Origin: a virus
Taxonomy: Duplodnaviria > Heunggongvirae > Uroviricota > Caudoviricetes
IMG/VR virus record: IMGVR_UViG_2740892442_000003
Direction: 5' to 3' (one strand)
Length of the DNA stretch: 6,597 nucleotides
Shown: positions 1-6,597 of the stretch, one piece after another
How the letters are laid out: every line of letters starts with the position of its first letter
Numbering within the stretch: position 1 is the first letter of the stretch
The notes under the pieces: model-generated
What the model saw: only the letters and a program-made list of their open reading frames with translations
Database searches by the model: none
Told to the model about the DNA's origin: nothing
Program-made: the position numbers and the translations under genes

Positions 1-310
1 ATTCGATAACGGCGGCAACGGTCGATTTCGCAAGAATATCCCGCCCAACTTTTGTCAGGGTTGCCAGACTGGCAACATCATTCCCCGTAAAATACGGAAA
101 CCTGTCTGCCGCAGTAGCAAGCCCGGCCAGCGCCGTCAGGGTGGCATCTTTCGGTTGCTTACCCGCAAGCGCGCTAGTCATGGTGGTCGCAAAATTCGGG
201 TCGTTGCCCAACGCCGCAGCCAGCTCGTTCAGCGTATTCAGTGCGTCAGGCGACGAGTCCACGAGGCAGCGATCGCAGCCATAACATAAGCCGTGCTTGC
301 GATTTGGGTA
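1..310 (-). pseudogene. Tail-fibre gene fragment (conserved lambda Stf / P2 H-type segment), 5-prime truncated, continues past window start
   Basis: Minus-strand frame open from 310 to the window edge translates ...LVDSSPDALNTLNELAAALGNDPNFATTMTSALAGKQPKDATLTALAGLATAADRFPYFTGNDVASLATLTKVGRDILAKSTVAAVIE, which I recognise as the conserved segment shared by enterobacterial phage tail fibres. No ATG or RBS; recognisable similarity starts near 273-280. Confidence 0.7.
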
Positions 311-880
311 TTATTCGTTCCCTGTCGCGCAGTTGGTGTTGTTGGCGTTCCGGTCAGAAGATGCGATTTTCACCACCGGTTTCCGGTTGCCGGACGCGGC
401 AGAAAACGGGCGGTCGTAAGATTTAATGGTCCGGATGGTGCATTCCGCATTCGCGGGCACGGTGACGGCAGACACCTCCATCAGTTCCCAGCGCAGAAAA
501 TGCAGTCCGCCTCCGTCCAGAAAGGTGTATTCATGGGGACGGAAGCCCACGGACAGCCCCCTGACCAGCCCGGTCTTAATGGCCGCCCAGACCTCATCCA
601 GCCGGGCAGCCAGTTGCGACGGCATATCCGGTACGGGCTTCACCAGTGTTGCCGTGATTTCCAGCCCTTCGCTGACCCGGCGCACCGTACACTGCCCCAC
701 CGGGCGGGAATGGTCATGCTGCCAGAGAAACGGGATCGCACTGCCAAACTCCGCGCCCTCCGGCTCCAGGATGTCACCATCCCGATCCGGAGAAGGCGTT
801 GACGCAATCCCGGTGATCACCCGTTCATCCTCACTGAAGGATTTCACCGTCAGCAGGGAACAGGCCCGTTTAAGAGTCAC
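311..880 (-). CDS. Prohead (capsid maturation) serine protease, HK97 family (peptidase S78/U35)
   Basis: 189-aa ORF with GTG start and AGGAGG 5 nt upstream. Family motifs present: GIASTPSPDRDGDILEPEGAEF, LWQHD, GLSVGF, LMEVSAVTVPANAEC. Confidence 0.8.
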   Translation of the reverse strand: MTLKRACSLLTVKSFSEDERVITGIASTPSPDRDGDILEPEGAEFGSAIPFLWQHDHSRPVGQCTVRRVSEGLEITATLVKPVPDMPSQLAARLDEVWAAIKTGLVRGLSVGFRPHEYTFLDGGGLHFLRWELMEVSAVTVPANAECTIRTIKSYDRPFSAASGNRKPVVKIASSDRNANNTNCATGNE

Positions 881-891
881 ATCAGCCTCCT

Positions 892-918
892 GAAAATAAA
901 AAAACCGCCGGAGCGGTT
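892..918 (-). terminator. Putative intrinsic terminator between TerL and the protease gene (minus-strand transcript)
   Basis: Minus-strand RNA would form AACCGC-UCCG-GCGGUU (6-bp stem, 4-nt loop) followed by UUUUUUUAUUUU. No T-tract in the plus orientation. Confidence 0.55.
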
Positions 919-943
919 CGTGATGGTTACAGTGTGAACAGGG

Positions 944-2605
944 TTATATGAAAAAAACCGCATATTCTTTCTTTTTCGGTTCCGGGTTAAGGGACATCAG
1001 GGAGACCGCATTGAACAGCGCCATCAGCGGGTCAATTTTTCCCCGTCCACTGGCCTGTTTGGTGATAAGAATGGCGTTACCTTTAGGCTCCACCCGGGCA
1101 TTGCCGACACACCAGGCCATCAGGGGCTGGTCACCATGCACCAGCACCCCTTCAGCCAGTTTGCGCTCGGTGGTTTTAATGGCCCCGCCCAGTTTCCAGC
1201 CCTGGCTTATCCCCACCACAATTCCGTCGGGGATCCCGGCTTCCGCCAGTGAATCCAGAATCTGCCCCACCCCTGACGGGTCAATACCGATATGGTCCAG
1301 TAACTCAGCCTCATGAATGCGACGCACATATTCCGCCACTTCCGCCGTGTCATCCCCGACACGCCGGACAATGGTCATATCTCCACAGGCAACAAGATCC
1401 TGAAACCGGGACGCCTCGCTCTTCCGTCGGACCACCGCGGTTTCATGCGCCCAGGCATGGCCCCAGCCCAGCCATTCGCGGGTCTCCCGGTCACGCCCAA
1501 TCACATACATCCCCAGCAGATCATCCAGCCCTCCGCCGTCAATCCCCACCGTCACCACATCAGCACGACGCAGGATATCGTCCAGGCTGATACAACGGCC
1601 CTGCTCTTCCCAGAAATCAGCCCCCGCCCAGCGGTCAGAGCGCAGGGCAAGACCAATTTCCACATTGGCGTGTTTTGACATGAACCCCCGGAATGTCTCT
1701 TCACCGGCTTCCCGGGCTTTACGGTACTCCCGGTACAGAAAGGCCTCATCCACTGAATAGCCGAGATTCGGATTGACCATGGCGAGGTTTTCCATCAGCA
1801 GGTTAGCCCCGCTTTCCACCATTTCAGGAGGGTGTTCAAATATCACCGGCAGAAAGTGCGGATCATGAATTTTGCCGTCGCGCACATCCCGGGCGTACTG
1901 CAGTTTCTGTCTGAACACCCCGGCGGGCGGTTCATTCGACTGGGTGGTCGTATACACCACAAACCCTTCCGGGCGGGAGGCAAGGCCGCCTATGGCTTCA
2001 CGTAACATGTCCTCCGCCTTGCACTGCTTGCCAAACAGCCACAACTCATCAATCAGCGTACCCACGGACTTGATACCGGACACCGTATTCGGATCGGCTG
2101 CCACCACCTTCAGGGTGGTGTCCGTCACTCGGTGGGTGATGGTCCGGATATGGGTCTGTACCTGGCAGAGGTCATCCAGATCATCGTCACGTCGTACCAT
2201 ATCCCGGGCAGGGTTGAAGGCGTTGGCCGCCACCTCCACAGTCGGGGCCAGAATCGTGTAACCCGCCGCCTGCCGCCAGTTCAGTAACAGTGCAGTCATC
2301 ATGATCCCCGCGGCCAGCGTGGACTTCGAGTTTTTCTTGGGGATAAGGATAAAAACTTCCTTGATATGGCGTACACCGGTCTGCGCATCGTAGGAGCCAA
2401 ACAGGGCCGCCACCAGGTCAAACACCCACGGTGCACAGGACTCCCCGAACGTAGGGCTACCAGGTGCATCCACAATCCGCAGTTGTTTAAAAATCGCCAG
2501 GGCATGTGCGGCCTCGTCCGGATAAATCGGATCCGGAATAATCGACAGCCCCTTTTTCAGGCGCTCTGCCCAGTCCGGGCAGGCTGTGCTCCATACAGGT
2601 ATCAT
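944..2605 (-). CDS. Terminase large subunit (HK97 gp2-type, Terminase_1 family)
   Basis: 553-aa ORF with terminase-like ATPase and nuclease regions (VGIDGGG..., DQPLMAWCVGNA..., KIDPLMALFNAVSLM). Start ATG overlaps the TerS stop as ATGA. Confidence 0.9.
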   Translation of the reverse strand: MIPVWSTACPDWAERLKKGLSIIPDPIYPDEAAHALAIFKQLRIVDAPGSPTFGESCAPWVFDLVAALFGSYDAQTGVRHIKEVFILIPKKNSKSTLAAGIMMTALLLNWRQAAGYTILAPTVEVAANAFNPARDMVRRDDDLDDLCQVQTHIRTITHRVTDTTLKVVAADPNTVSGIKSVGTLIDELWLFGKQCKAEDMLREAIGGLASRPEGFVVYTTTQSNEPPAGVFRQKLQYARDVRDGKIHDPHFLPVIFEHPPEMVESGANLLMENLAMVNPNLGYSVDEAFLYREYRKAREAGEETFRGFMSKHANVEIGLALRSDRWAGADFWEEQGRCISLDDILRRADVVTVGIDGGGLDDLLGMYVIGRDRETREWLGWGHAWAHETAVVRRKSEASRFQDLVACGDMTIVRRVGDDTAEVAEYVRRIHEAELLDHIGIDPSGVGQILDSLAEAGIPDGIVVGISQGWKLGGAIKTTERKLAEGVLVHGDQPLMAWCVGNARVEPKGNAILITKQASGRGKIDPLMALFNAVSLMSLNPEPKKKEYAVFFI

Positions 2606-3231
2606 CCGTTGCCCTCATTATCGTTATTCACCACCAGTCGGGGGGGCGGTGGCACCGCAAAACGGTTAGCCGCTTTTTTCGCGGCATCACCTTTTGCCGA
2701 TTTTTTCCCGGTATCCCCTTTTTTATGGTGCGTGAACTGCGCCAGACGCCAGGCCGCATCCAGTGCCAGTTTCGGATCAATGCAGAGGTTTTCCACCAGG
2801 ATCCGCCCCATGGCTTTCACCGGATCGGGAAGACCATCCTCCATATATTCAATACCAGGAGACATCACCGCGGACGGTGGCATCTCCAGATTGTTTTCGT
2901 CCGGCTGTGGTATTGCAGCCGCCTCACGGCGACGGGGTTTATCCTCCTGCTCTGATTTTTTCTGCCGGTAAACAGGAACCTCATCCACCTCCACCGTCTC
3001 GCATTGTTTACGGGCTATAAACGCAAGCACCTCAGGATCTTTTGCCAGCTGCGAGCCTTTAACCCTGGCGGTCTTCGCCGAATAACCGGCGGCAATGGCT
3101 GACGCTGTTTTGTTTTTCCCGGACATGAGCGCCAGCGCAAATTTTCGTTTTTGCGTTGTCAGCACAGCCTCCTCCCGGGTCCAGAACGCACTCAGCCGGG
3201 TATGGTTCAGCCATTTTTCCCGGCGTCTCAT
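2602..3231 (-). CDS. Terminase small subunit (P27 / Terminase_2 type)
   Basis: 209-aa ORF; N-terminal LTTQKRKFALALMSGKNKTASAIAAGYSAKTARVKGSQLAKDPEV matches the helix-turn-helix region typical of P27-family small terminases. Sits directly upstream of, and coupled to, TerL. Confidence 0.8.
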   Translation of the reverse strand: MRRREKWLNHTRLSAFWTREEAVLTTQKRKFALALMSGKNKTASAIAAGYSAKTARVKGSQLAKDPEVLAFIARKQCETVEVDEVPVYRQKKSEQEDKPRRREAAAIPQPDENNLEMPPSAVMSPGIEYMEDGLPDPVKAMGRILVENLCIDPKLALDAAWRLAQFTHHKKGDTGKKSAKGDAAKKAANRFAVPPPPRLVVNNDNEGNG

Positions 3232-3238
3232 GCCGCAA

Positions 3239-3362
3239 ATGTTAACTGCTGCCTGGTTAACATTTGCTGAAAAAGCCTGTTAACATTTTTTCCGCACAAC
3301 AAACTGAATAATAAAGATAAAAACCGCAAAAATGCCCGGGCAGCCAGTTAACATGTTAACTG
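3239..3362. promoter_or_regulatory. Cluster of five GTTAAC-core 10-bp repeats (CAGTTAACAT / ATGTTAACTG), candidate cosB-like terminase binding sites
   Basis: GTTAAC at 3241, 3256, 3279, 3347 and 3355. 3239-3263 is an inverted repeat with a 9-bp spacer; 3345-3362 (CAGTTAACATGTTAACTG) is a perfect 18-bp palindrome. Lies between HNH and TerS, where the cos site sits in HK97-like phages. Confidence 0.4.
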
Positions 3363-3454
3363 CCCTGAAACGGGAATTTTTTCTCTGCGTGAGAGGGGGC
3401 GCGGTGTCCAAAGCGATCGTTTTTTACGCCGGATGATACCCCCCCCGGGTTGGG

Positions 3455-3820
3455 TTACAGTCCGATGATGTCGTCCTCTCTGCCACTACCTCCGGACACC
3501 TCCGGCAGCGTCGGGTCCGGCATACCACTCGCCGCTTCACGAGCAGACTTTTGTCGATGGCATTCGGTACAGAGCGTCCAGAGATTCGTCTCCTCATTAC
3601 CACCACCGAACTGAAGTGCAATTCGGTGATCGAGTTCACTGTCACAGAGGTCAACCACACGACCACAGAGACGGCACTGCCCGGCGTCCCTGAGCCAGAT
3701 ATGACGCTTGAGGGAAACACGTGCACTGCCACTGACACGACGCTGTTCACCCTTCAGAATATTCACCCGTCGGGTATTCAGTGTTTTGATTCTGCTCTGG
3801 AGTGTACGAAGCTCAGCCAT
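3455..3820 (-). CDS. HNH endonuclease (terminase-associated)
   Basis: 121-aa ORF with Cys/His HNH motif CRLCGRVVD...ELDHRIALQFGGGNEETNLWTLCTECHRQK. GGGGA RBS 6 nt upstream of the ATG. Position upstream of TerS is typical of cos-packaging HK97-like phages. Confidence 0.85.
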   Translation of the reverse strand: MAELRTLQSRIKTLNTRRVNILKGEQRRVSGSARVSLKRHIWLRDAGQCRLCGRVVDLCDSELDHRIALQFGGGNEETNLWTLCTECHRQKSAREAASGMPDPTLPEVSGGSGREDDIIGL

Positions 3821-3861
3821 GTAAAATCCCCGTCATATGGCAATCAGTAAAGGAAATAAAT

Positions 3862-4062
3862 ATGTCATCGAAAAACCGTACCCGCAGAACCACAACCCGC
3901 AATATCCGTTTCCCCAATCACATAATTGAACAGATCAACATCGCCCTTGAGCATAAAGGGTCCGGTAACTTTTCAGCGTGGGTTATTGAAGCCTGCAGGA
4001 GAAGGCTGGCAACAGATGCAACGCATCTGCGCCCGGCCAGCATGACAAATAACGAGAAATGA
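3862..4062 (+). CDS. Small ribbon-helix-helix-like protein (YlcI/YnfO-type prophage ORF, DUF3950-like; family assignment from memory)
   Basis: 66-aa ORF from the internal ATG at 3862 with AAGGA RBS (track ORF begins further upstream at a GTG). MSSKNRTRRTTTRNIRFPNHIIEQINIALEHKGSGNFSAWVIEACRRRL has a strand-helix-helix pattern. Divergent from HNH across a 41-bp spacer. Confidence 0.65.
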   Translation: MSSKNRTRRTTTRNIRFPNHIIEQINIALEHKGSGNFSAWVIEACRRRLATDATHLRPASMTNNEK

Positions 4063-4260
4063 ACGTTCGGTTTCTTCCACCATCGCACCGGACAGGCGAC
4101 TATGAGGGGACAACGCCGCGCTCCGTTAACGCGGTAAACCCCGGTGTGTATCGTTTTTGATTATCCCCGCACACTCGCGCAGAGGAGTCTCCCTGTCGGG
4201 CTGCGGTCTCTGTTAATGCAGGAATACGGCGACAATACCGCGCATGGATAATAAGGTCGC

Positions 4261-4485
4261 TCAACACACTGGCTGTAATGCAGCGGATACCATGCGGCAT
4301 TTAGCGGCATTCATCGTACACTCCACGGTTAGCTCTTCATTCGTGGCATTCACCTGAAAGGTCCGGGAGTGTAATTGCGTACATTTACCACTGAACGAAC
4401 CTTCAACAAGAACACGACCACGCTGCAAAATACGGAACGGAATTGTTCCCTGAAAAGGTTCTACGGTTACCCGTAATTTCTTCAT
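4261..4485 (-). CDS. Hypothetical 74-aa protein translationally coupled to Rz
   Basis: ATG overlaps the Rz stop as ATGA; GGAGGA RBS 3 nt upstream. Four Cys, no signal peptide or transmembrane segment. No family recognised. Confidence 0.5.
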
Positions 4486-4976
4486 GTATCCTCCGGATAA
4501 TAAAAAGCCAGCTTAGTGCACTGAGTGCGGATATATTCCTGCGCCCCTTCCAGCTGCTTCTGCATTGTCATCAACCGTTCTCTGAGGATGAAATAATCCC
4601 GTTCAGCGGTGTCTGCCAGTCGGGGGCCGGTTGCATTATCCACGCTGGAGGTGCCGGTGGCTTCACGCACGGTACCGGGGCAGGTGGCGTTGACCCGCAG
4701 GCGCTTACGACCAGCGGCAACATCAGCGCGCAGAGTTTCATTTTCAGCTCTCGCATCGGCTAATTCCTTCGTGTATCTGGCATCAAGCGCAGCGACATCT
4801 CGCTGGCGCTGCTGCATGTCAGTAATAGTGGCATTCGCCAGTTTCAGCTCACTGACTTTTTTATCGCGCTGCGCTTTGTAGGTGATGGCGTTATCGCGGT
4901 AATGATTCAGCCCCAGACTAAGCACACCACAGGCTACCAGCAGGACAATAATCACCACACACAGAACACGGTTCAT
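4482..4976 (-). CDS. Rz: Rz i-spanin (inner-membrane spanin subunit)
   Basis: 164 aa from ATG at 4976; N-terminal transmembrane segment [20 protein letters not shown] followed by [17 protein letters not shown]...[20 protein letters not shown], closely resembling lambda Rz. The track ORF's upstream GTG extension is rejected. Confidence 0.9.
4571..4756 (-). CDS. Rz1: Rz1 o-spanin lipoprotein, embedded in the +1 frame of Rz
   Basis: 61-aa ORF wholly inside Rz; lipobox LVVSAC then proline-rich [26 protein letters not shown], closely resembling lambda Rz1. Confidence 0.85.
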
Positions 4977-4977
4977 A

Positions 4978-5064
4978 TCACCACCAACGGATTGCCCAGA
5001 CCAGAACAGCAATGGCCACAATACGAATGGCAAATGCCATTGCCCGAATAAGTTCAGCACTCAT
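4978..5064 (-). CDS. Small hydrophobic peptide D (28 aa, single predicted transmembrane helix)
   Basis: [28 protein letters not shown]. Its TGA stop lies 1 nt before the Rz ATG. Paralogous to the core of peptide C. Confidence 0.4.
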
Positions 5065-5075
5065 CTTTTTAAAGT

Positions 5076-5198
5076 TCACGATTTCAGCGCAATGACCAGT
5101 TTTGCCAGCCCATACAGCATCGGAGACACAGCAATACCAACAGCCACCCACTTAATAGCAAAAGCCAGCGCTCTGCTGATGTCATCAGTCACTGTCAC
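5076..5198 (-). CDS. Small hydrophobic peptide C (about 40 aa, single predicted transmembrane helix)
   Basis: GTG start overlapping the stop of peptide B (GTGA); (M)TVTDDISRALAFAIKWVAVGIAVSPMLYGLAKLVIALKS. Start codon uncertain. Confidence 0.4.
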   Translation of the reverse strand: MTVTDDISRALAFAIKWVAVGIAVSPMLYGLAKLVIALKS

Positions 5199-5326
5199 CC
5201 CAGCAGCCCCGACGAAGACAACATCACCCAGGCGAGGGACAGAAAAAGAGCAACCAGCATTAGTGAAAATGAAATACCGACAATCACACACAGGACCTTT
5301 GCCGGCGTTATGAGTTTGTCTGACAT
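5195..5326 (-). CDS. Small hydrophobic peptide B (43 aa, single predicted transmembrane helix)
   Basis: ATG with AAGGGG RBS 5 nt upstream; MSDKLITPAKVLCVIVGISFSLMLVALFLSLAWVMLSSSGLLG. Starts 2 nt after the stop of peptide A. Confidence 0.45.
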   Translation of the reverse strand: MSDKLITPAKVLCVIVGISFSLMLVALFLSLAWVMLSSSGLLG

Positions 5327-5328
5327 AG

Positions 5329-5424
5329 CTACCCCTTAATTGCCACAATTAACTGGGATACTACCCATAAAAAAGGGATGCTCCAGACCAGCAAAAATTT
5401 CCAGTTTGGTAATTGACTAATCAT
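5329..5424 (-). CDS. Small hydrophobic peptide A (31 aa, single predicted transmembrane helix)
   Basis: ATG at 5424 with AGGGAG RBS 9 nt upstream; MISQLPNWKFLLVWSIPFLWVVSQLIVAIKG. The longer GTG-started track ORF (to 5541) would read through the terminator hairpin and is rejected. Confidence 0.4.
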   Translation of the reverse strand: MISQLPNWKFLLVWSIPFLWVVSQLIVAIKG

Positions 5425-5495
5425 GAGTCGCAACTCCCTAATCAGTTTGCTAAAATCAATCAAGGCAGCCTCCCATAGCTTACTGCCATAAAAAC

Positions 5496-5535
5496 AAAAC
5501 CCCGCTTGCTGCCAACAAACGGGGTTTTTACTTTT
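5496..5535 (-). terminator. Strong hairpin with U-tracts on both sides (intrinsic terminator, stronger in the minus orientation)
   Basis: Arms 5496-5508 and 5516-5528 form a 13-bp stem with a 7-nt loop. In the minus-strand RNA there is one G-U wobble and a UUUUGUUUUUAU tail; in the plus orientation one C-A mismatch and a UUUUUACUUUUAUU tail. Lies 90 nt downstream of the endolysin stop. Confidence 0.6.
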
Positions 5536-5618
5536 ATTCACTTACATTTTGCCAGTTCGCAGGATTTCGTGTTATCCATCCGCCTTGGCCAACGTCATTT
5601 ATTAGCAAAATATTCTGC

Positions 5619-6152
5619 TTATCTGTCGATTCCCCAGCACGCCAGCGCGCTCTCCTGGTCACGACGGGATACCTGACCGTAACAGTTATTTGAGCGAATA
5701 CGGCAGTCCCTGCCACCGTCCTTAATCCACCAGCGAATCGCCTCACACGCTCCCCTGCGATCACCTGCATTAATTCGTTTATAAAACGTCGACGGAAAAC
5801 ACTTACCGGGGCCAATGTTGTACGGACAGAATGACGCGATCCCCGCTTTCTGGGGTTCACTCAATGGCACTCTGATGTTTTTCTCCACCCATGCCAGCGC
5901 CTTATCACGCTCAATGGCGTTAACCCGGTCGCATTTTTCCTTCGACAACTTCATGCCAGGAACGACAGGTTTGCCATCCACCAGGATGGCACCGCGGCAG
6001 ATGGTCCAGATACCCGCGCCATCACGGTATGCCGTGGTGTGGTTACCTTCCTTTTCATCCAGAAACTGGTCGAGAATGTCAGGCGCAGGCGCACCAGCGG
6101 CAATCAGCGCCAGAACGGCAGCCGACAGGCCGTATTTGATTTTGGTGTTCAT
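5619..6152 (-). CDS. R: SAR endolysin (phage lysozyme, T4-lysozyme-like glycoside hydrolase with N-terminal signal-anchor-release domain)
   Basis: 177-aa ORF. Weakly hydrophobic Gly/Ala-rich N-terminus YGLSAAVLALIAAGAPAP, then catalytic E-x8-D-x5-T in EGNHTTAYRDGAGIWT. Resembles lysozymes of lambdoid prophages (recalled, not searched). Confidence 0.9.
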   Translation of the reverse strand: MNTKIKYGLSAAVLALIAAGAPAPDILDQFLDEKEGNHTTAYRDGAGIWTICRGAILVDGKPVVPGMKLSKEKCDRVNAIERDKALAWVEKNIRVPLSEPQKAGIASFCPYNIGPGKCFPSTFYKRINAGDRRGACEAIRWWIKDGGRDCRIRSNNCYGQVSRRDQESALACWGIDR

Positions 6153-6215
6153 GGATATTTATCAGGATTTATCGGTTTCTGCCCACGGACAGGTTTATCT
6201 GTTCCGGTCAGTGAC

Positions 6216-6567
6216 TTAAGGTTGTGATTCCGGAGGAGTCTTCAGAGAACCAGTAATTATTCCCGGTAGCTTTCCTTTGTAGGTTATCCATACATTCTGC
6301 GCCTCTAAAATTACGGGGCGCTTTTCCGGCGACTGCTCATCCCCTTCACATAACCCGGCAGCAACATCCAGGAAGACCTGTCTGATGCTCCTTCTGGCTG
6401 CTGCCTCATAAAACTCCAGCGTGGCACCTTCAACACGGTCCAGCGAGATGTCCAGGTCAAAAATTTCACCGTCAAAGCGTTTTTTTGTCCCGTAACGCTA
6501 AAGTTACCGTAACTTTATTCTCAAAATTGCGGATCCCTTTCACAATCAGTTCATAGTTTTGAGTCAT
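6216..6567 (-). pseudogene. Small conserved-looking ORF upstream of endolysin, split by a +1 frameshift in an A7 run (possibly ydfR-like; tentative)
   Basis: ATG at 6567 with GGGGAGAG RBS gives MTQNYELIVKGIRNFENKVTVTLALRDKKTL then stop. The +1 frame continues from the A7 tract (T7 on plus strand, 6480-6486) as RFDGEIFDLDISLDRVEGATLEFYEAAARRSIRQVFLDVAAGLCEGDEQSPEKRPVILEAQNVWITYKGKLPGIITGSLKTPPESQP with no start codon of its own. Confidence 0.5.
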
Positions 6568-6597
6568 TGAATTACTCTCCCCGTGCAGCCTTACGAC

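Follow-up and report, generated by a model that had tools for sequence, protein, structure and literature searches.

A deletion scar in the late region of a defective Escherichia coli lambdoid prophage, very probably left by a single recombination event

The stretch of DNA analysed here, referred to as the window, comprises the 6,597 nucleotides of IMG/VR virus record IMGVR_UViG_2740892442_000003, and its ORF list places all genes relevant to the scar described below on the minus strand (Table 1). Read in gene direction, from right to left, the window carries YdfR, lysozyme, small ORFs, Rz, a 74-aa ORF, an HNH endonuclease, TerS and TerL, followed by a 63-bp spacer, a 189-codon ORF and tail-fibre-like coding sequence that runs off the left end. 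The HNH endonuclease is the usual partner of HK97-type terminases. Relatives of the element annotate a class II holin, which falls just past the right edge of the window. A scan of the whole window against Rfam at gathering thresholds returned no RNA families.

Table 1. Features of the window, with positions counted from its first letter and the basis or a remark where available.
Position	Strand	Feature	Basis or remark
1-15	.	Left part of a 27-bp inverted repeat, gix/pix-like crossover site	Comparison of contigs L006 and L007
1-357	-	Internal part of a side tail-fibre gene of the lambda Stf type, codons 507 onwards of 968	Continues past the left edge
265-266	.	1-nt deletion in a 3-base homopolymer, specific to the window (GG; GGG elsewhere, + strand)	Alignments
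280-282	-	Internal ATG	In the window yields only MAAIAASWTRRLTH and a stop
311-880	-	Truncated head gene, GTG start after AGGAGG, 189 codons, TAA at 311-313	ORF list, profiles, breakpoint
355-357	-	Junction, 3-bp CTG microhomology common to the head gene and the tail-fibre gene	Pairwise comparison with strain 4/4
902-919	-	Terminator-like hairpin and T-run in the spacer between TerL and the head gene	7-bp stem, 4 G-C pairs, tail TTTTATTTTC
944-2605	-	TerL, 553 aa, apparently intact	PF03354 and PF20441; TerL of relatives equally long
2602-3165	-	TerS, 187 aa as annotated in relatives	PF03592; coordinates mapped via alignment
3455-3820	-	HNH endonuclease, upstream of TerS	PF01844 and annotation of relatives
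3862-4062	+	YlcI/DUF3950 gene, divergent	
4261-4485	-	74-aa ORF, phrog_2571, function unassigned	Overlaps the end of Rz
4482-4976	-	Rz	ORF list and Phage_lysis annotation of relatives
4571-4756	-	Rz1-like ORF, embedded in Rz	
4482-6152	-	Lysis region, retained: lysozyme, small hydrophobic ORFs, Rz, Rz1-like	
5619-6152	-	Lysozyme	ORF list and Phage_lysozyme annotation of relatives
~6250-6567	-	YdfR-family ORF, frameshifted	ORF list

The 189-codon ORF contains the complete S78 protease domain of a protease-capsid fusion family, with Peptidase_S78 (PF04586) of Pfam matching residues 48-152 at E = 2.4e-9, above the gathering score. The NCBIfam model TIGR01543 gave E = 4.6e-13 and 49.5 bits, under its 59-bit cut-off, and in PHROGs the ORF matched phrog_617, a major head protein family, over profile positions 7-184 of 626 (E = 4e-78). 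An intact relative of 645 aa has PF04586 at residues 48-152 and PF05065 (Phage_capsid) at 386-635, and it also matches the protease/capsid fusion model NF045541 and TIGR01554 of NCBIfam. Because this 645-aa protein carries both S78 and Phage_capsid, the protease is the N-terminal domain of the capsid gene in YYZ-2008-type phages. The C-terminal HK97-fold capsid domain, the second mark of the fusion family, is absent from the window ORF, which consists of 175 native codons followed by 14 foreign codons (DRNANNTNCATGNE) and the TAA; these last 14 codons and the stop derive from tail-fibre DNA, translated in a frame other than its own. The protease gene of the window is thus a truncated pseudogene of the fusion family and not a functional member of it, and the corresponding head-gene stub in the closed E. 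coli genome TUM10008 was annotated by PGAP as a pseudogene with its C-terminus missing. The chimeric 189-aa ORF is best annotated as a pseudogene stub, rather than as a stand-alone prohead protease.

YYZ-2008 (Pankowvirus YYZ2008), long-tailed Stx1/Stx2c phages and the prophage of strain 4/4 have the same order of lysozyme, Rz, (YlcI), HNH, TerS, TerL and fusion gene as the window. Identity over positions 350-6440 ranges from 92 to 99%, and the late region is syntenic with that of lambdoid phages of the YYZ-2008/Pankowvirus type. Among phage records, the sequence from position 350 is about 99% identical to induced E. coli phages and 92-94% identical to YYZ-2008 and many Stx1/Stx2c-converting phages. 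Compared with YYZ-2008-type phages, the element in the window is missing all that lies between codon 176 of the fusion gene and codon 506 of the side tail-fibre gene, both included; YYZ-2008 itself bears stx and Ant genes, whereas the window element is without both. The tail-fibre identity of the sequence at the left end rests on strong matches to phrog_454 and other tail-fibre families in PHROGs, and the tail-fibre proteins gave no matches to Pfam or NCBIfam. The intact tail fibre of strain 4/4 is a 968-codon ORF.

By pairwise BLAST, positions 350-1000 correspond to the strain 4/4 head gene and positions 1-357 to the tail-fibre gene of that strain. Ungapped homology to the intact head gene (L002) covers the window from position 355 upwards, and homology to the intact tail-fibre gene (L003) covers it up to position 357. 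The two flanks are close matches, positions 1-357 being 99.7% identical to L003 2679-3036 and positions 355-6597 collinear with strain 4/4 at about 99% identity. In gene direction, the head gene around the breakpoint reads ATCTTCTG followed by CCGGCG, the tail fibre reads CCTGCACTG followed by ACCGGAACG, and the window at the junction reads ATCTTCTG followed by ACCGGAACG, the string that spans the junction being CATCTTCTG joined to ACCGGAACG. The head gene is cut just beyond its protease domain. The junction string CATCTTCTGACCGGAACGCC occurs once in each of six independent contigs and is also present in TUM10008.

The strain 4/4 record has its two CTG triplets at 1465130 and 1486678, 21,548 bp apart, and about 2.5 kb of this interval is an ISEc12 element inserted in lom. 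The segment missing relative to strain 4/4 is therefore about 21.5 kb, or about 19 kb without ISEc12; the figure of 19-21.5 kb is borrowed from a relative and so approximate, strain 4/4 and the TUM10008 prophage having different early regions. Absent between the breakpoints are the fusion gene's scaffold and capsid portion, a 73-aa ORF, the portal, head-tail connectors, tail tube, chaperones and tape measure, the tip genes M, L, K, I and J, lom and the N-terminal half of the tail fibre. With portal, connectors, tail and J gone, the morphogenesis set is incomplete, and in TUM10008 the two stubs abut directly.

Taken together, these comparisons argue strongly that the window represents the late region of a defective E. 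coli lambdoid prophage with a Pankowvirus/YYZ-2008-type head, integrated at the ompW site, which very probably lost its virion genes in one deletion by illegitimate recombination. A single illegitimate recombination at the 3-bp CTG would have brought codon 175 of the fusion gene up against codon 507 of the side tail fibre, and the same event would have taken out the entire virion module. One deletion is preferred because, on either side of a single junction, the sequence is collinear with that of an intact prophage and 99-100% identical to it. To judge from the bases at the junction, a microhomology-mediated mechanism would be the most likely, although a microhomology of three bases is scant and insufficient alone to name the recombination mechanism. 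The initial annotation had proposed a cryptic prophage with a deletion scar and with lysis and packaging genes retained, and the comparison with strain 4/4 bears this out; the abutment of protease and tail-fibre fragment that it had remarked upon is the breakpoint itself. It had left room for one or more large deletions, of which one stands and several do not, as the flanks run collinear up to a single junction. Alignment with intact prophages, which it had suggested as a means of placing the breakpoints, was carried out and gave this one junction. The locus offers a clean case of a lambdoid prophage turning defective, with one deletion and the whole virion module gone.

The complete element could be followed in TUM10008, where it spans about 35.5 kb by its coordinates. 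It opens at ompW/integrase, and next come excisionase, regulators, replication genes, Q, tRNAs, holin, lysozyme, Rz, HNH and TerS. Beyond these lie TerL and the two stubs, then tail-fibre assembly genes, the remnant of an invertase, a methyltransferase, Rha and ash; an ompW remnant beside yciEFG and trpA closes the element. The full-length strain 4/4 prophage bears the same genes at its right end (tail-fibre assembly, methyltransferase, Rha, ash), and the integration module and the ompW/trp attachment site are common to both. Judging by gene content, the remaining element would be incapable of making heads or tails and its particle production would be lost; provided that its regulation is intact, excision, replication and lysis should still be possible. 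We consider the finding to be ordinary prophage decay, already reflected in the RefSeq pseudogene annotation and of little importance beyond annotation.

The scar is rare among complete genomes and recurs in other collections. A megablast search of 5426 complete E. coli genomes found the junction in a single one, TUM10008 from Japan, while the sequence runs uninterrupted across the head-gene breakpoint in 1250 of them; the head-gene probe matched 1251 genomes, 1250 of which covered at least 80% of the probe. The exact 189-aa chimeric ORF (KZO73662.1), which arises from this junction alone, was present on at least 70 contigs in 149 index blocks, drawn from NCBI isolates, ENA gut metagenomes (human gut included) and Logan. 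The six contigs that were fetched have the identical junction and are 99.94-99.97% identical to the window, and scar-bearing copies differ by about 0.03-0.06%. The junction probably has a single origin. Given its presence on at least 70 public contigs against one of 5426 complete genomes, the scar is a lineage marker, and the identical junction is usable as a marker for the carrier E. coli clone. A full-text search found no literature on strain TUM10008.

The most serious alternative is natural reduction, the element being satellite-like or helper-dependent: it would retain int/xis, replication, lysis and HNH-TerS-TerL, be packaged into heads and tails from a co-resident related prophage, and be maintained by selection. 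This accords with the scar not being private, the chimeric ORF being carried by at least 70 contigs that include gut metagenomes, and with the packaging, lysis and early genes all being open. There is also a precedent, as other prophages help to package and transfer head-defective lambdoid prophages in O157 Sakai, so that helper-dependent packaging of defective O157 lambdoid prophages is documented (PMC2669165). The Sakai Sp prophages are likewise lambdoid, with deletions of morphogenesis genes and with terminase and lysis genes kept, and Sp6, Sp9, Sp10 and Sp12 have a head-region organisation slightly unlike that of lambda (Asadulghani et al. 2009, PMC2669165). They differ from the present element in strain background and in the specific junction. 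However, full-length prophages occupy the same chromosomal site and match either flank of the junction at 99-100% identity, and the breakpoints lie inside two genes and leave pseudogene stubs. The architecture of phage satellites (PICI, cf-PICI, P4-like) was not seen, the element being a full-length prophage minus one internal segment with a complete lysis cassette, and the annotations of the element include no satellite-type genes such as those for capsid-size redirection or helper interference. In TUM10008, positions 1-1400 of the window match a single place and, if this genome is the 1251st, with less than 80% coverage of the head-gene probe, it carries no close helper copy of the head module. 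After a loss of about 19 kb, the element of about 35.5 kb would retain about two-thirds of the parental length, perhaps too little for stable cos packaging. Because the copies differ by only about 0.03-0.06%, the scar is too young to support inference on selection. The initial annotation had offered a satellite-like element as its second choice, and this did not hold up once the same ompW/trp site and the same downstream genes were found in the full-length prophage, one junction apart. On balance, a naturally reduced element appears improbable. There is a slim chance that the element, which has kept int/xis, replication, Q, lysis and HNH-TerS-TerL and spread together with a successful E. coli lineage, is something other than inert, either as a helper-dependent packageable unit or through a lysis and packaging module useful to the host, with a fibre remnant that would be flipped in trans and is mostly open from its internal ATG.

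The deletion reading itself could be divided into two or more events, one that took the portal and another that took the capsid and tail genes. The canonical HK97 order, in which the portal lies between TerL and the protease, and the hairpin after TerL would both lend themselves to this, and the initial annotation had relied on them: it expected TerS-TerL-portal-protease-capsid, noted a terminator after TerL and a protease that directly follows TerL, and took the missing portal for a deletion. The observations are correct, since there is no portal between TerL and the 189-codon ORF of the window and the hairpin with its T-run is in place. The expectation is not, as this phage group has the fused protease-capsid before the portal. 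In both strain 4/4 and YYZ-2008, the order is TerS, TerL, the 645-aa fusion, a 73-aa ORF, the 861-aa portal and an adaptor, continuing with head closure, gp10-like, tail terminator, major tail, chaperones and tape measure, and then M, L, K, I, J, Lom and the tail fibre. The portal is thus native to a position after the fusion gene, which follows directly on TerL. Intact relatives with the gene order of the window, which the initial annotation had named as evidence that would count against a deletion, do exist for its TerL-protease half. In a megablast search with positions 1-1400, positions 355-1400 were collinear at 99.9% identity with hundreds of intact genomes among the 5426 (the match extends from position 350), and the gene after TerL in these genomes is annotated as a phage major capsid protein. 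Annotated records of Stx-converting phages likewise have a prohead-protease or head gene adjoining the terminase.

The hairpin also belongs to intact phages, being shared by YYZ-2008-type phages and the strain 4/4 prophage. On its own it is statistically unremarkable, with a folding energy of -14.4 kcal/mol (z = -1.1), and the nine terminator-like sites of the window are no excess over the 6.9 +/- 2.9 found in shuffles; it is accepted as real because of its position and its conservation in intact phages. The 63-bp spacer that contains it is identical in strain 4/4 and differs from that of YYZ-2008 by two base changes, one in the loop and one upstream of the stem. The hairpin is a native intergenic feature and no evidence of a scar. 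Since intact relatives run from TerL through the fusion gene to the portal with the hairpin conserved, there is no second scar at the TerL boundary; gene order and spacer conservation in strain 4/4 and YYZ-2008 refute a two-deletion history, to which we assign a negligible probability.

In its TerL (PF03354/PF20441), S78 protease, HNH partner and, in the intact relative, HK97-fold capsid (TIGR01554), the head module is like that of HK97. HK97, however, encodes portal, protease gp4 and capsid gp5 separately, whereas the family of the window has its 645-aa protease-capsid fusion after TerL and the 861-aa portal next. The canonical HK97 order is, therefore, unsafe for inferring deletions where a fused protease-capsid precedes the portal. 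A general literature search on protease-capsid fusions returned nothing specific to this phage group. The portal of the intact relative (861 aa, L002 15796-18381) has its Phage_portal domain confined to residues 54-382, and its C-terminal extension of about 480 aa is without a confident Pfam domain.

That the junction is an assembly artefact, a chimeric join of repeated prophage sequences, is hardly credible: lambdoid prophages abound in repeats (per genome, the 1400-bp query had a median of two matching places) and two homopolymer-length differences from all relatives suggest imperfect sequence quality, but the same junction is present in the closed genome TUM10008 and in six contigs assembled independently from different projects and samples, and contigs with the exact chimeric ORF reach 217 kb.

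One of these two homopolymer differences shapes how the tail-fibre remnant reads in the window. In the native fibre frame, positions 357-267 encode a segment containing TGTPTTPTARQGTNNTQIASTAYVMAAIAA, one base off the protease frame. The reverse strand of positions 1-265 encodes a conserved internal tail-fibre segment (LVDSSPDALNTLNELAAALGNDPNF...) in the same frame as the TAA of the head-gene stub, so that the distal fibre segment (LVDSSPDALN...) resumes in the protease frame 15 codons past that stop. This agreement of frames arises because the window is without one base of the CCC run (gene strand) at 265-266, a run that is complete in TUM10008, strain 4/4 and the six contigs. In the unshifted relatives L006 and L007, the ATG at 280-282 opens an ORF of 437 or 410 codons that is reported by gene callers. 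In TUM10008, PGAP described the fibre remnant as a pseudogene, a phage tail protein missing its N-terminus. A second single-base loss found only in the window, relative to TUM10008 and the six scar-bearing contigs, affects a CCC run at 3211-3212, upstream of TerS; both losses are probably homopolymer sequencing errors or private mutations.

These details modify the earlier description of the fibre fragment. It had been placed in the protease frame 12 codons after the TAA. The shared frame is correct for the window, although only through the window-specific 1-nt deletion, and the gap is 15 codons. The fibre DNA does not begin after the stop, as had been supposed; it begins at 357, upstream of the stop and in another frame. 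The absence of a start codon applies to the native gene, whereas relatives use the internal ATG. Likewise, the claim that every tail gene is gone is accurate within the window, yet to its left the distal fibre and two tail-fibre assembly genes survive.

At its left edge, the window enters an invertible tail-fibre segment. The repeat CCGCCGTTATCGAATACCTCGGTTTAC, which we take to resemble Gin/Pin/Hin crossover sites, lies at L006 8867-8893 and pairs with 11959-11985. The 3,119-bp segment between the repeats (L006 8867-11985, L007 8104-11222) holds two alternative fibre C-termini and two Tfa genes. It is inverted in L007, L008 and L010 relative to L006, so that both orientations occur among contigs with the identical scar. 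In these respects, the region is like the segments of Gin/Pin/Cin/Hin-type systems (Mu G, P1 C, e14 P): imperfect 27-bp inverted repeats inside the fibre coding sequence flank alternative C-termini of the fibre with one Tfa gene apiece, and both orientations occur in nature. It differs from them in that the fibre gene is truncated, which leaves switching without obvious function, and in that no intact serine invertase lies beside the segment; the adjacent invertase is an N-terminal remnant of about 60 codons that then runs into stops (PGAP: recombinase family protein, incomplete). If the deletion was a single event, the two orientations among scar-bearing contigs imply that inversion went on after it, and inversion probably continues through an invertase encoded elsewhere and acting in trans. 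An origin of the junction at the invertase crossover site was considered and rejected, the site being about 340 bp from the junction.

Several smaller differences were noted in the right part of the window. A T7 run at 6480-6486 (T6 in strain 4/4) frameshifts the YdfR/DUF1327 gene on the minus strand; the frameshift is also present in TUM10008, where the gene is annotated as frameshifted, and the gene is intact (116 aa) in contig L007. The slot of about 640 bp between lysozyme and Rz (4977-5618, minus strand) contains small hydrophobic ORFs, annotated in relatives as 70, 43, 51 and 28 aa, and a strong terminator-like hairpin with a 15-bp stem lies at 5496-5528, just past the lysozyme gene. Since YYZ-2008 has its Ant gene in this slot instead, the slot looks like a moron or exchange site. 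Finally, the 74-aa ORF contains a 9-bp in-frame insertion at 4278-4286 relative to strain 4/4.

Follow-up and report, generated by a model that had tools for sequence, protein, structure and literature searches.

A probable HK97-type cos site with repeated GTTAAC boxes between the HNH and small terminase genes of a common Escherichia coli prophage family

The window, by which we mean the whole 6,597 bp stretch of phage DNA that was analysed (IMG/VR record IMGVR_UViG_2740892442_000003), has the gene context HNH endonuclease, spacer, Terminase_2 small terminase, HK97-like large terminase and S78 protease. The large terminase gene, terL (944..2605, minus strand), encodes a protein with Pfam TerL_ATPase and TerL_nuclease matches, for which HK97 TerL (6Z6D) is the sole solved-structure match (9.4e-10) and which is 23% identical to HK97 gp2 over 489 residues (BLASTP E = 2e-11). 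The small terminase gene, terS (2602..3165, minus strand), encodes a product of Pfam Terminase_2 type (PF03592, 35.7 bits against a cut-off of 26.1; phrog_641) with an N-terminal helix-turn-helix region; its solved-structure matches are weak and are all small-terminase chains (2CMP, 3ZQP and 4ZC3), and no NCBIfam model matches either terminase protein. The HNH endonuclease gene (3455..3820, minus strand; Pfam HNH PF01844, 3.7e-08; phrog_589 HNH) is the final gene ahead of the putative cos site, and its counterparts in phages BP-4795, 1717 and 2851 are annotated as HNH endonucleases. These three genes lie on the minus strand, so that the site is read as HNH, G-run, cut site, boxes and TerS, with coordinates in the spacer falling along the way. 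This placement between HNH and terS-terL recurs at 17 of 20 distant loci. A DUF3950 (YlcI/YnfO) ribbon-helix-helix-like gene (3862-4062) is found nearby, within 500 bp, on the plus strand.

The limits of the spacer depend on where TerS begins. An earlier note on this DNA described a 223 bp spacer, a length that rests on an ATG at 3231; the likely non-coding stretch is instead 3166-3454, or 289 bp. The ATG at 3231 is in the TerS frame solely because the window lacks one G near 3211, which is present in the nine close relatives aligned there and in the best E. coli genome matches. The TerS start is probably the GTG at 3165-3163, behind the Shine-Dalgarno sequence GGGAGGAGG (3168-3176); the resulting N-terminus, MLTTQKRKF, aligns with the MLTAQKRKF of distant homologues, and relatives annotate a protein of 187 aa. 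The leader ahead of this start (3166..3234, minus strand) is the most conserved part of the spacer, with 1% variable columns.

A GC-rich block, GAGGGGGCGCGGTGTCC, is present at 3393-3409 as reported earlier, and it coincides with the putative cohesive-end region: the mapped ends of two relatives fall inside it, at the equivalent of 3394-3403. The surrounding cosN-like cleavage core (3387..3409, minus strand) reads GGACAC / CGCGCCCCCT / CTCACGC in the sense direction, and its conservation extends from E. coli to phages of Acinetobacter and Burkholderia. Aligned with the ends of Lys8385Vzw and fEg-Aba01, which are homologous and in the same register, the window is predicted to have a 10-nt 3' cohesive end, sense CGCGCCCCCT (3394..3403, minus strand), with the top strand nicked between 3394 and 3393 and the bottom strand between 3404 and 3403; offsets below are counted from the top-strand nick. 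PhageTerm assigned the Stx1 phage Lys8385Vzw to the cos type, with CGCCCCCCCT as its 3' cohesive ends, according to a brief passage in its report (PMC7946995). The cut in its record falls precisely within the homologous GC block, the record ending in ...GGACACCGCCCCCCCT and starting with CTCACGCAGAGAAAAAATTCCCG..., and the window is identical at these record ends except for one overhang base; the window overhang is that of YYZ-2008 and WGPS6. For the Acinetobacter phage fEg-Aba01 a 10-nt 3' end, CGCCCCCCAT, was obtained by PhageTerm and a heat/anneal gel test (PMC7354433), and its record annotates a '3' cohesive end' at the homologous site, in the same register and with CGCACGCACAAAAAAAATTCCC next. 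The window core matches those of the two mapped relatives except for one or two overhang bases. Two of the viral contigs among the matches listed have their first base precisely at +1 of CTCACGC; they belong to a diverged subfamily whose downstream gene is different. A literature search with the overhang 10-mers returned unrelated papers only. The right part of the conserved core is an A6TT-CCCG block at +12 to +23 (3371..3382, minus strand), which is nearly invariant across genera and common to loci with different TerS families, these loci diverging only past about +25. As a separate comparative hint, the hexamer at -16 to -11 varies with the type of HNH protein, and CTCACGC is constant with TerL.

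Upstream of the core, the C8 run noted earlier is present at 3439-3446 and is part of a G-run element (3431..3446, minus strand; offsets -53 to -38) that reads GGGGGGGG-TATCATCC in the sense direction and is also found in HK97 and SfV. The run varies from G7 to G12 in relatives and is never absent, and at about 80 non-redundant family sites among the matches listed such runs cluster at -48 to -56. HK97 has G9 followed by ATCAAATCT at the same distance upstream, and SfV has a G-rich block followed by TCAAATCT. Closer to the cut, GTAAAA in the sense direction (3422..3427, minus strand) is a degenerate form of a box that relatives have at -34. Exactly at this offset, SP-016 and 12 of 19 distant prophages have GTAAAC or GTTAAC, as do 16 of about 80 representatives of the viral contigs among the matches listed; the box is degenerate in the window and has been lost in BP-4795 and Lys8385Vzw.

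On the other side of the cut, the common repeat unit is the 8-mer GTTAACAT, which has five exact copies in the spacer against 0.006 expected, a number reached in none of 5000 local shuffles that preserved dinucleotides. GTTAAC likewise occurs five times inside 120 bp, against 1.2 copies expected across the whole 6.6-kb window. The five copies of the 10-mer CAGTTAACAT claimed in the earlier note hold up in part: those at 3239-3248 (minus strand), 3345-3354 (plus strand) and 3353-3362 (minus strand) are exact, and those at 3277-3286 and 3254-3263 carry one and two mismatches, respectively. At up to two mismatches the whole window has eight matches to this 10-mer against 4.3 expected, which is not significant. 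The perfect 18-bp palindrome CAGTTAACATGTTAACTG described at 3345-3362 was recovered; it consists of a box at +34 (3355-3360) and a box at +42 (3347-3352), contains a relic of the ancestral TerS start codon (ATG, 3354-3352), and shows no variation among 64 unique relatives. A scan of 3000-4200 found no intrinsic terminator, so the palindrome is not a terminator. Two further symmetries had been missed. The first is a 33-bp dyad (3235-3267), GCAAATGTTAAC and GTTAACATTTGC separated by 9 nt, whose 12-nt arms are 100% complementary and which contains box D (3256-3263) and box E (3239-3246). The second is a larger imperfect dyad (3328..3381) that flanks the palindrome with the arms AAAAATGCCCG and CGGGAATTTTT (3328-3338 and 3371-3381) and shows no unusual folding as RNA (z = -1.3). 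Box C, an exact GTTAACAT copy on the plus strand (3279..3286; hexamer at +110), lies 68 bp from the copy at 3347, which is also the spacing of the -34 and +34 boxes, and two 16-nt repeats in the spacer are likewise 68 bp apart. The successive box spacings of 8, 68, 23 and 15 bp follow no simple helical phasing. An Rfam scan of the whole window at E <=1 gave one chance snoRNA match elsewhere, and the spacer matches no described RNA family.

Between box C and the palindrome lies a linker rich in T and A tracts (3287..3344, minus strand; T5 at +62 and +71, A6 at +103), with 5% variable columns when the minor allele is required in at least three sequences. By the same criterion only 10 of the 228 columns from +1 to the TerS start are variable, compared with 36 of 188 third codon positions in TerS (Fisher p = 2.5e-6) and 34 of 121 in HNH (p = 7e-10); the region from +1 to the TerS start is under purifying selection. 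All 42 box columns are invariant in the 64 unique relatives. An IMG/VR scan with the TerS protein returned near-identical relatives only (93-99%) and so informs conservation and not diversity; box positions and covariation were taken from a contig set of at least 120 matches. At about 80 non-redundant sites among the matches listed, GTWAAC is almost confined to -34, +33 to +36, +41/+42 and +50, and boxes at about +34 and +42, often with one at -34, are found in prophages of at least 13 genera.

The boxes also follow the type of small terminase. Among the matches listed, a box at +29 to +57 is present in 77 of 77 contigs with a Terminase_2-like TerS, and four contigs (L126, L194, L128 and L233) in which the left half and core are the same and TerS is of another kind have no box, carry GAATTCAA motifs instead, and diverge from the box-bearing contigs at about +25. 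The motif is conserved across related prophages, a check that the earlier note had suggested, at fixed offsets from the cut and tracking the TerS family. Because the boxes track the type of TerS while the cut site stays the same, the GTTAACAT boxes are most likely docking sites for the small terminase. Their conservation could partly reflect translation initiation, since in most relatives the TerS start codon shares bases with the +42 box, and the +34 box is enclosed by the Shine-Dalgarno sequence and the ATG; phages of Proteus, Pantoea and Acinetobacter retain a box near +35 that lies clear of the start codon. The three extra boxes at +110, +133 and +148 are specific to the E. coli family, and the covariation across families therefore says nothing about them.

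It is for these TerS-proximal boxes and the 33-bp dyad that a role in expression can be considered, either through a hairpin or TerS autoregulation acting on terS translation or through an antisense promoter, although we regard this as an unlikely explanation of them. Boxes D and C form a sigma-70-like site on the plus strand, TTAACA-18-TAACAT with an upstream TG, but the match is 9/12 and 0.8 such sites are expected by chance in the region scanned. The dyad folds as RNA into a 12-bp hairpin (z = -4.3), yet this is a mere consequence of two inverted boxes, it has no U tail, and stem position 3266 varies in nine unique sequences with no compensating change. That a box overlaps the TerS start codon in most relatives would allow TerS to repress its own translation, and the leader is the most conserved stretch of all, but the fold of the leader is not unusual (z = -0.85). 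A role in expression would also be compatible with TerS binding, as an added layer.

The extra boxes stand in a stretch of about 190 bp that the window family carries past the ancestral TerS start codon, the linker at 3287..3344 included, and that is missing from SP-016 and the distant loci. The distant relatives use the ATG of ATGTTAAC as the TerS start (Met-Leu-Thr), and in SP-016 and at least 58 other family members TerS starts at +39 to +41 and the extra boxes are lacking, so that the family as a whole can do without the extra copies. It could be argued that the extra boxes are evolutionary debris of a duplication and insertion at the ancestral TerS start (ATG TTA AC, Met-Leu-Thr) and that only the core and the +34 and +42 boxes matter: the repeat unit is the ancestral start codon region itself, and the 16-nt repeats 68 bp apart suggest duplication. 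We find this quite improbable, since the inserted stretch is 4-6 times less variable than neighbouring synonymous sites, every base of the extra boxes is invariant in 64 unique relatives, and two of the extra copies form a perfect dyad with 12-nt arms, which chance decay would not keep. At the relic ATG (3354) a 24-aa hydrophobic ORF (MLTGCPGIFAVFIFIIQFVVRKKC) is intact in 59 of 64 unique relatives and truncated or frameshifted in five, and its variable sites comprise three synonymous and three non-synonymous changes.

The earlier note had also raised the possibility that the GTTAACAT repeats are operators for the DUF3950 protein and serve transcription rather than packaging. Short inverted and direct repeats are typical operators of ribbon-helix-helix proteins, and the DUF3950 gene is close by, but the two part company elsewhere. 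Of 20 distant loci that keep the +34 and +42 boxes, 17 have HNH but none a DUF3950 gene in the 1.5 kb upstream; conversely, the DUF3950 protein of lambda is 86% identical over residues 1-52, but GTTAAC is absent from the terminal 1855 bp of that phage, and GTTAACAT is absent from the surrounding +/-2.5 kb in PhiR42_1, whose DUF3950 protein is 76% identical and whose terminase is of the lambda type (Nu1/A). In the window itself a whole HNH gene separates the repeats from the DUF3950 start, and a promoter-like site that is closer lies at 3732-3760. With boxes occurring where DUF3950 is absent and DUF3950 where boxes are absent, the operator alternative is very improbable. Headful packaging from a pac site lacking defined ends, as in the Terminase_2 prototypes SPP1 and SF6, would fit the Pfam family of TerS and its weak matches to 2CMP, 3ZQP and 4ZC3, which we take to be SF6-type pac small terminases, but is scarcely credible: at the homologous position the DNA of two relatives ends in defined 3' cohesive overhangs of 10 nt, HK97 TerL is the only solved-structure match of the window TerL, and the terminase genes have an HNH gene next to them, an arrangement also seen in HK97, whose gp74 stimulates cos cleavage.

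The cos-site reading first proposed in the earlier note, with the repeats as the part recognized by terminase, is supported by the ends of the relatives, the box offsets and the tracking of TerS. These comparisons make it very probable that the stretch serves as the cos (DNA-packaging) site of an E. coli prophage family that is very common, and 3166-3454 on the minus strand is probably the cos site of a BP-4795/1717/2851-like lambdoid prophage with the docking and cutting roles proposed here. On this reading the HK97-like TerL, with help from the adjacent HNH protein, would nick the strands 10 nt apart to leave the 3' overhang CGCGCCCCCT, this nuclease pair reading the core GGACAC...CTCACGC...AGAAAAAATTCCCG. 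TerS, which has an N-terminal helix-turn-helix, would dock past the cut on the GTTAAC(AT) boxes at +34 and +42, and in the window family also on the extra boxes at +110, +133 and +148; docking would position TerL at the cut, with packaging proceeding in the direction of terS and terL. Some 45-53 nt upstream, the G-run/ATCA element is another conserved component of the site and may act when the motor arrives at the genome end, like lambda cosQ. The assignment of elements to binding proteins and of strands to nucleases is our inference, as is the role of the G-run.

More tentatively, and with somewhat less than an even chance in our judgement, the site may represent a hybrid signal of a kind so far undescribed: a cut site of HK97 type that depends on HNH and is used with several TerS families, to which an exchangeable TerS module is joined at about +25. 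The Terminase_2 module would consist of the GTWAAC boxes at -34 and +34/+42, one of them doubling as the TerS start codon; the very common E. coli Stx-phage lineage would have kept the old start as a pure DNA signal and added three constrained boxes in about 190 bp; and the G-run/ATCA would be a further cos subsite common to the window family, HK97 and SfV and a possible counterpart of cosQ. As a cos subsite the G-run/ATCA about 45 nt upstream has apparently not been noted before. The finding is real but largely ordinary: a specialist would expect a cos site to exist and to lie here, and would see novelty only in how the boxes are arranged and in the shared G-run element. The module is widespread, being present in 1279 of 5426 complete E. 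coli genomes (about a quarter), in up to eight copies per genome, and in many Shiga-toxin phages. Knowledge of the exact cut and of the likely TerS boxes would show annotators the start of the virion chromosome, and the TerS start codon can be corrected. A fragment from about -60 to +160 should be usable in Stx phages for tests of packaging, cos-plasmid transduction and satellite hijacking, and the natural swaps of TerS modules on a constant cut site offer material for learning which protein reads which part of an HK97-type cos.

Several known systems provide a context for this site. In SPP1, pacL and pacR flank pacC. The window resembles SPP1 and SF6 in the Pfam family of its TerS and in having boxes to either side of the cut (in most of the window family, at -34 and +34), but SPP1 packages by headful, with no cohesive ends and no HNH partner, whereas the window would have defined ends and has an HK97-like TerL. 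In lambda the cleavage site is followed by repeated small-terminase sites towards the small-terminase gene, with A/T-rich DNA between them, and a conserved element, cosQ, lies upstream. The window follows the same layout logic of a cut, repeated boxes towards the TerS gene and an upstream element. The likeness to lambda cosN drawn in the earlier note is right insofar as the GC block would hold the cohesive-end region, but the site is very probably of HK97 type (predicted 10-nt 3' overhang, associated HNH, HK97-like TerL) and not of the lambda type: lambda has a 12-nt 5' overhang, no HNH and unrelated terminase proteins, its terminal 1.85 kb has no GTTAAC, and no IHF consensus with up to one mismatch was found in the window spacer. 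The cos sites discussed in the O157 Sakai prophage paper are lambda-type only (Sp4 and Sp14). SfI, SfV and e14 were set aside, having a different cos (TGCCCGCCCC) and a different module.

Closer relationships are seen with the phages whose ends have been mapped. The Acinetobacter phages fEg-Aba01, fLi-Aba02 and fLi-Aba03 share the core GGACAC-CGCCCCCCAT / CGCACGCACAAAAAAAATTCCC, a G6 run at -51 and repeated GTTAA motifs from +34. In place of inverted GTTAAC boxes they have direct AAGTTAAA repeats, spaced 11-13 bp, at the three offsets +32, +45 and +56; their TerS begins at +73, they infect a different host, and similarity is low once the helix-turn-helix region is left aside. Lys8385Vzw, BP-4795, 1717, 2851 and YYZ-2008 belong to the same family as the window, with spacers 90-99% identical and the same boxes and core; relative to Lys8385Vzw the window has one different overhang base and lacks the G near 3211. 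The 10-nt end of Lys8385Vzw is given in PMC7946995, and the available portion of that report makes no mention of the boxes, the G-run or a TerS site.

The most informative comparison is with HK97. Passages of two papers (PMC11331095, PMC9410871) describe its 3' overhangs, most of them giving 10 nt, a TerS site at +15 to +29 between the cut and terS and beside an A-tract, and stimulation of cos cleavage by the HNH protein gp74. The window shares with HK97 the gene order HNH, cos, terS and terL, a homologous TerL, 10-nt 3' overhangs (predicted for the window from its relatives), a putative TerS site between the cut and terS, a G-run plus ATCA about 42-53 nt upstream, and ACCGCC at -12 to -7; over the cos region the resemblance is weak, with 45 of 130 anchored positions identical against 32.7 +/- 4.8. 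However, the window TerS (Terminase_2, phrog_641) has no sequence similarity to HK97 gp1 (phrog_5601; BLASTP E = 0.3), pairwise similarity between the window HNH and gp74 is not significant, the repeated GTWAAC boxes at +34/+42 (and at -34 in relatives) contrast with the single site at +15 to +29, and the cut lies 229 nt from TerS compared with 49 nt in HK97. With a TerS outside the gp1 family and its own GTWAAC boxes, the window would thus have its cos type in common with HK97, and its TerS/cosB module would be distinct.

Lambdoid E. coli prophages of the BP-4795/1717/2851/YYZ-2008 type are long-tailed Stx-converting phages and their non-toxigenic relatives; the window is the late region of one of them. 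The 1.7 kb around the spacer, the non-coding stretch between the HNH endonuclease and small terminase (TerS) genes, matches 96 phage records at 90-99.5% identity, and 1279 out of 5426 complete E. coli genomes contain the module. The minus-strand gene order is lysozyme, Rz/Rz1, HNH endonuclease (3455-3820, adjoining the spacer), spacer, TerS (Pfam Terminase_2, probably starting at GTG 3165), an HK97-like large terminase (TerL, 944-2605) and S78 prohead protease. A DUF3950 (YlcI/YnfO) gene on the plus strand (3862-4062) lies antisense in the late operon a short way upstream of cos, as it does in lambda about 200 bp from the right end; the packaging modules of lambda and the window are unrelated. 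We note two departures among the relatives. The PPompW prophages found in O157 strains have the IS110-family element ISEc20 inserted in the cos-site G-run (L010 2791-4249, PPompW_132418; window ~3442); they lack the HNH and lysis genes upstream, have tRNA genes and Q next, and represent a defective variant of the module. In one IMG/VR relative (L074 1501-2208), TerS carries an internal 49-residue tandem duplication (PEVLAFIARK...DENN twice).

A cohesive end has already been reported for one member of this family, the Stx1 phage Lys8385Vzw, to which PMC7946995 assigns the PhageTerm type cos with 3' cohesive ends CGCCCCCCCT. The Lys8385Vzw record has ...GGACACCGCCCCCCCT at its end and CTCACGCAGAGAAAAAATTCCCGTTTCAGGGCAGTTAACATGTTAAC at its beginning, and the window minus strand reads ...GGACACCGCGCCCCCT CTCACGCAGAGAAAAAATTCCCGTTTCAGGGCAGTTAACATGTTAAC at the same place. 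By alignment, the homologous junction falls between 3394 and 3393; the predicted overhang of 10 nt is 3394-3403, within the GC-rich block that the earlier note had likened to the cohesive-end region of lambda cosN. Acinetobacter phage fEg-Aba01 is a second, independent case of ends at the homologous site: its 10-nt 3' ends CGCCCCCCAT were determined by PhageTerm and then confirmed by a heat/anneal gel (PMC7354433), its record, with GGACAC-CGCCCCCCAT at the end and CGCACGCACAAAAAAAATTCCC at the start, shares the register of Lys8385Vzw and the window, and its TerS has a helix-turn-helix region in common with the window TerS. Two viral contigs, among the matches listed in a search with the invariant right-hand portion of the site, start exactly at +1 (offsets are counted from the top-strand nick in the minus-strand sense, +1 being on the terS side).

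The overhang is polymorphic in the E. coli family, with three variants (CGCGCCCCCT, CGCCCCCCCT and CGCCCCCCGT), and far more variable between genera (e.g. CACCTGTTCC and CGACTAGCAA), while both flanks are conserved; recognition by the nucleases seems to depend on the flanks and not on the overhang itself. Across loci L093-L111 the hexamer at -16 to -11, immediately 5' of where the bottom strand is presumably nicked, differs with the type of HNH. Where HNH is 61-68% identical to that of the window, 13 loci out of 14 have GGACAC and L107 has CGACAC; the four loci where HNH is just 31-38% identical have CGAAAC or GGCTAC. CTCACGC, 3' of the top-strand nick, is near-constant. This pattern hints that HNH may read the left side and TerL the right side, and the association of hexamer and HNH could also be plain linkage.

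The spacer is longer than the 223 bp first assigned to it: with TerS probably starting at GTG 3165, the non-coding region is 3166-3454, or 289 bp. At 3210-3213 (sense ...AAAAATGG-CTGAACC) the window is one G short relative to all nine close relatives aligned there, and the best E. coli genome matches are likewise one base longer near 3211. The missing G could reflect either a genuine mutation or an error made in sequencing a short run of G. Its absence puts ATG 3231 in frame with TerS, whereas this ATG is out of frame in those relatives; the 209-codon TerS ORF that results is spurious and peculiar to the window. TerS is annotated as 187 residues in relatives, and a product of this length starts at GTG 3165 with GGGAGGAGG in front and the N-terminus MLTTQKRKF, in agreement with MLTAQKRKF in distant homologues.

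The repeats, palindrome, GC block and C8 run listed for the spacer were all found in the window sequence. Three of the five 10-mer copies are exact, but the other two carry one and two mismatches, and the true common unit is the 8-mer GTTAACAT, exact in all five (expectation 0.006) and reaching that number in none of 5000 dinucleotide-preserving shuffles of the spacer. A repeat search added a 33-bp dyad, GCAAATGTTAAC-9-GTTAACATTTGC, at 3235-3267, which is able to fold as a hairpin, and an additional pair of outer arms flanking the 18-bp palindrome (3345-3362). Two of the boxes, as we call these GTTAAC- or GTWAAC-core repeats, compose a weak promoter-like site on the plus strand.

A small TerS alignment, run against species-representative genomes, found 20 prophages spread over 13 genera; their TerS proteins are 38-57% identical in the best segment. 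The conservation across related prophages that the earlier note had named as a check was borne out, boxes standing at fixed offsets in 19 of the 20. These 19 have a common layout: a G-run at -49 to -54, then GGACACCGC.CCCCCT, the cut, CTCACGC.CAGAAAAAATTCCCC, GT(A/T)AAC at +33 to +36 and GTTAAC at +41/+42. The remaining one, a diverged Acinetobacter contig, retains the G-run, GGACACCGC and an A-tract but did not match the pattern used to find the cut site. In most distant loci TerS starts at the ATG of ATGTTAAC (ATG TTA ACA, Met-Leu-Thr), preceded by the Shine-Dalgarno GGAGGG. In Proteus, one Pantoea prophage and fEg-Aba01 the start is further downstream and GTTAAC/GTTAAA is still present at +34 to +36, with more copies 10-13 bp apart; because it is kept there, the box is a DNA signal and not merely a coding by-product. 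Of the 19 loci, 12 have a further box at exactly -34, as does Salmonella phage SP-016; the window has a degenerate form of it (GTAAAA, 3422-3427), and BP-4795 has lost it. At approximately 80 non-redundant viral-contig sites among the matches listed, GTWAAC is nearly confined to -34 (16 sites), +33 to +36 (29), +41/+42 (30) and +50 (6).

Among the matches listed, a GTWAA[C/T] box stands at +29 to +57 in all 77 core-bearing contigs in which a Terminase_2-like TerS follows. Four others (L126, L194, L128 and L233) are identical in kind through the left half and core to about +24 but are followed by a different small-terminase-like gene, beginning MPRGGARPG... or MAGVKGRSGG.... These have no box and instead carry GAATTCAA-type motifs at about +37 to +85 (GAATTCAAT or GAATTCAAA, plus GGAATCAAA in L126 and L194), candidate recognition boxes of that other TerS type. 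The contig set amounts to a natural swap experiment in which the core of the cut site tracks TerL/HNH and the sequence past about +25 tracks TerS.

That the repeats are instead operators for the DUF3950 product, the ribbon-helix-helix-like protein of the earlier note, is not supported, as boxes and gene occur apart in both directions. The gene is absent within 1.5 kb upstream in all 20 distant loci that keep boxes. The lambda protein is 86% identical over residues 1-52, yet the last 1855 bp of lambda are without GTTAAC, and PhiR42_1 encodes a 76%-identical protein beside a lambda-type Nu1/A terminase with no GTTAACAT within 2.5 kb.

To return to the boxes as part of the packaging site, a TerS-like start was located in 74 viral contigs among the matches listed; 58 of these have it at +39 to +41, as against +229 in the window. 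The ancestral start region is kept as the 18-bp palindrome (window CAGGGCAGTTAACATGTTAACTGG, distant relatives GGAGGGTGTAAACATGTTAACAGC), and is followed by ~190 bp absent from distant relatives, comprising a T/A-tract linker, three boxes (C, D and E; hexamers at +110, +133 and +148, the latter two together making the 33-bp dyad) and a leader. The ~190-bp stretch is under constraint. Counting as variable any column with a minor allele in at least 3 of the 64 unique relatives, 10 of the 228 columns from +1 to the TerS start are variable, versus 36 of 188 third codon positions in TerS and 34 of 121 in HNH (p = 2.5e-6 and 7e-10), and all 42 box columns are invariant. The leader (3166-3234, last box to true TerS start) is the most conserved part, with 1% variable columns versus 19% of TerS third positions; its RNA fold is unremarkable (z = -0.85), and it overlaps a 59-codon ORF in another frame in relatives. 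A hydrophobic ORF of 24 codons, MLTGCPGIFAVFIFIIQFVVRKKC (3280-3354, minus strand), begins at the relic TerS start codon and has its stop codon within box C; it is intact in 59 of the 64 unique relatives and truncated or frameshifted in five, with three synonymous and three non-synonymous variable sites. The promoter-like site, dyad hairpin and small ORF, for which positive support goes no further than the sequence itself, could be layers on top of packaging.

The most likely scenario, built on end positions in relatives, conservation and covariation, is that TerS oligomers would bind the boxes on the terS side of the cut, together with the upstream box where there is one, and that TerL and HNH would then nick the core 10 nt apart; we infer this assignment of proteins to sites from sequence comparison. 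Packaging would run towards terS and terL, and at the next cos the motor would come from the HNH side and encounter the G-run element first. Three features have apparently gone undescribed so far: the arrangement of the boxes, the displacement of the start codon, and the G-run that the family has in common with HK97 and SfV. They are of modest added interest beyond the known cohesive end.

The cos reading of the spacer holds, borne out by the mapped ends in relatives, but the site is HK97-type, with a predicted 3' overhang, and not lambda-type. The 3' overhangs of HK97 are given as 10 nt in most statements and as 12 nt once in PMC9410871. The window TerS (Terminase_2, phrog_641) has no similarity to HK97 gp1 (phrog_5601), whereas HK97 TerL is the sole solved-structure match of the window TerL (23% identity, E = 2e-11) and the order HNH-cos-terS-terL is common to both. 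The family of the window, HK97 (GGGGGGGGGATCAAATCT, L012) and SfV (GGGGAGGGGCGGGTCAAATCT, L120) all have a G-run with (A)TCA behind it about 42-53 nt upstream of the cut. In the family this run is G6-G12 (window 3431-3446) and differs in length among close relatives; HK97 and SfV both carry TCAAATCT at -41 to -34. A term search of the two HK97 packaging papers found no mention of the G-run. With the cut as anchor, 45 of 130 positions are identical between the window and HK97 cos sequences; shuffles gave 32.7 +/- 4.8, and 17 of 2000 did as well or better. The likeness is concentrated in the G-run with ATCA, in ACCGCC at -12 to -7 and in a downstream A/T tract adjoining CCCG.

Follow-up and report, generated by a model that had tools for sequence, protein, structure and literature searches.

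ORF74, a conserved small gene downstream of Rz in lambdoid Escherichia coli prophages, is predicted to encode an accessory binding protein

Gene order at the ORF74 locus

The window, i.e., the whole 6,597-nt stretch of DNA that was analyzed, corresponds to the late region of a lambdoid prophage of E. coli and runs along the minus strand. Over a 1.2-kb query, it shares 99.8% identity with a prophage of enteropathogenic E. coli (EPEC) E2348/69, and several other strains match it perfectly (100%). The minus-strand gene order is a holin gene, a YdfR-like gene, a lysozyme gene (6152-5619), the Rz gene with Rz1 embedded within it, and ORF74. Rz (4482-4976) encodes an i-spanin of 164 amino acids and was assigned from its translation, its match to Pfam Phage_lysis (E = 4e-51), and the RefSeq coordinates of a "lysis protein"; Rz1 (4571-4756) encodes the o-spanin lipoprotein (Pfam Rz1, E = 1.7e-21; PHROG 3198). 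ORF74 (4261-4485, minus strand) was recognized from the list of open reading frames and the sequence, and an identical CDS is annotated in E2348/69. Its next annotated neighbor, a YlcI/YnfO (DUF3950) gene, lies on the plus strand (3862-4062; Pfam DUF3950, E = 3e-19; RefSeq) and is followed on the minus strand by an HNH endonuclease gene (3820-3455) and the small and large terminase genes.

ORF74 starts with an ATG at 4485-4483 and stops with a TGA at 4263-4261. The start codon shares the four nucleotides ATGA (4482-4485) with the Rz stop codon TGA (4484-4482), an overlap specific to this lineage, and a Shine-Dalgarno sequence, GGAGGA (4489-4494), lies 3 nt upstream of the ATG. The minus-strand sequence across the junction reads CCGGAGGATACATGAAG; both the overlap and the ribosome-binding site, which an earlier note on this DNA had described without naming the strand, are present in it. 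The product is already annotated throughout as a hypothetical protein (RefSeq WP_000736383.1), and literature searches by accession and keyword returned no description of it.

Sequence conservation and purifying selection identify ORF74 as a coding gene

ORF74 is a genuine conserved gene under purifying selection. The 74-codon frame was intact in all 80 IMG/VR loci retrieved and was called as a CDS in every RefSeq genome sampled. Its DNA is present in 1,244 of 5,426 complete E. coli genomes (~23%), at up to six places per genome, with carriers that include O157:H7, ST131, O111:H8, EPEC E2348/69, and Stx1- and Stx2-converting phages. Nei-Gojobori dN/dS values ranged from 0.14 to 0.52 across all informative allele pairs. 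Homologues retain the 74-aa frame at 61-97% identity, and all close relatives have GGAG(G/A)AT upstream of the ATG, with the core GGAG placed 5 nt before it. A protein search yielded 49 clusters, the full-length members of which are mostly 74 aa long, originate from E. coli and Salmonella, and reach identities as low as 53-64%; an exhaustive profile search extended the family to proteins of 71-81 aa that stand alone and share 26-40% identity. The distant relatives share the strand pattern and a conserved SGK motif, and each has its own ATG and Shine-Dalgarno sequence. The proposal of the earlier note that this is a genuinely expressed gene is thus upheld as regards the gene itself, given the conserved frame, the conserved Shine-Dalgarno sequence, and dN/dS below 1. 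Separately, the ST131 allele (L022:1501-1716) has an in-frame 9-nt deletion that removes the residues SAA near the C-terminus and otherwise equals the window at the sites compared.

We also considered whether ORF74 is non-functional, either a chance reading frame or the decaying remnant of a larger gene, for example one like the 280-aa member of PHROG 2571, the family to which ORF74 belongs (see below). The protein covers only positions 100-172 of the 291-column PHROG 2571 profile, longer proteins containing the domain do exist (P0064, 280 aa; P0065, 225 aa; P0052, 181 aa; P0061, 169 aa), and an ancestral partner gene has gone from the window. However, most members, the most distant included, are stand-alone proteins of 71-81 aa with their own start and ribosome-binding site; dN/dS is about 0.5 or less throughout and indels are in frame; all 80 copies are intact; and a confidently predicted compact fold spans all 74 residues. 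Nor is ORF74 an out-of-frame piece of another gene, a possibility that the earlier note had raised, since its frame is conserved in relatives. A chance or remnant origin is therefore largely refuted, and we give it almost no credence. The related idea of a fragment of a longer protein, suggested by the profile coordinates, was likewise dropped, with the four long proteins being exceptions and 71-81 aa the norm. In one of these, P0065 of locus L020, the ORF74 domain forms the C-terminal part, which possibly reflects a fusion with an upstream gene.

The overlap with Rz arose by loss of the Rz stop codon

Alignment of relatives separated the Rz/ORF74 junctions into two classes. In class A, Rz ends with ATT AA(C/G) TAG, followed by a 21-nt spacer that contains GGAG and then by the ATG of ORF74; this class includes loci L002, L004, L021, and L024, with PPyecE_EH1910, an O157:H7 prophage, and Salmonella among the sources. 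In class B, the TAG is replaced by CAG (O111:H8, Stx2_EH1846) or CTG (the window, E2348/69, ST131), and Rz gains nine C-terminal residues, LAFYYPEDT, before reaching the TGA that overlaps the ORF74 start; this class comprises the window together with L001, L022, L023, and L026. Among the 80 IMG/VR loci, 49 junctions were of class B and 28 of class A. The Rz stop codon is hence a polymorphic site (TAG/CAG/CTG; window 4482-4511, minus strand, compared with L002, L004, L021, L023, L024, and L026), and the LAFYYPEDT tail constitutes a periplasmic extension of Rz.

Judged from these alignments, the Rz stop of this lineage evidently passed from TAG through CAG to CTG and thereby created the overlap, making the ATGA arrangement a by-product of stop-codon loss. 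The translational coupling to Rz proposed in the earlier note hence stands in part: the overlap is real, but it is not an ancestral design, as class A Rz genes stop 21 nt upstream and elsewhere the spanin-region gene and the ORF74 homologue are 108 nt (mEp237), 174 nt (L025), or 443 nt (L006/7) apart. On its opposite strand, the 443-nt insert of the last two loci (4558-5000 in both L006 and L007) has a promoter-like site as well as three or four hairpins resembling strong terminators, which suggests an antisense small gene or sRNA at that junction.

ORF74 encodes a small beta-sandwich protein of the PHROG 2571 family

The predicted product has 74 residues, a mass of 8.3 kDa, and a pI of 9.5. 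In agreement with the earlier note, it has neither a membrane segment nor a signal-like N-terminus (maximum Kyte-Doolittle 19-residue mean, 0.76). The note had also drawn attention to four cysteines. That count is correct (residues 35, 56, 63, and 74), but they do not form a motif: within the close subfamily, conservation is limited to C35 (invariant) and C56 (at least 90%), and C63 and C74 sit in a rewritten C-terminus specific to this E. coli clade. Distant members have between zero and three cysteines and pI values from 4.95 to 9.5. ORF74 contains no CxxC and thus lacks the two conserved CxxC-like pairs of a Cys4 zinc ribbon; it also has no metal-binding or catalytic motif, no conserved Cys/His cluster, and no conserved charge.

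Residues 1-73 match the PHROG 2571 profile (E = 2.7e-28), a family of unknown function that is also matched by 18 of 18 diverse short relatives. The profile searches advised in the earlier note therefore placed ORF74 in a family, but transferred no function to it. Scans of ORF74 and its distant relatives against Pfam, NCBIfam, and PADLOC gave nothing significant, and PADLOC 2.0 had no match for ORF74, four relatives, or the product of the PHROG 4280 partner gene described below. Several marginal matches were set aside: a PADLOC match of P0070 (E = 0.035) and the results of a PDB-sequence HMM search with the family profile (best E = 0.044, a retinol-binding protein; the rest alpha-crystallin) were treated as noise, and the exhaustive search brought up repeat proteins (P0058, cystatin repeats; P0084, TQ domains) that we considered spurious matches. 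Scans of species-representative genomes yielded no confirmed relative beyond Escherichia and Salmonella.

AlphaFold2, run on the family alignment, produced a confident model covering the whole chain (pLDDT 90.4; pTM 0.76). The predicted fold is a small beta-sandwich of six strands with one short helix, for which Foldseek found no significant match in the PDB or BFVD. The structure prediction recommended in the earlier note was thus informative as to fold, with no specific structural match. Known beta-sandwich and jelly-roll modules (CBM6/35/36, the PA-IIL lectin, the hemocyanin C-terminal domain, and lambda J domains) are 6-17% identical to ORF74; the resemblance is one of fold class only, with no conserved ligand-binding residues identifiable. 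We also weighed whether ORF74 might be a J-like domain of the tail tip that became independent and now either contributes to tail assembly or serves as a receptor-binding decoy. The lambda J FNIII-A domain (PF24801) was rejected as a relative: it did not match ORF74, hhalign assigned the pair a probability of 0.2%, BLASTP also spoke against it, and distant family members scored ~15 bits against PF24801, below the Pfam gathering threshold of 27 bits. We regard a tail-tip origin as very improbable.

ORF74 occupies a variable cargo slot downstream of the spanin genes

The Rz-containing 1.2-kb query matched 4,556 genomes, only 1,244 of which contain ORF74. Base composition also sets the gene apart, with a GC content of 47.1% compared to 54.1% for Rz and 54.0% for the window. 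A synteny survey of the region after Rz, as advised in the earlier note, revealed that its content varies. ORF74 is one alternative occupant of a variable cargo slot with conserved borders, lying between Rz and a conserved element described below. Elsewhere, the same slot holds bor (lambda, VT2phi_272, and 933W-type phages), Rha (Lys8385Vzw), two unrelated ORFs (Ss-VASD and S137), or a 124-aa ORF (4A7). The lambda sequence bears out the statement of the earlier note that bor lies directly after Rz on the opposite strand. Its finding of no Bor-like lipoprotein at the present locus also holds: apart from the plus-strand DUF3950 gene, the ORFs at 3860-4485 match neither Bor nor any other Pfam family. 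ORF74 itself has no Pfam match and no lipobox, and a tblastn search against the lambda right arm found nothing.

The genes around members of the family differ widely. In the window, ORF74 follows Rz/Rz1 and is accompanied by HK97-type HNH and terminase genes. Family members also follow Rz alongside lambda-type Nu1/A (Salmonella L004 and E. coli L006/7) or a DUF1441 small terminase (O157:H7, L021). In L012-14, the homologue is preceded by a DUF2570/LysC spanin pair and associated with Terminase_2 or Terminase_4 packaging genes; in L025, it follows an M15-peptidase lysis cassette; in L015, it comes after Ail/Lom and BamE-like morons; and in L018/19, it lies in the early region with a cI-like repressor gene, a Ser/Thr kinase gene, and ParDE. 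This range of unrelated contexts indicates that ORF74 is mobile and tied to no single lysis or packaging machine. In a further observation, a gene with the Acb2/Tad1-hairpin domain (PF24729) is found directly after a distant ORF74 homologue at L009:5314-5598, L010:3316-3600, and L020:863-1147, in each case just before a Nu1-type terminase gene.

These contexts bear directly on the suggestion of the earlier note that ORF74 is a lysis or packaging accessory factor. As a lysis accessory or regulator, it would be a fifth member of the lysis cassette, co-translated with Rz, that tunes, for example, the spanin or holin. Its family does follow the last spanin gene in most contexts, those with unrelated lysis cassettes included, and is joined to Rz by the ATGA overlap or a 21-nt spacer with no terminator between. 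Yet spanins act in the envelope, and the protein carries neither a signal peptide nor a lipobox or transmembrane segment; there is likewise no SAR sequence, lipoprotein signal, or match to any lysis PHROG. Lambda lacks the gene, as do about three quarters of the genomes with a closely related Rz, and some homologues lie away from lysis genes. We consider a lysis role quite unlikely; the wider suggestion of a lysis or packaging factor is disfavored by the absence of the gene from most phages with near-identical Rz, its association with unrelated modules, and its sometimes distant position from lysis genes.

The earlier note had named a moron as another possibility, and this label fits ORF74 best. 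As morons do (Juhala et al., 2000; PMC3594210), the gene is present in some and absent from others of otherwise closely related phages, and its GC content of 47.1% is below that of its flanks (PMC3594210). Two features of classical morons (PMC3594210) are missing. No sigma-70-like promoter was found upstream of the gene in the window, L006, L012, L018, or L025, by a consensus scan that weak promoters could escape, and no terminator follows ORF74 in the window; at L018, a terminator follows a solo homologue.

A conserved element borders the slot

The ~200 nt immediately after ORF74 (4260 to 4062) are not confined to loci with this gene, being found in 398 phage records at 74-100% identity. They contain a conserved element of ~170 nt (4065-4238, minus strand), identified by conservation and covariation, that forms the right-hand border of the slot and is a candidate structured RNA in the late transcript. 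The element is present in lambda (NC_001416, 46,885-47,036), where it lies between bor and lambdap78, and in 933W-like Stx phages, Shigella Ss-VASD, and Salmonella S137; in every case, the cargo after Rz is on one side of it and the packaging genes are on the other. Other copies are at L004:6158-6276, L024:2676-2854, L028:6529-6704, and L032:1201-1375. Close copies differ by 1-nt indels, which argues that the element is not coding.

RNAalifold analysis of 12 diverse copies predicted 38 pairs, with 96.6% of cells paired. Eleven of the 38 pairs were changed on both sides, compared to 2.4 ± 1.3 in shuffled alignments (0/500) and 0-3 in slid controls, the structure having been derived from the same 12 sequences used for this count. 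G-U pairs make up about 9% of cells, a proportion that favors the late-transcript strand for the RNA; single-sequence folding is unremarkable (z = -1.09 sense, +0.19 antisense). The element apparently forms a multi-helix RNA, as far as covariation can indicate. A comparison with Rfam gave no match in or around the locus, the element included, and no description of the element was found in the literature searched; the sRNAs that Tree et al. (PMC4104026) described in EHEC prophages map to the pR' site rather than here. As an aside, a 66-aa ORF on the minus strand at 4100-4300 matches PHROG 6954, "Rz-like spanin" (E = 2.5e-14), a label also used in phage P27; because this ORF lies inside the indel-rich element, the label probably stems from spurious ORF calls.

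ORF74 was probably once part of a two-gene cassette

In many lineages, a gene of PHROG 4280 lies 40-95 nt downstream of the ORF74 homologue, i.e., in L004/5, L006-8, L012-14, L015/16, L017, L025, and mEp237. Its coordinates are 5265-5471 in L004, 5182-5397 in L006, 5341-5559 in L012, 449-670 in L016, 477-746 in L017, 1766-1981 in L025, and 2806-3027 in L117 (mEp237). PHROG 4280 proteins have 68-89 residues, the motif GWVLGWAVV..PWHLVGVYAT, and an unknown function. A strong intrinsic terminator directly follows the gene in L004, L006, and L025, and lies ~125 nt later in L012. The ORF74 homologues in partner-carrying lineages are 28-64% identical to that of the window; as the pairing spans the deepest splits in the ORF74 family, it is probably ancestral. 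From this phylogenetic spread, the ancestral state was probably a cassette of two genes, PHROG 2571 and PHROG 4280, closed by an intrinsic terminator.

The clade of the window has no PHROG 4280 gene, and homology to L004 stops exactly at the ORF74 stop codon. The ORF at 4100-4300 downstream of ORF74 is neither a PHROG 4280 homologue nor the remnant of a TonB-like gene and lies inside the non-coding element. PHROG 4280 also occurs in Pseudomonas phages that have no detectable ORF74 relative, indicating that the two genes are separable; gp054, located upstream of the PHROG 4280 homologue in a Pseudomonas phage, was tried and rejected as an ORF74 relative.

A specific counter-defense (anti-immunity) role was considered as an alternative. 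On this reading, the beta-sandwich would sequester a host immune signal or inhibit a defense protein, either alone or with PHROG 4280. The protein is small and non-enzymatic, with a patchy and horizontally mobile distribution; its location is a recognized hot spot of accessory cargo, and the family directly adjoins the Acb2/Tad1-hairpin gene in the three loci noted above. Set against this, it has no similarity to a known anti-defense family or fold, its place in the late operon gives late expression, the Acb2-like neighbor is confined to one lineage, and its surface charge is unconserved across pI values of 4.95 to 9.5. We view a specific counter-defense function as possible but unlikely. A more elaborate proposal, which we hold to be speculative and similarly doubtful, is that PHROG 2571 and PHROG 4280 constitute an undescribed conflict module, for counter-defense or exclusion, that is capped by a terminator and carried in the Rz-to-terminase slot of enterobacterial temperate phages; solo ORF74, with its rewritten C-terminus that contains Cys, would then be a derived, partner-independent form, and the slot would be delimited by an undescribed structured RNA in ~400 lambdoid phages, among them lambda.

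Predicted function

We favor, with a probability of roughly 55%, the interpretation that ORF74 is a dispensable, late-transcribed accessory binding protein of moron type in lambdoid prophages. Between 3800 and 5100 of the window, the coding strand contains no promoter-like site or convincing terminator; with neither of its own in the window, ORF74 is assigned to the Q-antiterminated late transcript together with the lysis cassette. The gene would be transcribed as part of this Q-dependent message and translated from its own GGAG Shine-Dalgarno sequence, presumably aided by termination-reinitiation at the ATGA overlap. The product would probably work in a stoichiometric manner, as a binder of a host or phage macromolecule or of a small ligand. 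A binding role is proposed because the protein has no catalytic motif, conserved charge, or targeting signal. More tentatively, such binding might serve phage-host or phage-phage conflict, and probably not lysis, packaging, or virion structure; this reading follows from the other occupants of the slot, namely bor, the Acb2-like gene, and Rha. The lineage of the window would have kept only the first gene of the ancestral cassette.

Some observations sit uneasily with parts of this interpretation. In most of the contexts sampled, the gene comes directly after a spanin gene, which leaves some probability for a lysis-linked role; late expression is unusual for a counter-defense protein, and the Acb2-like neighbor is limited to one lineage, which weakens the conflict component; and in no context examined did the scan reveal a promoter belonging to the gene, which tells against the moron component.

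An uncharacterized small accessory ORF in a prophage will not by itself surprise a specialist. Yet ORF74 is carried by ~23% of complete E. coli genomes and has no name and no Pfam family. Moreover, lambda carries the serum-resistance gene bor in this slot and relatives carry an Acb2-like anti-CBASS gene, which suggests that what the slot holds is often relevant to host fitness or immunity. New here are the origin of the overlap, the borders of the slot, and the ancestral two-gene cassette; the last two, together with a cultured carrier, mEp237 (gp60/gp61), make the function directly testable.

Comparison with known systems

The closest named examples of the family are gp60 of coliphage mEp237 (YP_007111433.1) and the RefSeq hypothetical proteins WP_000736383.1 and WP_000735654.1 within PHROG 2571. 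Like ORF74, gp60 has the same size and usually the same place after a spanin gene. However, mEp237 and many relatives have the PHROG 4280 partner (gp61) and a terminator, both of which are lacking in the window, and the ORF74 of the window has a rewritten C-terminus and a start that overlaps Rz.

ORF74 resembles the morons (Juhala et al., 2000; Cumby et al., 2012, PMC3594210) in being present or absent among otherwise near-identical phages. Lambda bor occupies the same slot between Rz and the conserved element, as it does in VT2phi_272, but the two genes are not homologous: ORF74 is on the strand of the late operon and bor on the opposite strand, and the ORF74 product is predicted to be cytoplasmic whereas Bor is an outer-membrane lipoprotein. 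The Acb2/Tad1 sponges (PF24729) are, like ORF74, small, non-enzymatic, single-domain accessory proteins of phages; the two share no similarity in sequence or fold, and it is their genomic neighborhood that links them.

What the first reader, a model, noticed from the sequence alone, without database searches (positions are those of the whole stretch)
4978..5424. Four tandem small single-transmembrane peptide genes inserted between endolysin and the Rz/Rz1 spanins
Canonical lambdoid lysis cassettes run S-R-Rz/Rz1 with no gap. Here about 640 bp lie between R and Rz, holding four back-to-back ORFs of 31, 43, about 40 and 28 aa, each essentially one hydrophobic helix. They are packed like an operon: stop of A is 2 nt before the ATG of B, B and C overlap as GTGA, and the stop of D is 1 nt before the Rz ATG. 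Peptides C and D are clear paralogues (RALAFAIKWVAVGIAV versus [16 protein letters not shown]) whose nucleotide differences are often at third codon positions (GCG/GCA, GCT/GCC, GTG/GTC), which argues for real coding sequence. A and C share a C-terminal L-[IV]-[VI]-A-[IL]-K-[GS] motif. Candidate roles are holin/antiholin-like lysis-timing factors, or prophage-encoded membrane toxins or superinfection-exclusion peptides riding on the late transcript. I do not recognise the family.
Basis: partly seen in the sequence, partly recalled or inferred. Interest (0 to 1): 0.8.

Follow-up and report, generated by a model that had tools for sequence, protein, structure and literature searches.

The report
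Small membrane-peptide genes in prophage lysis cassette
Four tiny genes for single-helix membrane peptides really do sit between the cell-wall enzyme and the outer-membrane-breaking genes of this E. coli prophage; they are conserved, shuffled like building blocks among related phages (including Shiga-toxin phages), mostly unannotated, and nobody knows what they do.

Summary
On the minus strand, between the SAR-type lysozyme R (6152-5619) and Rz/Rz1 (4976-4482), lie an intrinsic terminator (5528-5496) and four packed ORFs. Each encodes essentially one hydrophobic helix. All four frames are under purifying selection in diverged homologues (dN/dS 0.07-0.4).

Corrections:
- ORF A belongs to a conserved 45-aa family and most likely starts at TTG 5463 (44 aa), not ATG 5424.
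- C and D are true paralogues, but here they are N-terminally shortened versions of 48-60 aa and 37-50 aa proteins.
- This is not a one-off insertion. The endolysin-spanin junction is a hypervariable cargo slot: 1862 of 5426 complete E. coli genomes carry at least one of these genes and 589 carry the whole block, in many orders and combinations, some with an antirepressor gene.

B and C also follow unrelated endolysins. Family A also occurs in tail and baseplate operons, always behind a terminator hairpin plus a conserved leader.

No Pfam, NCBIfam or PADLOC family matches. PHROGs lists all four as unknown function, and I found no paper on them.

Most likely they are late-transcribed accessory inner-membrane peptides that modulate the membrane step of lysis (about 0.4). 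Moron-like exclusion or host-modulating peptides are a close rival (about 0.3).

The parts
5619..6152 (-). Endolysin R. It is a 177-aa lysozyme with an N-terminal signal-anchor-release-type hydrophobic segment (MNTKIKYGLSAAVLALIAAG...).
   Evidence: ORF list. PGAP calls it 'lysozyme'/rrrQ in identical loci. It is 88% identical to K-12 RrrQ, which has no small ORFs downstream.
5529..5618 (-). Conserved non-coding 3' region of R. Its end (GTGAATAAAAGT) is the left boundary of the variable slot.
   Evidence: The same sequence precedes different cargo in H-19B, PhiR5_1, PPyecE, L011 and Salmonella SPN3UB.
5486..5528 (-). Intrinsic terminator hairpin (AAAACCCCG...CGGGGTTTT) plus U-tract. The symmetric A/T flanks suggest it may work in both directions.
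   Evidence: The terminator scan found 15 pairs. The RNA fold has z = -3.6. The hairpin is kept, with compensatory stem changes, in 12 loci from 6 genera.
5329..5463 (-). ORF A. It is 44 aa from TTG 5463, or 31 aa from ATG 5424. The model is an N-terminal amphipathic helix followed by one transmembrane helix. It belongs to the 45-aa family phrog_6632, as the variant with the C-terminus ..LIVAIKG.
   Evidence: phrog_6632, E = 1e-12. 76 homologues, many exactly 45 aa. dN/dS is 0.15 for the TM part and 0.06-0.25 across the family. AlphaFold2 gives helices 4-17 and 20-43 at pLDDT 80.
5195..5326 (-). ORF B. It is 43 aa with one strongly hydrophobic helix (phrog_4906).
   Evidence: phrog_4906, E = 4.5e-21. 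229 homologues. dN/dS is mostly 0.1-0.4 at dS up to 1.8, and the annotated frame has the highest synonymous fraction and no stops. It is present in 276 phage records, mostly unannotated.
5076..5198 (-). ORF C. It is 40 aa from GTG 5198, or 38 aa from GTG 5192. It is the transmembrane core of the C/D family (phrog_1115). It lacks the 22-residue basic N-terminus of the 60-aa form.
   Evidence: phrog_1115, E = 6e-25, matching profile positions 30-67 of 67. 48-aa and 60-aa homologues exist. dN/dS is 0.07-0.09 against Salmonella at dS about 1.4.
4978..5064 (-). ORF D. It is 28 aa and a paralogue of C, ending in IRWW. Its stop lies 1 nt before the Rz ATG. It is a short form of a 37-50 aa protein.
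   Evidence: phrog_4493, E = 4e-6. The long form in L015 aligns with long C at E = 4e-14. dN/dS is 0.17-0.30.
4482..4976 (-). Rz, the i-spanin (164 aa).
   Evidence: ORF list. PGAP calls it 'lysis protein'. Homologues carry PF03245 Phage_lysis.
4571..4756 (-). Rz1, the o-spanin lipoprotein, embedded in Rz in another frame. It has the lipobox LVVSAC and a proline-rich mature part.
   Evidence: ORF list translation [30 protein letters not shown]....

Best explanation
What it is (confidence about 0.9). These are four genuine genes for very small single-pass inner-membrane peptides. They belong to three uncharacterised phage families: A (phrog_6632), B (phrog_4906) and C/D (phrog_1115 and phrog_4493). 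They occupy a recombination-prone cargo slot between the endolysin and the spanin genes of a lambdoid E. coli prophage. The block in this window looks like a join of two smaller arrangements seen elsewhere: A-B, and C-D.

How it most likely works (inferred, confidence about 0.4).
1. There is no detectable promoter of their own. A strong terminator lies directly upstream, and the ORFs are tightly coupled to one another and to Rz.
2. So the peptides would be made only from the Q-antiterminated late transcript, together with holin, endolysin and spanins.
3. They would insert into the inner membrane.
4. Through helix-helix contacts they would tune the membrane step of lysis. That could mean holin triggering, proton-motive-force collapse, release of the membrane-tethered endolysin, or behaviour of the spanin anchor.
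5. They would act as dispensable, exchangeable accessory factors, not core lysis proteins.

Shown: the coding status, selection, membrane-helix character, position, coupling, terminator and modular distribution. Inferred: the timing of expression, the membrane insertion, and any effect on lysis.
For: Real genes:
- The annotated frame has the highest synonymous fraction (0.43-0.57) and no stops in all four families. The other five frames reach at most 0.37, and four of those five carry stops in every family.
- dN/dS is 0.07-0.4 at dS up to about 1.9.
- Four hydrophobic ORFs by chance: 0 of 2000 shuffles.
- PHROG matches.
- Only 1 frameshift among 146 copies of the block.

Late-operon, lysis-linked:
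- The stop/start spacing is 2 nt, then a 4-nt overlap, then 11 nt, then 1 nt to Rz.
- There is a terminator upstream, and no sigma-70-like site on the coding strand.
- B and C lie between endolysin and spanin (or a lipoprotein) in three unrelated cassette types. These are S21-type holin with SAR lysozyme, Holin_2_3 with Phage_lysozyme in Salmonella, and Holin_8 plus Holin_3_7 with GH108 in E. coli and Cronobacter.
- Family A lies between a GH19 endolysin and overlapped i/o-spanin-like genes in Enterobacter, and between lysozyme and Rz in Salmonella phage SPN3UB.
- B sits directly upstream of Rz in the 933W-like Stx2 phage Min27 that I inspected. It is present in 276 phage records, most of them Stx phages, whose neighbours I did not check.

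Dispensable and modular:
- K-12 RrrQ is 88% identical to this R, yet it overlaps its Rz.
- Subsets and permutations are seen: A-B, C-B, ant-B, D alone, and C'-x-D.

Precedent: small bitopic membrane proteins encoded next to a SAR endolysin can control its release, as the Mu gp25 releasin does (PMC9239132).
Against: - There is no experimental or expression data of any kind.
- Family A is not confined to lysis cassettes. One subfamily sits between the baseplate spike and sheath-initiator genes in E. coli, Salmonella and Klebsiella prophages and in phage SEN34. It also sits before the gpJ tail-tip gene in Citrobacter and among tail genes of a Pseudomonas phage.
- The slot also accepts clearly unrelated cargo (antirepressor genes). 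Position alone is therefore weak evidence.
- The association is not specific to any holin, endolysin or spanin type. That argues against a specific partner.
- None of the peptides has the charged C-terminal tail typical of holins.
- C and D here lack the basic N-terminus of their longer relatives and could be impaired.
- Lambda, phage 21-type K-12 prophages and many other phages lyse without them.
Confidence: 0.4

Rival explanations
1. Moron-like cargo unrelated to lysis. The peptides are accessory inner-membrane proteins that protect or modify the cell. They might block DNA entry by superinfecting phages, as HK97 gp15 does, or modulate a host membrane protein. The endolysin-spanin junction is then simply a tolerated insertion site in the late operon.
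For: - The content of the slot is hypervariable, mosaic and stackable, as in accessory hotspots.
- The same slot carries antirepressor genes.
- Family A also sits next to baseplate-spike and tail-tip genes, the proteins that breach the envelope. HK97 gene 15 sits in a tail operon in the same way (PMC3594210).
- GC content of the block is 0.46 (A alone 0.385), against 0.55 and 0.54 for R and Rz.
- One slot variant (L011) has TTGACA and TATAAT hexamers upstream of a further small membrane ORF.
Against: - Morons are defined as having their own promoter and terminator, so that they are expressed from repressed prophages. Here no sigma-70-like promoter is found on the coding strand. The terminator is upstream, not downstream. 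The last ORF is coupled to Rz.
- The L011 hexamers are only 13 nt apart.
- PADLOC has no match.
- B, C and D were seen only in lysis cassettes.
- Low GC is expected for helix-coding, T-rich sequence.
Confidence: 0.3
2. Partly decaying passengers. The families are real, but in this particular block some copies are non-functional leftovers of recombination that are carried along neutrally. This applies above all to the N-terminally shortened C and D.
For: - C starts exactly at a recombination joint that removes the 22 N-terminal codons and the native leader and Shine-Dalgarno of the 60-aa form.
- D lacks the MxKYKRxxLRL N-terminus of its long form.
- Truncated A copies exist: L008, Cronobacter L016, and a frameshift in L090.
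- PGAP often skips A.
- The four-gene block is nearly clonal (580 records at 99% identity or more). Its own conservation therefore says little.
Against: - All four frames are intact in 145 of 146 copies.
- The 28-aa form of D recurs in a diverged context (L011) with dN/dS 0.28.
- A 31-aa TM-only form of A exists in PhiR5_1.
- The GTGA overlap and the 1-nt spacing to Rz are typical of translational coupling.
Confidence: 0.12
3. Toxic membrane peptides of the type I toxin kind (like Hok, Ldr or TisB), kept silent by the upstream terminator and perhaps by an antisense RNA. They would kill or depolarise the cell when expressed.
For: - Size and hydrophobicity fit such toxins.
- A promoter-like site on the opposite strand (5320-5349, CTGACA-18-CACAAT) would drive an RNA antisense to ORF A, running into the symmetric terminator.
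- Every family A cassette is insulated by a terminator.
Against: - One promoter-like hit is fewer than the 1.9 expected by chance.
- That site is not conserved at the C-B junction inspected in O157:H7 L010; the comparison was made by eye on the junction sequence (locus).
- The genes form a coupled operon with Rz, not a stand-alone toxin locus.
- There is no Rfam match.
Confidence: 0.06
4. Upstream ORFs whose main role is translational. They would deliver ribosomes to, or set the translation level of, Rz/Rz1, and the peptide products would be unimportant.
For: - The D stop lies 1 nt before the Rz ATG.
- B homologues end 7-11 nt before Rz.
- The last codons of D (CGT TGG TGG TGA) look like a Shine-Dalgarno for Rz.
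Against: - Amino-acid sequences are conserved while synonymous sites are saturated.
- The IRWW ending is also conserved in family A members in tail operons, where no Rz follows.
- K-12 Rz genes are translated without them.
Confidence: 0.05

Closest known systems
Mu gp25 'releasin' (DUF2730), a membrane-tethered protein needed to release the SAR endolysin (PMC9239132)
   Same: It is a small bitopic inner-membrane protein, expressed late, encoded a few genes from a SAR endolysin and the spanins. It is not itself a holin. Its relatives also occur with non-SAR endolysins.
   Different: gp25 is 99 aa, oriented N-out/C-in, with a 73-aa acidic cytoplasmic domain. The peptides here are 28-45 aa with almost nothing outside the membrane except the 20-residue N-terminal helix of A. 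There is no sequence similarity: no Pfam hit at E up to 1-5. Family A also occurs outside lysis clusters.
Holins, pinholins and antiholins (phage 21 S68/S71, lambda S105/S107, P1 LydB, P2 LysA, T4 RI)
   Same: They are small membrane proteins in lysis cassettes that set lysis timing through interactions between transmembrane helices. They are late-transcribed and potentially toxic.
   Different: The real holin of this cassette (a 71-aa class II holin) lies upstream of R. The peptides here are shorter than any characterised holin, have one helix, and lack a charged C-terminal tail. No holin family matches them.
Moron-encoded small inner-membrane exclusion proteins (HK97 gp15; also P22 SieA, T4 Imm) (PMC3594210)
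   Same: They are horizontally shuffled extra genes inside late operons, including tail operons as for family A. The products are small inner-membrane proteins. Presence is variable between close relatives.
   Different: Morons have their own promoter and a downstream terminator, and are expressed in lysogens. Here the terminator is upstream, no promoter is detectable, and the ORFs are coupled to Rz. There is no homology to gp15/YebO.
Type I toxins and other bacterial peptides of 50 aa or fewer that sit in the membrane (Hok, Ldr, TisB; regulators such as AcrZ, MgrB, SgrT)
   Same: The size, the single hydrophobic helix and the poor annotation are shared.
   Different: There is no dedicated antisense RNA or stand-alone locus. 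These are phage late-operon genes in tandem.

Membership tests
PHROG families 6632 (A), 4906 (B), 1115/3246/4493 (C, D), all 'unknown function' | Significant match to the family profile HMM. | tested here: met
   A (70-aa call) E = 1.3e-12. B E = 4.5e-21. C E = 6.4e-25. D E = 3.8e-6.
Holin | At least one transmembrane helix, and encoded next to the endolysin. | tested here: met
   One hydrophobic helix in each peptide. The position is directly downstream of R.
Holin | Hydrophilic, highly charged C-terminal domain. | tested here: not met
   The residues after the best 19-residue hydrophobic window are KG, SLAWVMLSSSGLLG, ALKS and AIRWW. Net charge is 0 to +1.
Holin | Match to a known holin family model. 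| tested here: not met
   No Pfam or NCBIfam hit. The cassette's annotated class II holin is a separate gene upstream.
Holin | Lethal, energy-poison-triggerable hole formation that releases or activates the endolysin. | not testable with these tools
   This needs expression and lysis assays.
Releasin (Mu gp25, DUF2730) | DUF2730 domain: an N-terminal TMD (N-out) plus a cytoplasmic domain of about 70 aa. | tested here: not met
   No Pfam hit. The peptides are 28-45 aa with no such domain.
Moron | Extra DNA present in some relatives and absent in others, with deviating GC content. | tested here: met
   Absent in K-12 Qin and DLP12. Variable content in other genomes. GC 0.46 against 0.54-0.55 for the flanks.
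Moron | Own promoter upstream and terminator downstream, allowing expression from the repressed prophage. | tested here: not met
   No sigma-70-like site on the coding strand. The only strong terminator is upstream of A. D abuts Rz. The promoter scan is a simple consensus search, so a weak or non-sigma-70 promoter is not excluded.
Type I toxin-antitoxin | Cis-encoded antisense RNA with its own promoter overlapping the toxin mRNA. | tested here: inconclusive
   There is one opposite-strand promoter-like site at 5320-5349, which is within chance expectation. By eye it has no counterpart at the C-B junction of L010 (locus). There is no Rfam family.
Known anti-phage defence proteins (PADLOC) | Match to a PADLOC model. 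| tested here: not met
   No hits for 8 peptides at E up to 1.
Spanin (i-, o- or u-spanin) | A periplasmic domain long enough to span the periplasm, or a lipobox. | tested here: not met
   There is no lipobox, and the extramembrane tails are at most about 14 residues. Rz and Rz1 are separate genes downstream. BLASTP of B against Rz finds no alignment.

The most novel reading that the evidence does not exclude
These peptides, and above all the 45-aa family A ([MV]IDFSKLIRELRxMxEKLPNWKF-TM-IRWW), are an overlooked class of phage late proteins. They are carried on 'terminator-first' mini-cassettes (hairpin, conserved leader, small membrane ORF) that hop between late-operon sites in phages of Enterobacteriaceae and Pseudomonas. 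They would act as a new kind of regulator of the envelope events at the end of infection, for example by tuning holin triggering, SAR-endolysin release or spanin action. Stx phages such as H-19B and the 933W type would then have an unrecognised extra lysis component that affects the timing of toxin release.
Probability: 0.2. Interest if true: 0.7.

Novelty: new member of a known kind. Interest (0 to 1): 0.45.

Why it matters
If these peptides affect lysis timing, they bear on burst size and on the timing of Shiga-toxin release. Homologues of A or B sit, mostly unannotated, in the lysis cassettes of hundreds of Stx phages. If instead they are exclusion or host-modulating peptides, the endolysin-spanin junction is a previously undescribed accessory hotspot in lambdoid prophages.

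Either way the work gives:
- corrected gene models;
- three defined families with clear consensus sequences;
- a simple set of deletion and expression experiments.

The repeated 'terminator plus leader plus mini-ORF' architecture is an unexplained feature that could also say something about how small genes move between phage operons.

Tried and rejected
- Pfam, NCBIfam and PADLOC scans of all peptide versions found nothing. The only lines were an 11.6-bit 'MFS small subunit' hit and a 13-bit mucin TM hit, both far below their cut-offs.
- Rfam on the whole window gave only a chance snoRNA-like hit.
- Literature searches used lysis-cassette phrases, SAR endolysin / pinholin / Stx terms, six RefSeq protein accessions, and EHEC ribosome-profiling papers. 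I also searched the supplements of PMC5597208 for the peptide sequences. No study of these genes turned up.
- The genome-contig scan for family B returned one 328-bp contig, probably contamination.
- The IMG/VR scans returned only near-identical copies. They were useful for polymorphism but not for diversity.
- I considered whether B derives from the Rz N-terminal helix, since both contain [KR]VLCV. BLASTP finds no alignment, so I dropped this.
- I considered whether the 38-aa ORF that follows the A homologue in a Pseudomonas phage is a B homologue. hhalign gives probability 0.1, so I dropped this.
- I considered whether the region is one degraded larger gene. I rejected this: each unit recurs alone or in other orders, with its own start and stop.
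- I considered whether the hydrophobic ORFs are a shadow of opposite-strand coding. I rejected this: the synonymous fraction is highest in the annotated frames.
- A sigma-70 promoter between the hairpin and the ORF start was not found by the scan or by eye.
Full report
**Source and layout.** The window is an E. coli lambdoid prophage. Positions 4400-6300 are 100% identical to strain TUM10008 and 98.5% identical to EPEC E2348/69. All relevant genes are on the minus strand. Their order is:
- a frameshifted YdfR/DUF1327 gene;
- lysozyme R (6152-5619);
- a 642-nt interval;
- Rz (4976-4482) with Rz1 embedded;
- a 74-aa ORF;
- an HNH endonuclease;
- the small and large terminase subunits.

The class II holin of the cassette lies just upstream of the window.

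**Check of the observation.**
- A: ATG 5424 to stop 5329.
- B: 5326-5195.
- C: GTG 5198 to 5076, overlapping the B stop as GTGA.
- D: 5064-4978, with its stop 1 nt before the Rz ATG.

Each contains a 19-residue window with mean hydropathy 1.9-2.9. Four such ORFs on one strand never arose in 2000 shuffles of the block.

**Are they genes?** Yes. I collected diverged homologues from other E. coli prophages, Salmonella, Cronobacter, Enterobacter, Klebsiella and Citrobacter.

Pairwise dN/dS:

| Family | dN/dS | Note |
|---|---|---|
| C | 0.07-0.09 | against Salmonella, dS about 1.4 |
| B | mostly 0.1-0.4 | dS up to 1.8 |
| D | 0.17-0.30 | |
| A, transmembrane part | 0.15 | |
| A, 45-aa family across genera | 0.06-0.25 | |

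- In all four families the annotated frame has the highest fraction of synonymous codon differences (0.43-0.57, against at most 0.37 in any other frame) and no stop codons.
- All four match PHROG families, every one labelled unknown function: A phrog_6632, B phrog_4906, C phrog_1115/3246/4493, D phrog_4493/3246.
- RefSeq annotates B, C and D, and sometimes a 70-aa version of A, as 'hypothetical protein'.
- Among 146 copies of the whole block in IMG/VR there are 18 haplotypes and one frameshift, which falls in A.

**Corrected gene models.**
- *Family A.* This is a well-defined 45-aa family with consensus [MV]IDFSKLIRELRxMxEKLPNWKFLLIW...G..IRWW. The window copy most likely starts at TTG 5463, with GGGAGG 5 nt upstream, giving 44 aa. 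AlphaFold2 on the family alignment gives an N-terminal helix (4-17), a break at Leu-Pro, and a second helix (20-43), with mean pLDDT 80. The window copy carries a variant C-terminus (..QLIVAIKG). H-19B and many Stx phages carry the IRWW form as the only ORF in the slot.
Their full-length relatives are longer: C is 48 or 60 aa (MGKYKRILLRLTMKNGLELKAP-VTDD...), and D is 37-50 aa. The long forms align over 44 residues, including the basic N-terminus (48% identity, E = 4e-14).
- In this window C begins exactly at a recombination joint that removes those 22 codons. D likewise lacks them.
- The block looks like a fusion of an A-B arrangement (seen alone in L008) and a C-D arrangement (seen in L011).

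**Distribution and modularity.**
- Of 5426 complete E. coli genomes, 4991 match the R/Rz region.
- 1862 match at least part of the 493-nt block. 589 carry at least 80% of it, nearly all at 99% identity or more.
- Other genomes carry subsets and permutations:
  - truncated A with B;
  - C then B (O157:H7);
  - antirepressor then B (933W/Min27-type Stx2 phages, where B is unannotated);
  - long D alone;
  - a further 50-aa TM ORF, a C variant, a further 49-aa TM ORF, then D;
  - family A alone.
- K-12 Qin and DLP12 have R overlapping Rz with nothing between them, although RrrQ is 88% identical to this R.
- B occurs in 276 phage records, family A in 49 and C in 14, mostly without annotation.
- The families are narrow. 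An exhaustive profile search of 1.84 billion representatives found only 50 clusters for family A. B and C/D are confined to Escherichia, Shigella, Salmonella, Citrobacter and Cronobacter.

**Context beyond this cassette type.** B and C are not tied to the S21/SAR-endolysin system:
- C lies between a Holin_2_3 + Phage_lysozyme pair and Rz in Salmonella.
- C-B, or an A remnant with B, follows a Holin_8 + Holin_3_7 + GH108 endolysin and precedes a 60-aa lipoprotein in E. coli WY517-2 and Cronobacter.
- Family A lies between a GH19 endolysin and overlapped spanin-like genes in Enterobacter, and between lysozyme and Rz in Salmonella phage SPN3UB.

One family A subfamily, however, sits in tail modules:
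- between the baseplate spike and sheath-initiator/Baseplate_J genes in E. coli, Salmonella and Klebsiella prophages and in phage SEN34;
- before the gpJ tail-tip gene in Citrobacter;
- among tail genes of Pseudomonas phage YMC11/02/R656 (50% identity).

**The terminator-first cassette.**
- In all 12 family A and long-C loci examined, from six genera and in both lysis and tail contexts, the ORF start lies 35-40 nt downstream of a GC-rich hairpin with a U-tract. A conserved leader follows (..CTGTTTCTnCACCTTGAGnAAGGCAAGGGAGAACATGTG).
- The hairpin keeps its pairing through compensatory changes. For example, one pair is AU in 6 sequences, GC in 4 and CG in 2.
- RNAalifold also predicts a small leader hairpin that includes part of the Shine-Dalgarno.
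- The antirepressor-type cargo also begins with its own terminator, after the same conserved R 3' boundary.
- I found no sigma-70 promoter between the hairpin and the start (and inspection).
- I cannot explain this architecture. It may insulate a harmful late gene from transcription that is not antiterminated. It may be a recombination hotspot. It may be an RNA stability or translation element.

**Mechanism.** What is shown is anatomy and selection. What follows is inference.

The peptides lack a detectable promoter. They sit behind a terminator that only antiterminated late transcription should pass. They are coupled to each other and to Rz. So they should be made late, together with the lysis proteins, and should insert into the inner membrane.

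B, C and D were seen only between endolysin and spanin genes, across three unrelated cassette types. My best reading is therefore that they are exchangeable accessory factors acting on the membrane step of lysis (confidence about 0.4). The Mu releasin is a precedent for a non-holin bitopic protein that controls a SAR endolysin (PMC9239132).

The main rival (about 0.3) is moron-like cargo with an exclusion or host-modulating role, as for HK97 gp15 (PMC3594210).
- For it: the tail-operon copies of family A, the antirepressor cargo in the same slot, and the lower GC of the block (0.46 against 0.55).
- Against it: there is no promoter and no downstream terminator.

Smaller rivals are:
- partial decay of the shortened C and D;
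- type I-toxin-like peptides, for which the only evidence is one chance-level antisense promoter-like site at 5320-5349;
- a purely translational role for Rz.

**Comparison with what is known.** None of the peptides is a member of a characterised family:
- no Pfam, NCBIfam or PADLOC match;
- no holin-type charged C-terminus;
- no DUF2730 domain;
- no lipobox and no long periplasmic domain;
- no moron-type promoter and terminator.

They resemble holins and antiholins, the releasin, and moron-encoded membrane proteins only in being small phage membrane proteins in late operons. I found no paper that mentions them. A survey of Stx-phage lysis cassettes (PMC8136144) describes S, R and Rz/Rz1 and antirepressor families, but not these ORFs.

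**Verdict.** This is a real, conserved and widespread but functionally unknown set of mini-membrane-protein genes. The claim of an unusual insertion is softened, because the slot is commonly occupied. The functional interpretation remains open. Interest is moderate. Small hypothetical membrane ORFs are common in phages. But the position inside Stx-phage lysis cassettes, the strong selection on a 45-aa family, and the unexplained terminator-first cassette make this a cheap and well-defined experimental target.

Noticed in passing
window 5486-5545 (minus strand), and loci L005, L010, L014, L184, L187-L192, L195: Every family A gene and every long C/D-family gene is preceded by an intrinsic terminator hairpin plus a conserved leader of about 35 nt. 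This holds whether the cassette follows an endolysin, follows a baseplate spike gene, or precedes a gpJ tail-tip gene, in six genera. The stems covary. A second small hairpin may cover part of the Shine-Dalgarno. I have no explanation.
   Followed up: partly
window 5529-5618 (minus strand): The non-coding 3' region of R is conserved between E. coli phages and Salmonella phage SPN3UB, including GGCGGATAACAC(G/A)AAATC. It ends at GTGAATAAA(A)GT, which is the left junction of all slot variants. It could be a 3'UTR-derived RNA or a recombination boundary.
   Followed up: no
window about 6217-6567 (minus strand): The YdfR/DUF1327 gene between holin and endolysin is frameshifted here. PGAP marks it as a pseudogene in the identical TUM10008 locus. 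It is intact in E2348/69. It is itself an extra gene inside the lysis cassette, of unknown function.
   Followed up: partly
L016-L018 (Cronobacter prophages), positions 741-1859: Genes for a heat-labile-enterotoxin-type A subunit (PF01375) and an LT-IIB B subunit (PF06453) lie directly upstream of the holin / GH108 endolysin cassette. That cassette carries an A remnant, B and a 60-aa lipoprotein. The toxin-before-lysis arrangement recalls stx in Stx phages.
   Followed up: no
L011 (E. coli O169:H41), positions 1014-1166 and 1331-1480: Two more unrelated small single-helix ORFs (50 aa MQVKDNNK..., 49 aa MIKAETTS...) occupy the same slot. The first has perfect TTGACA and TATAAT hexamers upstream, but they are only 13 nt apart.
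   Followed up: no
L014 positions 1474-1656; L016 positions 3640-3822: In the GH108-type cassettes no Rz-like gene is annotated. B is instead followed by a 60-aa lipoprotein (lipobox LVGC; mature part about 30 aa with 3 Cys) whose role is unclear. It is the size of a colicin-lysis protein and is not proline-rich like Rz1.
   Followed up: no
L019 positions 3208-3312; L188 about 2250-2340: In Salmonella cassettes, a short hydrophobic ORF ending ..GWGW(F/L)(L/I)..G(L/I)I(V/I)(M/L) begins at or just after the lysozyme stop. It is similar in two phages. It may be another mini-membrane gene, or chance.
   Followed up: no
window 5320-5349 (plus strand): A promoter-like site (CTGACA-18-CACAAT, with TG) lies antisense to the A/B junction. 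A transcript from it would cover ORF A and run into the symmetric terminator. This is within chance expectation, and by eye it is not conserved at the C-B junction of L010.
   Followed up: partly
window 4261-4485 (minus strand): A 74-aa ORF overlaps the Rz stop. It matches only positions 100-172 of the 291-position phrog_2571, so it may be a fragment of a larger gene. PGAP annotates it as a hypothetical protein.
   Followed up: no
window 5084-5185 (minus strand, alternative frame inside C): A 33-aa hydrophobic ORF (MTSAERWLLLLSGW...) overlaps C in another frame and recurs in homologous loci. Substitution patterns favour the C frame, and the ORF is cut short by a stop in L014. It is probably a shadow of C.
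   Followed up: partly
L196 (phage Min27), positions 1786-1929; H-19B L004, positions 2325-2459: Reference Stx phage records leave the B homologue (between ant and Rz) and the family A gene (between R and Rz) unannotated. The deposited H-19B Rz CDS also runs past the usual stop codon.
   Followed up: partly

What the first reader, a model, noticed from the sequence alone, without database searches (positions are those of the whole stretch)
5496..5535. Strong hairpin terminator inside the lysis cassette, directly after the endolysin
A 13-bp GC-rich stem with flanking U-tracts sits between R and the small-peptide/Rz unit. In lambda-type late operons nothing interrupts S-R-Rz. Expression of the peptides and spanins would then depend on Q-type antitermination readthrough or on a separate promoter, which would uncouple endolysin from spanin expression outside the lytic cycle. 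The hairpin also marks one edge of the inserted block, consistent with a moron-like acquisition.
Basis: seen in the sequence. Interest (0 to 1): 0.5.

Follow-up and report, generated by a model that had tools for sequence, protein, structure and literature searches.

The report
Terminator hairpin after prophage endolysin gene
A real, strong transcription-terminator hairpin sits just after the endolysin gene of an E. coli lambda-like prophage; it is found in about a third of complete E. coli genomes and is best read as one of several ordinary internal terminators that the phage's Q antiterminator overrides.

Summary
The hairpin is real, but the genes lie on the minus strand. The stem-loop is 5528..5496 and its U-tract is 5495..5486. 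It starts 90 nt after the stop codon of a lysozyme-family (phage R) endolysin. It folds at -24.2 kcal/mol (z = -5.3) and is markedly stronger on the sense strand than on the antisense strand.

The window is an E. coli lambdoid prophage. The same hairpin occurs in 2020 of 5426 complete E. coli genomes. Its stem is kept in 22 sequence variants, through G.U changes and a few compensatory changes.

Only 33 nt separate the hairpin from the first of four tightly packed small membrane-peptide genes, which run straight into Rz/Rz1. I found no separate promoter there. These genes and everything downstream therefore appear to depend on read-through. An otherwise matching prophage has a Q gene 6 kb upstream and five similar sense-strand terminator-like hairpins between Q and R.

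The R-Rz gap is a shuffling hot spot holding peptides or the Ant antirepressor. The cargo is also not a classic moron: it has no promoter, and the terminator precedes it.

Internal terminators in lambdoid late operons are already known, with unknown roles. This is a new member of a known kind. No transcript data were available.

The parts
5619..6152 (-). Endolysin R, 177 aa, lysozyme family. I read its hydrophobic N-terminus as a signal-anchor (SAR) type by recall; this was not tested.
   Evidence: Pfam PF00959 (E = 1.3e-23) and phrog_7 endolysin. Annotated as lysozyme/rrrQ in matching E. coli records.
5529..5618 (-). 90-nt non-coding spacer (R 3' UTR) between the R stop codon and the hairpin
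   Evidence: Shared by phages with different hairpins and different cargo. It contains an invariant small stem-loop right after the stop codon and two variable blocks. No convincing covariation was found. It is absent from relatives in which R abuts Rz.
5496..5528 (-). Stem-loop of the intrinsic-terminator-like element: 15 pairs and a 3-nt loop, with an 11-bp core
   Evidence: core -15.6 kcal/mol; terminator score +28.2 on the sense strand against +0.2 on the antisense strand. 92% of cells are paired across 22 variants. The sense strand is the more stable in 21 of 22 variants.
5486..5495 (-). U-tract of the terminator (GUUUUUAUGG; together with the stem's last four U it reads UUUUGUUUUUAU)
   Evidence: A UUUU run directly after the stem is kept in nearly all class A variants.
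5329..5463 (-). pepA: 44-aa hydrophobic peptide with a TTG start; ribosome-binding site GGGAGG at 5474..5469
   Evidence: Sequence read. phrog_6632 matches residues 28-69 of the longer 70-aa ORF, that is, only the part downstream of the hairpin. Relatives start this ORF after the hairpin.
5195..5326 (-). pepB: 43-aa membrane peptide; its ATG follows the pepA stop codon by 2 nt
   Evidence: phrog_4906, E = 4.5e-21. Annotated as hypothetical in RefSeq. Homologue of ORF53 next to ant in phage P13374.
5076..5198 (-). pepC: 40-aa membrane peptide; its GTG start overlaps the pepB stop codon
   Evidence: phrog_1115, phrog_3246 and phrog_4493. Other phages have a longer 60-aa form.
4978..5079 (-). pepD: 33-aa membrane peptide that hits the same PHROG families as pepC; its GTG start overlaps the pepC stop codon
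   Evidence: phrog_4493, E = 4.4e-7. Sequence read.
4482..4976 (-). Rz (inner-membrane spanin subunit); its ATG lies 1 nt after the pepD stop codon. Embedded ORF 4571..4756, read as Rz1 by position.
   Evidence: Pfam PF03245 (E = 4.4e-51) and phrog_13. Embedded ORF listed; an Rz1 is annotated at the equivalent embedded position in 933W and Sakai Sp9.

Best explanation
The hairpin is a Rho-independent (intrinsic) terminator on the sense strand of the prophage late operon. It closes the holin-YdfR-endolysin module.

RNA polymerase that has not been modified by the phage Q antiterminator would stop here, about 7-9 nt into the U-tract (roughly 5489..5487). Q-modified polymerase, loaded at the late promoter about 6 kb upstream, would read through it, as it must for the other terminator-like hairpins in the same operon. 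It would then transcribe the four small membrane peptides, Rz/Rz1 and the packaging and head genes.

So the peptides and spanins have no expression route of their own and are strictly late genes. The hairpin is one of a series of module-end terminators in a mosaic late operon.

Shown: the structure, its strand specificity, its conservation, the lack of room for a promoter, the tight gene packing, and Q with other terminator-like hairpins upstream. Inferred: actual termination, and read-through by Q.
For: - Canonical anatomy: an 11-bp core stem with five consecutive C-G/G-C pairs at its base (CCCCG/CGGGG), directly followed by UUUUGUUUUUAU, lying 90 nt after a stop codon.
- Fold of -24.2 kcal/mol, z = -5.25, with 0 of 200 shuffles folding as well.
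- A terminator score of the d'Aubenton-Carafa form, recomputed with ViennaRNA energies, gives +28.2. The likely tR' of the matching prophage scores +35.0 and four other sense-strand hairpins there score +14 to +34.
- Strand specificity: two G.U pairs become C.A mismatches on the other strand. The antisense score is +0.2, and 21 of 22 variants are more stable on the sense strand (mean -17.5 against -13.1 kcal/mol).
- Across 22 distinct variants 92.3% of cells pair, against 46-58% when the partners are slid. Pair 11-25 occurs as U-G, A-U, U-A and G-C. Variation is concentrated in the loop.
- The hairpin is present in 2020 of 5426 complete E. coli genomes at 3867 places, and is unannotated in every sampled row.
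- All 45 distinct sequence variants from about 130 loci anchored on the R 3' UTR carry a hairpin at this spot, whatever cargo follows.
- An unrelated endolysin cassette (read as an L-Ala-D-Glu peptidase from its sequence; not checked against a family library) ends with its own unrelated strong hairpin, GCCCACG..CGUGGGC+UUUUU, score +25.0, before the same Ant module.
- No sense-strand promoter-like site lies nearby, and only 33 nt separate the hairpin from the pepA start. The pepA, pepB, pepC, pepD and Rz genes have overlapping or adjacent stop and start codons.
- The matching prophage has an antitermination gene upstream.
- Predicted terminators inside single-promoter lambdoid late operons are described as common (PMC8022706).
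Against: - No transcript, 3'-end or reporter data were available, so termination and read-through are both inferred.
- The hairpins found at the same spot in other phages score poorly as terminators: class B -0.8 at best and -35 to -39 in P13374 and 933W, class C -12, one class A variant -3.7. Strong termination here is therefore not universally maintained.
- Covariation is modest: only 2 pairs show changes on both sides, and mean column identity is 92%. Conservation could partly reflect recent common ancestry.
- The lethal genes (holin and endolysin) lie upstream of the hairpin, so what it would protect the lysogen from is unclear.
- Any partial termination during lytic growth would also reduce head and packaging gene expression.
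Confidence: 0.6

Rival explanations
1. The hairpin is an RNA processing or stability element. Q-modified polymerase reads through it. Once in the long late mRNA, it blocks 3'-to-5' exonucleases after an endonuclease cut in the A/U-rich tract just downstream. The holin-endolysin segment would then outlast the downstream segment, which would set the ratio of lysis proteins. This is compatible with the terminator reading rather than exclusive of it.
For: A stable sense-strand stem is followed by a single-stranded U-rich stretch. That arrangement is typical of stabilising intercistronic hairpins (my own knowledge). The downstream hairpin variants that are poor terminators (class B and class C) still form stems. 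This fits a role that needs a stem but not a U-tract.
Against: There are no decay or processing data. The near-perfect U-tract of class A is not needed for a purely protective hairpin, yet it is conserved.
Confidence: 0.2
2. The conserved 90-nt R 3' UTR and the terminator together form a small regulatory RNA derived from the 3' UTR. It would be released by termination or by processing of the late transcript, and its U-tail would bind Hfq. This would be analogous to StxS, which is made by termination at tR'.
For: The layout is small stem-loop, second stem, about 30 nt of A-rich single strand, then terminator and U-tail. The UTR is shared across phages with different cargo. Phage late regions are known to hold terminator-ended sRNAs: StxS (PMC7547250), HnrS (PMC13502914) and PasB inside a structural operon.
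Against: There is no Rfam hit. I found no convincing promoter by eye in the UTR, and the scan found none. The single-stranded stretch that would be the seed contains one of the two most variable blocks. The Hfq-crosslinking list for strain Sakai has no site at an R 3' end. That evidence is weak: the cultures were uninduced, sites within 100 bp of coding regions were filtered out, and the Sakai prophages I examined carry class B hairpins or a truncated endolysin. The U-tail is interrupted by a G.
Confidence: 0.1
3. The hairpin mainly stops antisense (plus-strand) transcription. Such transcription would come from the oppositely oriented YlcI/YnfO-family gene and the HnrS-like region downstream of Rz, and the hairpin would keep it from running into the endolysin and holin genes.
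For: A-run and T-run flanks make the element formally two-directional. The plus-strand RNA still folds at -15.3 kcal/mol (z = -4.0) with UUUUUACUUUUAU after it. Plus-strand genes do lie downstream.
Against: The plus-strand version has two C.A mismatches and scores +0.2 against +28.2. Variants accumulate G.U pairs that keep only the sense-strand stem.
Confidence: 0.07
4. The hairpin has no function of its own. It would be a relic, such as the terminator of an ancestral holin-endolysin unit, or a recombination scar carried along with a very successful and recently spread prophage module.
For: The variants are very similar (92% column identity) and covariation is modest. Mosaic joints fall immediately before and after the hairpin.
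Against: Substitutions in the stem are biased towards pair-preserving changes, while the loop and parts of the UTR vary freely. Unrelated hairpins occupy the same junction in other cassettes.
Confidence: 0.08

Closest known systems
Intrinsic terminators overridden by lambdoid Q antitermination (lambda, 82 and 21 tR'; Stx-phage tR', which yields StxS)
   Same: A canonical hairpin with a U-tract on the sense strand, downstream of a Q-type gene in the late operon. The expected behaviour is to stop unmodified polymerase and be ignored by Q-modified polymerase (PMC7547250).
   Different: It lies about 6 kb downstream of Q, inside the lysis cassette. It is not the terminator next to the promoter where the late switch is made. 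No RNA product is known.
Predicted intra-operon terminators in P22-like late operons (phage L genome paper, PMC8022706)
   Same: Predicted Rho-independent terminators inside a late operon that has a single promoter. The authors say these are not unique to phage L and that their roles are unknown. They suggest partial termination, or stopping spurious transcription that lacks antitermination.
   Different: That example sits after the procapsid gene module of a Salmonella phage. This one follows the endolysin of E. coli lambdoid prophages, and its conservation is documented here.
Morons (promoter-gene-terminator inserts in phage late operons)
   Same: Extra DNA inserted between adjacent late genes. 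Its content varies between related phages and it is linked to a terminator (definition as given in PMC2629481, and PMC4104026).
   Different: No promoter was found. The terminator is upstream of the cargo, not downstream. The cargo is closely packed with, and probably translationally coupled to, the spanin gene.
P22 'ant moron' between genes 16 and 9
   Same: A highly variable insert in a late operon that often carries an antirepressor. It is thought to influence how often late-promoter polymerase transcribes into the downstream gene (PMC2629481). Sister phages here carry ant in the R-Rz gap.
   Different: The location differs, and the P22 insert has its own regulators (mnt, arc, sar). This window carries peptides, not ant.
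Terminator-ended phage small RNAs in late regions (StxS, HnrS, PasB)
   Same: Short conserved non-coding stretches that end in an intrinsic terminator inside or beside late genes of the same prophage group.
   Different: No promoter, Hfq binding or RNA species has been shown for the R 3' UTR. HnrS itself maps elsewhere in this window (plus strand, 4133-4180).

Membership tests
Rho-independent (intrinsic) terminator | A stem with G-C pairs at its base and a short loop (3-8 nt) | tested here: met
   11-bp core, or 15 bp with the A-U extension; 3-nt loop; base CCCCG/CGGGG; core -15.6 kcal/mol.
Rho-independent (intrinsic) terminator | A U-tract directly after the stem on the transcribed strand | tested here: met
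   UUUUGUUUUUAU follows the core stem, with a weighted T count of 4.67. The combined score is +28.2, similar to the likely tR' (+35.0).
Rho-independent (intrinsic) terminator | Lies downstream of a gene, on that gene's strand | tested here: met
   It starts 90 nt after the R stop codon, on the same strand. The sense strand is favoured in 21 of 22 variants.
Rho-independent (intrinsic) terminator | RNA 3' ends map to the U-tract, and termination is measurable | not testable with these tools
   No transcript data could be reached. The Term-seq paper on strain Sakai has no supplementary files held as text.
Terminator overridden by Q antitermination | A Q-type antiterminator gene and a late promoter lie upstream in the same transcription unit | tested here: met
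   The prophage in NZ_CP135658, which is 100% identical over the 701 nt tested and has the same gene order, has an annotated antitermination protein gene 6 kb upstream. All intervening late genes are on the same strand, with five further sense-strand terminator-like hairpins. The late promoter itself was not located. Q is not inside this window.
Terminator overridden by Q antitermination | Read-through that depends on Q | not testable with these tools
   This needs a reporter assay or transcript mapping with and without Q.
Moron | An own promoter upstream of the inserted gene(s) | tested here: not met
   No sense-strand promoter-like site lies between R and Rz. Only 33 nt, including the ribosome-binding site, separate the hairpin from the pepA start.
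Moron | A terminator downstream of the inserted gene(s) | tested here: not met
   The terminator is upstream of the cargo. The pepD stop codon is 1 nt from the Rz ATG, with no hairpin between them.
Moron | Present or absent between otherwise adjacent genes in related phages | tested here: met
   R overlaps or abuts Rz in K-12 Qin and in many Enterobacterales relatives. The cargo varies among E. coli phages.
Hfq-dependent small RNA derived from a 3' UTR | A discrete RNA species with Hfq binding | tested here: inconclusive
   No site at an R 3' end appears in the published Hfq-crosslinking list for strain Sakai. Those cultures were uninduced, sites near coding regions were filtered out, and the Sakai prophages I examined carry class B hairpins or a truncated endolysin.
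Hfq-dependent small RNA derived from a 3' UTR | A conserved single-stranded seed upstream of the terminator | tested here: not met
   The single-stranded stretch contains one of the two most variable blocks of the UTR (columns 71-78).
Any described RNA family (Rfam 15) | A covariance-model match | tested here: not met
   The only hit in the window is a chance-level snoRNA match elsewhere (E = 0.59).
Dispersed extragenic palindrome (REP/BIME-like) | Copies scattered in many unrelated intergenic contexts | tested here: not met
   Among phage records the matches lie at or just after a lysozyme/R gene. In E. coli genomes there is a median of 2 copies per genome that has any, which tracks prophage number. 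The genomic context of every one of the 3867 places was not inspected.

The most novel reading that the evidence does not exclude
The conserved 90-nt endolysin 3' UTR and its terminator form a small RNA of about 60-135 nt derived from the 3' UTR, made in roughly a third of E. coli strains. It would be released whenever transcription without Q reaches the end of the holin-endolysin module, or by processing of the late mRNA on induction. It would act on host or prophage targets, as StxS does for tR'.
Probability: 0.1. Interest if true: 0.6.

Novelty: new member of a known kind. Interest (0 to 1): 0.3.

Why it matters
It matters modestly. If the hairpin terminates as predicted, the spanins, the small lysis-cassette peptides (or Ant in Shiga-toxin phages) and all head and packaging genes in this very common prophage family can only be reached by Q-modified polymerase. 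That would be a second safety barrier beyond tR'.

It also shows the lysis cassette to be two exchangeable modules, holin-endolysin-terminator and cargo-spanin, with a recombination hot spot at the terminator. This helps explain why Ant and small membrane peptides accumulate there.

The role of terminators inside late operons is an acknowledged open question. This element is abundant, varies naturally in predicted strength, and could be tested on existing Term-seq data.

Tried and rejected
- Rfam scan of the whole window at a permissive threshold: nothing relevant.
- Separate promoter for the peptide/Rz genes: none on the sense strand. Reading by eye, a TTGGCA in the loop followed 16 nt later by TTTTAT lacks the conserved A at -10 position 2, so I rejected it.
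- Plus-strand small RNA running from the predicted promoter at 5320-5349 to the hairpin: the promoter match is 9 of 12 and no better than chance (4 sites found, 4.8 expected), and the plus-strand hairpin is weak.
- DNA palindrome acting as a protein-binding site: rejected, because the arms are complementary only through G.U pairs on one strand, and variants add more such pairs.
- Known prophage small RNAs. PasA, PasC and PasD lie upstream of the holin, not here. HnrS maps to 4133-4180 on the plus strand. No EcOnc site lies at an R 3' end.
- Full-text search for the hairpin sequence: no paper.
- Tiny ORFs in the 3' UTR (8-16 codons): their start codons are not conserved across variants.
- Extra conserved structure in the UTR: no covariation.
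- Search for a class A copy in strain Sakai, to point at the public Term-seq data. Sp9 and Sp15 carry class B, and the Sp17 endolysin is truncated next to insertion sequences.
- The search for related loci with pepB failed because the peptide is too short. I replaced it with a DNA pattern scan.

Full report
**What the window is.** All genes of interest are on the minus strand. Reading that strand, the order is:
- a YdfR-family ORF broken by a frameshift;
- a 177-aa lysozyme-family endolysin R (6152..5619);
- the hairpin;
- four small hydrophobic ORFs;
- Rz (4976..4482), with an embedded ORF read as Rz1;
- a 74-aa ORF;
- an oppositely oriented YlcI/YnfO-family gene;
- an HNH endonuclease, the small and large terminase subunits, and a prohead protease.

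A 701-nt stretch around the finding is 100% identical to E. coli TUM10008 (NZ_CP135658), and the annotated gene order there matches the window. Places covering at least 80% of that stretch occur in 587 complete E. coli genomes. The window is therefore a common E. coli lambdoid prophage.

**The observation.** The sense RNA is AAAACCCCGUUUGUU-GGC-AGCAAGCGGGGUUUU (5528..5496), followed by GUUUUUAUGG.
- It forms 15 pairs: 6 G-C, 7 A-U and 2 G.U.
- The 60-nt sense RNA folds at -24.2 kcal/mol. Shuffles average -10.4 (z = -5.25), and none of 200 does as well. The plus-strand RNA reaches -15.3 kcal/mol.
- The 11-bp core has -15.6 kcal/mol. A terminator score of the d'Aubenton-Carafa form, recomputed with ViennaRNA energies and so only relative, is +28.2 on the sense strand and +0.2 on the antisense strand.
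'GC-rich' holds only for the base of the stem.

**Distribution and conservation.**
- A 53-nt query covering the hairpin matches 3867 places in 2020 of 5426 complete E. coli genomes. The median is 2 per genome that has any. The match is unannotated in all sampled rows.
- I anchored on a conserved 18-mer of the R 3' UTR and collected about 130 loci from phage records and IMG/VR. Every one of the 45 distinct sequences has a hairpin at this position.
- Most are 'class A', the family in this window. The Ant-carrying Shiga-toxin phages (933W, P13374, Sakai Sp9) have an unrelated 'class B' hairpin, GGCACC-GUAAU-GGUGCC. A few loci have a third form.
- Among 22 distinct class A and related variants, 92.3% of cells pair, against 46-58% when the partners are slid. 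Pair 11-25 occurs as U-G, A-U, U-A and G-C, and several other pairs switch between G.U, A-U and G-C. Variation is concentrated in the loop.
- Covariation is modest: two pairs show changes on both sides, and the sequences are close relatives.
- The strand asymmetry is clearer. In 21 of 22 variants the sense RNA is the more stable (mean -17.5 against -13.1 kcal/mol), and some variants gain G.U pairs that destroy the antisense stem. This argues for an RNA-level role on the late-transcript strand and against a DNA palindrome.

**Context of the insert.**
- In K-12 Qin, rrrQ overlaps rzpQ.
- Among 75 loci that encode this endolysin in other Enterobacterales species, R usually overlaps or abuts Rz, and no comparable 3' UTR or hairpin is present. 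Only the one close Escherichia relative has them.
- The whole R-to-Rz interval is therefore a derived insert of the Escherichia phage lineage (about 640 nt in this window), and its left edge is the R stop codon.
- Within that lineage the 90-nt UTR is constant while the cargo after the hairpin is shuffled. Observed arrangements include pepA; pepA-pepB; pepA-B-C-D (this window); long-pepC-pepB; Ant-pepB; and a 231-aa ORF followed by a pepA-like ORF and pepB. Both hairpin classes occur with several cargos.
- BLAST matches of phage records to the UTR stop at query positions 93, 102 or 136-139, that is, immediately before, at the start of, or just after the hairpin. The hairpin thus sits at a recombination joint.
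- Two loci have an unrelated holin-endolysin cassette. I read that endolysin as an L-Ala-D-Glu peptidase from its sequence and did not check it against a family library. These loci carry their own unrelated strong hairpin (GCCCACG..CGUGGGC+UUUUU, score +25.0) before the same Ant leader.
- Together this supports a view of the lysis cassette as two modules: holin-endolysin-terminator, and cargo-spanin.

**How the downstream genes are expressed.**
- The first peptide ORF starts at TTG 5463, with GGGAGG at 5474..5469. Its PHROG family profile is 45 aa and matches only the part downstream of the hairpin.
- RefSeq's 70-aa call, which starts at GTG 5541 and spans the hairpin, is probably over-extended.
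- Only 33 nt lie between the hairpin and this start, and no promoter-like site was found on that strand.
- The junctions between the ORFs are tight: UAGCUAUG between pepA and pepB, GUGA overlaps at the pepB/pepC and pepC/pepD junctions, and UGAUAUG between pepD and Rz.
- These genes and everything beyond them therefore depend on polymerase that passes the hairpin.
- In the matching TUM10008 prophage an antitermination protein gene lies 6 kb upstream. Between it and R there are five more sense-strand terminator-like hairpins (scores +14 to +35), including a likely tR' about 85 nt after Q. Another lies in this window at 919..902, between the large terminase and the protease (score +32.0).
- The hairpin is thus one of a series that a Q-loaded polymerase must ignore.

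**Comparison with what is known.**
- That Q-modified polymerase reads through downstream terminators is established for lambdoid phages and is summarised for Shiga-toxin phages in PMC7547250.
- Predicted terminators inside P22-like late operons are described in PMC8022706 as 'not unique' and of unknown role. The two suggested roles are partial termination, or stopping transcription that began without antitermination.
- The insert fails two of the three defining features of a moron: an own promoter and a downstream terminator.
- I found no paper that describes this particular element. It is not any of the known prophage small RNAs, and it has no Rfam match.

**Caveats.**
- There are no transcript data, so termination and read-through are inferred.
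- The class B and class C hairpins score at or below zero as terminators, and the 933W form has an internal mismatch. Strong termination at this junction is therefore not universal. This leaves room for a role in RNA stability or processing, or for partial relic status.
- A small RNA derived from the 3' UTR is not excluded. It lacks support: no promoter was found, the would-be seed is variable, and there is no Hfq site in the one available list, which is itself weak negative evidence.

**Verdict.** It is partly wrong: the premise about uninterrupted S-R-Rz, the placement of the insert edge, and the moron label. The element is a new, very widespread member of a known kind, of modest interest.

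Noticed in passing
window 4978-5463 (minus strand): Four tandem, tightly packed small hydrophobic peptide ORFs lie between the endolysin and Rz: pepA (44 aa), pepB (43 aa), pepC (40 aa) and pepD (33 aa). They belong to PHROG families of unknown function (6632; 4906; 1115/3246/4493), and pepC and pepD hit the same families. Related phages carry them in many combinations. pepB most often lies just upstream of Rz, including after Ant in Shiga-toxin phages.
   Followed up: partly
window 4133-4180 (plus strand); wider match 4070-4245: This stretch is 47/48 identical to the Hfq-crosslinking peak EcOnc12 of Sakai prophage Sp9, since renamed HnrS, an sRNA reported to repress hha. It lies after the YlcI/YnfO-family gene and antisense to the late operon, so the window probably encodes an HnrS copy. 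The mapping assumes that the two Sakai record versions share coordinates.
   Followed up: partly
window 902-919 (minus strand), tail to about 890: A second sense-strand terminator-like hairpin (AACCGCUCCGGCGGUU followed by UUUUUUAUUUU; score +32.0) lies inside the late operon, between the large terminase stop codon (944) and the prohead protease start (880).
   Followed up: partly
window 6480-6486 (minus strand); ORF about 6567-6313: The YdfR-family ORF upstream of the endolysin is split by a frameshift at a run of seven A. RefSeq marks it 'frameshifted' in the matching E. coli record. I cannot tell whether this is a pseudogene, a sequencing artefact or slippage.
   Followed up: no
window 5329-5541 (minus strand): RefSeq annotates a 70-aa hypothetical protein (WP_001043230.1) that starts at GTG 5541 and would be translated through the hairpin. 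Family matches and relatives indicate that the real ORF starts at TTG 5463, so this call is probably over-extended.
   Followed up: yes
L151, L178, L183, L196, L199, L201 (just after the endolysin stop codon, about 3510-3650): In Citrobacter, Enterobacter, Morganella and Kluyvera prophages (and one metagenome bin labelled Geobacteraceae), a roughly 30-aa hydrophobic ORF sits between this endolysin and Rz. It overlaps the R stop codon (AUGA) and has no non-coding spacer or hairpin. Small membrane peptides at this junction may therefore be widespread and independent of the terminator.
   Followed up: no
L239 and L277 (about 1385-1425 of the extracted segments): An unrelated holin-endolysin cassette ends with its own strong terminator-like hairpin (GCCCACGUAAAGGCGUGGGC followed by UUUUUCAU; score +25.0) just before the same Ant-pepB-Rz module found in Shiga-toxin phages. 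I read the endolysin as an L-Ala-D-Glu peptidase from its sequence.
   Followed up: partly
L278 10129-14822 (plus strand; the matching prophage in NZ_CP135658): Five further sense-strand terminator-like hairpins lie between the Q gene and the holin: after Q, after a small ORF, after the tRNA cluster, near the antisense iraM gene, and after the esterase gene. All the strongest predicted terminators in this region are on the late-operon strand.
   Followed up: partly
window about 5540-5550 and 5580-5595 (minus strand); alignment A3 columns 71-78 and 25-40: Two short blocks of the otherwise conserved R 3' UTR are hypervariable between phages, for example AAAAUGU, AAAAACU, GAAACGU and AAAACCU just before AAGUGAAUAAA. 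I found no coding or pairing explanation.
   Followed up: partly
window 4261-4485 (minus strand): A 74-aa ORF overlaps the Rz stop codon. It matches only the C-terminal part of PHROG 2571 (positions 100-172 of 291; unknown function) and may be a truncated gene.
   Followed up: no
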